64,000 bases of DNA from an uncultured Gammaproteobacteria bacterium. Its GTDB lineage: Bacteria > Pseudomonadota > Gammaproteobacteria > DRLM01. The stretch's first letter is position 1; the number at the start of each line of letters is the position of its first letter. Location of the stretch: contig CAVSNY010000007.1 of the NCBI GenBank assembly GCA_963729605.1, positions 288,001-352,000 on the forward strand. The letters run 5' to 3'. This document shows, one piece after another, positions 1-64,000 of the stretch. The notes below the pieces were generated by a model. That model saw only the letters and a program-made list of their open reading frames with translations. It was not told the origin of the DNA and made no database searches. The position numbers were made by a program, and so were the translations under genes.

Positions 1-131
1 ACAAATACGGTTTCATGACCGGCGACCGCCTCGCCGTGCATGCCAACGGCCATCCTTATACCGGTGCCCTGGGCGAGGCCAGTTTAATTAAACCCGACTT
101 CACCGTGTTCGAATTGCATACCGCCGAATAA
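1..131 (+). CDS. 3' end of a CDS entering the window (unknown product)
   Basis: Open frame KYGFMTGDRLAVHANGHPYTGALGEASLIKPDFTVFELHTAE ending TAA at 129-131, with host-like codon usage. Confidence 0.55.
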   Translation, partial: KYGFMTGDRLAVHANGHPYTGALGEASLIKPDFTVFELHTAE

Positions 132-409
132 CATGGCCGCCTTGGCCGGCGCGAACGGGTTGGGAAAATTCGAGATTCGTCACGGGAAATTTTCGCTGGT
201 TCACCACGGCCGCCGCCGTTGACGATATTGAATACCTGGCGACGACCCAGTCCGGACCGATCCTGTTCCCCGGCAAAATTTATTTGCGGTAAGCGCGCCG
301 CTTATCTAAGCTTTTCCGCCGGCTCAGGGATTGTATACCACCCTCTTTCAGACCCGGCCTTGAGCGCGGAAACCATTTTCGCGATCACCGGTCAGGCTTA
401 AGGTGTATT

Positions 410-1747
410 GTGTCGGAAGGCGGCCGGGCGTTCCCGGTGTACGGATCAATGGAGAGTCGGGTGCGCACCTTGAGCTGGTTTTTCATATTGTGGATGGGAT
501 GGGCGACCGGCGCCGCCGCGGCCCCGCTGACCTTGATTTATTCCGGCAATCTCAACGGCGAGTTGGAACCTTGCGGGTGCAGCGTGGAAGGCAATCTCGG
601 CGGCCTGCTGCGGCGCGCTACCGTCATTGACCGGCTGCGCGCCGAGAATCCCGATCTGTTTCTGGTGTCCGGCGGCGGACTGATGAGCGGCTTCGCCGCC
701 AACGGCCGTCTCACCAACGAATACATCCTCAAAGGTTTCGCCGCGCTCGGTTATGACGCGCTGGGCGTGCAGTGGAGCGACCTCACCTACGGCGCCGACT
801 TGCCGGCGCTGAATCCCTTGCCGTGGGTGGCGAGCAATTGGCGGGGCGAGCAGTTTCCCAGGCAGCGCACCGTCACGCGCGGCGGACAAGATTTAAGTTT
901 CTTCACCTGGCTGGATACCGCCAACTCGCCGGACCAGGCGATGTTGGGCGATCATGCGCAAGCCAGCGCTGATACCCGTGATCTGGCCGCCGGCCTGGCA
1001 CGGGCCCGCCGCGCGGGCGCGCTCACCGTGCTCTCCACCACCCTCGATTTGGCGGCGGCCGAGCGGCAATTGCCGCTGGAACATGTCGACGTGCTGCTGA
1101 TCCGCGCCAACTACGAAACCTATGGCGAACCGCAACGGCGCGGCCGCACCCTGGTTCTACAAGCGGGCTCGCGGGGCATGCGCCTCGGACGCGTCGACTT
1201 GCAGCGCGATGCCGACGGTGTGATTACGGAATGGCGGCACACGGTGATCCCCATGCCGCCCAGCGTGCCCGATGCCCCGCGGCTGGCGGCCTGGTACGCT
1301 GAATACAACGCCAAGATAAAAGAGGCTTATGCGCGGGCCGTGGCCTTGCGCAAGGCCCAAGAGCAGGGCCAGACCCCCTACGCCGGCGAAAGCGAATGCA
1401 AGACCTGTCACCGCGCGGCTTACGACACATGGAACGCGTCGCGCCACGCCCAGGCCTTCCTGACTCTCGAAGAGGTGAACAAATCCTTCGATCCCTATTG
1501 CATCGAGTGCCACACCGTGGGCTTCAAGGAGGCCGGCGGATTCATCGACATAGATGTCACCGCGCAGTTGAGCAACGTGCAGTGCGAGTCCTGCCATGGC
1601 GCGGCCCGCGACCACGTCGCCTCCGCCGGCGTCAAGCCGGTGGGCAAGGCCGGCCTGTCCGGCCCGCAGATGTGCGCGCAATGCCACACCCAGCCCCACA
1701 GCCCGTCCTTCGATTTCAGTAAATACTGGCCGCGCATCGCTCACTAA
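410..1747 (+). CDS. UshA-like (5'-nucleotidase-fold) domain fused to a tetraheme c554-like cytochrome c
   Basis: Signal-peptide-like N-terminus, GELEPCGC...GGLLRRAT motif, four CxxCH motifs (CKTCH, CIECH, CESCH, CAQCH); true start may be ATG 449. Confidence 0.85.
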   Translation: MSEGGRAFPVYGSMESRVRTLSWFFILWMGWATGAAAAPLTLIYSGNLNGELEPCGCSVEGNLGGLLRRATVIDRLRAENPDLFLVSGGGLMSGFAANGRLTNEYILKGFAALGYDALGVQWSDLTYGADLPALNPLPWVASNWRGEQFPRQRTVTRGGQDLSFFTWLDTANSPDQAMLGDHAQASADTRDLAAGLARARRAGALTVLSTTLDLAAAERQLPLEHVDVLLIRANYETYGEPQRRGRTLVLQAGSRGMRLGRVDLQRDADGVITEWRHTVIPMPPSVPDAPRLAAWYAEYNAKIKEAYARAVALRKAQEQGQTPYAGESECKTCHRAAYDTWNASRHAQAFLTLEEVNKSFDPYCIECHTVGFKEAGGFIDIDVTAQLSNVQCESCHGAARDHVASAGVKPVGKAGLSGPQMCAQCHTQPHSPSFDFSKYWPRIAH

Positions 1748-1779
1748 AGACCGAGCCGCGGGTGTTGGGAAGGATCGCC

Positions 1780-2378
1780 CTAGAGCCTATCTCAAAATTG
1801 GGATATAGACTTCAAGCAGGTTAAGCGTTTGCGCTCCATATCAGTATTTCTCGGGAAATAATCAAGGCAAGATGAAAAACCGTTGCATCACTCCCCTCCT
1901 CTTTGAGGAGGGGTGGCGCGTTAGCGCCGGGGTGGTGAGGCCGTGAATTCAAAAAGTGCGGTGAACAATTGACTGTTCCACGGTGCATCAACCACCCCGC
2001 CCCTGCGGGGCACCCCTCCTTGTACAAGGAGGGGAGATTCTGTTCCTGAATTTGCAGCCCCTAAATTTACGAAGCGCCGCATTCACTCTCCTAGCGCAGC
2101 GGTTCGTAATTCACTCTCCTAGCGCAGCGCTTCGCAACGGATGGAATATTCGCTCTGCGATGTAAAGATCACACTTTCATCACTCCCCTCCTCTTTGAGG
2201 AGGGGTGGCGCGTTAGCGCCGGGGTGGTGAGGCCGTGAATTCAACAAGTGCGGTGAACAAATGACTGTTGCATGGTGCATCAACCACCCCGCCCCTGCGG
2301 GGCACCCCTCCTTGTACAAGGAGGGGAGATTCCTGTTCCTGACTTTGCAGTCTCTGAATTTACGAAGCGCTACTCTAG
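1780..2378. repeat. Tandem pair of about 190-bp REP-doublet units bounded by CTAG-ended MITE-like termini
   Basis: ~1886-2077 and ~2178-2370 are near-identical (CCCCTCCTCTTTGAGGAGGGG...CCCCTCCTTGTACAAGGAGGGG). The left end CTAGAGCCTATCTCAAAATT matches the TIR at 5945-5969. CTAGCGCAGCGCTTCG at ~2119 is inverted to CGAAGCGCTACTCTAG ending 2378. Confidence 0.85.
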
Positions 2379-3760
2379 GTTTCGCCATTCCGGTCGGTAC
2401 GCACATGCGGACGGGAGAAGTAGTCGTCCTGAAGTTTGCGCGCCAAACCGGCCAGTAAAATCAGACACAGCAGATTGGGCAGGGCCATGAGGATATTGGT
2501 GATGTCCGCCAGGTTCCACACCAGCGGCAGGGGCACCGCGGCGCCGACCACCACCATCACGGTATACACCAGCCGGTAAGGCTGGACCGCCCGTTCGCCG
2601 AATAAAAACTTGGCGGCGCGGTCGCCGTAATACGACCAGGAAATAATCGTCGAGAAGGCGAACAGGCAAAGCCCGATGCCCACCACCCACGCCCCGCCCT
2701 GGCCCAGCACCTGGCTGAAGGCATACGCGGTGAGCGCGCCGCCCACCACGTCCTCGGGGCGGGTGAGGTAGGCGCCGGTGACCACGATCACCAGGCCGGT
2801 CATGGTGCAGATCACGATGGTGTCGATGAACGGCTCCAGCATCGCCACCAGGCCTTCGCGCACCGGCTCGTTGGTGCGCGCGGCGGCGTGGGCCATGGGT
2901 GAGGAACCGAGTCCGGCCTCGTTGGAGAACAGGCCGCGCGCCACGCCCCAGCGGATGGCCTCGCCCACCGCCGCGCCGCCCACCGCCCATGGATTGAGGG
3001 CGTGATTGACGATGGTGAACAGGGCGGCGGGAATGTCGGCGATGTAGTTGACCAGCACCAGCAGGGCGCCGGCCACGTAGAAGATCGCCATGAACGGCAC
3101 CAGCGCGCTGGCGAATTTGGCGATGCGTTTCACCCCGCCGACGATCACCAGGCCGACCAGGATCGCCATCACCACGCCCAGCAGCCAGCCGTCTTTTTTG
3201 ATTTCGGGAAAGATGAAGCCCAGGCCGTCCACCACCGAGTTGGCCTGCACCATGTTGCCGATGCCGAAGGAGGCGATGAGGGCGAAGCTGGCGAACAGCG
3301 TCGCCAGCTTGGGCATGTTGAGACCGTGCAGAAGGGTGTACATCGGTCCGCCCGCCACGCTGCCGTCGGGGGCGACTTCGCGGAATTTGAGGGCGAGGGT
3401 GCATTCGGTGAACTTGGTGGCCATGCCAATGAAGGCGGTCACCCACATCCAGAACAAGGCGCCGGGTCCGCCGAGGGTGATGGCGGTGGCCACCCCGGCG
3501 ATGTTGCCGGTGCCCACCGTGGCGGACAGCGCGGTGGAGAGGGCTTGAAAGTGCGAGACCTCGCCCACGTCTTTATTGCTGCTGTAACGGCCGGCGACCA
3601 GATGGGTGGCGTGGCGGAAGCCGCGGATTTGAATCAGCCCCATTCGTATCGTGAGATAGACCCCGGTGCCGAGCAGCGCGATCAGGGTGAAGGGATTTTG
3701 CCAAAGCAGGCCGGAGAGTCGGCCGGTGAGGTCGGTGAGGGTCTGAATGAAGTTTTCCAA
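2375..3760 (-). CDS. Alanine/glycine:cation symporter (AGCS/AlsT family)
   Basis: Motifs ALSATVGTGNIAGVA, GGPGALFWMW and RGLFSNEAGLGS; TTG start at 3760 with a GGAGAGG RBS. Confidence 0.93.
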   Translation of the reverse strand: MENFIQTLTDLTGRLSGLLWQNPFTLIALLGTGVYLTIRMGLIQIRGFRHATHLVAGRYSSNKDVGEVSHFQALSTALSATVGTGNIAGVATAITLGGPGALFWMWVTAFIGMATKFTECTLALKFREVAPDGSVAGGPMYTLLHGLNMPKLATLFASFALIASFGIGNMVQANSVVDGLGFIFPEIKKDGWLLGVVMAILVGLVIVGGVKRIAKFASALVPFMAIFYVAGALLVLVNYIADIPAALFTIVNHALNPWAVGGAAVGEAIRWGVARGLFSNEAGLGSSPMAHAAARTNEPVREGLVAMLEPFIDTIVICTMTGLVIVVTGAYLTRPEDVVGGALTAYAFSQVLGQGGAWVVGIGLCLFAFSTIISWSYYGDRAAKFLFGERAVQPYRLVYTVMVVVGAAVPLPLVWNLADITNILMALPNLLCLILLAGLARKLQDDYFSRPHVRTDRNGET

Positions 3761-3794
3761 AAGCGCGTCCTCTCCCAGCGCGGATGATGGCGCG

Positions 3795-3800
3795 ATTATA
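3795..3800 (-). promoter_or_regulatory. Putative sigma70 -10 box of the symporter gene
   Basis: Perfect TATAAT about 35 bp upstream of the start. Confidence 0.45.
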
Positions 3801-3865
3801 CGGGCGGCGCGCAAAAAAAATATGCTACCGTTCGAAAAATTCATCCGCGATGCGGAAAATAAGCG

Positions 3866-4040
3866 ATGGCTTCCCTTGATCCATTGCTCGATCTCATGGT
3901 CACGCCGGGCGAGGCCAACCGCCGTTTCGAGCGGCGCTTCCGCTACATCGAAGCGGCTTTGGCGGAACGCGGCAAGGGCCTCGCGCAATCGAATCCGGCG
4001 GAAATGGAAACCTTGTGGCCACAGGCGAACATGCAAGAGC
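3866..4040 (+). pseudogene. mazG: Internally deleted mazG (nucleoside triphosphate pyrophosphohydrolase) remnant
   Basis: MASLDPLLDLM resembles the MazG N-terminus and is joined directly to the MazG C-terminal ANRRFERRFRYIEAALAERGKGLAQSNPAEMETLW. Confidence 0.7.
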
Positions 4041-4226
4041 GGTCCAGTGGGTGGCCCGTATCTGGCGGACCACGATGCGTGACGGCGAGGCGCGCCTCGG
4101 CCGCGATGAACGCATTCGCGCCCGGTGGTTTTCCGCGAATAAAGTAAAGCGCGGCGGCGGCCGTAAAATCTTGGCGTGGACTTATAATGCGCAAGATAAA
4201 GCCGAGGCTGCGCGGATCCCCCTCTC

Positions 4227-5621
4227 ATGAGCAAACAACAGGTCTTGACCCGAGCCAAAAAAAAGCAAGCCCTGGTCTGCGTGCAATCCCGGCGTTTGCC
4301 GGACGCCCTGACCCTTTATCGAGAAATCTGCGAGCATAACCCGCGAGACGCAGAGGCCTGGTTCATGCTCGGCATTGTGTATGTCCGAGTGGGCGACATC
4401 GCCGCCGCGGAAACGGCCTTGCGCCGGACGCTGCACCTATTGCCCGACTTCGCCCAGGCCCAGCTCAATCTCGGCCACGTCCTCGAATTGCAGGGCAAGC
4501 TCGCCGAGGCCGAGGCGTGTTATCGGCGCGCGGTCGCCATCAAACCGGCGTTGGCCGACAGCCATGAATTCTTGGGACGGCTGTACCGGCAGCGCGGCGA
4601 CCTGCCCGCCGCGCTGCGCCATTATCAACAAGCCGCCGCGCTCCTGCCCGCGCGGGCGGGCGCGCGGCGCGCGGTGATCCATTTCCGGCTCGCCGCGCTT
4701 TACGATGAAGTCGGTGAATACGATCAGGCCTACGCCCAGCTTCGGCAGGGCCATCAATGCCGGCCCGGGAATTTCGATCGCGCCGCCTGGGCGCGACGCA
4801 TCGACGACATCATGCGGACTTTCAGCGGCGAGGCCATTGCCCGGGCGCCGCGCGCCGGCAATTGCAGCGAGCGGCCGCTGTTGGTGGTGGGTCTGCCGCA
4901 CGCCGGCACTGAGCGGGTCGCGCAACTCTTGACCGCGCACCCCGCCGTGGCCGACGGCGGGACATCGACCCTCCTTGCCGATTTGGCGCTGGCGTGTGAA
5001 ATGAGCTGCGCCACTATTCCCGGCGGCGCGGGCATCACCGGGCTCAAACGTGAACAGTGCGATGAACTCGCGCAGCCTTATCTCGATGAACTGGCGCGCG
5101 TCGCGCCCGCGGCGTCGCGGGTGATCGACGGCGCGCCGGACAATTTTCTGCACCTCGGCTTGCTCCCGTTGCTATTGCCGATGGCCCGCGTCATCCACTG
5201 CGTGGGCGATTCCCTCGACACCTGTTTATCCTGCTACTTTGAAGATGGCGGTGCCGGCCGCGAGTACGCCCGCGATTTGGCGGACCTGGGATTTTATTAC
5301 CGCCACTACCGGCGTTTGATGACGCACTGGAAACAAGTCCTGGGCGTGCCTTTGCTCGAGGTGAGTTACGAAGACCTGGTGCGGCATCCTGAGCGAGTGG
5401 CGCGCGAGCTGCTGAAATTCTGCGGCCTCAAGTGGGACGCGCGCTGTCTGGCGGCGCTGCGTGATGATGGTTCGGCGGATCAGCCATCCGGCGCGCCGTT
5501 GGAAAACGCCGGGCGGACCATCGGTCGCTGGCGACATTACCAGACGCATCTTGAAGATTTGCAACGCGCCTTGACCGATCCCGAGAAGTCAAACGAAGCG
5601 GATGATCCGTCCGCTCTTTGA
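4227..5621 (+). CDS. TPR-repeat sulfotransferase family protein
   Basis: N-terminal TPRs; C-terminal sulfotransferase motifs (PDNFLHLGL, DTCLSCY, VSYEDLV, IGRWRHY). Confidence 0.85.
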   Translation: MSKQQVLTRAKKKQALVCVQSRRLPDALTLYREICEHNPRDAEAWFMLGIVYVRVGDIAAAETALRRTLHLLPDFAQAQLNLGHVLELQGKLAEAEACYRRAVAIKPALADSHEFLGRLYRQRGDLPAALRHYQQAAALLPARAGARRAVIHFRLAALYDEVGEYDQAYAQLRQGHQCRPGNFDRAAWARRIDDIMRTFSGEAIARAPRAGNCSERPLLVVGLPHAGTERVAQLLTAHPAVADGGTSTLLADLALACEMSCATIPGGAGITGLKREQCDELAQPYLDELARVAPAASRVIDGAPDNFLHLGLLPLLLPMARVIHCVGDSLDTCLSCYFEDGGAGREYARDLADLGFYYRHYRRLMTHWKQVLGVPLLEVSYEDLVRHPERVARELLKFCGLKWDARCLAALRDDGSADQPSGAPLENAGRTIGRWRHYQTHLEDLQRALTDPEKSNEADDPSAL

Positions 5622-5969
5622 CTAGAATCGATCTCAAAATCGACTGTGAGCATATTCAACGGGCGGGTCGCCCATGACGATGGCTTATTTGCCGACGAGC
5701 GCTGTCTTGCAATCCCCGTTGCGATTTTTTACGAGAGACTGACAACTGGGGCAAGCAATATTCAGTTAGGCACAGAAAAATTCAGAACAGATACCCTCTC
5801 CCGCGGGCGGGAGAGGGATAGGGTGAGGGGAGAGAGGGAAGCAGGATGCCCTGGTATCGTGACGGTGGTTGTCCGACCACCCTCACCCCTTCCCCTCTCC
5901 CGCCCGCGGGAGAGGGGGAATGACGCCTCCGGTTTGGGATTTTTGTTCCAATTTTGAGATAGGTTCTAG
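5622..5969. mobile_element. MITE-like element (about 350 bp) with CTAG ends enclosing a REP-like doublet
   Basis: TIRs CTAGAATCGATCTCAAAAT / ATTTTGAGATAGGTTCTAG; internal inverted CCCTCTCCCGCGGGCGGGAGAGGG palindromes at 5794-5830 and 5881-5917. Confidence 0.75.
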
Positions 5970-6008
5970 AAAAAATAGGTGATGCGGATTGCATCTGCTC
6001 TTTGAAGT

Positions 6009-6141
6009 CCCCCTCCCCTTTTCAGGGAAGGGCGCGGGCGGGGCCGTTCGACTAAATCAGATCTTGCCTGGGAGCCATCTCAAAATGCATCGCCGCATTT
6101 CTGCATGTTCTCTTCACCCCTCTCCCCGGGCGGGAGAGGGG
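6009..6141. repeat. Degenerate CCCTCTCCC...GGGAGAGGG REP-like pair
   Basis: Palindromes at ~6009-6045 and ~6114-6141, plus a TIR-like GAGCCATCTCAAAAT at ~6072. Confidence 0.55.
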
Positions 6142-6159
6142 ATGATTTTGCGATGGGTT

Positions 6160-7119
6160 CTAATAAGCTTCCCGCCCATGCGGCGCATTGAAATCCAATA
6201 ACGGGCCCTTGGGCACGATGCCGCTGGGATTGATGGTGGGATGGCTGCGGTAATAATGGGTCTTGATGTGCGCCATGTTCACCGTGTCGGCCACCCCCGG
6301 CACTTGATACAAATCGCGCAGGTAAGCCCATAAATGCGGATAATCGGCGATCCGCCGCAGATTGCATTTGAAGTGGGAATAATACACCGCGTCGAAACGC
6401 AGCAGGGTCGTGAACAAACGCCAGTCGGCGGCGGTGAGGCGCGCGCCCAATAAATAACGTTGCCGTGCGAGGCGCTCTTCCAATTTATCGAGGGTAACGA
6501 ACAAGTCGTCGAACGCCTCTTCATAGGCCGCCTGCCGCGTGGCGAAGCCGGCCTTGTACACGCCGTTGTTGACGTGATCGTAGATCTCGGCGTTGAGCGC
6601 ATCCATCTCCGCGCGCAGTTCGGCGGTGAAGAAATTCACCGTCGCGTCGCCGTAGGCGTCGAAGGCGTCATTGAACATCTCGATGATTTCGGCGGATTCG
6701 TTGTTGACGATGGTGCGGGTCTGTTTGTCGAACAGCACCGGCACGGTGACCCGCCCGCTGTAATCGGCTTGCACCGCGGTGTAGACGTGATGCAGATAAT
6801 CGAAGCCGTTCACCGTGTCGGGAATGCAGCCTGGCGCGTCGCTGAAGCGCCAGCCCTGTTCGCCCATATACGGATCGACGACGGACAGTGAGATCACGTC
6901 TTCGAGTTTTTTCAATTTGCGGAAAATCAGCGTGCGGTGCGCCCACGGGCAGGCCAGCGACACGTACAGATGATAACGGCCGGGGACGGCGGGATAACCG
7001 GAACCGCCATCCGCCGTCACCCGGCCGTGAAACGCGCTGTCGGGGCGGACGAAGCGCCCGCCGGTTTCTTCGGTGGCGTACCATTGGTTCCGCCATTGCC
7101 CATTGACGAGTAGACCCAC
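6160..7119 (-). CDS. yqjG: Glutathionyl-hydroquinone reductase (omega/xi-like GST, YqjG family)
   Basis: GRYHLYVSLACPWAHR, RVTVPVL, NNESAEI, NNGVYKAGFA, INPSGIVP. Confidence 0.93.
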   Translation of the reverse strand: MGLLVNGQWRNQWYATEETGGRFVRPDSAFHGRVTADGGSGYPAVPGRYHLYVSLACPWAHRTLIFRKLKKLEDVISLSVVDPYMGEQGWRFSDAPGCIPDTVNGFDYLHHVYTAVQADYSGRVTVPVLFDKQTRTIVNNESAEIIEMFNDAFDAYGDATVNFFTAELRAEMDALNAEIYDHVNNGVYKAGFATRQAAYEEAFDDLFVTLDKLEERLARQRYLLGARLTAADWRLFTTLLRFDAVYYSHFKCNLRRIADYPHLWAYLRDLYQVPGVADTVNMAHIKTHYYRSHPTINPSGIVPKGPLLDFNAPHGREAY

Positions 7120-7382
7120 GTTATTTCCCCTGTCGAATAAGGGCGCGTCGCCGCGCCTGGGCGGCAGGTGCGCCGCTGTTGAGTTGAAGAGACCGTGTTC
7201 GGCGTGGCGACGGTTATCTTACGGAAGCCGTGCGCGCGCGGCTACCCGGCGTGAAGTAAGTATTTCGCGCCACGCGGGCCGGGCAGTTTTTCCGGCCCAA
7301 ACACCTGTAAAATACCGGCTGCCCGTCATGGGCTGCCGCATGGCCGGGCTGACCGCCGGCCGTTCAATGAGTAACGACAGCC

Positions 7383-10300
7383 TTGGATCCACGACAGCGT
7401 TTTCAAGCCCTCAACGCCGAAATTTCCCTCTGCTTGCGCCGCGATCAGCACCGCCTGGCGCGGCGGCTGGCCGCGCTGCGCCGGCGGGATGACGCCGCTG
7501 GGCAGGAATCCGCCTGGCAAACGCTGGCGGCGGAGATCGCCGCGTCGCGCGAACGGCGCGCGCGGCGCTTGGCCGCCTTGCCGGTGCCGACCTTTCCCGA
7601 AGAGTTGCCGGTCTCGCAAAAACGCGACGACATCGCGCAGGCGATCGCCGCCCATCAAGTGGTGATCGTCTGCGGCGAGACCGGTTCGGGCAAGACCACC
7701 CAGTTGCCGAAGATTTGCCTGGCGCTGGGCCGCGGCGTCGCGGGCCTGATCGGCCACACCCAGCCGCGGCGCATCGCGGCGCGCAGTCTGGCGGCACGCA
7801 TCGCCGAGGAATTGCATACGCCGCTGGGACAAGTGGCGGGTTATCAAGTGCGCTTCAGCGATCAGGTCGGCGAAGACGCCTACATCAAGGTGATGACCGA
7901 CGGCATCCTGCTCGCCGAGATTCAAGGCGACCGTTTCCTCGACCGCTACGACACGCTGATCATCGACGAGGCACATGAGCGCAGCCTCAATATCGATTTT
8001 CTGCTGGGTTATCTCAAACAGTTGCTGCCCAAGCGGCCCGATCTGAAAGTGATCATCACCTCGGCGACCATCGACCCGCAACGCTTCTCAAAACATTTCA
8101 ACGACGCGCCCATCATCGAAGTTTCGGGCCGCACCTATCCGGTGGAACTGCGTTACCGGCCCTTGTTGAGCGAAGACGAGGACGGCCGCGACCGCGATAT
8201 GCAACAGGCGATACTGGAGGCGGTGGACGAATTGGCGCGCCACGGCGCCGGCGATGTGCTGATTTTCCTCAGCGGCGAACGCGAGATTCGCGAGACGGCG
8301 GAAGCGTTGCGCAAACATCATCCGCCGCACACCGAGATCATTCCCTTGTACGCGCGCTTGTCCGCCGCCGATCAGAACAAGGTTTTTCAAACCCACGCCG
8401 GCCGGCGTATCGTGCTCGCCACCAATGTGGCGGAGACTTCGCTCACCGTGCCCGGCATCAAATACGTCGTCGATCCCGGGCTGGTGCGCATCAGCCGCTA
8501 CAGCCATCGCGCCAAAGTTCAACGTTTGCCCATCGAGCCGGTGTCGCAGGCCTCGGCCAACCAGCGCGCGGGACGCTGCGGGCGGGTCAGCGCCGGCGTG
8601 TGCATCCGGCTTTACGCCGAAGACGATTTCAACCGGCGCCCGCTGTTCACCGATCCTGAAATCCTGCGCACCCATCTCGCGGCGGTGATCCTGCAAATGA
8701 CCGCCTTGGGTTTCGGCGACGTGGCGGGTTTCCCGTTCATCGAGCCGCCCGACGGCCGCCAGGTCAACGCCGCCTATCAAACCCTGCTGGAACTGGGCGC
8801 GGTGGATGAGCGGCGCGCGCTCACCCAGATCGGCCGCGAACTGGCGGGCCTGCCGGTCGATCCGCGCCTCGGCCGCATGCTGCTCGCCGCGCGGGAGTTC
8901 CACTGCCTCAGCGAAATGCTGGTGATCGTCGCCGCGCTGGCGGTGGCCGATCCGCGCGAACGGCCCATCGACAAACAACAGGCCGCCGACGAAAAACACG
9001 CGCGCTACGTCGATCCCCATTCGGATTTCATGGCCTATCTCAAATTGTGGGCGCATTATCACGAGCAGGCGCGGCACTTGAGCAAGAGTCAGTTGCGCAA
9101 ATATTGCCAGGAGAATTTTCTCTCCTACGTGCGGCTGCGCGATTGGCACGACATTCACGCCCAACTCACCGGCGCCGTCAAACAGCTGGGCGTGCGGCTC
9201 AATCAAGAGGCCGCCGATTATCAGGCCATCCATCGCGCCTTGTCGTGCGGACTGCTGGGCCAGATCGGCATGAAGGGCGAGACGCAGGAATATCTCGGCG
9301 CGCGCGGCATCAAGTTTCATATCTTTCCCGGCTCGGCCCTGTTTAAAAAACCGCCCAAGTGGGTGGTGGCGGGCGAGCTGGCGGAAACGGCGCGCCTCTA
9401 CGCGCGTTGCGCGGCGCGCATCGAACCCGAGTGGCTGGAGACACTCGCGGCGCATCTGGTCAAACGCCATTACTCCGAACCGCGCTGGGAGAAAAAACCG
9501 GCGGCGGTGATGGTGGTGGAGCGGGTGACCTTGTACGGGCTGCCCATCGTCGCCGGCCGCAAGGTGCAATACGGTCCCATCAATCCGGTCGAGGCGCGCG
9601 AGCTCTTTATTCGCCACGCCCTGGTGGAAGGCGAATACGAAACCCGCGCGCCGTTCTTCGCGCACAATCAGGCGCTGATTCACGACGTGGAAGGACTCGA
9701 ACACAAGGTGCGCCGCCACGACATCCTGGTGGATCCGGAGGTGCTGTATGCCTTTTACGAGGAACGGCTGCCCGCCGGCCTGAGCGACGGCCGCGGCTTC
9801 GAGCGCTGGCGCAAAGAGGCGGAGCAACGCGATCCGCGTTTATTGTTCCTCAATAAAGAGTATTTGATGCGCCGCCAGGCCGCGGAGATCACCGAGGCGC
9901 AGTTTCCCGATCATCTGCTCTTCAACGGCGTGCGTTTGAATCTGGATTATCATTTCGAGCCCGGCCATGACGCCGACGGCGTGACGGTCAGCGTGCCGCT
10001 GGCCTTACTCAATCAATTGGACGCGGCGCGTTTCGAATGGCTGGTGCCCGGTTTGCTGCGCGATAAAATCATCGCGCTGATAAAGGCGCTGCCCAAATCC
10101 TTGCGGCGCAATTTCGTGCCCGCGCCCAATTTCGCCGACGCCTGTTTGCAGGCCATCGTGCCGGGCCAGGGTGCGCTGCTTGACGTGCTGACGCGGCAAT
10201 TGAAGCGGATGACCGGCGTCGAAATTCCGGCCGATGCCTGGCAACTCGCCGGCCTGCCGGCGCATCTGCTGATGAATTTCAAAGTGGTGGCGGTGGACGG

Positions 10301-11264
10301 CCGCGTCGTCGCCGGCGGCCGTGATTTGACGCTCCTGCAACAAACGCAAGGCGAACGCGCCGCGGCGAGTTTCGCCACTCTGCCCACGGCGGGTTTCGAG
10401 CGTGAGCAGATTACCGCCTGGGATTTCGGCGACTTGCCGGCGCGGTTGGAATTCACGCATGACGGCATGCAACTGATCGGTTATCCGGCCCTGGTCGATG
10501 AAAAGCACGGGTTGGCGCTGCGCCTGCTGGATTCCGCGGAAAAGGCCGACAAGGAAACCCGCGCCGGCGTATGCCGGTTATTCAAAACGCAATTGAGCGA
10601 CCGGTATAAATATCTCGAAAAAAATCTGCCCGGCTTGCAGGCCATGTGCCTGCATTACGCGGGAGTCGGCACGTGCGCGGCATTGAAAGAGGATATCCTC
10701 GCCGCGATCACCCGCCGCGCCGCGCTGGGCGATGAGCCGCCGCCGCGCAGCGCGGCCGAATTTGAACGGCGCAAGAATGCCGGCGCGGCGCAGCTCGTCG
10801 CGATCACCAATGAAGTGTGCGCGTGGGTGGGCGATGCCTTGACGGTTTATCACGCCTTGGCCAAACGGTTCAAGCTGGCGGTTAAACCGGCCTGGTTGAA
10901 AGCGGCCAACGATATTCAGAGTCAGCTGCATCAACTCGTGTATCCCGGTTTCGTCGCCGCGACGCCCTATGAACAATTGCGTCATCTCCCCCGTTATCTG
11001 CGGGCGATCGAGACACGCCTCACCAAATTGGAACAGCAGCCCGGCCGCGATGGACCGTTGCTGGCGCAGGTGGCGCCGCTGTGGGAGGCCTATCTCGCCC
11101 GCGCCGAAAAACACCGCGGGCTCGGCGCGGCCGACCCCGGGCTGGATGAATTCCGCTGGCTGCTGGAAGAGCTGCGGGTGTCTTTGTTCGCGCAGGAACT
11201 CAAGACCGCGGTGCCGGTGTCGGCACCGCGCCTGGCGAAACGCTGGGCGGAACTAAAAGGGTGA
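7383..11264 (+). CDS. hrpA: ATP-dependent RNA helicase HrpA
   Basis: GETGSGKTTQLPK, DEAH, SAT, QRAGRCGR and C-terminal EELRVSLFAQEL; 1293 aa. Confidence 0.96.
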   Translation: MDPRQRFQALNAEISLCLRRDQHRLARRLAALRRRDDAAGQESAWQTLAAEIAASRERRARRLAALPVPTFPEELPVSQKRDDIAQAIAAHQVVIVCGETGSGKTTQLPKICLALGRGVAGLIGHTQPRRIAARSLAARIAEELHTPLGQVAGYQVRFSDQVGEDAYIKVMTDGILLAEIQGDRFLDRYDTLIIDEAHERSLNIDFLLGYLKQLLPKRPDLKVIITSATIDPQRFSKHFNDAPIIEVSGRTYPVELRYRPLLSEDEDGRDRDMQQAILEAVDELARHGAGDVLIFLSGEREIRETAEALRKHHPPHTEIIPLYARLSAADQNKVFQTHAGRRIVLATNVAETSLTVPGIKYVVDPGLVRISRYSHRAKVQRLPIEPVSQASANQRAGRCGRVSAGVCIRLYAEDDFNRRPLFTDPEILRTHLAAVILQMTALGFGDVAGFPFIEPPDGRQVNAAYQTLLELGAVDERRALTQIGRELAGLPVDPRLGRMLLAAREFHCLSEMLVIVAALAVADPRERPIDKQQAADEKHARYVDPHSDFMAYLKLWAHYHEQARHLSKSQLRKYCQENFLSYVRLRDWHDIHAQLTGAVKQLGVRLNQEAADYQAIHRALSCGLLGQIGMKGETQEYLGARGIKFHIFPGSALFKKPPKWVVAGELAETARLYARCAARIEPEWLETLAAHLVKRHYSEPRWEKKPAAVMVVERVTLYGLPIVAGRKVQYGPINPVEARELFIRHALVEGEYETRAPFFAHNQALIHDVEGLEHKVRRHDILVDPEVLYAFYEERLPAGLSDGRGFERWRKEAEQRDPRLLFLNKEYLMRRQAAEITEAQFPDHLLFNGVRLNLDYHFEPGHDADGVTVSVPLALLNQLDAARFEWLVPGLLRDKIIALIKALPKSLRRNFVPAPNFADACLQAIVPGQGALLDVLTRQLKRMTGVEIPADAWQLAGLPAHLLMNFKVVAVDGRVVAGGRDLTLLQQTQGERAAASFATLPTAGFEREQITAWDFGDLPARLEFTHDGMQLIGYPALVDEKHGLALRLLDSAEKADKETRAGVCRLFKTQLSDRYKYLEKNLPGLQAMCLHYAGVGTCAALKEDILAAITRRAALGDEPPPRSAAEFERRKNAGAAQLVAITNEVCAWVGDALTVYHALAKRFKLAVKPAWLKAANDIQSQLHQLVYPGFVAATPYEQLRHLPRYLRAIETRLTKLEQQPGRDGPLLAQVAPLWEAYLARAEKHRGLGAADPGLDEFRWLLEELRVSLFAQELKTAVPVSAPRLAKRWAELKG

Positions 11265-11289
11265 ATGCCGCGGGCGCGCTGCGACTCTC

Positions 11290-11343
11290 TTAAGGCACAT
11301 CCATGTGCCGCATGAACATCTGAATAAATCAGAGCTTCCTTGA
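11290..11343. mobile_element. Truncated copy (right end) of the TTAA-flanked MITE
   Basis: GGCACATCCATGTGCCGC...CTGAATAAATCAGAGCTTCCTT matches the right ends of 48381-48538 and 59760-59914. Confidence 0.75.
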
Positions 11344-11441
11344 ATTAAAAAGCGGATTTCGTTGGCGCGGGCTTGCCGTGCCGGGCCGGGGGGCGTAGGC
11401 TGCGCGCCAGGATTGACCGTTTTTGAAAGGTATATGAATTT

Positions 11442-11900
11442 ATGGAAGCCGCTTTAATATTGCATGTCCTGTCCGCCGTGGTGTGGGTGGGCGGGATGTT
11501 CTTCGCGTATATGATACTGCGGCCGGTGGCGGCCGGTCTGCTGGATGCGCCGCAGCGGCTGGCCTTGTGGGCGCAGGTGTTCGCGCAGTTTTTCACCTGG
11601 GTGTGGTTCGCGATCATTACCTTGCTGCTCACCGGGTATGGCATGTTGTTCGCCTTTTTCGGCGGCATGGCCGCCGCGCCGATTTATATTCACATCATGC
11701 AAGGCGCGGGTTTATTGATGATGCTGATTTTCGCCCACGTCTACTTCGCCCCTTACCGGCGCTTGCGGCAGGCGGTGGCCGCGCAGGATTGGTCCGAGGG
11801 CGGCCGCCGCCTGGGGCAGATCCGTCAACTGGTGGGCATTAATTTGATGCTGGGACTGCTGGTGGTGACGGTGGCCGCCGCCGGGCGGTTTGTTATATAA
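11442..11900 (+). CDS. CopD-like 4-TM membrane protein
   Basis: LHVLSAVVWVGGMFFA motif and four hydrophobic helices. Confidence 0.8.
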   Translation: MEAALILHVLSAVVWVGGMFFAYMILRPVAAGLLDAPQRLALWAQVFAQFFTWVWFAIITLLLTGYGMLFAFFGGMAAAPIYIHIMQGAGLLMMLIFAHVYFAPYRRLRQAVAAQDWSEGGRRLGQIRQLVGINLMLGLLVVTVAAAGRFVI

Positions 11901-11930
11901 CCCGTTTGGCGGGCGCTCCGCCCATTACTG

Positions 11931-12003
11931 CCCGCGAAAACGAAACAGGCGATTTTCCCTTTCTTCATCTTCAATGGTTGCACGCCGTTCAAGACGGCGG
12001 CAG
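11931..12003. repeat. Degenerate internal segment of the TTAA-MITE family
   Basis: GATTTTCCCTTTCTTCATCTTCAATGGTTGCACGCCGTTCAAGACGGCGGCA aligns by eye with 48441-48492. Confidence 0.55.
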
Positions 12004-12265
12004 GCCCTTTCACTTCACCCGCCCCGGGCCGCGGAAACCTCCGCATAATTCGTTAGCTTGCCCGATGGACCCGTTCTAAAAGAACGCCGGATAAATGCCG
12101 ATCTAAGTAGGGCGACGCATGGGTTGTATGCGCGTCGCGTTATGTTCCGGCGACCACGGATTTTTTCCATCCAGCGCGGAGACCGGGACTGGTTCCGCGC
12201 CGTGTTCGAATCCGGCCGGGTATGAACGATGCGCTGGATGCTCATGCGTATAAAAGGCGCCGACT

Positions 12266-13873
12266 ATGGTGGCTAAAATAAGTTTGCTCGAGCCGCGGCC
12301 GCGGACCACGCATTTTCCGGGATGCCGTACCCATGGCGAAGGGCCATCATGGCTAGGGGCGCTCTTGGTGATCGCCCTGCTTTTGGCCGGGTGCAGTGGC
12401 GGCAAAGGCACGCCGGCGCCGGTGTCCGGCGGTGGCGGCGGGGCGGGCGGTGGGAACGATAATAGCGGCGACGCCGCGCCCGAGCCGACCTATCTGTTTT
12501 TCGGCGGCGGTCTGACCGCCGTCGATCCCAGCAATCCCGCCTCGCCCATCAGTTTGGAAACCGGGCCGGTGACGGGCGCGCGCACCGCCCTGTCCGGCCG
12601 GCAGGATACCCCGACCCGGGTCTCGGGTTTATATGTCCGCAGTGTGATTTATGGGCGGGGCGGCAAGCTCTGGCAGGTCAACGCGTTGACCACGGCGACG
12701 CCCAGCCCGCGGCAAGTGTCGAACGAGACGGCGGCCACGCTCATTTGCAGCGCCTATGTCAGCGACGACCTCGCCGATCACGCCCACACGGCTTATGTGT
12801 ACGAGTTGGGCGGCACGGACAATCAGTGCGCGACGGCCGGCGACAATCTCTGGAAAATGATCCGCCTCGGCATGAGTGAAACCGCCGCGCCGCTCCCCGC
12901 CGTGAAACCGGTGATCGATCTCGGCAGCGACGTGACCGGCGCGGTGACCGGCTGGTTGGGCGTCAGCGGCGGCGCGCTCTACAAATACGACGCCGACTTC
13001 GCCTCGCCGCAGTTGTTGACCTCGTACAACAGCCAGGTGCTGTTCCTGATCGCCGTCACTAATCAACGGGTCATTATCCGCGTGGATGATGATTTGTACC
13101 TGTATGACGACGCCCTGGGCGTCTTGTCGTCTTCGCTGCACCATTTTTCCAGTGCCGCGGAGGGCCCCTTTCAAAGCGACGGCAGCTTTCTTTATTTCGT
13201 CGACGGCGGCGGCATTTATAAACTGGCCCTCAGCGGCGGCGCGGCGGCCAGTTTGGTGGTGACCGAAAACAATGTCAGCAGCGCGGGCCTTACCTTGGCC
13301 TTGACCGAGGGGTATGTAATTTATTCCTGGCGCAACGCCGTCACGGCGGTGACTACCCTGAACCGGCTCGCCAAGACCGGCGGCGGCGCGCAGCCGATCT
13401 TTTCCGGCATTGAAGGGGTGCGGGTGATGACCGCGGCGGATCTGATTTATTACACCGTCGGATCGACCACCAGCTTGACGTCCTATGTCATGCGAGAGAA
13501 TGGCACTACGCTCGCGCAATACGACGGTGCGTTATGGTGGGGCCAGTCGCTGTCCTCCACCGTCGATGCCGCCGAGATGGCCCGGCCCAATAAAATTTTC
13601 TTGATGGAAGGTTACACGGATAACAATTCGTTCTTCGCCAACGGCACCATCTCGGCCTATGCCGCGGCCACCCATGTCCGCAGCGCGGTATTGGGCGCCA
13701 TCCCCGCCAACATCACCGACATCCTTTTCAGCGGCATCGGCGACGCGGTAATGGGTTTGGGCACCACCACCGGCAATCCGGCGGGCACCGACATCTTCAT
13801 CGCCGACGCCAACGTCGACGGTTCCCTGGTGCGGGTGACCACCACCGGCGGCATCAACGAGCAGCCCTTGTAG
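12266..13873 (+). CDS. Hypothetical lipoprotein, beta-rich (possibly propeller)
   Basis: LLLAGC lipobox, Gly-rich linker, 535 aa; start uncertain. Confidence 0.7.
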   Translation: MVAKISLLEPRPRTTHFPGCRTHGEGPSWLGALLVIALLLAGCSGGKGTPAPVSGGGGGAGGGNDNSGDAAPEPTYLFFGGGLTAVDPSNPASPISLETGPVTGARTALSGRQDTPTRVSGLYVRSVIYGRGGKLWQVNALTTATPSPRQVSNETAATLICSAYVSDDLADHAHTAYVYELGGTDNQCATAGDNLWKMIRLGMSETAAPLPAVKPVIDLGSDVTGAVTGWLGVSGGALYKYDADFASPQLLTSYNSQVLFLIAVTNQRVIIRVDDDLYLYDDALGVLSSSLHHFSSAAEGPFQSDGSFLYFVDGGGIYKLALSGGAAASLVVTENNVSSAGLTLALTEGYVIYSWRNAVTAVTTLNRLAKTGGGAQPIFSGIEGVRVMTAADLIYYTVGSTTSLTSYVMRENGTTLAQYDGALWWGQSLSSTVDAAEMARPNKIFLMEGYTDNNSFFANGTISAYAAATHVRSAVLGAIPANITDILFSGIGDAVMGLGTTTGNPAGTDIFIADANVDGSLVRVTTTGGINEQPL

Positions 13874-14114
13874 CGGGTGCGATTGTATTTTGACCCGGCC
13901 ACCTCGTCCCGCCCCTTGCGAGGGGAACGGAAACCGCCACCAATGACCGCCATAATAATCCAGCCGGCTTGCCGGGACCGGTTTGATCCCCGGCGTTCCA
14001 CCGCCGTTCAATACGCGCGGCCCGTCGCGCAAGGGGTGTTCAGTGTGACCATGATGTCGTACCTTACTCTACAAATAGCGCGGATATTCATTCACTGACG
14101 AGTTGGTATTGCGT

Positions 14115-15527
14115 ATGAAAATAAGTTTTTTGGGCGCGGCCCGCGAGGTGACCGGTTCTTGTTTTCTGGTCGAGGCGGGCGGACGGCGGGTCCTGGTGGA
14201 TTGCGGCCTGATTCAGGGCGCCGCCGCCGATGAAAAGAGAAATCGCGATCCCTTCCCCTTTAATCCTCAGGCCATCGACGCGGTGGTGTTGACCCATGCC
14301 CATCTCGACCATTCCGGCCGCTTGCCCTTGCTGGTCAAGGCCGGTTATCGCGGGCCGGTGTACACCCAGCGCGCCAGCCGCGATCTGGCGCGCATCATGC
14401 TCAAGGACGCCGGTTTTCTCAATGAGAAAGACGCGGAGCGGGAAAACCGCAAACGTCAACGCAAACATGAGTCTTTGCTGGAACCTTTGTACACGGTAAA
14501 AGACGCGCAAGAGGCGCTGCGTTATTTCCGCGCGGTGGACTACGGCGAGATCGTCGAGATCGCCGCAGGCGTAAGGATACGTTTGCTGGACGCCGGACAC
14601 ATCCTGGGTTCCGCCATCGTCGAGATGTGGTTGGAGGAAGGCGATGTTCGCCGCAAGCTGGTGTTCAGCGGCGATCTCGGTCACCAGGGCGCGCCGATAC
14701 TGCGCGACCCGGCCATGGTCTCCGAGGCGGATTTGGTGATCATGGAGAGCACCTATGGCGACCGCGCGCACCGTTCCTGGGAGGCGACCTGGGCGGAGTT
14801 GGATGAGGTGTTCGCGCAGACCGCCCGGGTGCGCGGGAATATTTTGATCCCCGCCTTCGCGGTGGGGCGCACGCAGGAGTTGCTGTACGCCTTCAAGCGC
14901 AACTACCAACGCTGGGGCCTGGATAAATGGACGATATTTTTGGACAGCCCGATGGCCATCGAGGCCACCGCCGCTTACAGCCGCCACGCCGCGCTGTACG
15001 ACCGGGAGGCGGCGGCGTCGCGCCGGCATGCCGGCGATTTGTTCACGCTGCCCAATCTGCATCTCAGTCACACCGCGCAGCAATCGATGCGCATCAACCG
15101 CATCGAGGCCGGCGCCATCATCATCGCCGGCAGCGGCATGTGCGAAGGCGGGCGTATCCGCCATCACCTCAAACACAACGTCTGGCGGGAGAAGTGCCGG
15201 CTATTGATCGTGGGTTTCCAGGCGCAAGGCAGTTTGGGGCGCGCCTTGGTGGACGGCGCGCAGACCATCAAGCTGTGGGGCGAAAGCATGCGGGTCGCGG
15301 CGCGGGTGCACACCATCGGCGGATTCTCGGCGCACGCCGATTGTAACGGCCTCGCGGCGTGGTATGGCGCCTACACCGGAAGGCCGCCGGTGGCGCTGGT
15401 GCACGGCGAGGCGCGGGCGATGCAGGCCTTCGCCACGCGCCTGCGCGACAGCGGGGCGCAGGCGGTGTTCATGCCGGAAACGGGGGCGAGCATCGATTTG
15501 CTGAATATGCAACTGGATGCGCATTAA
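14115..15527 (+). CDS. MBL-fold beta-CASP ribonuclease (Ysh1/TTHA0252-like)
   Basis: GAAREVTGSC, THAHLDHSG, AGHILGS, MESTYG, FSAHAD, VHGE. Confidence 0.93.
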   Translation: MKISFLGAAREVTGSCFLVEAGGRRVLVDCGLIQGAAADEKRNRDPFPFNPQAIDAVVLTHAHLDHSGRLPLLVKAGYRGPVYTQRASRDLARIMLKDAGFLNEKDAERENRKRQRKHESLLEPLYTVKDAQEALRYFRAVDYGEIVEIAAGVRIRLLDAGHILGSAIVEMWLEEGDVRRKLVFSGDLGHQGAPILRDPAMVSEADLVIMESTYGDRAHRSWEATWAELDEVFAQTARVRGNILIPAFAVGRTQELLYAFKRNYQRWGLDKWTIFLDSPMAIEATAAYSRHAALYDREAAASRRHAGDLFTLPNLHLSHTAQQSMRINRIEAGAIIIAGSGMCEGGRIRHHLKHNVWREKCRLLIVGFQAQGSLGRALVDGAQTIKLWGESMRVAARVHTIGGFSAHADCNGLAAWYGAYTGRPPVALVHGEARAMQAFATRLRDSGAQAVFMPETGASIDLLNMQLDAH

Positions 15528-15541
15528 CAGCCCGCGCGCCG

Positions 15542-16381
15542 TCAGGGCGGGAAATTTTGCGCCGGGTCGCGGAAAGCGGCCCATTCGATTTGTTCGAGAT
15601 CGACGTGTTCGTCCGCCGCGTATTGCCATTCTCCGCCGCTGTCGCCCGGACCCTCGCCGCCGATCCAGAAGTATTTGCCCGCGGTGACCTCGGCGAATTG
15701 CGCGTCCCGCGCCATGTCGAAATCACCGCCGGCGGGGCTGTCGGCGCCGTGCAACGAAAAGGTGTTGTGGATCGGCGCGCCGCCGTCGCCATCTTGATAA
15801 CCGAGGTGGCGCATGTCCACGGCAAACGATGCGCTCATCGTGTCGGTCTCCAAACTTTGGGTGATGCGCGGTTTGGTAAGCAGATCGTCTTTCAAAAATT
15901 CCTGAGTGAACTCGCCGTCGCGGATCACCATGCGCACCAGCACGGTGGTGGGATTGGCGCTGCCGTTGCCGGTCAGCTGAATGTCGTCGGCGAGGGGCTG
16001 GCTGCCGTTGGCGATGCCGCCCAGGCTGGCCGTGCCTGGACCGCCCTGCCACTGCGCGCCGCTGGCTTGCGCGTAAACCTCCATGGCGAAGCCGCCGGCG
16101 GGATCGCCGATGACGGTATGGTAATAAATGTTGCCGTCGTTGCCGCGCACGCGTTCCTGCAGAAAGGGCGTGGTATCGGGATCGGCCTGGCTGCCGACCG
16201 CGCAATGGATAGCGGCGCCGCCCCGGTTGCAGTCGGCGAAGACCGTGTCGCTGCCCACGGCGTCGCCTTGCGCGGTCCATTCGAATTTGAATTGGGCGGC
16301 GGCGAACGGCGCCCAGCCCAACAGCAATGCCGCGACGAGTGCGGCGCGCCTGATGGATGATGACCGGCTGATGTGTCCCAT
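15542..16381 (-). CDS. Hypothetical secreted protein
   Basis: Signal peptide (RRAALVAALLLGWAPFAAA) and an acidic beta-rich body. Confidence 0.7.
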   Translation of the reverse strand: MGHISRSSSIRRAALVAALLLGWAPFAAAQFKFEWTAQGDAVGSDTVFADCNRGGAAIHCAVGSQADPDTTPFLQERVRGNDGNIYYHTVIGDPAGGFAMEVYAQASGAQWQGGPGTASLGGIANGSQPLADDIQLTGNGSANPTTVLVRMVIRDGEFTQEFLKDDLLTKPRITQSLETDTMSASFAVDMRHLGYQDGDGGAPIHNTFSLHGADSPAGGDFDMARDAQFAEVTAGKYFWIGGEGPGDSGGEWQYAADEHVDLEQIEWAAFRDPAQNFPP

Positions 16382-16552
16382 ATACCCCCCGGCCGCGCCC
16401 GGCGGGTGAGTGCTGCAAGGGCGCGTACAGGGTATGTATCGAGTGGAGGCGGCGTGAACTTGAATGGCGGTTTTGGGAGGCGCCGATTGGGTTCTTAAGC
16501 CGGCGCCGGACGGGCTTGATTTTTCATGCGAGGGTTTCCGGCGTTGTTGCGT

Positions 16553-19261
<2,709 letters not shown>

Positions 19262-19368
19262 GGCGTCGTGACTCTGGAGGATGCTTTAAGCATAGTCCAC
19301 CAGATCGGGACGCGTGTCCGCGAAAGCGGAGAATATTTTTACTGGCGTGTGCGGGTGATGCGGTGAAC

Positions 19369-19443
19369 GTGGGTGATTGACGAGGAGATCAATCACCCAC
19401 TTTATTTTCCTGCCGGCCACCGTTGCGGTGGCCGGTTTATTTA
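19369..19443. terminator. Two hairpins (probable terminator region)
   Basis: GTGGGTGATTGA...TCAATCACCCAC and CCGGCCACCG-TTG-CGGTGGCCGG, each followed by TTTATTT on the + strand. Confidence 0.55.
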
Positions 19444-19501
19444 GACGACGGTAATCTCTACGGTTAGCCGAGGGGTGACAAGTGTGTTCTCGCCATGGGT
19501 T

Positions 19502-19927
19502 TTACCACCATTTCGGATAGGGCGGGCTGCAAATTTTCCACTGTTGACCCGGCGGCTGTTTGACTATGTTCATACATACGCTGCCTTCGATAACTTTTAG
19601 TGTTATGGTGCTTTCAAATTTACGTTGAATCTCCGCTAACTCCTCGTCGCTTACCTGCTGAGTCTGGCTGGCCGCCCCGCTTTGGCTGCTGGACTTTTCT
19701 TTTTCCATCGTCACTTTGCGGCCCTCGTTGGGCTGCACCAATTCTCCGGTGGCGACATTGACCACGACCAGTTCGCCGCTGCGTGTCAACAGCAGGGCAT
19801 GTTGCGCATCATGTTGTTTGGCGATCTTGGCCAGATCGGCATGAGGTCTTGGTTTGGTTATGTCCGCCATGCTGCTGCACGCGGTGAGCGCCAAGAGACT
19901 GCCCGCGATCACTAAAAGACGTTGCAT
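19502..19927 (-). CDS. Small hypothetical lipoprotein
   Basis: LALTAC lipobox, AGGAG RBS, C-terminal Cys pair; co-oriented downstream of the barrel gene. Confidence 0.8.
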   Translation of the reverse strand: MQRLLVIAGSLLALTACSSMADITKPRPHADLAKIAKQHDAQHALLLTRSGELVVVNVATGELVQPNEGRKVTMEKEKSSSQSGAASQTQQVSDEELAEIQRKFESTITLKVIEGSVCMNIVKQPPGQQWKICSPPYPKWW

Positions 19928-19996
19928 AGTGTGTTCTCCTGTTGTTGAGAGTGGTTCTTGCTGCCGGATTTTTACTACATGCCTTTATTCACATCG

Positions 19997-22900
19997 CTAA
20001 AACCAGAATGCCACATTGGCGAAAACACTTCTCTCGGGGCGGAAACGGGCCAGGAGAGGAGTGGGGGTTTCGGTGCTCAAACTGGTGTCGTGAAAATCAA
20101 ACTGGTTATCAAAAATATTCTGCGCGGTGACGGATAAAATCGTTTTACGGCTGGGCAGGCGGTAACCCAGGGTAATATCCATGGTCGTAAACGTGGCCTT
20201 GTCCCTAGCCAGTTCTTGCTCGGTGGCGAACGCGACCCGCTGTGATACCAGATTGAGCGCCGTTTTGCTGAAGAAGCCGCGCGGCTGGTGGTAGTTCAAG
20301 CTCAGGGGCAGATAATGCGTGGTGAGCTTGACCGGATTCGCCGTATCGGCCTCCCCTTGAATGAAATCACGGCTGGCATGCCCGAAGAAATATTCGGTGG
20401 CGATGTTCCAGCGCGGATTCAGAATCTGATAGAAGTAGGCGCGATGCAAAGTTTCGTTATTAGTTTCTTGCGTGGTGGTACCTAGACCCGGATCGATCAC
20501 TTGTTTATCGCTGTCGCGCCGCGAGAACTCGACACCGGCGAAGCGAGACGCTGAGAATTGATGATCGAACCCTATGCCGTGACGCTTGGCCTTGGTGCCG
20601 ATTATGTCGTCAAAGAATTGATTGAAGCCGGCGATCTGGGTCGGCTCGATAGTTTGATTGGCGTGGGTCAGACGGCGCAGGGTGCGGAAGGCGGCGAGCC
20701 GCACGGTGGTTTGCTGGGTCGGCGTCCATAACAGGCCGAACTTCGGGTTGAATTGCGAGTGGTCCTCGTGGGTGGCGAGGGCGGTGGCCTCGTCGAAAAG
20801 ATCGCTGGTCACTTTGTCGTAACTGAGGCCCAAGGTCAGATGCAGTTGCGCGAGCGGCGTGAAGGTATCGTAAAGATAGAGATTGTGGTCTTCGCGATCG
20901 CCGCTGCTGTCCTCGATGGGGAAAATGAAGCCGTCGAAATCGAAGGTCAGCAGCGCGCGTCTGCGTTGTTCAGCATGGCCCGCGCCGATGGTCATGCTGT
21001 GCGACTTCAACTGCATGATGCCTTGCAACTCGGCGTTGTAACCTTCGGTCAGCGCGCTGAAGTCGGTGGGAGACGAGGTGTCGTGCCGGTCCTGCCGATC
21101 GTAAATGATCGAGCCGAGCAGGATGTGGCGGGTTGAGAAGGCGTGGCGCAGGCCCACCCGCGCCGATTCCTGATTGAAGTCCTGCCGCAATAAGGCGTCG
21201 AAATTATCGGCGCCGAAGCGTTGCGCGACGTCGCCGCCCTCGATGTCACGGCGCCGCCACTCGAGTTGCGCGCTGGTGCTGTTGCTCACATCGTATTGCA
21301 AAAAGGCGTTGTAGATGTTTTGTTCGAAATCGTTGTTGTCGCGATAACCGTCGCTGCTGTAATGCAGCTGGCCGACGCTGGCCGCTAAATTGCGGTAATT
21401 GCCGAACACCACCGCTTCGTCGCCCCAAGTGTCGTCGCTGCCGCCGCTGAGGTTGGCTTGCAGGGCCAGCCGGTCCTGCGCGAACAGCGGTGTGAATTCG
21501 TTGAACGCGGCGCGGGTCGGTCCCGATCCTTCCAAAACGAACAGGCTGGTTTCCGCCGCGCTGGGGCTGACGGGCCGGGCGGTGATGGGTTGCAGCAACT
21601 GCGCTTGCAACACTTCGCTGACCCGCGCCACTTCATGGCGCGGCAAGCCGGTGTAGGAATCGGCGAGGAAGCGGTGCGCGGAATGATTGGTCGGATCGGC
21701 GGCTAGGGATTTCCAGCCTTCCACCAAGGCGAGTTGTTGAAAGCCGAGGTCGCCGTAGATGCGCGCCAGACTCGCGCCGCGGGCGGCGGCGTCGCTGTCG
21801 AGCAACAGCCGCGAGCGATAGACCGCGCGGTTGTCGTTGAGCGCGATGGAGGTTTGCAAATCCTGGAGGGCTTCGACCGGGCGGTTGGTGCTTTGTTTGA
21901 GTATTGCGTCGTAAAACCACGGGCTGGGGTCGGAGGGGTCGAGCAGGCGGGCGGTGTCCCATTGCGCGGCGGCGCGGCCGTCGCGTCCCTCCTCGAAATA
22001 GGCTTTGCCCAAATAACTGCGGACCAGGGCGTTGTCCGGATCGAGACTGGCGGCCAATTCCATATGGCGGCGGCCGCTGGCGACGTGGCCCTCGCGCACG
22101 TCGATCAAACCGAGGCCGAGCCGCGGCAAGGGATCGCTGGGGTCGAAGCCGGCGGCGGTTTCAAAAGACCGCCGCGCCGCGCCGAGCCGCATGTCGTTGA
22201 GTTGCGCGTAGCCCAACACGCTTTGACTGCGCGCCGAACGTGGATTGAGGCGCGCCGCTTCTTGCGCGGCGGCGAGGGCGGCGTCGCGTTCGCCGAACAT
22301 CAGTTGCAATTCGGCGAGCCGTGCCCAGGCCAGCGCGTTGCCAGGATCGAGTTCCACCGCCTTGCCCGCCTCGGCGCGGGCGCGTTCCAGTTCGAAGCGC
22401 GCCTGCCAGGCGTAGGACAAGGCGAGTCGCGGGCCGGGCGCGGCGGGCGCCGCGGCCGCCGCGCGGGTCGCCAATTCCAAACCGCGGTCTTTGTCATTTT
22501 GAGTGAGGGCGACGATGGCTTGCAGGGCGAGGGCATCGCCGTCGTCGGGGACGAGCGTCAGCGCGCGGGCGAGGTCGGCGTCGGCCTCTTGCACGCGGCC
22601 GACGCCGAGATGCAACGAAGCGCGATAGATGAGATAGCGGCCGTCGTCGCTGTCGGCGCTCAGCGTGTCCAAGGCGGCCAACGCGCCGGTGGGATCACCT
22701 TCCTTGAGCCGGGCGAGGGAGCGGGTCAGCGGCTCCCGTGCCGCGAAATCCGCGGCGTCGAATTGCACCACCGCCGGATAATGCAGCGCCCACTGTAAAC
22801 CTTCGCGCGGTCGCACCAGTACGCGCAGATCCGGCGCGCCCGCCGCGCCCGCCACGGCGGACTGGCCATGGGTCAGCACTAATCTTCCTTGGTCGTTGGA

Positions 22901-23383
22901 TGCCGCGACCCGGCCTTCATATACCACCACCGTGCCGTCTTGCTCGGTGCTCTTGACCAGAAATTCGGTGCCTTCGACGCCGGCGTTGACGTAAGGGGTG
23001 GAGACATTGAGGCGGCGCGGCACGCGGCTGATGAAATAACCGACGCCGCGCACCAGTTCCACCCACAAGCCGCCTTCTTCTTTCGGCGCGGTGAAATTCA
23101 TGGTGCTGAGCGCGCCGAGACGCAGCACGGTGTGATTGCTCAACACCAGCGCGGCGCGGCTGTTGGCGCCGACGCGGATGCGGTCATCGGGACAAAAGAT
23201 TTGCTTGGCCGCGCTGCCGCGCCAGGACCCGCCACCGTCTTCGCTGATGTCGACCTGGCCTTCGGCGGAGGCGAGGTTCGCCACCGGCGCGGCGCAGCGC
23301 GGTGTGTCGGCGTGGGTGATGGACAGCGGCGCGCCGCTCAACAACGCAACGGCAACGCCAAGAGTCAGCCTGCGATATCCCAT
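19997..23383 (-). CDS. FecR-domain + TPR + TonB-receptor-like beta-barrel outer-membrane protein (NsrA-like)
   Basis: Signal peptide, FecR motif TPYVNAGVEGTEF, multiple TPRs, C-terminal barrel ending in aromatic FWF. Confidence 0.85.
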   Translation of the reverse strand: MGYRRLTLGVAVALLSGAPLSITHADTPRCAAPVANLASAEGQVDISEDGGGSWRGSAAKQIFCPDDRIRVGANSRAALVLSNHTVLRLGALSTMNFTAPKEEGGLWVELVRGVGYFISRVPRRLNVSTPYVNAGVEGTEFLVKSTEQDGTVVVYEGRVAASNDQGRLVLTHGQSAVAGAAGAPDLRVLVRPREGLQWALHYPAVVQFDAADFAAREPLTRSLARLKEGDPTGALAALDTLSADSDDGRYLIYRASLHLGVGRVQEADADLARALTLVPDDGDALALQAIVALTQNDKDRGLELATRAAAAAPAAPGPRLALSYAWQARFELERARAEAGKAVELDPGNALAWARLAELQLMFGERDAALAAAQEAARLNPRSARSQSVLGYAQLNDMRLGAARRSFETAAGFDPSDPLPRLGLGLIDVREGHVASGRRHMELAASLDPDNALVRSYLGKAYFEEGRDGRAAAQWDTARLLDPSDPSPWFYDAILKQSTNRPVEALQDLQTSIALNDNRAVYRSRLLLDSDAAARGASLARIYGDLGFQQLALVEGWKSLAADPTNHSAHRFLADSYTGLPRHEVARVSEVLQAQLLQPITARPVSPSAAETSLFVLEGSGPTRAAFNEFTPLFAQDRLALQANLSGGSDDTWGDEAVVFGNYRNLAASVGQLHYSSDGYRDNNDFEQNIYNAFLQYDVSNSTSAQLEWRRRDIEGGDVAQRFGADNFDALLRQDFNQESARVGLRHAFSTRHILLGSIIYDRQDRHDTSSPTDFSALTEGYNAELQGIMQLKSHSMTIGAGHAEQRRRALLTFDFDGFIFPIEDSSGDREDHNLYLYDTFTPLAQLHLTLGLSYDKVTSDLFDEATALATHEDHSQFNPKFGLLWTPTQQTTVRLAAFRTLRRLTHANQTIEPTQIAGFNQFFDDIIGTKAKRHGIGFDHQFSASRFAGVEFSRRDSDKQVIDPGLGTTTQETNNETLHRAYFYQILNPRWNIATEYFFGHASRDFIQGEADTANPVKLTTHYLPLSLNYHQPRGFFSKTALNLVSQRVAFATEQELARDKATFTTMDITLGYRLPSRKTILSVTAQNIFDNQFDFHDTSLSTETPTPLLARFRPERSVFANVAFWF

Positions 23384-23490
23384 GGGGATCGGTCCTTCCT
23401 AACCATTTCGCACTTTATATATGCCCGGCGGGCGCCGGGTCTGTGAGCTATTGCTGGCAAGTATAGTGAATATTCCCGGAGGCGCCTAAC

Positions 23491-25689
23491 TCATTTGTGC
23501 TCCACGGTTAACACACCCCGCCAGTCGTCGGGCGGCGACAACAGATACTGTTCGCACCGCGCGGCGAAGTAGCGGCTGGGACCGTCGTCGGGCGCTTCTT
23601 GGCGTAAGCTCGCGAAGGCGGCGCGCGCCTCGCCCCACTGCCCCAGTCCGAAATGGTGCAAGGCCTGCGCGAAGCGCGCGATGAAGTCCCGTTGATCGGC
23701 AGTGACGTCGCCGTCGCGGCCGATCAATTCGTGTACGACTACGCTCTGGCTTTTACCCGCCAGCAGAAACGCACCGAGCGGCCGGGTGACGAAACCCCGC
23801 ACGCCGATCAGCGTATCGGCGGAGACCAGCACCGAGGTACCCAGGGTTTTGTTGAGCGACTGAATGCGATTGGCGGTGTTGACGATGTCGCCCACCGCGC
23901 GGTACTCGAAGTGATCCAGCGCGCCGATGTTGCCCAGCACCATGTCGCCGCAGTGCAGGCCGATGCGGGTAGGCAGCGGCGGCCGGTCCGCCTGCCGGCA
24001 AAATTCACCGACCGCGGTTTGGATGTCGAGCGCGGCGGCGAGGGCCTTGGCGCATACCGAGGTGTCGGGTTGCGGCGACGGCCAGATGGCCAGCATGGCG
24101 TCGCCCACCACGTCGGAGATGATGCCTTGCCGCTCGCGCACCGGCTTGAAGAGGATTTGATAATAGTCGTTCATCAACACGCTCAAGACGGCGGGTTGCA
24201 GGGTCTCGGCCAGGCTGGTGTAACAGGCCGCGTCGGTGGCGAGGCAAATGCCGAAGGTATGTTCACTCGGCGCGTGCACGCCGTCGCGATGCGCGAGCAA
24301 GCGGTCGACCACGTGTTTGGGTACGAACTGGCCGAAGGTCTCCTGCAATTGCCGGCGCTGATGGTGGCTCAGCCAGTAATGGCCGAACAGGCCGAGGAAC
24401 AAGGCCAGTGGTGTTTGGATGAACAGCGGGATCACCAGCGGCACCCACAGGTCGTATATGTCGAACAGTTGCGCGGCGACCGCGTAATACGCGCCGGCCA
24501 ACGCCAAGCCCGCGGCGATGGCGGCCGGCGCCGGCAGATGGCGGCAGACGAAGGTGATCAGACCACCGTAGCCTATCACCAGCAGCAACATGGCGAGGGT
24601 GGCGGGCGGGTGCAAGGTTTCGCGATGGAGTAGATTGGCGAAGGCGGTGGCGGCGATCTCCACGCCGCTCAAATCCAGGCCGTCCTCTTGCGAGAACACC
24701 GTGTAGAAACCGTCGCGTTGCAGCGGCTGGCGCTGTTCGGCGAAACCGACGAACACCGCCTTGCCGGCGATACGCGCGGCCAGCGCGGCGGGATCGCCGT
24801 TGATGATCTCATCGTAGCGCAGCGTGGTGATGCTGCGCGGCGGACCGTAAAAATTGATGAAGGGCTGGGGATCGTTGCGATAGGCGTCGCGCAAGGCGGC
24901 GAGCGGCCGCGGCGCGTCGGCCGCGGGCCGGTTGATTTGATCGAGCAGGGTCGGCGTAGTGCGCAGGTGGTCCAGCGCCTTCGCGCTCGACGTGTCGAGC
25001 AGGGCGATAAAAGTCGCACCTTCGGTATTCCTCACCCCGGCGAGGGCGGCACGCAGCGCGGGCAGACTATATTGTTCCAGCGTCGCCAGCGGCAGGGTCG
25101 GCATGCCGCCGGCGGAGTGTTGCAAGGTCCAAAAGCGGCTGACCCGCGCCGGCACCTTGGGCAGGGCGAAGGGCGCCACCCGCGCGGCGGCCTCGGCGAA
25201 TATCGGCGCGGGCGGGATCAGGCGCTCGACGGCGGCGATGGAATCGCCGGCCTCGCCGAGCCGCACCGCCTCGCGTTCGAGGTAGGCGAACAGCACCACG
25301 TTGCCGGCGCGGCGGATGGCCGCGCTCAAGGCCGCGTCGTCGGCGGGGTCGCGTGCTTCCTTGAAATGAATGTCGAAGGTGATCGTGGCGGCGCCCGCGG
25401 CGTGGAGCTGCTCGATCAGCCGGGCATGCAGGCGGCGCGGCCAGCGGGCGGGGTCATTGGCCTCGCCCAGCGCGGCGGCGGCCTGGTGCTCGATGGGCAC
25501 CACCGCCACCTCGGCGGGCGCGGGCCGGGCGCCGCGCTGTTTAAATAAGAGAGCGAGTCCCGCCTCCTCCTCCACATATTGGCCCAGCGGCAGGATCAGC
25601 AGCAGCGCGCCCAGCGCCGCCACCAGCAGGCTCAAGGTGAGCGGCCGGAGCAGCGTGCTGATATTCCAGAGGCGGGGCGTTGCCGGCAT
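23491..25689 (-). CDS. CHASE2-domain adenylate/guanylate cyclase
   Basis: CHASE2 (WPRRLHARLIEQL, FDIHF, SGVEIAATAFANL), 3 TM, class III cyclase (GDAMLAIW, RIGLHCG, VGDIVNTANRIQ). Confidence 0.92.
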   Translation of the reverse strand: MPATPRLWNISTLLRPLTLSLLVAALGALLLILPLGQYVEEEAGLALLFKQRGARPAPAEVAVVPIEHQAAAALGEANDPARWPRRLHARLIEQLHAAGAATITFDIHFKEARDPADDAALSAAIRRAGNVVLFAYLEREAVRLGEAGDSIAAVERLIPPAPIFAEAAARVAPFALPKVPARVSRFWTLQHSAGGMPTLPLATLEQYSLPALRAALAGVRNTEGATFIALLDTSSAKALDHLRTTPTLLDQINRPAADAPRPLAALRDAYRNDPQPFINFYGPPRSITTLRYDEIINGDPAALAARIAGKAVFVGFAEQRQPLQRDGFYTVFSQEDGLDLSGVEIAATAFANLLHRETLHPPATLAMLLLVIGYGGLITFVCRHLPAPAAIAAGLALAGAYYAVAAQLFDIYDLWVPLVIPLFIQTPLALFLGLFGHYWLSHHQRRQLQETFGQFVPKHVVDRLLAHRDGVHAPSEHTFGICLATDAACYTSLAETLQPAVLSVLMNDYYQILFKPVRERQGIISDVVGDAMLAIWPSPQPDTSVCAKALAAALDIQTAVGEFCRQADRPPLPTRIGLHCGDMVLGNIGALDHFEYRAVGDIVNTANRIQSLNKTLGTSVLVSADTLIGVRGFVTRPLGAFLLAGKSQSVVVHELIGRDGDVTADQRDFIARFAQALHHFGLGQWGEARAAFASLRQEAPDDGPSRYFAARCEQYLLSPPDDWRGVLTVEHK

Positions 25690-25839
25690 GGTGCTGAACA
25701 GTGCTCAAGTGGACGCGGATCGAACCGCGGGGTTACACTTGCCGCATTGTGCGCAGGGAGGCGTAGGTGCGCAAGTTACGCGCGTAGCGGCGATCACTCG
25801 GCATCTCGGCGATATCTCTCTGAAGGGCGCATGGCGGCG

Positions 25840-25905
25840 TTCAAAATCGAAACTCAAAATGCTCACATACTTCGTGTATGCTCCGCTTTTCCGTTCGATT
25901 TTGCC
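25840..25905. repeat. Short imperfect palindromic repeat element
   Basis: CAAAATCGAA...AAAATGCTCACATACTTCGTGTATGCTCCGCTTTT...TTCGATTTTG nested hairpin between divergent genes. Confidence 0.5.
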
Positions 25906-25959
25906 CTGCACCGCGTCCCTTGACCGAATAGTGCGCAGGTGCTCAATGCGGTGGACTCC

Positions 25960-26604
25960 ATGTTAAAAAACATCCCTCTGTTTTCGGGCCTGAACGAGGC
26001 CGAGCTGGCCGAGATCGCCAAACACGCGGTGGTGCGCAGTTATCCGAAAAACACCGTGATCATCAACGAGGGGGACCGCAGCGATTCCCTGTATGTGATC
26101 GATCAGGGCCGGGTGAAAATTTATTTGAGCGACGAGCAGGGCAAGGAGGTCGTGCTCAACAGCCAGGGACCCGGCGAATACTTCGGCGAACTGGCCTTGC
26201 TCGACGACGCGGCGCGTTCCGCCTCGGTGATGACCCTCGAACGCTGCACCTTTTGCATCCTCACCAAAGACGTTTTCCAAAAACTGCTGGGCGACAATCC
26301 CCACATCGCCATCAGCCTCATCAAAGACCTCACCAGCCGGGTGCGCATGCTGACCGACAACGTCAAGAGCCTGGCCCTGCTCGACGTGTACGGCCGGGTG
26401 GCCAAGACCCTGCTGGGCATGGCCACGCCGCTCGGCGACAAGCTGGTGATCGAAGACAAACTCACCCAGCAGGACATCGCCGACCGGGTGGGCGCCTCGC
26501 GGGAAATGGTCTCGCGTATTCTCAAAGACCTCGCCACCGGCGGTTACATCCACATGGAACAGCGCCACATCGTCATCAACGACCGCTTGCCGACGCGTTA
26601 TTAA
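25960..26604 (+). CDS. Crp/Fnr-family cNMP-binding transcriptional regulator
   Basis: FGELALLDDAARSASV cNMP pocket and TQQDIADRVGASREMVSR HTH. Confidence 0.93.
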   Translation: MLKNIPLFSGLNEAELAEIAKHAVVRSYPKNTVIINEGDRSDSLYVIDQGRVKIYLSDEQGKEVVLNSQGPGEYFGELALLDDAARSASVMTLERCTFCILTKDVFQKLLGDNPHIAISLIKDLTSRVRMLTDNVKSLALLDVYGRVAKTLLGMATPLGDKLVIEDKLTQQDIADRVGASREMVSRILKDLATGGYIHMEQRHIVINDRLPTRY

Positions 26605-26732
26605 AAGCGTTCTCGCCGCGGGGAACCCACTGCGGCGTTTCCCTGCTGAATACTAAGAACTGCCTTGATAAAGCCTCACGCGGCAGACCAAGCACCGTCG
26701 GCTCAGGCCGCAAACCCTCCTTGGAAAGACGT

Positions 26733-27018
26733 AACCACCCCGTCCGCTTCGCGTCCACCCCTCCTTGCATAAGGAGGGGAGATGGATGTTTTCTCTCTTC
26801 CTGATGAGGAGTGTTACAGGTCGCAATCGATGATGCGGCGGGGAACCGGGAGATTAATGTTTCTCCTCTCCTTGGATAAGGAACGTTACAGATCGCAATC
26901 GATGATGCGGTGGGGAATGGGGTGATGGATGTTTCTTTCCCTCCTTGGATAAGGAGAGGTGATGGATGTTTCTCCCCTCCTCTATGAGGAGGGGTGCCCC
27001 GACGGGGCGGGGTGGTGA
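26733..27018. repeat. REP-like doublet expanded by degenerate internal tandem repeats
   Basis: Terminal CCACCCC...CCCCTCCTTGCATAAGGAGGGG and its inverse; internal GTTACAGnTCGCAATCGATGATGCGG x2 and CTCCTTGGATAAGGA x2. Confidence 0.8.
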
Positions 27019-27059
27019 AGGGACGTGGCATCGTCAATGAATGGTTTAGTAATTCAGCC

Positions 27060-27437
27060 CGCTCCTTGGGCGCCGCCGCGACGCAGAATCATCGCACCGG
27101 CGTGATGCGCATACGCTACCAAGTCAAATCCTTGCCCGCCGGCACGGTGGTCAAGACCGGCAAGACCATCAACTTCACTAAAATTCCGCCGTCGAGCAAG
27201 ACCACGGTGTTGTACCGCAACGCGGCGCCCTTCGATTCCAACAGCGCCTATTGCGGCACCGAGAGTTATTACTAGGCGGTGAGCAACGTGGACGACAACG
27301 ACGCCAATCATTTCGACGAGGCCTTCGCGTGGGACACCACCGCCCTGCCCAACGGTACTTATTGGGTGGAAGTGACGGCGTGGGATGCCTCGAACAATAG
27401 CGCGTCGATCTTGAAACAGGTGCGCATCGTCAATTGA
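27060..27437 (+). pseudogene. C-terminal fragment of a secreted protein with an Ig-like domain and an in-frame TAG
   Basis: Frame continues past TAG 27273-27275 into FAWDTTALPNGTYWVEVTAWDASNNSA...VRIVN*; no credible start. Confidence 0.7.
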
Positions 27438-27455
27438 GATGCGTTGTCGCGTGCG

Positions 27456-27482
27456 ACGGAGTCCGCGCGGCTCCGTTTTTTT
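27456..27482 (+). terminator. Rho-independent terminator
   Basis: ACGGAG...CTCCGT stem followed by a T-tract. Confidence 0.75.
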
Positions 27483-27663
27483 ATGGGGGCCGGTTGATTG
27501 ATCCGGGTGTGGCCTGAGCATCGCCTTCATCCGCCCGGCGACGCGCCCCAATTCGGAGCGCGCCGACCAAACGGCCCGGTCTTTATCGGCGGCGCATAAA
27601 CCCACTTCTCCACGACCATCTGAGTTAAAATACGCCGCATTAAAATTAACGAGCGGAGGGGTT

Positions 27664-29762
27664 ATGGGGCAGCCGGCAGCGGTGCGGCCAGCGCGACGGC
27701 CATGGGCGATCCTGATGTGGATAGCGATCTCGATCCTTGGCGCGTCGGCGGTGGGTGGCATCGCATTGTCGCGCGGCGAGACCATCAACAGTCTGTGGTT
27801 CATCGTCGCGGCGGTGTGCGTCTACGCCATCGGCTACCGTTTCTACAGCGCCTTCATCGCCGCTAAAGTACTTGCGCTCGACGCGACCCGCGCGACGCCG
27901 GCCGAGCGCTTCAACGACGGCCGTGACTTCGTCCCCACCAACAAATGGGTGGTGTTCGGTCACCACTTCGCCGCCATCGCCGGCCCCGGCCCGCTGATCG
28001 GGCCGACCCTCGCCGCGCAGTTCGGCTACCTGCCCGGCACGCTGTGGATCCTGATCGGCGCGGTGCTGGGCGGCTGCGTACAGGACTTCGTCATGCTGTT
28101 TTTCTCGACGCGACGCAACGGCCGCTCGCTCGGCCAGATGGCGCGCGACGAACTCGGCCCCATCGGCGGCATCGCCGCGCTGGTCGGCGTAATGATGATC
28201 ATGGTCATCCTGATCGCGGTGCTGGGCCTCGTCGTGGTCAATGCGATGAAGCACAGCCCGTGGGCGACCTCGACGGTCGCGGCCACCATCCCCATCGCGA
28301 TTCTGATCGGCCTCTACATGCGCAACATCCGGCCGGGCCGGGTGCTCGAAGGCACCTTGATCGGCGTCGCGCTGCTGCTGCTCGCGGTCGCGGGCGGCGG
28401 CTGGATCGATCAGCACGCAACCCTCCGCCAATGGTTCGACTACGACGGCCCGACGCTCGCGCTGATGATCATCGCCTACGGCTTCGTCGCGGCGGTGACT
28501 GCCGGTATGGCTGCTGCTCGCGCCGCGCGACTACCTCTCGACCTTCATGAAGATCGGCACGGTGATCGCGCTCGCGGTCGCCATCGTGATTCTGCGTCCC
28601 GATGTGCAGATGCCGGCGCTCACCCAGTTCATCGACGGCACCGGCCCGATCTTCGGCGGCGCGCTGTTCCCGTTCGTATTCATCACCATCGCCTGCGGCG
28701 CGATCTCGGGCTTCCACTCGCTGATCGCCTCGGGCACCACGCCCAAGCTGCTCGCCAACGAGCGCGACATCCGCTTCATCGGCTACGGCGCGATGATGAT
28801 GGAATCCTTCGTCGCGATCATGGCGATGATCGCCGCGACGCGTGCTCGACCCCGGCGTGTATTTCGCGATCAACAGCCCGGCCGGCGTGGTCGGCGCGAC
28901 CGCCGCCGAGGCCGTCGCCACAATCAGCAGCTGGGGTTTTCCGGTCACGGTCGAGCAGATGGAACAGCTCGCGCGAGAAATGGGCGAGAGCACGCTGTTC
29001 GCGCGCACCGGCGGCGCGCCGTCGCTGGCGGTGGGCATGGCCAGCATCTTCTCGCAGGCCTTCGGCCAGGGCATGCTCGCCATGTGGTACCACTTCGCCA
29101 TCATGTTCGAGGCCTTGTTCATCCTGACGACCCTCGACGCCGGCACCCGCGTCGGCCGTTTCATGCTGCAAGACTTGCTCGGCAACGTCGTGCCCGCGTT
29201 GGGCCGCACCAGCTGGTATCCCAGCGTGCTGTTCACGAGCGCGTGCGTGGTCGCGGCCTGGGGATACTTCCTCTACATGGGCGCCATCGATCCGCTCGGC
29301 GGCATCAACAGCCTGTGGCCGCTGTTCGGCATCTCCAATCAAATGCTCGCGGCGATTGCGCTGTGCGTGGGCACCACCATCCTCGTCAAGTCGGGCAAGC
29401 TGCGCTACACGTGGGTGACCGGCGTGCCGCTCGCGTGGCTGGTGGTCATCACCACCACCGCGGCCTGGGAGAAGCTGTTCAGCCCCGAGGTGCGCATCGG
29501 CTTTCTCGCGCACGCGAACGACCTCGCCGACAAGCTCGCCGCGGGCGTGCTGCCGCCCGACAAGGCCGCGACCGCGCCGCATATCATTTTCAACGACCGG
29601 CTCGACGCGGCGCTCACCGCTTTCTTCCTGATCACGACCTGGGTGATCGTGATCGACATGCTGCGCGTCTGCTATTGCGCCTTGCGTGGCCATAAGCACC
29701 CGCCGCTCAGCGAGGCGCCGCACGTGCCGAGCCGGCTCGTTGAAAAGTGGGTGAGGGATTGA
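27664..29762 (+). pseudogene. cstA: Carbon starvation protein A (CstA/BtsT peptide/pyruvate transporter) with two +1 frameshifts
   Basis: GHHFAAIAGPGPLIGP, IACGAISGFH and RTGGAPSLAVGMA are split over three frames; extra base at ~28498 (AV-LPVWLLLAPRDYLS) and at ~28841. Confidence 0.85.
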
Positions 29763-29764
29763 GC

Positions 29765-29956
29765 ATGAATAAACCGCATTGGTGGAACACGCTGTGGTCG
29801 GGCCTGCGCCGGGTGAGCGGCGACGATGCTTATGAACGTTACCTCGCCCACTGGCGCGAGCACCATGCCCATGAAGGCGGCGAGCCGCTCGATCGCAAGG
29901 ACTTCTTCAAGGCCGAGCAGGCACGCAAGTGGAATGGCGTGCGGCGTTGCTGTTGA
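29765..29956 (+). CDS. YbdD/YjiX family (DUF466) CstA-associated protein
   Basis: GDDAYERYLAHWREHH...RRCC directly downstream of cstA. Confidence 0.9.
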   Translation: MNKPHWWNTLWSGLRRVSGDDAYERYLAHWREHHAHEGGEPLDRKDFFKAEQARKWNGVRRCC

Positions 29957-30305
29957 AGATGGATCCCGTCATGTGGGCATTGTCTCCCGGATAATTGTCT
30001 TAAATTTTTCCTGGGATCACAGGATTAGATTGACGCTGATGGATGAGCAAGCTATATAATCTAAGTGAGCTTTATTCAACGTGAAGCGTTGACCTCATAT
30101 ATTCATCTCCATGAATGCATGAGTCGCTAAAGGCAGCGACCACCCCGCAGTGCAATTCTGATTTTACCTCTTTGGAATTTCCGAATAGCTGTGCCAGCAT
30201 TAATAATTTCAAACCAAGAGAAAAAGCGCAACGAGGGCGATTGATATACTTGTGGCGACCGCCTAATGAAAATCAAAGTCGTAATAATGTAAAGGAGTAA
30301 ATGAT

Positions 30306-30371
30306 ATGGAAGGCGTATTGGTAATCGTTGTGTTAGTCCTGCTGGTCATTTTTTTGGCAAAACGCGTGTAA
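30306..30371 (+). CDS. Putative 21-aa single-TM small protein
   Basis: AAGGAG 8 nt before ATG; MEGVLVIVVLVLLVIFLAKRV*. Confidence 0.55.
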   Translation: MEGVLVIVVLVLLVIFLAKRV

Positions 30372-30462
30372 AAAGAATTTTTGGTCCCGTTGCCGACGCT
30401 GTCGGGGGCGGGGCCAGAACCAACGATAAATACGGCGCGGCGCGTTTTCCGAGTGGAACTTC

Positions 30463-31143
30463 ATGCAGCTTGAGGTCGATCGTCTTTGCAAAATTTATAA
30501 AGGGACGAGAGGTCTGCAGGCCACGGACTTTACCGTCGAAAAAGGCGAGTTGATCGCCGTGGTGGGGCATAACGGCGCGGGTAAGTCGACGCTGTTGAAG
30601 ATGATCGCAGGCTGGCTGGTACCGGATAACGGACGGGTGCGGGTCGACGGGATCGATCTCGGCGACAGGCGGGCCCTGGTTAGAAAAATCGGTTTCGTCC
30701 CGGAAACGCCGAACCTCTTCGATTTCTTTTCGGTGGAATATAATCTCGTGCTTTTTGGCCGCCTGTTTCAGGTTGCCTCTTCGCGTATCGAAGAAACGCT
30801 GCAAGAATTCAATCTACTGCCATTTCGCCATAGCAAAGTGCAAACCTTGTCGAAAGGTTTGAAACAGCGAGTCAGTATAGCCCGCTCCTTGTTGGCGGAT
30901 GCGCCTCTCCTGCTCCTGGACGAACCGACTTCGGGACTCGATTTTGAAATGACCAGGGAAATTTACCTGTCGCTCGGTAAAATCCACGCGTCGGGCAAGA
31001 CCATTCTTTTTACTTCTCATCGACCCGAAGAAATTAAAAGCCTGGCCACCCGGATCATGGTGCTGCATCAAGGCTCGCTGGTTTTCGACGGGCAACCTTC
31101 GGCATATTTCACGTCGAACATTCATCAGACTCTTTATTCATGA
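30463..31143 (+). CDS. ABC transporter ATP-binding protein
   Basis: GHNGAGKST, LSKGLKQR, LLLDEPT. Confidence 0.93.
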   Translation: MQLEVDRLCKIYKGTRGLQATDFTVEKGELIAVVGHNGAGKSTLLKMIAGWLVPDNGRVRVDGIDLGDRRALVRKIGFVPETPNLFDFFSVEYNLVLFGRLFQVASSRIEETLQEFNLLPFRHSKVQTLSKGLKQRVSIARSLLADAPLLLLDEPTSGLDFEMTREIYLSLGKIHASGKTILFTSHRPEEIKSLATRIMVLHQGSLVFDGQPSAYFTSNIHQTLYS

Positions 31144-32174
31144 TCAGAAATGTCGCGATATTAATCGCCAATGACCTGGCCATCGCCTTCAAAAACAAAA
31201 CGCTTTATTTAGTCTTATTTATTCCGCTTTTTGTCTTCGTGGTATTGCAGCTGGTGGACGGCAACCGGCTGGAGACGCAAAAAATAAAAATCGGGCTGGT
31301 CGAACACGCGCAATATACGCCGGCGTTGCTGCAAAGCCTGCGGTCGGCCGACCGCGTCTTTACGATTTCCTGGTTTGCCGATCAAGCGGACGCGCAACGC
31401 TGGGTCAAGGAAAAAAACGGCGATGGTGTTTTAATCCCGTCCGCCGAGCAAGCCGAGGGCGTCACTTTAATCGTGCTGGCGAAGGCCTCCTTTCAAACCC
31501 TGGCCATCGTCGAAGGTGTTTCCGAGTTGCAGCGGATGCTCGAGGGGAAAAGTAAAAGCTGGATTTCGGAGATACATTCCCTGCAAGAAGAGGGGATACA
31601 GCAGCAAATGCTGCCGACCTGGATTTTAATGCTGGTGCTGCTGGTCGGATTCATTGTCCTGCCGGCGCAAGTGGCCGAAGAAAAAGAAAAGAAACTCCTG
31701 CTCGGGTTGTTGCAGACTCCGATAAGCGAGGTGGAATGGCTGCTCGCCAAGGTCGCCTTGGGAATGATTTTAATCGCCATTGCGGCGGCACTCCTGCAAT
31801 TGATGGCGGGCGTTGATTTTGGCCTCGTAAGCGGCTGGAGTTATTTCGCCTTCCTAATGGTCGGCGGTTTCTGTTTCAGCGCCTTCGGAATTCTAGTGGG
31901 TTTTTTATGCCAGACTCAAGCGAGTGCGCGAACCTTGGGAGTGCTGTTTTACCTGCCGCACCTGCTTCCTTCGGCACTTTCGGATTTCTCCCAGGAATTA
32001 ACCAAAGTCGCGCCGTTAATTCCCTCATATCCCTTTTACGAACCGGTTAAATCGATTTTGTTGGAAGGCGCCGGCCTCTTTGAATTTCCTGTGCAATGGC
32101 TGGCCCTGTTCGGAATCGGTGTCTTCACATTATTTCTATCACACCGCTTGATGAAAAAACGCTGGCTGATGTAA
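31140..32174 (+). CDS. ABC-2 type transporter permease
   Basis: EEKEKKLLLGLLQTP motif, TM helices, ATGA overlap with the ATPase. Confidence 0.9.
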   Translation: MIRNVAILIANDLAIAFKNKTLYLVLFIPLFVFVVLQLVDGNRLETQKIKIGLVEHAQYTPALLQSLRSADRVFTISWFADQADAQRWVKEKNGDGVLIPSAEQAEGVTLIVLAKASFQTLAIVEGVSELQRMLEGKSKSWISEIHSLQEEGIQQQMLPTWILMLVLLVGFIVLPAQVAEEKEKKLLLGLLQTPISEVEWLLAKVALGMILIAIAAALLQLMAGVDFGLVSGWSYFAFLMVGGFCFSAFGILVGFLCQTQASARTLGVLFYLPHLLPSALSDFSQELTKVAPLIPSYPFYEPVKSILLEGAGLFEFPVQWLALFGIGVFTLFLSHRLMKKRWLM

Positions 32175-32592
32175 CGGCGGTCGTTGAAAGCCGCTGTGCT
32201 GTATCCATCGGGCGCGATGCCCAATTTCAGTACATGGCTTAAGTTATACGGCTGGCTTTTCCAAAATGAAAGGTTATGCTTTTCTATAGCAAGTCGTTGA
32301 TCATCCGCTGCGATGCAGTGTTTGGCCCGCAGTGCCGTCTCGGTGATTCAAGGTGTAGGTTCTTTAGCCGGACGACATGCGGCGCCGGCCTCTCACGGAA
32401 TTCAAAGTTCCGCCCTAGCCCATTCTGGTGAGTTGTCTGCCCGCAAATCTCTTGGATATCTGATCCGGTTGATCGTTCCGGCCCTGTCGAATCAAGTCGG
32501 CCCTAATGCTAGCCCGTCTTCATCCTCGGTTGACACTCACCGGTCATCGGCACCCCGCTTGCAGATATTTGCATTAATAGAAGGACCGCGAC

Positions 32593-34695
32593 ATGAATCC
32601 ACAAGCCCGTAAGCGGCTGCGCATCGCCGCTTGGTCGTTGGGCATCCTCGCGGTGCTGGCCATCGGCATCGTGCTGTGCGAATGGGTCGGCTGGCCTTTT
32701 CTGAAGAACCCTTTGCAGAACAGCCTCGCGCAGCGGCTGCAACGGCCGGTCGAGTTCGGTGATGAATTCAGACTCAAGTTATTCGGTTCGATACGGCTCG
32801 ACGCCAGCGCCTTGCGCATCGGCCCGCCGGCCGATCTTGCCGCGGATTCGCCGTTGGGCGGTGATCTGGTCAACGCGCGTAACGCCCACCTGGAGATTCC
32901 GTATTCCACGGTCTGGCAGATCATTCGAAAACAGGATCGGCAACGGCCGCCACGGATCACGTCGTTGCGTTTTGACGAGATCGACGCGGCGCTCAAACGC
33001 ACGGCCGACGGCCGCGCGAATTGGGTATTCACGACACCCGCGCCGGAGGAGGCCAAACAGCCCGCATCGTTGCCGATCGTCGACGAACTGGTGGTCGAGC
33101 GCGGACGTCTGGTGTTCGATGATGCCATTCTCAAGATTGCGCTCGACGCCAAGGTCAGCACCCATGAAGGCGCGCGGGCGGGCGAGATGAATAAACAGCG
33201 TGGCCTGCTCGTCGAAGGCCGGGGCCAACGCGAAGAACAGCCCTTCGATTTCCGCGTTACGTCATCCGGCGTGTTGCCGCTGGCGGCGCGCGATGCCTCC
33301 AGCGTGGTGCCCATCACCATCCGCCTCAACAGCGGCGAGTCGAAGTTCGGTTTCGACGGCGCAGGCGCCGACCTGTTCAGCCTTCAAGCTATCGATGGCG
33401 AGGCGACGCTCGCCGGCCAATCGCTCGCCAAGGTGGGCGACGCGCTCGGTCTCACCCTGCCCACCACCGAGGCCTTCACGCTCAAGGGACGTTTGAGAAA
33501 ATCGGGTCAGGTCTGGACCCTCGAACAAGCCGACCTCGCCGTGGGCGACAGCCGGCTGGGCGGCGAATTCACGGTGGACCGCCGTCCCGCGGTGCCGCTG
33601 CTGACCGGTCAACTCACCGGCTCGCGGTTGGTGCTGGCGGATTTGCTGCCGGCCTTCGGGGCGGCGAGGCCGGGTACCGGTAATCCCAAGCCGCCGCCGG
33701 GGCAGGTGGTGCCCGAAAAAGAATTCGACATTCCCGCGCTGCACGCGATGAACGCGGACGTGAAAGTGCGCTTGCAGCGCGCCGAACTCGGCGATCTGTT
33801 TCGCCAGCCGTTGGCGCCGTTGGAAGGCGACCTCTCGCTCGATGCCGGCGTGCTGACATTGACCAATGTGCTCGCGCGCGCGGCCGGCGGCGAAGTTAAG
33901 GGAAAGCTGGGTCTGGACGGAACGCAGGAAAATCCGCTGTGGACGGTGGACCTGCGCTGGGCCGGCATCGAACTCGACCAGTGGCTGAGGCCGCGCAACG
34001 CGATGTCGCAATCGGATAAACCTTCCGGCGAGAAGCCGGGTTATATCTCGGGCAAGCTCGGCGGTCACGCGCAGCTCGAAGCGCGCGGCAAATCGACACA
34101 GCGGATGATTGGGTCGACCGACGGAACGGTCCAAGCGTGGGTGCGCGATGGAACGATTTCCCATCTGGTGATCGAGGCGGTCGGCATCGACATCGCTCAG
34201 GGTCTCGGCTTGCTGCTGGTCGGCGATGACGCGCTGCCGATGCACTGCGCGGTGGTGAAGGCCGATGCGAAGAACGGCACTTTTACACCGGAAGTCGCCC
34301 TCGTCGATACCCGTGATTCGACGGTGTTCATAGAGGGCAGCGTCTCTCTCGCCGACGAACGTTACGCGCTCAAGATGACTTCGAAACCGAAGGATATTTC
34401 GCCCGCAACTTTGCGTACGCCGGTGCGGATGGAAGGCAGTTTCGCAAAACCGGAACTCACGCTCGAGAAAAAACCGATCGCCGGCCGGGTGCTCGCCGCC
34501 GTGGCGCTCGCGGCGATTCATCCGCTGGCCGCGCTGATCCCGTTTTTCGATGTGGGAGACAAGGACGCGGTGGACGGCTGCCGAAATGCCTTGCAGCGGT
34601 TGCGCGATGCCGACGGACCCGCGACGGCGCGCGTCGAGCAGGCGCCCAAGCCCGCGGCCCGCCAAGAGACCGCACCCGCGCCGCCCGGCGAATAG
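32593..34695 (+). CDS. AsmA family protein (YhjG-like)
   Basis: N-terminal TM anchor, GRANW, VGDSRLGG, LRTPVRMEGSFAKP. Confidence 0.85.
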   Translation: MNPQARKRLRIAAWSLGILAVLAIGIVLCEWVGWPFLKNPLQNSLAQRLQRPVEFGDEFRLKLFGSIRLDASALRIGPPADLAADSPLGGDLVNARNAHLEIPYSTVWQIIRKQDRQRPPRITSLRFDEIDAALKRTADGRANWVFTTPAPEEAKQPASLPIVDELVVERGRLVFDDAILKIALDAKVSTHEGARAGEMNKQRGLLVEGRGQREEQPFDFRVTSSGVLPLAARDASSVVPITIRLNSGESKFGFDGAGADLFSLQAIDGEATLAGQSLAKVGDALGLTLPTTEAFTLKGRLRKSGQVWTLEQADLAVGDSRLGGEFTVDRRPAVPLLTGQLTGSRLVLADLLPAFGAARPGTGNPKPPPGQVVPEKEFDIPALHAMNADVKVRLQRAELGDLFRQPLAPLEGDLSLDAGVLTLTNVLARAAGGEVKGKLGLDGTQENPLWTVDLRWAGIELDQWLRPRNAMSQSDKPSGEKPGYISGKLGGHAQLEARGKSTQRMIGSTDGTVQAWVRDGTISHLVIEAVGIDIAQGLGLLLVGDDALPMHCAVVKADAKNGTFTPEVALVDTRDSTVFIEGSVSLADERYALKMTSKPKDISPATLRTPVRMEGSFAKPELTLEKKPIAGRVLAAVALAAIHPLAALIPFFDVGDKDAVDGCRNALQRLRDADGPATARVEQAPKPAARQETAPAPPGE

Positions 34696-34837
34696 GTTCG
34701 ATGGATTGGAGCCGCACTTTGCTGTAGCGAGCGCCACGCTACGCACATGATGAGGTGGTTAAACCGGTCAAGACCGCTTGGAAAAATCGCCCGCCGTTGT
34801 CCGTGACAAGACGCGCAATCCCGGTTTTCGCGGACGG

Positions 34838-34978
34838 TTATTTCAATGGCGAACCGTGTTGATCACGCGATTTGCGGCGGTTGCGGCGGATCACTATGAA
34901 CACCGAGACGAGTGCGACGGCGAGGGTGAGCACGGCGACCACTTCGACGATGATGAAGATTGTGGGTATGGAGGACAT
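34838..34978 (-). CDS. Putative 46-aa single-TM small protein
   Basis: AAGGA RBS; MSSIPTIFIIVEVVAVLTLAVALVSVFIVIRRNRRK (TM plus basic tail). Confidence 0.45.
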   Translation of the reverse strand: MSSIPTIFIIVEVVAVLTLAVALVSVFIVIRRNRRKSRDQHGSPLK

Positions 34979-35154
34979 GGATTTCCTTGGTTGGCTTTCC
35001 TCGGCAGCAAGAGCTGAAAATATATCAATCTTATTAGTGGCGCCGCGCGCATCGACTGAAGCGGGTCGCAAATCGTGTGCGCGATCGCGCCCCTGCCTGC
35101 TTGGGTCGTATGAAACGCATGTCCACCGCTCCAATGATCGTAAGTGATATTGCT

Positions 35155-35379
35155 TTATTCCAGGCTCCACTTGATCTGGAACTCGATCTCCTCTTCGCTG
35201 CTGGACCTTTCGTGCTCGACAGTAAATTCGGCGCGGACCGGAACATGGATACGCTCCCCGGCAATTTGGATTTCAAAGCGCTCGCCATGTTCGATGGCAT
35301 CCGCCAAGCGGCGGAGCTTGGCCACGAACTCGGCTTTTGAATAAGCTTTTTCCACATCTCGCTTGCTGTTTGAAGGCAT
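35155..35379 (-). CDS. Amphi-Trp domain protein
   Basis: RDVEKAYSKAEFVAKLRRLADAIE...EFQIKW; GAGG RBS. Confidence 0.85.
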   Translation of the reverse strand: MPSNSKRDVEKAYSKAEFVAKLRRLADAIEHGERFEIQIAGERIHVPVRAEFTVEHERSSSEEEIEFQIKWSLE

Positions 35380-35816
35380 CTTTTTACCTCTCCTAGAAAT
35401 TGTGGTCTCACGGTTTCTCGATAGTCGCCATGCCGCCGTCATTGCGTAAATTGCACAGGCGCCGGGGACTAGATTTTCGCATCATACTGCAAATCCATCC
35501 CCATTTGCCGCCGGTCGATTGTTCACCGCGCGTCCTCGTCGCCAAGTTGGTCCATCGGCGCCGCATTGAAAGTTGTACTGAGCACAACCTGGTTCAGGCA
35601 CCATTAAATCCCTTCTTTAAACGGGGAAAGGCTGGATTGAGATTAAGGGTCATCGTGATGCGAAAGGTTTGGCGCTTCTTCAGCGTCGCAACGGAATGAC
35701 CGGCGCGGCCGGCATGGCAAGCCGGCGATCCATGATCTATGCTTTTTTAAGGCTGATAGATTTACCGCATAACTCCCCCAGCAAAACTGTCTTGGAGAAA
35801 TCGCTTGCCTCCGGAA

Positions 35817-36329
35817 ATGATTTTGCCGGCCCTGCTGGTTTTCCAAGGCGTCGTCGGCGGTGTCGATACGCTGGTTAATCACGAAATCATCGAGCGCTTG
35901 CCGCACCGCGTCGAAGCGCGCAACGAGATCGGCCTGCACTGGATACGCGAAACCATTTACGCGTGTTTGTTCGGCGGTTTGGCTTGGTTCGAATTTCATG
36001 GCGCCGCGGCGGTGTTCATCGTCGCGTTGCTGATCGGCGAAATCATCGTCACCGTATGCGACGAATACATAGAAAATCAGATCCGCGTCCTACCGCAGAA
36101 CGAACGGGTGCTGCACGTATTGCTCACTCTCAATTTAGGGCTGGTGATCGCCGTGCTGGTGCCGACCCTGATCGGTTGGGGCAGCTTGCCCACCGGATTG
36201 GCGCCGGTCGAATACGGATTGCTTTCCTGGATACTCAGCGGGTTCGCCTTGCTGGGCGTAGGCTGGGCAATACGCGATTTTATCGCCTGGCGAAAATTGC
36301 GGCGCTTGAGCGGCGCGAGCGCTGCGTGA
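35817..36329 (+). CDS. Hypothetical membrane protein
   Basis: QGVVGGVDTLVNHE...LPQNERVLH, similar to the membrane domain sometimes fused to TIGR01777 epimerases. Confidence 0.75.
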   Translation: MILPALLVFQGVVGGVDTLVNHEIIERLPHRVEARNEIGLHWIRETIYACLFGGLAWFEFHGAAAVFIVALLIGEIIVTVCDEYIENQIRVLPQNERVLHVLLTLNLGLVIAVLVPTLIGWGSLPTGLAPVEYGLLSWILSGFALLGVGWAIRDFIAWRKLRRLSGASAA

Positions 36330-36483
36330 TGAAGTCAATACAAGAGACTGTCCAATTAAACGCAATACCTCTGCGATTCGGCAAGGGCTTTCGCGGTGCT
36401 TTAGGCAAGACTAGAGTGTAATGCGGGAGAGTCTATAGATACGCTTGTTTCCTCACTCAATCACTATTCCCAATTCAGAGCAG

Positions 36484-36555
36484 GTAGGATGCGGTGAGCA
36501 TCGCGATCCGCATCAATCGTGAACGGTGCGGTTCATTTCATTCACCGCATCCTAC
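36484..36555. repeat. GTAG-type REP doublet (REPIN-like)
   Basis: GTAGGATGCGGTGA...TCACCGCATCCTAC inverted pair with internal hairpins. Confidence 0.85.
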
Positions 36556-36562
36556 TTTTTCT

Positions 36563-37540
36563 TTACGACCAATGATGCAGAGCAACAGATTTCGGTTGTG
36601 CAAAGCGAAAGCTTCTTGAAATGCCGTCCCCTTCGAATCGCGACGTAGCGCTACCAAACACAACTTCTTCTGTCGTTGACCAGCCGTAAAGTATGGAACC
36701 ATACAAACCGGAATTGAGGCTATGTTTGGATTGCTCGTCTGTCTTGAGCCTGATTGTTGCTCTCGAAAATGGGTGGCTTTCCCCAAATGTGTAGATTGGT
36801 AGACGCGCCGCGGCTCGAACCGCATTGGCAAAGCATTCCGATTTCGTGCTCGCCTCAACTTCGGAAGAGGCGGCCATTCTCTCTATAAATTGAGCGAGAT
36901 CTCTTGAGCAATTTAGCAGAAGCAGAATTGCTTCCCAAACAAGGGTTGTTATAGAGAAAGTATCGTTCTGGGCATGGAACGTTCTGCTTGGGCAGACCAC
37001 TCCAGACTCGACTCCTTCAATAAAGTAACCGTGTAAGCACCCTTCCTTACCGGCTTTCGAATACTCCAAAGAGAACATTCGTATCCGAGCCTGCTGATGC
37101 TTTAGGTTATTTGCCGCAGCCGACAGAAAGCGCTTGTGCTCTTTAAGACGCTTGTCGAGTTGCCGATAGTATGGGCTCTTGTCCCGCAGTTGCTTCGACT
37201 TAAAGAATCCGGACGCAATTGCATATATGTCATCAACGTGCTCGGCCGCCGCGTATAGCGATAACTCGATATAGTCAATCACCTCCTCCATTAGCGCATT
37301 TTCTTTCTTCAGTAGATCAATTTTAGAAGAGGCCAAAAAGTAGGATTCCAACCTGCTGCACAAGCGAAATAGCTTATTGCATAGGCGCGACGTCGAAACG
37401 TTGTAAATTCCTATAGGCAGGCGAAGGTTGCTTGTTGTATGAAAACAGCGCTCGACATTTACTTTCAACAAGACAAGGTGCGCTTGAAGGCTGGATGGCG
37501 CTTCTTTCGTAAGATCGACTTCGTAGATTTCCTTGCTCAC
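36563..37540 (-). CDS. Cassette-like hypothetical protein (possible HEPN-like)
   Basis: 325-aa low-GC ORF starting 22 bp after a GTTAGGG core; ANNLKH resembles a HEPN Rx4-6H motif. Confidence 0.75.
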   Translation of the reverse strand: MSKEIYEVDLTKEAPSSLQAHLVLLKVNVERCFHTTSNLRLPIGIYNVSTSRLCNKLFRLCSRLESYFLASSKIDLLKKENALMEEVIDYIELSLYAAAEHVDDIYAIASGFFKSKQLRDKSPYYRQLDKRLKEHKRFLSAAANNLKHQQARIRMFSLEYSKAGKEGCLHGYFIEGVESGVVCPSRTFHAQNDTFSITTLVWEAILLLLNCSRDLAQFIERMAASSEVEASTKSECFANAVRAAARLPIYTFGESHPFSRATIRLKTDEQSKHSLNSGLYGSILYGWSTTEEVVFGSATSRFEGDGISRSFRFAQPKSVALHHWS

Positions 37541-37562
37541 GATTGAATCTTTTCCGAGCCCG

Positions 37563-37589
37563 CCCTAACTTAAAGTAGACATCCTAATT
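37563..37589 (-). other. attI-like recombination site, copy 1
   Basis: AATTAGGATGTCTACTTTAAGTTAGGG, same architecture as copies 2-4. Confidence 0.6.
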
Positions 37590-37612
37590 GAAATGGCTAA
37601 TAAGTAAAAATT

Positions 37613-37770
37613 GGGGTAGATTCATTTTATTATTTAGCCAATTACAAACTACTACGCATTTGACATAGCTTTTTGTGGCTTGCCGGGTGCGCACTTTTCA
37701 ATCCGCCTTCTTACTATTTCTTCCACCTTGTCTACGAAAGATGCTATCCAAAGGGATAAATAAATCTGTC
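37613..37770 (-). mobile_element. Non-autonomous RAYT (Y1 transposase) remnant, copy A
   Basis: Ends GACAGATTTATTTATCCC / AAATGAATCTACCCC; encodes RAYT-like C-terminus FVDKVEEIVRRRIEKCAPGKPQK. Confidence 0.7.
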
Positions 37771-37783
37771 TTGGTTTTCGAGG

Positions 37784-38707
37784 TCAAATAAGTTCCTCAT
37801 TGGGCTCCTTTGGTAAGCGGGCTAAATTTGCATTCAATGCATCTGCGTCGATTTGCGGCGCTGCGCCCGGCGCGTATTTCTGAGGCATTGCTGCAAACAT
37901 ATGAGGCGTTACGATACCAAGAAAAGCCTGCAAGTCTAGCCCATTGGATATAGCCGGAATAATCGGCGCGTCGCTATCGGCTGTTGTGCCGGTATAATAT
38001 CTTTGCCCGCCACCACCCTTATGGACCCCTGATTTTTTATGTCGCCAGGCGACGATACAGCGTGGACCAACGGAGTTGTTTGTGAGGCCGAGATGAACCT
38101 TGTAATTAAGAGTGGCAAGATAATCAGTAACTGCGGTTGCTGGGATTTTTAGATTGTCGTGCGCGCGGACTACGTGAAGTAATTCGCGAATCCACTTCTT
38201 GTCTTGCACTAAATAAGCTAAACCAGAGCCCCCGATGCTTAATCGTGGGGTTCGAGGTGATTGATTTGTCGTCGTGCCCACGATGTGACGTATGTAGCGA
38301 AAATTGTAAGTCTTTCGATTGGGCGCAAAAGCAATATCGATAGAGTAGAAACGTGGCTCATCGTTCATGAATGCTGGGATAAAGACGCTATGAGCAGGCT
38401 GGTTGGGTCCCACCATTCGCGATAGGTGCCGGGGAAACTGCTTTTGAAGAGCTGAGGCAAGCACGCCTAACGACTTCTCAAGCGGCAGCTTTCTACCTCG
38501 TAGTACCGCACTCATCCAGTCTGCGGGCTCGGTTCCTTTGGTAGTCGCGCCAAGCCCAGCATAGCCAAGAATGGCGACCCCATCGATTGTCTCTAGGAAC
38601 ATTAGCTTGCAAGCGTCGTCTTTGGGTGGACGACCAGGGTGGGATAGACGTCTATCGGCCAGCAGCCAGATCGTTTCTGGGCCATTAATCGTGAGTATGA
38701 GGGTCAC
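37784..38707 (-). CDS. Cassette-like hypothetical protein (possible Ntn-hydrolase fold)
   Basis: 307-aa low-GC ORF; MTLILT...LLADRRLS and IGGSG resemble the proteasome-beta/Anbu pattern. Confidence 0.75.
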   Translation of the reverse strand: MTLILTINGPETIWLLADRRLSHPGRPPKDDACKLMFLETIDGVAILGYAGLGATTKGTEPADWMSAVLRGRKLPLEKSLGVLASALQKQFPRHLSRMVGPNQPAHSVFIPAFMNDEPRFYSIDIAFAPNRKTYNFRYIRHIVGTTTNQSPRTPRLSIGGSGLAYLVQDKKWIRELLHVVRAHDNLKIPATAVTDYLATLNYKVHLGLTNNSVGPRCIVAWRHKKSGVHKGGGGQRYYTGTTADSDAPIIPAISNGLDLQAFLGIVTPHMFAAMPQKYAPGAAPQIDADALNANLARLPKEPNEELI

Positions 38708-38768
38708 TTCTAATCCCCGTATTTGAGCTGCATGCTTATTTTGAATTAATACTATTGCTATGTGTGCT

Positions 38769-38795
38769 GCCTAACGTGTATTAGACACCCTAATT
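38769..38795 (-). other. attI-like recombination site, copy 2
   Basis: AATTAGGGTGTCTAATACACGTTAGGC with canonical GTTRRRY core. Confidence 0.7.
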
Positions 38796-38844
38796 TTTGC
38801 GTCTTTCTTTGCGCCAGGCTGGTGTGTAATTCTGTATAAAAATT

Positions 38845-38998
38845 GGGACAGATTTATTTTATTCTCTCGTCAATCACAAACTACTACGCATTTGGCGCAG
38901 CCTTTTGCGGACTGCCGGGGGCGCGCTCAATCCGTCTTCCTACTATTTCTTCTACTTGTCTACGAAAAGATCCTCTCCAAAGGGATAAATAAATCTAT
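38845..38998 (-). mobile_element. Non-autonomous RAYT remnant, copy B
   Basis: Ends ATAGATTTATTTATCCC / AAATAAATCTGTCCC; diverged direct repeat of 37613-37770. Confidence 0.7.
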
Positions 38999-39016
38999 GG
39001 TTTTGCAGAACCATGC

Positions 39017-39046
39017 GGCGGAACGCCCTTTGGGCTTCCGCCCTAC
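39017..39046 (-). repeat. GTAG-type REP singlet
   Basis: GTAGGGCGGAAGCCCAAAGGGCGTTCCGCC hairpin. Confidence 0.75.
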
Positions 39047-39048
39047 GA

Positions 39049-39082
39049 GCTTGCGGCACGTCGGCTGCATGGAAGGTTGAGC
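39049..39082 (-). other. Left half of an attC site, truncated by a REP
   Basis: GCTCAAC (RYYYAAC) CTTCCATGCAGCCGACGTGCCGCAAGC, 28 bp after the stop of the DUF1059 gene. Confidence 0.7.
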
Positions 39083-39110
39083 CGCTTGAAAAGATGCGCC
39101 CGCAAGCGGG

Positions 39111-39320
39111 TCATTTGCCGCCTGTCTTAAGAGGCGGGGTGCCCTCTTTGAAAATTCCTCGCAGCTGGTTGCGAAACTCGGGGCTGTCATCGTGCCCGTG
39201 CACGGCCATGGCGTGTTGCACGGCAGCCTCCAGGAGCTCTTCTTCGCTGTCGGCCGATATGGCGATCGTGCAATTCATTTCGCTTGGAAATTCACGGCAG
39301 TCTATGTATTTGCGAGCCAC
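39111..39320 (-). CDS. DUF1059 domain small metal-binding protein (cassette-like)
   Basis: ARKYIDCREFPSEMNCTIAISAD...AVQHAMAVHGH; AAGGAGG RBS, GTG start. Confidence 0.85.
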   Translation of the reverse strand: MARKYIDCREFPSEMNCTIAISADSEEELLEAAVQHAMAVHGHDDSPEFRNQLRGIFKEGTPPLKTGGK

Positions 39321-39398
39321 GATGACCTCCTTCAAACTGTGAATGAGTGCCGTTGGTTTGTGGGTTAGTTGCTGGGTTGCACCCAAGTCCACCGTAGC

Positions 39399-39424
39399 GC
39401 CTAAGTGTATTGGACCACCTAATT
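39399..39424 (-). other. attI-like recombination site, copy 3 (core G lost)
   Basis: AATTAGGTGGTCCAATACACTTAGGC. Confidence 0.6.
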
Positions 39425-39441
39425 GGCGTCTTCTTTACGCC

Positions 39442-39470
39442 AGTGTGGTGCGTAATTCCAGCATCGTCAA
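39442..39470 (-). promoter_or_regulatory. Putative sigma70 (Pc-like) promoter upstream of attI-like copy 3
   Basis: TTGACG-17 bp-CACACT followed by the hairpin TGGCGT...ACGCCA. Confidence 0.55.
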
Positions 39471-39473
39471 TAT

Positions 39474-39516
39474 GGGATAAATAAATCTGTCCCGATTTTG
39501 CCCTCAAGCGTTATGC
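39474..39516 (-). other. attC R'' end (GCATAAC) cut off by a RAYT-type end GGGACAGATTTATTTATCCC
   Basis: GCATAACGCTTGAGGGC begins 15 bp after the upstream stop codon and is followed by the RAYT end at 39474-39493. Confidence 0.6.
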
Positions 39517-39531
39517 CGCTGGAAGGTAAGG

Positions 39532-40308
39532 CTAAAAGGGAATATCTTCATCGATGGTCTTGGGCGTTGGCTTCCTAAGCACAAACAGCGATTCGTTGTT
39601 CTCAACCCAACTCCACCCCGCGTCCGTAAGCCGCGCTGTGCTGTAGACGTGGTCTCGGTGTTCGTCCCATTCTTCTTTGACCTCAATGAGTTTCTTAGAC
39701 GCAAGGCGGCGGAAGGCGAGCGAAAATCCGATTGCTGTCAGCCCGGAGCGTTCTGAGTCTTCCTTGAGCGAGTAAACGGTCGCGGCGGCGCCAGGAAGTG
39801 CTGTGTCACCTGCAAGTATTGCGAGTACCATCAACTCAGTCTGGGTTAGACCTTGAGTCGGAGCTATCTGTTCAGACTCGGTGATCTGGCGCAGGGCCTC
39901 CGTCTTGTTCAGGAGGGCCTTTATACGCTCAGTCAAAGCCGCCTTCAGATTCTCGAAGTCGCTCGATGACTCAGGCTTGTAGTTGATAACCGTTCGGTGC
40001 TGAATGTGGAATGGATACCTCCCGGAGGTTCGTTCGTTGGAACATACCATCACTACCGGACGGCCCGATGCAAAAGCAAACCCCAGTTCGTACCAGACGT
40101 TCGGGTTATCGGTTGTGATGTCGGCAAGGCAGACTGCTGCGTTGCGGATACCTTGCTCAATGGCGTCGATCGGTACCTCTACCCCGGGATCGCGATCGAC
40201 CCGGTAAGCCTCAAGACCGGCCTCTTTAATAGAGGGGACATAGATGTCATCGAAGCGCTTGTCGAACTTCCCCGCGTCAAAGGGCTGGATCACGAAGCAA
40301 TTGGGCAT
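39532..40308 (-). CDS. Cassette-like nucleoside 2-deoxyribosyltransferase/TIR-like domain protein
   Basis: CFVIQPF...AYRVD...LADITTDNPNVWYELGFAFA, with a wHTH-like C-terminus. Confidence 0.8.
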   Translation of the reverse strand: MPNCFVIQPFDAGKFDKRFDDIYVPSIKEAGLEAYRVDRDPGVEVPIDAIEQGIRNAAVCLADITTDNPNVWYELGFAFASGRPVVMVCSNERTSGRYPFHIQHRTVINYKPESSSDFENLKAALTERIKALLNKTEALRQITESEQIAPTQGLTQTELMVLAILAGDTALPGAAATVYSLKEDSERSGLTAIGFSLAFRRLASKKLIEVKEEWDEHRDHVYSTARLTDAGWSWVENNESLFVLRKPTPKTIDEDIPF

Positions 40309-40323
40309 ACGAGTCTCACAAAG

Positions 40324-40350
40324 GTATAACGTGTATTAAACACCCTAATT
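40324..40350 (-). other. attI-like recombination site, copy 4
   Basis: AATTAGGGTGTTTAATACACGTTATAC, 15 bp before the ATG. Confidence 0.65.
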
Positions 40351-40367
40351 GGCGTCTTCTTTACGCC

Positions 40368-40396
40368 AGTGTGGTGTGTAATTCCAGCATCGTCAA
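40368..40396 (-). promoter_or_regulatory. Putative sigma70 (Pc-like) promoter upstream of attI-like copy 4
   Basis: TTGACG-17 bp-CACACT; 40347-40403 equals 39421-39477 with one mismatch. Confidence 0.55.
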
Positions 40397-40523
40397 TATG
40401 GGACAAGGGTCGATAAGGAATTGCTAGTTTTATACGGCCCAATGAAAAAGTGTCACCACCTCGTTGCGCGGACCGTCCAAGTATCTTGATACCTCATACG
40501 CTTGCGGCGGGATGATTTATCAA

Positions 40524-40913
40524 TCATCCACCGCCAAAAATCACCCCGCTCAAATCCACGTCGCGGAGGTCGGCCATTTTGATGCCGGCTTCGTCGATGT
40601 GCGCGCCGGTGAGGTTGGCGCCGGCGAGTTTGGCGCCCAGCCATTTCGCGCCGCGTAAACGCGCGCCGCTCAAGTCGGCGCCGCTGAAGTTGGCGGCGTT
40701 CAAGTCGGCGCGTTCGAGATTGGCGCCTCGCAGGTTGGCCAGCCGCGCATCGGCGTCGCGCAGATTGGCGCCGCTGAGGTTGACGCCGCTGAGGTCGAGC
40801 TCGACCAGATTGGCGTCGAGGAATTCGACGCCGGACAGGTCGGCGCCATGCAGGCTGGTGCCGGCGTAACTCAGGAGCAGGATGAAGCCGCGGCGGTCGT
40901 AGATTTCGATCAT
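40524..40913 (-). CDS. Pentapeptide repeat protein
   Basis: Repeated A(D/N)LxG units. Confidence 0.88.
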   Translation of the reverse strand: MIEIYDRRGFILLLSYAGTSLHGADLSGVEFLDANLVELDLSGVNLSGANLRDADARLANLRGANLERADLNAANFSGADLSGARLRGAKWLGAKLAGANLTGAHIDEAGIKMADLRDVDLSGVIFGGG

Positions 40914-40947
40914 GATGGTGATGGATTCTCTGAGGGGTGGGATGATT

Positions 40948-41823
40948 CTAAGCGTATTCGCCGATGAAGTTGAGATCGGTGTGGCCGCATTTGCGGCCGG
41001 CCAGACGGCAGGCGGTTTCCAGTGCCTCGGCGAGCGTCAGACGGCGGACGAGGGCGTCGATGATGCCGGCGTTGAAGGTGTCGCCCGCGCCCAGGGTGTC
41101 GACGACCCGCGGCGGTGGAAAGGCCGGGCTGTGGATTAATTGGCCCCCGCGACTGAGGGCCCAGGCGCCGGCCGCGCCCCAGGCCAGGACCAGGTCGGCC
41201 TGCGGCGCGCGGCGGTGCATGTCGTGTAGAAACCGCGCGGGTTCTCCGCCGGCTTGGGCTTGCACGTAGGCGCGGGAGAACAAGAGGAGGGTGGCCAGCG
41301 GGAAGAGTTGTTCGATGCCGGGACGCGGTTTTTCGATCTCCACCGAGCGCGGGGTTTGCGGGCGGGTGACGCGGGCCAGTTCGAGCATGCGGGCGGTGTC
41401 GGCGATGTTGCGGCCTTCGAAATGCAGCCAATCGAAGCCGGCGAGATCGACGGTTTGAAAATCTTCGTAGCGGTATTCCGGCAAATCGCGGTAGTGCACG
41501 ATGGTGCGCGAGCCGTTTTGTTGATTCAGCGTGATGTAGGAGGTGGGGACTTTGCCGTGGGCGAGGCGTCGCACCGGGCCGAGGTCGATGCCGAAGCCGT
41601 TCAAGTCGTCGGTGATGCGCGTGGCGTCGGACTCGTCGGCCAGCACGCCGCCCCAGGCACAGTCATGGCCGAGCTGGCTGAGCACCACCAGGCTGTTGGT
41701 GCAGTTGCCGCCGCGGCGCACGCGCTGCGCCAGGGCGCGCACCTCGGTGTCCTCCGGCGGGTAGGCGGCGACGGTGTTGATGATGTCGAGAGTGGCGATG
41801 CCGACGCCGAGGATGTGGGCCAT
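40948..41823 (-). CDS. PfkB-family kinase, ketohexokinase-like
   Basis: RGGNCTNS, WLHFEGRN, SVEIEKPR, VVDTLGAGDTFNAG. Confidence 0.9.
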   Translation of the reverse strand: MAHILGVGIATLDIINTVAAYPPEDTEVRALAQRVRRGGNCTNSLVVLSQLGHDCAWGGVLADESDATRITDDLNGFGIDLGPVRRLAHGKVPTSYITLNQQNGSRTIVHYRDLPEYRYEDFQTVDLAGFDWLHFEGRNIADTARMLELARVTRPQTPRSVEIEKPRPGIEQLFPLATLLLFSRAYVQAQAGGEPARFLHDMHRRAPQADLVLAWGAAGAWALSRGGQLIHSPAFPPPRVVDTLGAGDTFNAGIIDALVRRLTLAEALETACRLAGRKCGHTDLNFIGEYA

Positions 41824-41826
41824 GGC

Positions 41827-42138
41827 TCAGTCGGGTTTCTTGGGCCTGTCCCGGCGCATGACGGCCAGGGGCATGACCGTGATATTGATGACGTTGAGGA
41901 TGATCCAGACCACGGCCATGTAAAAAAAATGTATCTTGTTGCCGGTGAAGTGGTACATCCCGAAAAACCAGATCACGTTCCAGGTGTGGAAGAAATACAG
42001 GATGGCGAGCGGGATGGGGTAGGCGCAGAGTTTGGCGCCGCAGTCGGAACAGTAGATGTTTTGCCACAGACCGGTCAGGAATTTCTCCTTTACTGAAATG
42101 GTCATCTCATTGCAGCGCGGGCATTGATAAGTTGACAT
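41827..42138 (-). CDS. Zinc-ribbon membrane protein
   Basis: CPRC...CSDC followed by 2 TM helices. Confidence 0.75.
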   Translation of the reverse strand: MSTYQCPRCNEMTISVKEKFLTGLWQNIYCSDCGAKLCAYPIPLAILYFFHTWNVIWFFGMYHFTGNKIHFFYMAVVWIILNVINITVMPLAVMRRDRPKKPD

Positions 42139-42260
42139 GGCGCGGGCCGGTCTCCGGGTAAAGTGCTAAAGACTAGCATACTGCGTTTCCGGCGTGGGGT
42201 GGCGCGGATAAACCTGTTAAAATGCCGCTCTACTTTCATAGTCGCGAGATGTAGCAAGCC

Positions 42261-42803
42261 ATGTTGCGCGTTCAACGCTGTTTATGGGTCGTACTGTTCA
42301 GTCTGGTGCTGGCGGCCTGCGATAAAAATACCCCTTTGATGGAGAAAGTGATAGCCGACGACCGGTCCGGGGCGGCCGTGCTGCTGGACGGCGGCGCGGC
42401 GGTGGATGAGCGCAATAATTACGGCTGGACCGCCTTGAGCCACGCCGCGCGGATGGGCCACACCGAATTGGCGGCGCTGTTGCTGGACCGCGGCGCGGAC
42501 GTGAATGCCAAGGACGATTCGGGCTGGACGCCCTTGATGCGGGCCGCCATGAAGGGGCATGCGTCTACCGTGGAGTTGTTGCTCGAACGCGGCGCGGTGG
42601 CCGATCAAGCCGACCGCAATGACTGGGCCGCGTTGCATTGGGCCACCTCGGGCGGCCACCGTGAGGTGGTGGTGGCATTGATGAAGCACGGCGCGAATAT
42701 CACGGCTCGCACCAAGGACGGCTGGACGCCGATGATGCTGGCCAGCAAAGAGAACTGGGAAGACATAGCGCAGCTGTTGCATCAGGCCGGCGCTAGAAAA
42801 TAG
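42261..42803 (+). CDS. Ankyrin-repeat lipoprotein
   Basis: LAAC lipobox; GWTALSHAA and GWTPLMRAA repeats; TGnTAAAAT extended -10 at 42215-42223. Confidence 0.9.
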   Translation: MLRVQRCLWVVLFSLVLAACDKNTPLMEKVIADDRSGAAVLLDGGAAVDERNNYGWTALSHAARMGHTELAALLLDRGADVNAKDDSGWTPLMRAAMKGHASTVELLLERGAVADQADRNDWAALHWATSGGHREVVVALMKHGANITARTKDGWTPMMLASKENWEDIAQLLHQAGARK

Positions 42804-42824
42804 CCGAAGACTAGGGAGTGAGAC

Positions 42825-43238
42825 ATGTCGATAAGTAAATTGATACAGGTGTTCATGCTGGCCCTGCTGGTGACGGCCTGCGGTGGAGGCGATAAGGGCG
42901 GGGTACCGGCGCCGATCGGCGATCAGGCGACCTTGGAGAAGCTGGCCGCCAGTTACGAGGCCATCGTCGAGAAGATGCCGGGCAATCCCTGGATGTTGCC
43001 GCCCAAGGATCGCAAGCGTTTCGTGGAGCAGGTATTCTCCGACAGCGGGTATCACTACGGCACGACCTTGCGCCAATTGGCGCAGGGCGGCTGGGAGACG
43101 CAGGATCAAAATTCCAAGGATTTGGTCGAGCTGGTGCTGATGCCGACCGCGAACCTGGGTCCGGATCAGACCATCGATGGGGTTTATAGCGAGGAGGAGT
43201 TGGCGGCGGTCCGCAAGCTCCAGGCGATATTGCGATAG
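42825..43238 (+). CDS. Hypothetical lipoprotein
   Basis: LVTAC lipobox and GGAG RBS. Confidence 0.8.
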
Positions 43239-43248
43239 GTGCGCCGCC

Positions 43249-43944
43249 ATGCCGCCGCTGATCCTGCGCCACGCCCACCCCTGGAACGTCAGCCCCGCCG
43301 AGGCCGTCGCCTTGCAGCAGCGTTTGCGCAACGAGGTGATCACCCACGATGAGCTGGGCAAGGTGCGGCGGGTGGCGGGGGTGGATGTGGGGTTCGAGGA
43401 ACAGGGACGGATTACCCGCGCCGCGGTGGTGGTGTTGTCTTTCCCTGACCTGGTGATGCGGGAACAGATCATCGCCCGCCGGCCCACCGAGTTTCCCTAC
43501 GTGCCGGGCCTGTTGTCGTTCCGCGAGGTGCCGGCGGCGCTGGAGGCCTTGGCGCAATTGGCGGAGTTGCCCGACCTGGTGTTGTGCGACGGCCACGGCA
43601 TCGCCCATCCCCGCCGGTTGGGCATCGCCTCCCATCTCGGGGTGTTGAGCGGATTACCGACCATCGGGGTGGCCAAGAGCCGCTTGGTGGGCGTGCACCC
43701 TCCGCTGGCGGAGGAAAAGGGCGCGGCGGTCGAATTGTATGATCGCCGTGAACTGGTGGGCAAGGTGCTGCGCACCCGCGGCCATGTGCGGCCGCTGTAT
43801 ATTTCATCCGGTCACCGGGTGAGTCTGGATACCGCCCTGGATTATGTGATGCGCTGCGTCACCCGTTATCGTCTACCTGAACCCACCCGTCAGGCCGACA
43901 AGCTGGCCTCGGCGGTGAGCCGCGCCAGACCCCGTGGCGCCTGA
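43249..43944 (+). CDS. nfi: Endonuclease V
   Basis: [47 protein letters not shown]. Confidence 0.96.
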
Positions 43945-44030
43945 CGCGGTGATTTTCGAGGCGGGTTCGCGCCGTGCGCGGGCGCTGCGTGCGAACTTAA
44001 AATGGCGTGTCGTGAATCAACAATGGAAAT

Positions 44031-44060
44031 CTCCCTCCTCAAAAGAGGATGAGCGTGATG
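44031..44060. repeat. Degenerate half-copy of the CCCCTCCT...AGGAGGGG REP-like family
   Basis: CCCTCCTCAAAAGAGGATGAGCGTGATG resembles the reverse complement of 1887-1914. Confidence 0.45.
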
Positions 44061-44253
44061 AAGCAGTTTGATTTTTTCATCGCGGGGCAAATCGTCCAGG
44101 CATGGCGAAGCCCTGCACCGGGATGGCGCAAGGTGCTTAGACCGGACAGGCGCCGGTGATGTGTCGTTCCATGCCGCATGGAAGTAAGACATGAATTGCC
44201 GCCGTCATCCCGGTTCGACGGCCGCTGCATACGGGCATTAACAGAGTGATGTC

Positions 44254-45198
44254 ATGAAGTATTTTCTCGTTCGCGGCTGGATTTTCGGAGCGTTGGCGAG
44301 CCTCGGCGCGGCGGCGGCCTGGGCCGCGCCGGTTACCGAAGGCATGGTGCGGATTCCCGCCGGACCGTTTTTGATGGGCACCTCGCGCGACGATTCCCGC
44401 CAGCAGATACAGGAGTTCGGCGCGATCAAGCCTTGGTATGTCGACGAAAGGCCGCAGCGAAAAATTACTCTGCCGGCCTTTTGGATAGATCGATATGAAG
44501 TCACCAACGCGGAGTACCGCGAGTTTGTCCGGCAAACCAATTATTGGGTGCCGCCGTCGTGGCGCGACAACGGTTATTTATTGAATCCGGACCTCTTGCG
44601 GATGGCCGATCTGCCGACCCTGCGCCGGCTCGCCAGCGATACTTTTAAAATCGACGCCAACACCGAATTGATGGATAGCGAGGCGCTGTTGCGGGCCATT
44701 GCGCTGGCGCAAGCTAAGTTCGATTCCTTGCCGGTGACGATGGTGGATTGGGGCAACGCCAACGATTATTGCCGTTGGCGGGGCAAGCGTTTGCCCGCCG
44801 AGGCGGAGTGGGAAAAGGCGGCGCGCGGCGACGACGGCCGCGAATACCCCTGGGGTGATCAATGGGATTCGACGCGTTTGAACGCCAGCGGCGGCGATCG
44901 CTGGGACACCGGCACCGCGCCGGTGGGTTCCTATCCCAAGGGTGTTTCGCCCTATGGGGTATTCGATATGGCGGGCAACGTAATGGAGTGGGTGCAGGAT
45001 TGGTATGGACCCTATCCCGGCAATAAATATCAAACGTCCGCCTACGGCAAAAAATACAAGGTGGTGCGCGGCGGCGGCTGGGGCGGGATGGGACATTACA
45101 CGCTCGCCCAGTTTTATCGCAGCGCCTACCGACTTTACATGCAGCCGGGATCGCTGTTCGTCGATGTGGGTTTCCGCTGCGCCAAGGACGACGGCTGA
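44254..45198 (+). CDS. SUMF1/FGE-sulfatase domain secreted protein
   Basis: IPAGPFLMG, YEVTNAEY, RLPAEAEWEKAARG, DMAGNVMEW, GFRCA. Confidence 0.92.
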   Translation: MKYFLVRGWIFGALASLGAAAAWAAPVTEGMVRIPAGPFLMGTSRDDSRQQIQEFGAIKPWYVDERPQRKITLPAFWIDRYEVTNAEYREFVRQTNYWVPPSWRDNGYLLNPDLLRMADLPTLRRLASDTFKIDANTELMDSEALLRAIALAQAKFDSLPVTMVDWGNANDYCRWRGKRLPAEAEWEKAARGDDGREYPWGDQWDSTRLNASGGDRWDTGTAPVGSYPKGVSPYGVFDMAGNVMEWVQDWYGPYPGNKYQTSAYGKKYKVVRGGGWGGMGHYTLAQFYRSAYRLYMQPGSLFVDVGFRCAKDDG

Positions 45199-45342
45199 CG
45201 CTGAGGGGAATGTCGCGCGCGGGGTCTTGGCTCATGACGGGCGCGGCGACCGCCGCGTCGCCGAGCCTGTAAATATCCAATCACGCTTGAAACTCGGCGC
45301 GCCCGTATTGTGGTGCGCGCCAGCGCATTTTCAGCGGGCGGG

Positions 45343-46188
45343 TTAATCGTTCGCAGGGCGCGGCCAGCCGTGCAGATGGGCTTCGTCGCGGGCCTTGAGG
45401 CGATCGTCCCGCAGAGTCAACGCACGGCTGATTCGGTCGCGCAGAATCACCGCGTTATAGGGTTTGACCACGAAATCGTCGGCGCCCAAATTCTTGCAGC
45501 GTTCCAGGTTGACGTTGTCGCCCAAGGCCGAGACCATGATCACCGGCACATCGCGCCAGACTGGGCGGGCGCGAACGGCCTGCAACAACTCGCAGCCGTC
45601 CATGTTCGGCATCATGATGTCCAGCAAGATCAAATCGACGACGCGTTGTTCGAGCAGGGCGAGCGCCTCGCCGCCGCTGGCGGCGACCAGCGGCGTATGG
45701 CCGAGTTTCCTGACCCGCCGCGTCAACAAATCGCGATTGAATGCGTCGTCCTCCACGATCAAGATGCCGCGTGGCGGGTGCTCGGCCTCATCGATCTGCC
45801 GGCTTAATTTCAACTCGAAGAGACAGCGCCACATGCGGGCCTTGAGCAGAGGGAATTCGCAAGGTTTGACGATGTAATCGTAAGCCCCGAGGGTTTGGCA
45901 GCGATCGGCGCTGGATTTGTCATCGACGGCGCTGAACATGATGACCGCGGTGTCGTGCAGCCGCGAATCGTTTTTTATTTTAAGCAATACCTGATAACCA
46001 TCCATCCCCGGCATCATGATGTCGAGCAGGATCAAATCGTAGCGTTCCACTTCCAGCATGTTTAACGCTTGATGGCCGTCGGCGGCGTATTCGACGGTAT
46101 AACCTTCGCGCAGCAGCCGGCGGCTGAGGATGTCGCGATTGGATTCTTCATCGTCAACGATCAAGATGGATGTGTTGGTATGGCCCAT
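45343..46188 (-). CDS. Response regulator with two tandem receiver domains
   Basis: Two REC domains, each with DD, DIMMP and KP; no output domain. Confidence 0.88.
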   Translation of the reverse strand: MGHTNTSILIVDDEESNRDILSRRLLREGYTVEYAADGHQALNMLEVERYDLILLDIMMPGMDGYQVLLKIKNDSRLHDTAVIMFSAVDDKSSADRCQTLGAYDYIVKPCEFPLLKARMWRCLFELKLSRQIDEAEHPPRGILIVEDDAFNRDLLTRRVRKLGHTPLVAASGGEALALLEQRVVDLILLDIMMPNMDGCELLQAVRARPVWRDVPVIMVSALGDNVNLERCKNLGADDFVVKPYNAVILRDRISRALTLRDDRLKARDEAHLHGWPRPAND

Positions 46189-46369
46189 ACTATTTCTTAA
46201 TCAGGATTTCGGTCGGCATGGCGGCGGTCGTTGCTTGTATAGCGGCGGGGATCATGAAGAATTGATCGGCGGCCGACATAAATACTCAAGTAGGGTTTTT
46301 GACTTTTTTGCTCCGGATTGACGCGGCTCGTGCCCCGGGTCAGCGTAGTTTCTTTAGAAACGGGGGTTT

Positions 46370-47170
46370 ATGAATAAGGACATCTTTTCCGGCAAGACTT
46401 CGTTGAGGGTGCGGGCCTTGTTTTTGGGCGGACGGCTCGACCTCAAGGGTTTGGAATCGAGCCGCTTATTGCCGGCCTTGCCCCTGCTCATCAACGTGGG
46501 AGACCAAGGTTGCGCGGTGTTGTTCCGTTACGGCGCGGTGGTGGTGTTTAATCTCACGCCCATGGAAGAGCTGTCTTTTCTCACCCATCTTCAATCCTTG
46601 TTGCGCGATCCTTTCGACACGCCCGACAGTGAAATGGCGGAGTTGCTCATCAATCCGGCCACCGATGAACAAGTGGAGAACAGTGTCATCTCCGTCAAGG
46701 ATGCCCGCCTGGAACGTTTGCAGGTGGTGGCGGATATCCTGGCCAAGTCGGTGGTGTTGGATCATTACGAAAAACGGGTGGCCGGCGTGTTCGATCGCAT
46801 CGAACCGCTGGCGGAGCGCCTGCAACGCAAGGGGCGCACCGAATACCGCGATAGCGAGTTGTTGCGCCACATCGGCGGCACCTTGCTCATACAGCACACC
46901 ACCGTGGGCCGCGTCGAGGTGGATGAAAAACCGGAGACGCTGTGGGAGCGGCCGGATCTGGAACGGGTTTACGTGCGTCTCGAAGACGAGTACGAACTCA
47001 AGGAGCGTCATCTCGCGCTGGAACGCAAGCTGGAGTTGATCTCGCGCACCGCCGAGACCTTGCTCAATTTGCTGCAACACCGCCGCAGTCTGCGCGTCGA
47101 GTGGTATATCGTGATCCTGATCCTGTTCGATATCGTGCTCAATCTCTTCGATAAGTTTTTATTCCGCTAA
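46370..47170 (+). CDS. RMD1 family (DUF155) protein
   Basis: LFRYGAVV, LAKSVVLDHYE, EYELKER, LRVEWYIVILI. Confidence 0.9.
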   Translation: MNKDIFSGKTSLRVRALFLGGRLDLKGLESSRLLPALPLLINVGDQGCAVLFRYGAVVVFNLTPMEELSFLTHLQSLLRDPFDTPDSEMAELLINPATDEQVENSVISVKDARLERLQVVADILAKSVVLDHYEKRVAGVFDRIEPLAERLQRKGRTEYRDSELLRHIGGTLLIQHTTVGRVEVDEKPETLWERPDLERVYVRLEDEYELKERHLALERKLELISRTAETLLNLLQHRRSLRVEWYIVILILFDIVLNLFDKFLFR

Positions 47171-47505
47171 ACCGCCGCCGGGTATGCCCGGTTGAATTTG
47201 GCGGCGAGGATGAAATCGTTTTCGTGCAGGCCTTTTATCTTGTGGGTGTAGAGCGTCACGGTGCAGTAGCCCCAGCCGAAACCGATGTCGGGGTGATGGC
47301 CTTCGCTTTCCGCGATCCGCCCCAGCGCATTGACGAAGGCCAGCGCCTCGGCGAAATTCTTGAAGGGGTAAGTGCGTTGAATCCGGGTGGCGTCGTTCGT
47401 CAAGAGCCAGCCGGGGGTGTCGCGCAGCAGCGTCTCCGCCTGGGTGCGGTCCAGCGGGGCGATGCCGCCTTGGCAGGGCGTGCATTTTTTGTCCGATAAT
47501 GACAT
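47167..47505 (-). CDS. phhB: Pterin-4a-carbinolamine dehydratase
   Basis: CTPC, AESEGHHPDI, THKIKGLHENDFILAAK. Confidence 0.92.
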   Translation of the reverse strand: MSLSDKKCTPCQGGIAPLDRTQAETLLRDTPGWLLTNDATRIQRTYPFKNFAEALAFVNALGRIAESEGHHPDIGFGWGYCTVTLYTHKIKGLHENDFILAAKFNRAYPAAV

Positions 47506-47706
47506 GGCTGATTCTCCGGCGAAAATATAACAAAGGATGCCGCGCAAGCCCGCGGTACGGTGCGGTAGAGTATGCCAGGCCGCGGAGGGCGACGGCGCGC
47601 TTCATGGGCTACACTTGAAATAGTAGATGATTTTCCGGCGGCCGCCGCGGGCTGTGTTGTTCGTCCCGGCGCCGCGCCCTCGCCGTTCCGGGAACAGGAG
47701 GATTTT

Positions 47707-48300
47707 ATGCCTCAAGCTTACGCGTCTCTCACCCCGACTCGTTTATCGCCCCGCGTGACCTGCGCCAGGCCGGCGCTGCCGTCCAAACAGGTGACCGCCG
47801 ACAGTCCCGCCGTGGAGGTCATGACCGATTTGCAACGGGTGACGGCCGTCACCATCACGCCCGGCGCCAGCATCGATCTCGCCAATCAACGCATGATCGC
47901 CGGTGGCGTGCGGCTGCTGCTGGTGTTGGACGAAGAGAAAAACGTCATCGGTTTGATCACCGCCAGCGACATACTCGGCGAGAAACCGCTGCAACATCTG
48001 CGCAAGCGGGGCGGCACCTTCAACGATGTGCTGGTGCATGACATCATGACTCCGCAGGACCAGCTCGAGGTGTTGTTGCTGTACGACGTGCTCAATGCGC
48101 GGGTCGGCGATATCGTCGCCACCCTCACCCGCTTCGGCCGCCAGCACGCCTTGGTGGTGGAGCAGGATGGCCGCGACGGTGTGCAAAAACTGCGCGGTAT
48201 TTTTTCCGCCACGCAAATCGGCCGGCAACTGGGCACGGACGTGGTGACCACCGAGATCGCCACCACCTTCGCCGCGCTGGAGGCGGCATTGGGACCGTGA
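47707..48300 (+). CDS. CBS-domain protein
   Basis: DSPAVEVMTDL, GLITASDILGEKP; AGGAGG RBS. Confidence 0.88.
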   Translation: MPQAYASLTPTRLSPRVTCARPALPSKQVTADSPAVEVMTDLQRVTAVTITPGASIDLANQRMIAGGVRLLLVLDEEKNVIGLITASDILGEKPLQHLRKRGGTFNDVLVHDIMTPQDQLEVLLLYDVLNARVGDIVATLTRFGRQHALVVEQDGRDGVQKLRGIFSATQIGRQLGTDVVTTEIATTFAALEAALGP

Positions 48301-48380
48301 TTCGCGCGGCGTATTGACGGAACCGACGAGTGATCGAGAAAACCGGCGGGGCTGCCCGGCCCCGCCGGATAAGCATGGAA

Positions 48381-48538
48381 TTAAGTAAGCTCTGAATAAT
48401 TCCATCCTGGAATTTTCAGCGCGCGGGAAAGTGAAAATGTGATTTTCGCTCCCCTTCATTTTCAATGGCTGACGCCATCGAAAATGGCGGCACATCCGTG
48501 TGTCGCGGGAACCTCTGAATAAATCAGAGGTTCCTTAA
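48381..48538. mobile_element. IS5-like MITE (158 bp including TTAA target duplication)
   Basis: TTAA-GTAAGCTCTGA...TCAGAGGTTCC-TTAA; homologous to 59760-59914. Confidence 0.8.
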
Positions 48539-48783
48539 CTGAAAGAGTGCCGCCGCAAGATGGTGTAGAGCTGATCCTTCAGTAGGGCGCGGCGCCGTTT
48601 CAGTGTGCCGAAATAGTCGTCGGATACCGGCTGGCTTTGTTGTTCCAGACCGTAAATTTTCTTGTCCGTTTCGTCGTATTCGGCGAGTAATTGCATGAAG
48701 TGCGTGTCGTTATGTTTGAGGCGGGAAATTTCCGCGTTGAATTCGGGAAATTCCTGTTCGATATCGTGACGGATGCCGTACAT
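48535..48783 (-). CDS. YdcH family (DUF465) protein
   Basis: EFPEF...DTHFMQLLAEY...LKRRRALLKDQLY; GGAGG RBS. Confidence 0.9.
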   Translation of the reverse strand: MYGIRHDIEQEFPEFNAEISRLKHNDTHFMQLLAEYDETDKKIYGLEQQSQPVSDDYFGTLKRRRALLKDQLYTILRRHSFS

Positions 48784-49197
48784 GTAAGTCCTCCCGTTCT
48801 TGTTGAGGATTGAGGGCCCAACGGGATGGCTGGAGTCCGTGATAAAAATGTCATTACCGGGATCGCAGCCAAGGACGTTTAGCCTGGCACGGGCGCCGCC
48901 GGCAAGTCAACCATCCCCCGCGCCGTGATATTTATCGCCTGAATTTTTAGAGGCCAAAACAAAAATCGTGATTTTAATTTTTCTCCAGTTTCCAATTACT
49001 TTCATGCTTGAAACGGTATGCGTCGCCAAGTGGAATAAAAAAATTTGGGATAAATAAATATCGCGGTTTGTAGGGAATGCAAGCTCGCTTTTATCAGTGA
49101 GCGATTGGGTCAAGCCCCGCCCTCTATTTTCTCGCGGGCTCGGGCCAAGCATGGCGGGCAATCATGAGTTTGGTTTTGACGCGATGCTGCTCACGGA

Positions 49198-49953
49198 TCA
49201 ATCGGCGCGTACATCGCGGAGCCGGTACCAGCCCAGCCCGACGAATTCGTGGAGGGCCAGCCGCGTAATGTATAAGGCGCGGGCGCTGGGCAGCCAGGCC
49301 TGCGGTTTTTTCAAATCGATGGTGGCGAAGCCGGTGGGCGCCGGGGTGACGATGAGTCCAGTGCCCGCGAAGCTCCGCATCGCGCGGGGCATATGCCAGG
49401 CGTGGGTCACGAGATAGATGTGTTGTATGCCGCGTTCGCGCAGCAAGGCTGCGCTGTTCACCGCGTTCTCCCACGTGGTGTCGCTGTGTTCTTCCGTTAG
49501 CAACACGGGAGTTTGGAAATCATTCACCGCCGCCTCCTTCAGCAAGACGGCTTCCGCGGGGGTGCGTCGATCGGGCGATCCGCCCGACATGATCAGCGGC
49601 AAGGCGGTTTGGCGGTGCAGATGCACGCCGTAACGCAGGCGTTCCAAGGCGAGGGGCGACAGGGTGTCGCCGCCGTATTCCGGCGCATCGAGGTAGCGAC
49701 CGCCGCCGAGCACCACGATGGCCTGCGCCTCGCCTCGCGCCAAGTCGGCGGGGGCGAGGGCGGGATAGGTTTGCAGCAAGCCCATGAGCGCCGTGGCGGC
49801 CGCCGGCAGGCTGGACAGATAAAGCAGGATCAGCGCGCCGGCGATCAGCCGGGTGCCCGCGCGTGGCCGGCGGCGTATCAGCCACAGGCCCGCTGCGGCG
49901 ATGATCAAAATGACGCCGGGCGGAAACAGCAGGGCTTCGATGAGCGATTTCAT
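49198..49953 (-). CDS. YdcF/ElyC family (DUF218) protein
   Basis: AIVVLGGG, SDTTWENA, LVTHAWHMPRA. Confidence 0.92.
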   Translation of the reverse strand: MKSLIEALLFPPGVILIIAAAGLWLIRRRPRAGTRLIAGALILLYLSSLPAAATALMGLLQTYPALAPADLARGEAQAIVVLGGGRYLDAPEYGGDTLSPLALERLRYGVHLHRQTALPLIMSGGSPDRRTPAEAVLLKEAAVNDFQTPVLLTEEHSDTTWENAVNSAALLRERGIQHIYLVTHAWHMPRAMRSFAGTGLIVTPAPTGFATIDLKKPQAWLPSARALYITRLALHEFVGLGWYRLRDVRAD

Positions 49954-49995
49954 GACGCGCGCCGGAAGATCGCGGCCGGCGCCGCGGGGGAATAT

Positions 49996-50352
49996 TTAGC
50001 CGGTTTTCTCGAAGAAACGGTAATTCCACGGCTCGTTGCGCTGGTCCGCGGGGGTGGTTTGCAACTGGTCACGCCGGTCTTCCTGCACGCGCAATTGATT
50101 TTGCTCGGCGAATTGTAGAACGAAATCGAACATCTGGGGGTCTTGCCGTTGCAGATCTTTCGCTACCACCAGGCATTTGGCGCCGCCGATCACGCAGGGA
50201 TAGAGCGCGGGGGAATAACGCAGACGGCGGTCGCGGCCGTAATCCGCCCACAAGGTGGCGAGGCGTTCTATCCAATCGCCGGGGCGGAATTGTTTATTGC
50301 TGAGGGTGACGCCTTCGATGATGAGGCGGTCTTGGCGGTCCTCGCGGTGCAT
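49996..50352 (-). CDS. DUF3579 domain protein
   Basis: IIEGVT...FRPGDWIERL...FVLQFAEQNQL. Confidence 0.85.
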   Translation of the reverse strand: MHREDRQDRLIIEGVTLSNKQFRPGDWIERLATLWADYGRDRRLRYSPALYPCVIGGAKCLVVAKDLQRQDPQMFDFVLQFAEQNQLRVQEDRRDQLQTTPADQRNEPWNYRFFEKTG

Positions 50353-50406
50353 GGCGGTGGTCCTGTGGTTGAAGGGTGTCGCGGTATCGGGTCGGGGTTG
50401 ACGGTC

Positions 50407-51657
50407 TCAACCCAGCGTATCGTCCCCGGGCAGGCCTTCTTGAATCCCCTCGGCGCGGAGGGCCTTGATGCGTTCGCGGCGTATGGTCTGGATCAACGCG
50501 TCGCCCTTGAGACCGGATGCCGCCAGCGCGCCGGCGTCCACCCGCATGGCGGCCTGACGCAGGCGGCGCAGCAGTGCGGCTTGCGGATAAGGCCGCTTTT
50601 CGAATCCCGGCCGGCCGGTGGAATCCGCCTCGCACGCCAATAAGAATAGCTCAAAGCGATCCGGACGGCGCAGGGCGTCCAGCGCCTGCAATAGGTCGAG
50701 GGCGGTGGCGGGACGCAGTTCGGCGGCGCGGTGGCAGACCCCGTGGTACTTGGCCACCAGCAAGGCCAGTTCGCGATACTCGTTGGGGATACGGAAACGC
50801 TGGCAGAGGGCCTCGATCAAGGCCAGGCCGCGCGCCTCGTGGGCGATGTGGCGCGGCCATTCCTCCGGCGGCGTGGTGCCTTTGCCGAGGTCGTGCAGCA
50901 GCGCGGCGAAGCGCACCCGGGTATCGTCGGAAAGCTCGGCGGCGCGGTCGAGCACCTGCATCACGTGGATGCCGGTGTCGATCTCCGGGTGATGCTGGCG
51001 CGGCTGCGGCACGCCGAACAGCTGGTCGAGTTCGGGAAACAGCCGCCGCAGGGCGCCGCAGGCGCGCAGCACCTCGAAGAACTGCGCGGGCCGTTGCTCG
51101 GCGAGGGCGCGGACCAGTTCGGCCCACACCCGCTCCGGCACCAGCGCGTCCACCTCGCCGGCCGCCACCATCCCGCGCATCAAGTCCAGGGTTTCGTCCG
51201 CGATCTCGAAACCCAGCGGCGCGAAGCGGGCGGCGAAACGCGCCACCCGCAGGATACGCACCGGGTCTTCGCTGAAGGCGGGCGAGACGTGGCGCAGCCT
51301 GCGTTGCGCGAGATCGGCCGCGCCGTTGAAGGGGTCGATGAGCGCGCCGTCGGCGGTGCGCGCCATGGCGTTGATGGTGAGGTCGCGGCGGCGCAGATCG
51401 TCTTCCAACGTCACGTCCGGCGCGGCGTGTACGGTGAAGCCTTTATAACCCGGCCCGGTCTTGCGCTCGGTGCGGGCCAGGGCGTATTCCTCCTGGGTTT
51501 TGGGATGGAGGAACACCGGGAAATCCTTGCCCACTTGGCGGTAACCCAGCGCCTCCATTTCCTGCGGCCTGGCGCCGACCACCACCCAGTCGCGGTCGCT
51601 GACCGGCAGGCCGAGCAGGTCGTCTCTTACCGAGCCGCCGACTTGAAAAATGTCCAC
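50407..51657 (-). CDS. cca: Multifunctional CCA-adding enzyme
   Basis: [33 protein letters not shown] domain (HPEIDTG, LLHDLGK); GTG start. Confidence 0.96.
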
Positions 51658-51708
51658 CAGACTCCCCCCGCTGAGGCGGCGCGGCCGCCGGTGAATAAAT
51701 TGGTTTTG

Positions 51709-51784
51709 AACCGCCAAGGCATCAAGGACGCCAAGAAAAGTCGCTTGAAGAAAAAATCTTGGCGCTCTTGGCGTCTCGGCGGCT
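51709..51784. repeat. CCGCCAAG/CTTGGCG palindromic repeat
   Basis: ACCGCCAAGGCATCAAGGACGCCAAGA...TCTTGGCGCTCTTGGCGTCTCGGCGG. Confidence 0.7.
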
Positions 51785-51824
51785 AAGACATTTTTCAGCG
51801 TTCATCATGCTGATGGATGCCGTA

Positions 51825-52784
51825 TCAATATTCGTGGCGCGCCTCCTGGCGGACGGCGTCGAAAAACGCATGTTGATTGCTCCGGCCGAGATAATAAGGT
51901 ACCACGGCCTCCACGGCGGCCGGCGTCAAGCCGAATACCGCCGGAAAAGGTCCGTCGCATACCGCGGCGACTTGCATGGAATCGTAATTGTCGCGGGTGA
52001 AAGGTTTGCCGGGCAGACGGCCCATCACCGCCGCCTGCAAGCGCGACACGGCGTCGGGTAGGCCGATCAGGGTTTTCTTCATGCCCAAGACCTCCGCGGC
52101 GTATTGCACCAATTGCCGCATCGTGTAGGCGTGCGGACCGCACAGATCGTAGCGCTGGCCGAAGGTGGCCTTATTGTCCAGCGCGGTGACGAAGGCGCGC
52201 GCCACGTCGCCGACGAACACCGGCGCGAACCGCGCGTCGGGGCAGGGCAAGGGCAGCGGGCCCGGCAGTTTCAAGAGCGCGGCGAATTTGTTGAAGAAGT
52301 GATCGTCGGGTCCGAAGATCACCGACGGGCGGAAACTGGTCACTTGAATTCCGCTGCCCGCGAGGCTGTGCGCGAGGTCTTCGCCTTCGCCCTTGCTGCG
52401 CAGATAGCGGCTGGCGCCCTGGCGCGCGTCGGCGTTGAGGGCGCTCATGTGCAACAGGTGGCCGACGCCTTTTTCCCGCATCGCCGCGCCGAGTTTGCGC
52501 GGCAAGTCGACATGGACTTGGCGGAATTGGTCGCGGCGCGCCTCGTTGAGCACGGCCACCAGGTTGATCGCGGTATCGCAGCCGGTCAGCGTCCCGGCCA
52601 GTTCGGCGGGATCGTGGACATTGGCCTCCACCACCTCGACCGTGGGCAGCACCAATAAATCGCGATGACGTTCGCGGTGGCGGGTCGGCACCCGCACCCG
52701 GTGACCGGCCGCCGCCAGTTGATTGGCCAGCTGGCGGCCGACGAAGCCGCTGCCGCCCAGAACGCAAATCATGTGTCGCTTCAT
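51825..52784 (-). CDS. Complex I NDUFA9-like NAD-dependent epimerase/SDR
   Basis: GGSGFVG, SRYLRSKGEGE, RPSVIFG; its usual position is upstream of cca. Confidence 0.9.
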   Translation of the reverse strand: MKRHMICVLGGSGFVGRQLANQLAAAGHRVRVPTRHRERHRDLLVLPTVEVVEANVHDPAELAGTLTGCDTAINLVAVLNEARRDQFRQVHVDLPRKLGAAMREKGVGHLLHMSALNADARQGASRYLRSKGEGEDLAHSLAGSGIQVTSFRPSVIFGPDDHFFNKFAALLKLPGPLPLPCPDARFAPVFVGDVARAFVTALDNKATFGQRYDLCGPHAYTMRQLVQYAAEVLGMKKTLIGLPDAVSRLQAAVMGRLPGKPFTRDNYDSMQVAAVCDGPFPAVFGLTPAAVEAVVPYYLGRSNQHAFFDAVRQEARHEY

Positions 52785-52947
52785 GCTCGGGTTATCCTTA
52801 AAACTAAAATTAGCAATGGCCCGGGATTGTCGCGGCGGGCCGCGCCGAGGTCAAGCCATGCCGGAACGCCGCGGGCGCGATGGCGCTGCCCGGCCCCCGC
52901 CGCGGGCCGGGTTATACTTGCGGGACATTCGCCAGGAGGCCGCCGCC

Positions 52948-54312
52948 ATGCCCTACATCACCGCCAATCCCGCCAGCGGCGAAACGCTGCGGACGTTCCC
53001 CGAGTGGAAGGCCGCCGAATTGGAAACGGCCTTGAGTCAGGCGGCGGTCGCCGCGCCGCAATGGGCCGCCGCCCCGGTCGCCGAGCGTTGCCGCTTGCTG
53101 AGCCGCGCCGGCGAGATGCTCCGCGCCCGCCGCGACGAACTCGCCGCGCTCATCACCCTGGAAATGGGCAAACTCGCCCGGGAGGCCCGCGACGAAATCG
53201 AGAAATGCGCGTGGGTCTGCGATTATTACGCCGAACACGCCGCCGCCTTCGTCGCCGACGAAGTCATCGCCTCCGACGCCGGCCGCAGCCTCGTCGCGTA
53301 TCAACCGCTCGGTACGGTGCTGGCGGTGATGCCCTGGAATTTTCCGTTCTGGCAGGTGTTCCGCTTTGCCGCGCCCGCCTTGGCGGCGGGCAACACCGGC
53401 CTGCTCAAACACGCCTCCAACGTGCCACAGTGCGCGCTGGCCATCGAACGCGTATTCCGCGACGCGGGCTTCCCGCCCGGCGTTTTTCGCACCCTGATGA
53501 TTAATAACGCGCAGGTGGAAGGCGTGATCGCCGACCCGCGCGTACACGCCGTCACCCTCACCGGCAGCGAGGCGGCGGGGCGCAAGGTCGCGGCCGCCGC
53601 CGGCGCGCATCTCAAAAAGAGCGTGCTCGAACTGGGCGGGTCCGATCCCTTCATCGTGCTCGAAGACGCCGACCTCGACGGCGCCGTGCACGTCGCCGTG
53701 CAATCGCGTTTTCTCAACGCGGGACAAAGCTGCATCGCCGCCAAACGTTTCATCGTGGTGGCCGCCGTCGCGGAAGAATTCCTCACGCGATTTCAGATCG
53801 CGGTGGAAAAACTCGAGACCGGCGATCCCGCTCAAGCATCGACGACGCTGGCCCCCATGGCGCGCGCCGATTTGCGCGAGGAGTTGCATAAACAAGTCCA
53901 GGCCAGCATCGCCCGCGGGGCGCTGCCGGTGTGCGGCTGCCGGTCCTTGCCGGGCGACGGTTATTATTATGCCGCCTCCATACTCGATCGCGTGGTCTCC
54001 GGCATGCCCGCTTTTGATGAGGAACTGTTTGGCCCGGTCGCCGCCGTTATCCGCGCGCGTGATGAGGCCGAGGCGTTGCAAGTCGCCAATGCCAGCCGCT
54101 TCGGTTTAAGCGGCAGCATCTGGACTCGCGACCAAGCGCGCGGTGAAGCCCTCGCCCGCCAAGTGCAGGCCGGCGCCTGCTTCGTGAACGGCCTGGTGAA
54201 GAGCGATCCGCGTTTGCCGTTCGGCGGCGTGAAGGCGTCGGGTTATGGGCGCGAGCTTTCGTATCATGGCTTGCGGGAGTTCGTGAATGCGAAGACGGTG
54301 TGGGTGGGGTAG
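52948..54312 (+). CDS. NAD(P)-dependent succinate-semialdehyde dehydrogenase (Sad-type ALDH)
   Basis: VMPWNFPFWQ, LELGGSD, NAGQSCIAAKRF, EELFGP, PFGGVKASGYGREL. Confidence 0.92.
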   Translation: MPYITANPASGETLRTFPEWKAAELETALSQAAVAAPQWAAAPVAERCRLLSRAGEMLRARRDELAALITLEMGKLAREARDEIEKCAWVCDYYAEHAAAFVADEVIASDAGRSLVAYQPLGTVLAVMPWNFPFWQVFRFAAPALAAGNTGLLKHASNVPQCALAIERVFRDAGFPPGVFRTLMINNAQVEGVIADPRVHAVTLTGSEAAGRKVAAAAGAHLKKSVLELGGSDPFIVLEDADLDGAVHVAVQSRFLNAGQSCIAAKRFIVVAAVAEEFLTRFQIAVEKLETGDPAQASTTLAPMARADLREELHKQVQASIARGALPVCGCRSLPGDGYYYAASILDRVVSGMPAFDEELFGPVAAVIRARDEAEALQVANASRFGLSGSIWTRDQARGEALARQVQAGACFVNGLVKSDPRLPFGGVKASGYGRELSYHGLREFVNAKTVWVG

Positions 54313-54945
54313 ATATTTTTCCTTGATCGGGAAGATGTGGTGTATGGGGTGAGAAATGGGCGTAAACGATTTTCTGGATGATTTTTATTAGCGGCATCTG
54401 CCCCCGTTGCCGGCGTTGTTGGTTTTGCAATCCAATTGCGAAACGTTAAGAAACTCCGTTTGGAAAACGAAAAATTGAATAGGGCATCGAATCCCGTTGA
54501 AAGACGAAACCCAGTACCGCTCGGCATGCGCGCCTTTGCTGAGTGATTGAATGGCGAGTCGCCTTAGTGATCGTTCGCATGGGAATGGCGCCGACGGTGA
54601 CGCATGACGAATTTATTATCGGCTTGTGAAGCTGTGCGCTGATGCAAAGCAAAAGCGTGGCTACATGCGCCTGATCGCGCGTTTTTAATGATCGACGACG
54701 CGGCGATTTGCTTTATCAGTTTTGATGATTTGTATATTCACTATCCTGCTAGACCTTTCCTCTTGACCGATGATTTTGCTTGTCGAATTTCGACGGACTC
54801 GCGCACTGCAATGATTCATGATGCCGGCTTTTGCATTACGGCTGTGCGTTTTTGTGCATTAAAAATGCCTAAAAACACCGGCTATTTTTAATCTCCAGCC
54901 TGATATTGGTTTAGATTTCTATCGTTTATGGGGACTACGGTGGAT

Positions 54946-54962
54946 TTGGCCCGCCAATTGCT
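54946..54962 (+). promoter_or_regulatory. Putative sigma54 (-24/-12) promoter
   Basis: TTGGCCCG-CCAA-TTGCT matches TGGCACG-N4-TTGC; about 140 bp upstream of 55104 in an AT-rich region. Confidence 0.6.
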
Positions 54963-55103
54963 CTAAACAGGCTGGAAAGGTGAGTTTCGGATGGTGTCGA
55001 AAAATTCATTATTTCTACACAGTCTCTTCACAAATACGGTTTATCGTTTCGCCGTGTAGAGGATGACCGGGTAAAGGTAACGAATTCCATAGGAGGTAGT
55101 GCC

Positions 55104-55376
55104 ATGAAGTATTTTGAATTGACGGAAAACATAAGTGATGTTGAACGGGTCTTCCGCGTGCTGTCGGGAGTAGTCTTGCTGGGCGTGACCCTGCTCGGCC
55201 CCATGTCGATTATGTACAGCACGATCTTCCCGATGTTGGGCGCCTATTTCATCCTGACCGCGATCATGAAATGGGATCCTGTCGGTTATATCATTCAAGT
55301 GATCTTGCGGCTGCTGAATCAGGTCGGTTCCGATGTTTCGGAGAGCGACTCCATTCATCGCGTCAAAACCATTTGA
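55104..55376 (+). CDS. DUF2892 (YgaP-like) membrane protein
   Basis: ENISDVERVFRVLSG, TAIMKWDP; AGGAGG RBS. Confidence 0.8.
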   Translation: MKYFELTENISDVERVFRVLSGVVLLGVTLLGPMSIMYSTIFPMLGAYFILTAIMKWDPVGYIIQVILRLLNQVGSDVSESDSIHRVKTI

Positions 55377-55448
55377 TAGCCGCCCTTTGCCGATGAGCCA
55401 ATAGCCACTGAACGAGATTTACCCACGATATTGACGATTCCCCAGTTT

Positions 55449-55543
55449 GTAGGAGCGGCACAGTCCATTCCCCACCCCCGTGTTTGGTACCCTCTCCCCC
55501 CTTCCCCTGCTAATGCACGGGGGAAAATAAGTGCCGCTCCTAC
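55449..55543. repeat. GTAG-type REP inverted pair
   Basis: GTAGGAGCGGCAC...GTGCCGCTCCTAC between convergent genes. Confidence 0.75.
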
Positions 55544-55571
55544 TTTTTTTATTCTTTAACCCGTCGCGTAA

Positions 55572-56486
55572 TTACCGCTTTTTCTTCGCCCGCGGATGGG
55601 CATGATCGTAGACCTTGGCCAGGTGTTGAAAATCCAGGTGGGTGTAAATCTGCGTGGTGGCGATGTCGGCGTGGCCCAGCAATTCCTGCACGGCGCGCAG
55701 ATCGCCGCTGGATTCCAGCAGGTGACTGGCGCAGGAGTGACGCAATAAATGCGGATGCAGCGGCGTGTCCAGGCCTTGTTTCATTCCCCGGAAACGCAGG
55801 CGTTGCTGCACGGCGCGCGCGGTGATCCGGCGGCCGCGCCGGCTGATGAATAGCGCGTTTTCATCAGGGGCGGCGAGACTGTTTCGTGTGTGCAACCAGG
55901 CGTCGAGCGCGACGCGGGCGAGACGGCCGACCGGCACGATGCGGGTCTTGTCGCCTTTGCCGATGACGCGCACGGTGCCGTCATTGCGGTCGAGGTCGGT
56001 CAGATCGAGCCGCACGAGTTCGGCGAGGCGCAATCCCGAGGAATACAGCAGCTCCATCATGGCGTGATCGCGTTGCGCCAGGGCGGGTGATGATTCATCG
56101 GCGCCGGAACGGTCCATGAGGCGGCTGACTTGATCGGCGTCGAGCGCCTTGGGTAAGCGGCGCGGCGCCTTGGGCGCGCGCAGGCCGGCCGCGGGGTTGG
56201 CGGTCACCCGCTTTTCGCGCAGTAAATACCGGTAAAACGACCGCAGCGCGGAGAGCCGCCGTTGCAGGCTGCGGCCGCCGAGGCCGGCGCGGTGCTGGGC
56301 GGCGACGAAGGCGCGCAGGTGATGCGCGTCGACCCGCGCCCACGTTGCGACGCGTTGCTGGTCGAGGAAGCCGTGGACGGCGAGCAGATCGCGCCGGTAA
56401 TTGCCGAGGGTGTGCGGCGAGAGGCGGCGTTCGATCTCCAGATGATGGAGAAACTCGCCGATGCGGCGCGTCTCCGCGTCGTCCAT
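55572..56486 (-). CDS. xerC: Tyrosine recombinase XerC
   Basis: ELLYSSGLRLAE, HLLRHSCASH, LGHADIATTQIYTHLDFQHLA; dapF-yigA-xerC synteny. Confidence 0.95.
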   Translation of the reverse strand: MDDAETRRIGEFLHHLEIERRLSPHTLGNYRRDLLAVHGFLDQQRVATWARVDAHHLRAFVAAQHRAGLGGRSLQRRLSALRSFYRYLLREKRVTANPAAGLRAPKAPRRLPKALDADQVSRLMDRSGADESSPALAQRDHAMMELLYSSGLRLAELVRLDLTDLDRNDGTVRVIGKGDKTRIVPVGRLARVALDAWLHTRNSLAAPDENALFISRRGRRITARAVQQRLRFRGMKQGLDTPLHPHLLRHSCASHLLESSGDLRAVQELLGHADIATTQIYTHLDFQHLAKVYDHAHPRAKKKR

Positions 56487-56490
56487 CGCC

Positions 56491-57231
56491 TTAACGCGGC
56501 AGGTGGCGGGCGATGGCGCGGCCGATCAGGTCGCCGAGATAACTCAAAAACAGCGTGCCCATGCCGGCGTGATAACGCTTGCCGTCGCGGCTGCCGATGC
56601 CGAGCAGGCCGTAGCGCGCCGGCGTGTCGCCGCCGGGGGCGCCGAGGGCCAGCACCACCGCCGAACCGATCTGGCCGGCCGGGTCTTGTTCCTGATCTTC
56701 GAACAAGGCGTTGAGCTGACCGCGGCGCAGATGCCCGCACAGCGGTTTGCCGGTGGCGAGCAGGCCGCCGAAGCTGGTATCGAGTTGTTCGGCCGGCAGG
56801 GACCGCAGGCGCAGCAATCCCGATTCGTCATATTCCGGCAGGCGCGGGGTTCTGCCGAACAGGCACAGCACCAGCGCGTCGGCGCGGAAGTCTTCGTGCA
56901 GGCTGTTGGCCAGCACCCGCAAGGTGGTGTTGAGGTCCTTGGCCTCGAGCAGGGCGAGGGTGAGCTGCTGCACCCGCTGATTGAGGCGGTCGTTGTCGCG
57001 CGCCACTTGCACCAGCGCCTGCAACTGGCGTTTGATGTCCTGATTTTGTTCGCGCAATACGATGACCTGGCGCTCGATGAGCGAGACCGCGCCGTGGGAT
57101 TGATGCGGGACGTGGATCTCCGCCAGCAGGCCGGTGTGGGTGTTGAAGAAGTCGGGATGGTCGCGCAGATACTCGACGACGCTGTGATCTTGCATGGTGT
57201 CGGTGCTGATGCCGTGTTGCCGTGTGCTCAT
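56491..57231 (-). CDS. DUF484 family protein (YigA)
   Basis: [25 protein letters not shown]; ATGA overlap with dapF. Confidence 0.92.
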
Positions 57232-58058
57232 AGTTCTATCCTGCCCTCGAAGACCCGTTCGGCGGGTCCGGTCATCCAAACGGGATTGTCGTCCCCGCCC
57301 CATTGTATGGTCAAGCCGCCGCCGGGCAAATCCACGCTGACGGTATCGTCCAACACGCCCCAGCGCCGGCCCACCGCCACCGCGGCGCAGGCGCCGGTGC
57401 CGCAGGCGAGGGTCTCGCCGGCGCCGCGTTCGTAGACCCGCAGGCGGATGTGCCGCGGCGACACCACTTCCATGAAACCCGCATTGACCCGTTTGGGGAA
57501 ACGCGGATGGTGTTCGATGAGCGGGCCGAGCTCGGCCACCGGCGCGTCGCGCACGCTGTCCACCTGCAGCACGGCGTGGGGGTTGCCCATGGAGACCGCG
57601 CCGACGCTGAGGCGCCGGCCCGCGATATCGAGGTCGTAACGCGCGGCGGCGGCCGCGGCGATGAACGGAATATCGACCGGGTTGAAACGCGGCGCGCCCA
57701 TGTCCACCGTGACGCGGCCGTCGGCCTCGAGGCGGGGGCGGATGATGCCGCCGGCGGTCTCCACCACGATTTCGTTTTTATCGGTGAGGCCGCGTTCGCG
57801 CACGTAGCGCACGAAGCAACGCGCGCCGTTGCCGCATTGTTCCACTTCGCCGCCGTCGGCGTTGAAGATGCGGTAATGGAAATCGGTGCCCGGCGTGCGC
57901 GGCGCCTGCACCAGCAGGACTTGATCGCAGCCCACGCCGAAGTGGCGGTCGGCGAGGTGTTGTATCTGTTGGGAGGTCAGGCGCAGCGGGTGGGCCGTGG
58001 CGTCGACCACCACGAAGTCGTTGCCGAGGCCCTGCATTTTTGTGAAGTCGATGATCAT
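57228..58058 (-). CDS. dapF: Diaminopimelate epimerase
   Basis: [34 protein letters not shown]. Confidence 0.97.
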
Positions 58059-58155
58059 GCTCGCCGTGATTAGGCTCCCCGTCGCTGGGTGTATTTATAA
58101 TTCATCGGAAGTCTAGCAGGGCCGCGGCGGGCGCACCAGACGCCGAGGGTATGCC

Positions 58156-59067
58156 TTATTCGGGCGGGGCCGGAACGCGCACCACCGTGCCGGCCTGCGA
58201 TTGCGGTTGCAGGGTGACGTGGTCGATGCCGAAACGTTCGTCGATCATTTGTTGCAAGCGCGCGAGGGTGCCGTCCCAATTTTTCAGGTCGGGGATGTTG
58301 ACGTGGGCGGAAAGCACCACCCGTCCGGAAGCGAGGGTCCAGATGTGCAGGTCATGCACCGAGCTGACGCCTTCGACGGCGGCCATGGCCTGCCCCACCT
58401 CGCGCAGGTTGAGATAAGACGGCACGCCTTCCATGATGATGTGCAATACCTCGCGCAGCAGGCGCGCCGCGGAGTACAGGATCAAGACGCAGATGAATAA
58501 TGAAAGCAGTGGATCGATGGGCAACCAGCCGGTGTAATAAATCACCACGCCGGAGATCAGCGCGGCGACCGAGGCCAAGGTGTCGCCCAGTACGTGCAGC
58601 AAGGCGGCGCGGCTGTTGAGGGTGCGTTCACCGCGGCTCAGCATCCACGCCACCACCAGATTGACGAGCAGGCCGACGAAAGCGATGGCCATTACCGCGC
58701 CGCCCGCCACCGGCACCGGTTGCCGCAGCCGGCTGATGGCGGCGCCGATGATGAGCGCGACCACCGCCACCATGAATACGCCGTTGATCAGCGCCGCCAC
58801 CACCTCGGCGCGGCCGAGGCCGTAGGAATGGCGCAGCGACGGCGGCCGTTTGGCGATATGCGCCGCCAAGGCCGCCAAACCCAGGGCGGTGGCGTCGGAC
58901 ACCATGTGGCCCGCGTCGCCCAGTAGCGCCAGCGACTGCGCCCACCAACCGCCCAGCGCTTCGATCAGGGCAAAGCCGAGGATGAGCGCCACGCCCCAGA
59001 GCAGATTGTTGCCGCCGGGATGGGCGTGTGCGTGATGTTCGTGGTGATGATGCGCATGATCGTGCAT
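58156..59067 (-). CDS. Cation diffusion facilitator (ZitB/CzcD-like)
   Basis: His-rich N-terminus, SLALLGDAGHMVSD, LHVLGD, VHDLHIW. Confidence 0.93.
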   Translation of the reverse strand: MHDHAHHHHEHHAHAHPGGNNLLWGVALILGFALIEALGGWWAQSLALLGDAGHMVSDATALGLAALAAHIAKRPPSLRHSYGLGRAEVVAALINGVFMVAVVALIIGAAISRLRQPVPVAGGAVMAIAFVGLLVNLVVAWMLSRGERTLNSRAALLHVLGDTLASVAALISGVVIYYTGWLPIDPLLSLFICVLILYSAARLLREVLHIIMEGVPSYLNLREVGQAMAAVEGVSSVHDLHIWTLASGRVVLSAHVNIPDLKNWDGTLARLQQMIDERFGIDHVTLQPQSQAGTVVRVPAPPE

Positions 59068-59209
59068 GGATGAATCTTATGGAGAGTTGCGCCCACCCAC
59101 AAGGGCGGCGGCGATTGCAATCGCCGGGGGCGGGCGCATAATCGAAACAAGGCGCGATGTTTTTTCAATACGGCGCATTTCGCGGGCGAGACCGCAAGGA
59201 GTAGGGGCC

Positions 59210-59605
59210 ATGACCGAATTAAGCTCAGCTCAAACCCATCAATTCAAACAGCAACTGGAGAGGCGGCAGGCGCGTTTGCGCGAGGATATCCACGCCGAAT
59301 TGCTCGCCGCCGATGGGCAGTCTTACAGCGAACTCGCCGGGCGAGTGCAGGACAGCGGCGAGGCGGCGGTGGCCGATTTGCTGGCCGATCTCAATATCGC
59401 GCGCATCGATCGCCAGGTGCAGGAGCTGGGGCGGATCGAACGGGCGCTGCTGCGTATCAAGACCGGCCGGTACGCGGTGTGCGGCGATTGCGGCGGTGAA
59501 ATCGATTTCGAGCGGTTGAGCCGTTATCCGGAGGCCGAGCGTTGCATAACCTGCCAGGCGCAGCGCGAACGGGTCTTCGCCCACCAGGGCACGCCCAGCT
59601 TGTAG
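59210..59605 (+). CDS. TraR/DksA C4 zinc-finger protein
   Basis: CGDC...ERL...CITC; AAGGAG RBS. Confidence 0.9.
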   Translation: MTELSSAQTHQFKQQLERRQARLREDIHAELLAADGQSYSELAGRVQDSGEAAVADLLADLNIARIDRQVQELGRIERALLRIKTGRYAVCGDCGGEIDFERLSRYPEAERCITCQAQRERVFAHQGTPSL

Positions 59606-59759
59606 TCGGAACGCCGTTTCGGCGGTGCGGGCGGTACGCTGCAATCACGCATGTCTTGCGGCGCAACCTGGATCTACGCCGCGCGAATTCAAACCTGGCG
59701 TGGTCCACGCAAATACGTCGGCCCGCGGATTTCGTCGAGATCGGACGCATTCCTTGAAC

Positions 59760-59914
59760 TTAAGGAAGCTCTGAATGATTCCATCCTGGAATTTTCAGAG
59801 CGCGGGAAGCGAATCTAATTTTCGCTTCCCGTCATTTTCAGTGGTGTCAGCCATTGAAAATGACGGTACATCCCTGTGCCGCGGGAACCGCTGAATAAAT
59901 CAGAGCTTCCTTAA
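59760..59914. mobile_element. IS5-like MITE (155 bp including TTAA target duplication)
   Basis: TTAA-GGAAGCTCTGA...TCAGAGCTTCC-TTAA perfect TIR. Confidence 0.85.
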
Positions 59915-60011
59915 GGAATTATTCGGCGCGGATTTATTTTAGAGGGCGGTCAGGTGCGTGACATTGTCGCTAATATCGCCGGCCCGGCGTTTGAGGTAGG
60001 GTTATCGGCCC

Positions 60012-60497
60012 ATGAATAAACAGATCAACACCGGCATGAGTTTCGGCTTGACCTCCGGTGTCATCACCACCTTGGGCCTCATGGTGGGTTTGCATGCGGG
60101 CACCCATTCGCCCTTGGCGGTGATCGGCGGGGTGGTGACGGTGGCCGTCGCCGACGCCTTGTCGGACGCCCTGGGCATTCACATTGCCGAGGAGTCGCGC
60201 GGCGATCAAACCACCGGCCAGATCTGGCAAGCGACCTTCGCCACCTTTCTCGCCAAGTTTTTCATGGCGCTCAGTTTCGTCATTCCTCTGTTGTTGTTCG
60301 ACCTCACCCTGGCGGTGGTCATCAGCGTGGGCTGGGGCATGGCGGTGTTGGCGGTGCTGAGTTACCGCATGGCGCGGGCGCAGGGCGCCGCGCCGTGGAA
60401 GGTGATGGGCGAACATCTGTTGATCGCCGCGCTGGTGGTGGCGGCGACGCAACTGGTGGGTGTTTGGGTGGCGGCGACGTTTCAGGACGGCGATTGA
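60012..60497 (+). CDS. VIT1/CCC1-like membrane protein
   Basis: FGLTSGVITTLGL, AVADALSDALGIHIAEE. Confidence 0.8.
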   Translation: MNKQINTGMSFGLTSGVITTLGLMVGLHAGTHSPLAVIGGVVTVAVADALSDALGIHIAEESRGDQTTGQIWQATFATFLAKFFMALSFVIPLLLFDLTLAVVISVGWGMAVLAVLSYRMARAQGAAPWKVMGEHLLIAALVVAATQLVGVWVAATFQDGD

Positions 60498-60661
60498 TGT
60501 CGCAGCTCATCCCGGGGTGCGGTGAGCATCGCCGTCGGCAAAGCGCCATTGAGCCGGCACCCCGTTACGGGATGCCGGCGTGTCCGCGTGCTGGTGTTTT
60601 GCCGCCCGTGGGGACGGCGGCGTGGAATCCCATTCCTTGGGAGAAATAAGACGCGGCGAGT

Positions 60662-61210
60662 TCAGAATGCCGGTTTTTCCGGGGCGGCCTTGTAACGTGC
60701 GACCGACGCGGTGATTTCCGCTTTGGCTTCGTCCGCAGCGGCCCAGCCTTCGACCTTGACCCATTTGCCGGCTTCGAGGTCTTTGTAGTGTTCGAAGAAG
60801 TGGGCGATCTGCGCCAGCAGCGAGGGCGGCAGGTCGTCGAGGCTTTTGCAGTTTCTGTAAAGCGTGGTGAGTTTATCCACCGGTACGGCGATCAACTTGG
60901 CGTCTATGCCCGCTTCGTCGCTCATCTTCAACATGCCGAGCGGGCGGCAACGGATCACCGAGCCGCTGATCAGCGGGATGGGGGTGACGACCAGTACGTC
61001 CACCGGATCGCCGTCTTCCGACAGCGTGTGGGGCACGTAGCCGTAGTTGCATGGATAGAACATGGCCGTGCTCATGAAACGGTCCACGAACATCGCCCCC
61101 GAATCCTTGTCGACTTCGTATTTGACCGGGTCGCTGTGGGCGGGAATTTCGATAATCACGTTGATGTCATGGGGGACATCACGGCCAGAGCTGACTCTGT
61201 CCAGGCTCAT
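60662..61210 (-). CDS. ppa: Soluble inorganic pyrophosphatase (family I)
   Basis: [32 protein letters not shown]. Confidence 0.97.
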
Positions 61211-61249
61211 AGTGTTTACTCCTTGAATCGTCAAAAATTAAGGTCGGCG

Positions 61250-61258
61250 ATTATACCA
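61250..61258 (-). promoter_or_regulatory. Extended -10 promoter of ppa
   Basis: TGGTATAAT about 40 bp upstream of the start. Confidence 0.55.
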
Positions 61259-61386
61259 TTGCCGCCGCCGTGACCGCTGGCCCATTTGCTAGCCCCCGAT
61301 ATTTTTCCTATGCTCGAAGTCTATCCCCACTCACTTTAGGCCGGGGCGGTGAGCAGCAAAGACGGCCGCGCTAGAAAGGGAAGACC

Positions 61387-63393
<2,007 letters not shown>

Positions 63394-63480
63394 ACCGCTG
63401 CGAAAGTCCGCGGGTATGGCGCGCGCTAAATCCCCCCCGGGTATTCGCCACACCCCTAGCTCGAGATCATGCGCAGGTTC

Positions 63481-64000
63481 TTAGAGCGGATCGCGGCCGA
63501 AGACCCGTTTCAACACCGCCATGAATAATCTGCCCGGCGCGGCCTGGCGGGTGCCGTTGTCGTAGACGCCGGTATAGACCTTGCGGATCAGGGCGTCGCG
63601 GCGGGGACCGGGGTCGACGAAGCGCATGCCCATTTCCAGCGGATCGATGGTGCGGCTGAGCTCGCAGGCCAGCGGACCCACCCCCGGCACGTCGAGTTGC
63701 AGTTTTTGTTCGGCGATGGCGCGGGTCAGGCGCACCCGCGCGCCGCTCACCGACAGATCGCGGATGGTGCACGGCAGACAGGAATCGTCGGTGGTGAGGC
63801 GCGAGGCCTCGTTGATCTCGAAGCGTTCCTCCTTGCGCCGGCGCGGCAGGTCGATGCAGACCAGGGCGGTGATCAGCATCAAGATCATGTTGTAGATGCT
63901 CCAGAAGATATTGAGGCCCTGTTGATCGAAGTCGTCGATCACCGCGTATGCCGGCGAAAGATTGATGGCGATGCCGGCGATGTTCAGCAGCAACAGGCCG
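63481..64000 (-). CDS. 3' end of a BcsA-like glycosyltransferase with a PilZ domain (partial)
   Basis: WSIYNM TM segment, RRKEERF (RxxxR) and DLSVSG (DxSxxG) PilZ motifs; the frame runs off the window end. Confidence 0.8.
   Translation of the reverse strand, partial: GLLLLNIAGIAINLSPAYAVIDDFDQQGLNIFWSIYNMILMLITALVCIDLPRRRKEERFEINEASRLTTDDSCLPCTIRDLSVSGARVRLTRAIAEQKLQLDVPGVGPLACELSRTIDPLEMGMRFVDPGPRRDALIRKVYTGVYDNGTRQAAPGRLFMAVLKRVFGRDPL

Follow-up and report, generated by a model that had tools for sequence, protein, structure and literature searches.

As far as the sources available to us in part go, the gene array described here most closely resembles cassettes of the ΔattI type known from mobile integrons of classes 1 and 2 (Partridge et al. 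2009, as cited in PMC12901181), where a fragment of attI instead of an attC stands behind a gene within the array. In the portions of Gonzales Machuca et al. (Sci Rep 2026, PMC12901181) available to us, IntI1 excises and inserts cassettes ending in attI or in a piece of it, and an attI1-aadB-attI1 unit was excised at ~100%, which is the authors' reason for the rarity of such units where IntI is active. The attI pieces cover 8 to 238 nt before the crossover, in one case a whole attI1 lies on both sides, and pieces from two integron classes can share one array. According to abstract-level accounts of the other relevant systems, cassettes can be inserted into genomes outside att sites, at attG (bioRxiv 10.1101/2022.09.11.507474; also PMC12901181), and IntegronFinder distinguishes the CALIN, an attC cluster without an integrase, from In0, an intI without attC (Cury et al. 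2016, PMC4889954).

In the window, the whole 64,000-nucleotide stretch of DNA that was analysed, we noted four unrelated lower-GC genes (A to D), all on the minus strand and each lying 3' of one copy of a 27-bp site on the same strand. The locus is chromosomal and syntenic with congeners. Searching with a degenerate 27-mer, ungapped and allowing up to 3 mismatches, we found sites at 37563-37589, 38769-38795 and 40324-40350. A fourth, at 39399-39424, is one base short and is missed by the ungapped pattern because it lacks the G of G|TT; it was recovered by reading the sequence and by repeat comparison (family D5, 75%). The chance expectation for the site is 0, with a match in none of 100 dinucleotide-preserving shuffles of the window, and the whole genome has 10 matches at up to 2 mismatches versus 0 for a reversed control. 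GC content is 0.40-0.58 over 36600-40599 against 0.61-0.71 in most flanking bins; the contigs of this genome have a GC content of 0.59-0.62. The region is also rich in repeats. An earlier note on this DNA had described the four co-oriented genes behind site copies, a common stretch with TTGACG-17-CACACT, and mobile-element debris at the downstream junctions, and each of these observations was borne out: modules 3 and 4 (we number the site copies with their adjoining sequence as modules 1 to 4) have 76 nt in common at 92%, including TTGACG-17-CACACT (repeat D3), and at the junctions there are a single terminal repeat of 20 nt, a pair of transposase remnants of ~170 bp each, and GTAG REPs of two kinds. 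The gaps 3' of the genes are 16-114 nt long and are occupied by REPs or remnants.

At the head of the array is a stub of ~50 nt of the 5' end of intI (40429-40480, plus strand), divergent from the array, which aligns with the intact intI of a congener (G001:C50) and with stubs at G000 C7:1213k and G001:C52. Module 4 (40324-40428, minus strand), next to it, is a full platform of the second of two attI types, v2, by alignment with other v2 platforms and with the intact intI locus of G001:C50, and consists of the site, a hairpin, TTGACG-17-CACACT and a spacer up to the intI start. It adjoins a pentapeptide gene; in G001 that gene sits 3.7 kb from an intact intI. Gene D follows (39532-40308, minus strand, 258 aa); its N-terminal part is TIR-like or nucleoside 2-deoxyribosyltransferase-like, with 26.2 bits to PF05014, under the 28.8-bit cut-off, and E 3.6e-8 to the TIR effector PDLC00733. 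Behind gene D, GCATAAC plus ~17 nt (39493-39516, minus strand), compared by eye with the listed attCs of this genome, is a probable attC 5' half, which was probably severed by a solitary Y1-element terminal repeat (39474-39500, minus strand, repeat I1) fused to the left edge of platform 3. Of the two RYYYAAC attC starts named in the earlier note, GCATAAC is off the consensus at one position.

Module 3 (39399-39480, minus strand; repeat D3 and platform alignment) is a truncated v2 attI with TTGACG-17-CACACT and the site that lacks the G of G|TT. It is followed by gene C (39111-39392, minus strand), a DUF1059 gene (PF06348, E 8.6e-11) whose longest frame is 93 aa and whose start is likelier to be the GTG at 39320, behind GGAGG, than the start of that frame. 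Then come a REP unit of GTAGGGCGGAAGCCC type (39011-39048, repeat search), an internally deleted Y1 transposase element (element 2, 38838-39005, minus strand, repeat comparison) and module 2 (38769-38832, minus strand, platform alignment), a truncated v2 attI with the site, the hairpin and a stretch aligning with the -10-like hexamer, CAGCCT here, in which the end of the transposase remnant replaces the -35. Gene B (37784-38707, minus strand, 307 aa) had no match in the family search; homologues occur in 2 of 399 other genomes of the class, and the sole usable one is not attC-flanked in canonical order. Element 1 (37606-37778, minus strand; repeats D2, D6 and D10) is an internally deleted Y1 (RAYT-type) transposase element with GGGACAGATTTATTT-type terminal inverted repeats that keeps about the last 40 transposase codons. 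Module 1 (37563-37601, minus strand), recognized by comparison with the full v1 platforms at C7:406105, 412057 and 1211839, is a truncated v1 attI made up of the 27-bp site and 12 nt holding the complement of the intI start codon, from which the ~150 bp that separate the two AATTAGG boxes in full platforms have been deleted. Gene A (36563-37540, minus strand, 325 aa) had no match in the family search, and its DNA had none among 11 genomes of the family. Immediately 3' of its stop, an inverted pair of GTAGGATGCGGTGA-type REP units (36477-36562; repeat I2, with 21-nt arms, 86% complementary, 44 nt apart) forms the distal end of the array. From their context, we regard genes A to D as putative cassettes.

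As in the ΔattI-type arrays, a partial attI replaces the attC behind genes D, C and B, the pieces being 82, 64 and 39 nt long. The earlier note presented this inverted architecture as a novelty, which is overstated given that class 1 and class 2 cassettes ending in an attI piece have been described (PMC12901181). Compared with what is described in the portions of that paper available to us, however, the window is chromosomal and syntenic rather than part of a mobile class 1, 2 or 3 integron, has non-resistance genes and no integrase, and has attI pieces and no attC at all three of its internal boundaries. Its pieces carry promoter-like sequence, with intI stubs elsewhere in the genome, and are abutted by Y1 remnants, and its platforms also occur as solitary copies across the chromosome. 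In104, a complex class 1 integron of Salmonella genomic island 1, reportedly has two attI sites with a single cassette each, the second beside a truncated intI1, and a working intI1; conserved 3'-segment genes and resistance genes are said to lie between its two attI1 sites. In the window, by contrast, four attI copies stand head to tail with only one gene and repeat debris between them. We believe that the window probably holds the attI-proximal end of a decayed chromosomal integron, with cassettes that are ended by attI copies and that moved by IntI or by short-homology exchange.

The identity of the site is central to this reading. The v2 platform aligns with the 130 bp separating attI from an intact, divergent intI in G001:C50, of the same genus, whose IntI has 339 aa and scores 484.6 bits to TIGR02249 against a cut-off of 265 bits. 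It also aligns with the platform beside the intI of another MAG (L081), that intI being 76.7% identical over 318 aa, and the two homologues have the TTGAC-17-CAYACT stretch and the hairpin in common, ~130 bp upstream of intact intI. In this genome, 84 kb away, a broken intI at C7:412215-412467 has the v1 site ~130 bp upstream of it. The homologous platforms have the usual attI position beside a divergent intI at the head of an array, and the window keeps the ~50-nt stub. The R box GTTRRRY is present, save for the G in site 3, and the resemblance among copies is confined to the sequence ahead of it: in ungapped pairwise comparisons, identity was 0.81 in the 40 nt preceding G|TT vs 0.24 in the 40 nt following TTRRRY for 9 v1 copies, and 0.62 vs 0.27 for 8 v2 copies, and orthologous loci also diverge beyond this point. 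The claims that the repeat is an attI with a promoter-like stretch and that it is conserved only upstream of G|TT are both upheld by these comparisons. Judged by sequence and position, the 27-bp site is a genuine integron attI, with a crossover that would fall at G|TT. Site 3, without the G, and modules 1 and 2, in which only ~35 and ~60 nt of attI are left, may no longer function.

The earlier note also considered that the site might serve a different, Xer-like tyrosine recombinase. A gene of Xer type does lie in the window at ~55611-56423, with 66.9 and 48.7 bits to TIGR02249, far under the cut-off, but the Xer-type genes of this genome number only two, which is what XerC and XerD would account for, and in two genomes an intact intI has a homologous site next to it in the attI position, as does an IntI remnant here. 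With such homologues an Xer site is unneeded, and we consider it highly improbable.

For the decayed integron, the array itself has neither of the two working parts of a complete one, a functional IntI and attC-bounded cassettes (RYYYAAC ... GTTRRRY). None of the 6 TIGR02249 matches in this genome, which is 94.5% complete, reaches the 265-bit cut-off, and tblastn found only N-terminal remnants of intI in it; an intI may yet lie in the part missing from the assembly. With a strict attC rule there was no match in the array; a relaxed rule gave 7 matches, all in genes, platforms or the left flank, and this home-made rule is noisy, giving 609 matches in 300 kb of background. The array is thus, as first proposed, without an integrase and without a complete attC, although attCs occur in other arrays of this genome. 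A CALIN likewise is an integron-derived gene array without an integrase gene, but it is defined by attC (at least 2, with no intI nearby; PMC4889954, seen in part), and the window has no credible one.

Of 10 aligned platforms, 9 have an unchanged TTGAC, which module 2 has lost, and a CAYAYT-type hexamer 17 nt downstream of it is retained in most of them. The stretch matches 8 of 12 consensus positions and may work as a promoter; a sigma-70 consensus scan of 36300-40600 called no promoter. As for a promoter-like stretch in every module, modules 3 and 4 are the only ones in the window that keep TTGACG; module 2 is without a -35, and module 1 has lost the whole promoter region. That each gene is individually expressed is therefore overstated.

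The debris at the junctions can be traced to a parent. The window remnants keep only about the last 40 codons and do not qualify as Y1_Tnp (PF01797), but a related full element in another genome (L074) has a Y1_Tnp domain (E 9.2e-14), the same 20-nt end, and a transposase C-terminus homologous to the window remnants (15/29 identical, E 1e-9), which supports their description as Y1/RAYT-type remnants with REPs. In the earlier note, promoter-attI pads were multiplied by HUH/Y1 transposase activity, then filled by IntI in trans and locked by loss of attC; one conceivable route would be read-through past the right end of the element, taking the adjacent platform with it. Of the 10 remnant copies in the genome, 5 have their right end no more than 40 nt from where a platform begins on its left side (modules 1, 2 and 3 of the window, C7:1212063 and C5:232671), there is a vestige at C5:230170, and most of the other copies seem to be inside cassette arrays, judging from reading of the array loci without a count. 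Some v1 copies are 94-95% alike, suggesting recent copying, and the parent element encodes a Y1_Tnp protein. However, a search of this genome and 11 others of the order turned up no full-length gene for such a transposase, and no remnant lies beside the platforms at atpC-glmU, C2:530, C4:27197, C7:1213k and C7:1031k. The remnant-platform junction differs in every copy (stubs of 25, 13, 13, 3 and 0 codons), which looks like nested deletions, unlike copies of one unit. We know of no documented transduction of flanking DNA by RAYT-type enzymes. The abutting remnants amount to an association, and we consider multiplication of the pads by the transposase unlikely. In 5 cases the remnant sets the left edge of the platform, a feature that a purely integrase-driven model does not need.

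Outside the window, platforms also stand alone at many places in the chromosome; a whole-genome survey counted 16 copies and 0 intact intI. Three of these integrase-less platforms have orthologous loci in congeners, where the cargo differs from the crossover onward: atpC-glmU (G000, G001 and G002), C2:530 vs G002:C68, and C7:1213k vs G001:C52. The atpC-glmU platform carries two cassettes, both with an attC-like site behind them; that of the second cassette is a clear attC of 87 nt. In the C7:1210-1213k array, a transposase remnant, an intI stub and a v1 platform form one unit spanning exactly from the G|TT of a complete 63-nt attC to its own attI G|TT, a placement that integrase-mediated insertion would give. 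The three platforms fit the proposed filling by IntI in trans.

In each of 4 public metagenome runs examined, from 3 studies, a contig joins 38795 to 40357, that is, attI copy 2 directly onto copy 4, skipping 1561 nt with genes C and D and platform 3. The flanks of the join are 255, 26, 200 and 100 nt, and the contig from X1, 5535 nt long, differs at 5 positions in 1082 nt. The segment with genes C and D is therefore present or absent in nature, as an indel with attI copies at its ends, and the comparative and population evidence together suggests that the docks still exchange cargo. The breakpoint can be placed only within ~60 nt common to both platforms, so RecA-type recombination would yield an identical product. 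This would suit an explanation with no role for an integrase, in which several integrons decayed and homologous recombination and segmental duplication between platforms, REPs and remnants made the tandem; the region is repeat-dense, and a lysA-methyltransferase-corA block lies 84 kb from the pentapeptide gene here, having moved relative to G001. Homologous exchange predicts no single fixed end point, however, and in 17 copies, as well as in three comparisons of orthologous loci, the resemblance breaks off at one and the same base, G|TT, with attC-ended cassettes starting exactly at G|TT at atpC-glmU and C7:1210-1213k. We find it improbable, even more so than copying by the transposase, that no integrase was involved.

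On the reading of a decayed chromosomal integron, module 4 would be the resident attI platform, with its promoter-like stretch, hairpin, AATTAGG box and L-R simple site ending in G|TTRRRY, and the resident intI would have been cut to ~50 nt. The three genes behind it would be attI-type cassettes, each ending in a truncated attI (two v2 and one v1) and not in an attC. Such units would form and move by DNA exchange among the many attI copies of the lineage, through an integron integrase supplied in trans or through short-homology recombination; we infer that IntI catalysed the exchanges. Insertions of Y1 (RAYT-type) elements with adjacent deletions would have shortened the platforms and eliminated one attC or more, and the tandem modules would now be frozen, without a working IntI in this genome.

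A broader reading, which we offer tentatively, is that of a distributed integron, in which one or two integrase genes serve at least a dozen heritable attI docks on the chromosome, each with a promoter; gene-plus-attI units would hop between docks, Y1 insertions would make the truncated attI ends, and loss of the integrase would let tandem modules, normally short-lived, accumulate and become fixed. If this is true, a captured gene retains a dock of its own once the integrase has gone. Cassettes at attG are likewise docked away from an integron by an integrase in trans, but attG sites, in the parts of the sources available to us, are short, degenerate and unrelated to attI, in contrast to the homologous whole-platform copies of 60-160 bp found here.

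Captured genes separated by partial attI and not attC form a layout that, as far as the available parts of these sources go, has so far been reported only in resistance integrons. Integron surveys recognize three states (complete, In0 and CALIN) and find arrays through attC. To our knowledge, IntegronFinder models no attI beyond those of the known mobile classes, so the layout of the window would go unreported, and integrase-less attI docks and attI-held arrays are invisible to surveys for want of a general attI model. Both occur in this lineage, on an environmental bacterium's chromosome. The lineage allows a natural test of whether an active IntI excises attI-gene-attI units almost immediately, as recently found in the laboratory, and it offers defined substrates (two attI types, a truncated series and a cognate IntI in a congener) that suit the questions of how much of attI is required and whether a single integrase can act at many docks.

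The array spans positions 36477-40480 of the window and holds four genes, all on the minus strand: genes A (36563-37540) and B (37784-38707), neither of which matched a Pfam, NCBIfam or PADLOC family, gene C (39111-39392), which encodes a DUF1059 protein, and gene D (39532-40308), with a weak TIR-like or deoxyribosyltransferase-like N-terminus. Gene C most probably begins with the GTG at position 39320, which GGAGG precedes by 6 nt; its product would then have 69 aa instead of 93. The earlier note had placed each of the four genes behind one copy of a 27-bp site, and we find the same: three copies match the degenerate 27-mer with at most 3 mismatches, a match found in 0/100 shuffles of the window, and the fourth (39399-39424) is one base short, missing the G of the crossover point G|TT in the GTTRRRY box. 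Across the whole genome, a looser 27-mer pattern gave 10 matches versus 0 for the reversed control. GC content is 0.40-0.58 across the array versus 0.61-0.71 in most flanking bins. Genes A-D have no DNA matches in the 11 other genomes of the family, where the repeats alone match, and protein homologues of gene B occur in 2 of 399 other genomes of the class. The left flank of the array shows no synteny in the congener G001, and in a second congener, G002, different genes follow.

On sequence grounds, the 27-bp site is an integron attI. When the source genome (94.5% complete) was searched with TIGR02249, a model of integron integrases, no gene exceeded the cut-off of 265 bits. Two intI fragments were detected at C7:412215-412467, on the same contig as the window, which occupies C7:288001-352000, and correspond to model positions 1-45 (with TAA) and 94-135. 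A site of type v1, one of the two types of attI platform (v1 and v2), lies ~130 bp upstream of this remnant and is divergent from it, which is the attI position. In 6 of the 11 other genomes of the family there is an intI above the cut-off. Contig C50 of G001 carries an intact one of 339 aa, whose 130-bp upstream region aligns with the v2 platform found in modules 2-4 of the window (modules 1-4 being the platform copies in front of genes A-D), the aligned features running in the order TTGACG, 17 nt, CATACT, a short hairpin, an (A/T)ATTAGGGTGT box and GTT. A second intact intI, 76.7% identical over 318 aa, stands beside a v2-type platform in L081, a contig from another gammaproteobacterial MAG. 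The proposal that the repeat is conserved upstream of G|TT and varies on the gene side is also borne out, as ungapped identity falls from 0.81 in the 40 nt before the crossover to 0.24 after it in 9 v1 copies, and from 0.62 to 0.27 in 8 v2 copies, both of the latter values being at chance level. That an Xer-like recombinase uses the site instead is very improbable, since the attI position beside intI genes makes such a system unnecessary.

The window also contains a gene for a 317-aa tyrosine recombinase at 55611-56423 (C7:343611-344423, minus strand), with weak TIGR02249 matches of 66.9 and 48.7 bits; it is probably XerC or XerD, the other one being at C6:33.6k. Five integron lineages of the family (L022, L023, L028, L025 and the v1/v2 platforms) have a hairpin immediately before the attI simple site, and its sequence is quite different in each. 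At the locus in the comparison genome G007 the hairpin reads CTGTGTTTAAACACAG and looks like a LexA box.

Module 4 (40324-40428, minus strand) is a full platform. Behind it, on the opposite strand, ~50 nt align with the 5' end of the G001 intI and also with the stubs of two other integrase-less copies, and a pentapeptide-repeat gene comes directly after this intI stub. Module 3 keeps 82 nt of platform, TTGACG-17-CACACT included, and module 2 keeps 64 nt, with the -35 gone. Module 1, of type v1, keeps the site and 12 nt around the intI start codon, the ~150 bp between both AATTAGG boxes of the full v1 platform having been deleted. A promoter scan of the array called no site. In G001, a 3.7-kb interval holding lysA, a methyltransferase gene and corA separates the pentapeptide-repeat gene from the intact intI (G001:C50:1419-8633). 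In the source genome these three genes adjoin the broken v1 intI (C7:412573-418304), 84 kb from the pentapeptide gene (window 40484 onward). Judged by gene order, this displacement is a large rearrangement bounded on each side by integron platforms, so the window array and the array at the broken v1 intI look like parts of one rearranged integron region. The array may end distally in a fifth attI, now heavily decayed, at 36360-36424, where a stretch 71% like the v2 platform hairpin region is followed by a AATTGGACAGTCT motif.

Using BLAST with the platforms, we counted 16 platform copies in the source genome, most of which a strict regular expression missed. Type v1 accounts for nine, one of them a stub at C7:382.4k whose site has diverged, and type v2 for seven, two of which are diverged (atpC-type) copies. 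Tandem platforms occur at four loci: the window, C7:1211.8k/1213.0k, C5:230k/232.5k and C7:406k/412k. Copy counts in the congeners are a lower bound because their draft assemblies break at these repeats. Three integrase-less platforms are orthologous between congeners, with cargo that differs from the crossover onward: one downstream of atpC and its terminator (source genome, G001 and G002), one at C2:530 versus G002:C68, and one at C7:1213k versus G001:C52. In the source genome the atpC-side platform carries two lipoprotein cassettes, and an attC-like site follows each of them. At C7:382388-382605, an intI stub (KPKLLDQVREKIRVKHYS) and a diverged site (GATTGGGTGTCTACTTTGAGTTCGGC) ~130 bp away on the other strand would make a third platform type. 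At C7:407310-407345 (7310-7345 of the extracted stretch L015), only TTTTTAACTTTACGTTAGGC precedes a cassette that by eye is NYN/LabA-like, behind a decayed terminal repeat; this stretch may be a very short attI or an attC remnant.

The array was also said to lack a complete attC, which agrees with our count of 0 sites in the window versus 2 in control arrays under a strict home-made rule (RYYYAAC ... GTTRRRY with pairing arms). A relaxed rule gave 7 matches, all in genes, platforms or the left flank, and is noisy (609 matches per 300 kb of background). Clear attCs of 60-90 nt are found in other arrays of this genome, for example at C7:59235-59149, 1212270-1212208 and 1211060-1211001 and at C5:230404-230340. 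The gap from gene end to repeat element is 43 nt for D, 114 nt for C, 16 nt for B and 0 nt for A, and the sequence behind gene D resembles the 5' half of an attC that the terminal repeat has truncated. We judged the context of the gene B homologue in the comparison genome G025 (contig C28), leaving out the match in G050. Inverted-repeat elements of ~135 nt lie on both sides of it (230-420 and 1510-1660 of the extracted stretch L078). They have inverted arms of 38 nt, and their GTTAGCGG / CCGCTAAC boxes follow each other as GTTAGCG ... CGCTAAC, an order different from that of an attC; intI was not found in G025. This could be another repeat-bounded gene unit.

Genes B and C are each followed by a ~170-bp element, and gene D by a lone 20-nt repeat. 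All three are members of a single family whose inverted ends are of GGGACAGATTTATTT type, and the junctions also carry two kinds of GTAG REP. We traced the parent element through its 20-nt end alone. The exact terminal 20-mer occurs in 15 contigs of other species, and in one of these, L074, it stands at the head of a gene whose 235-aa product has a Y1_Tnp domain (E 9.2e-14) and a C-terminus that aligns with the window remnant (15/29 identical, E 1e-9); that contig also carries an internally deleted copy. The junction elements had been called RAYT remnants, correctly given this parent, and by these alignments they are internally deleted derivatives of a Y1 element. A 41-aa remnant query matched 6 copies in the source genome and had no match in plasmids or, as weak evidence, in longer proteins. 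No full-length gene of this transposase type was found in the source genome or the other 11 genomes of the order; the sole Y1_Tnp gene of the source genome is of a different type, at the start of contig C7. The earlier note suggested that the transposase itself copied the platforms, and 5 of 10 remnant copies do adjoin one, but we consider this unlikely, as the remnant-platform junctions differ between copies and some platforms have no remnant.

A complete attC of 63 nt in the C7:1210-1213k array terminates in G|TTGAGG. Next come 21 nt, then a transposase remnant, an intI stub of 25 codons and a v1 platform; the G|TT of this platform leads to the next cassette, which has a 60-nt attC at its end. 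Recombination of an attI-bearing circle with an attC of the array would be expected to give this product. The unit can also be read as a cassette interrupted by a transposon.

Parts of the window are contained in 15 public DNA metagenome runs from 8 studies; among the listed runs none is of RNA. In all four runs examined (3 studies), a contig connects 38795 with 40357; 8 other letters separate the two positions, and the flanks measure 255, 26, 200 and 100 nt. In the run X1, the joining contig has a length of 5535 nt and shows 5 differences over 1082 nt to one side of the join and 17 over 644 nt to the other. A second X1 contig is continuous over the left flank, gene A and the truncated v1 site and reaches into the first remnant. 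Positions 39106-40323 are uncovered in the four runs, which we counted as absence only because contigs join across them. Other joints (37742 to 38838, steps back of ~1.2 kb, and others) were set aside as they are inside the multi-copy transposase remnant. The join means that these relatives have a full module-4-type platform directly before gene B, without D, platform 3 and C, and together with the intact distal part it makes the C-D segment an indel with both ends inside attI copies. Its breakpoint falls within sequence common to both copies, so it may lie at G|TT or elsewhere. Plain homologous shuffling of the pieces would leave the fixed end point at G|TT unexplained, and we regard it as quite improbable.

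The explanation we favor, and think probable, is that a chromosomal integron has decayed here, and that its cassettes ending in an attI piece were gained at or lost from the resident attI through exchange between attI copies. Until the lineage lost its integrase, IntI would have acted in trans, and the Y1 element would have trimmed platforms and attCs. Without attC the array is not a CALIN, and without IntI it is not a complete integron. The layout is reminiscent of In104, which reportedly has two attI1 sites. In the literature on orphan, multiple or solo attI and on integrons with RAYT, we found no report of the layout besides PMC12901181, and did not find in print an array made of attI pieces alone, two attI types within one chromosomal array, a genome with 16 integrase-less platforms or a link between attI platforms and a Y1 transposon. 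The window layout works in the same way as the ΔattI-type cassettes that PMC12901181 describes for class 1 and 2 integrons; according to that paper, IntI1 handles units ending in an attI piece and excises attI-gene-attI at ~100%. Excision at that rate would explain why a pile-up of four modules is seen in a genome without a working intI.
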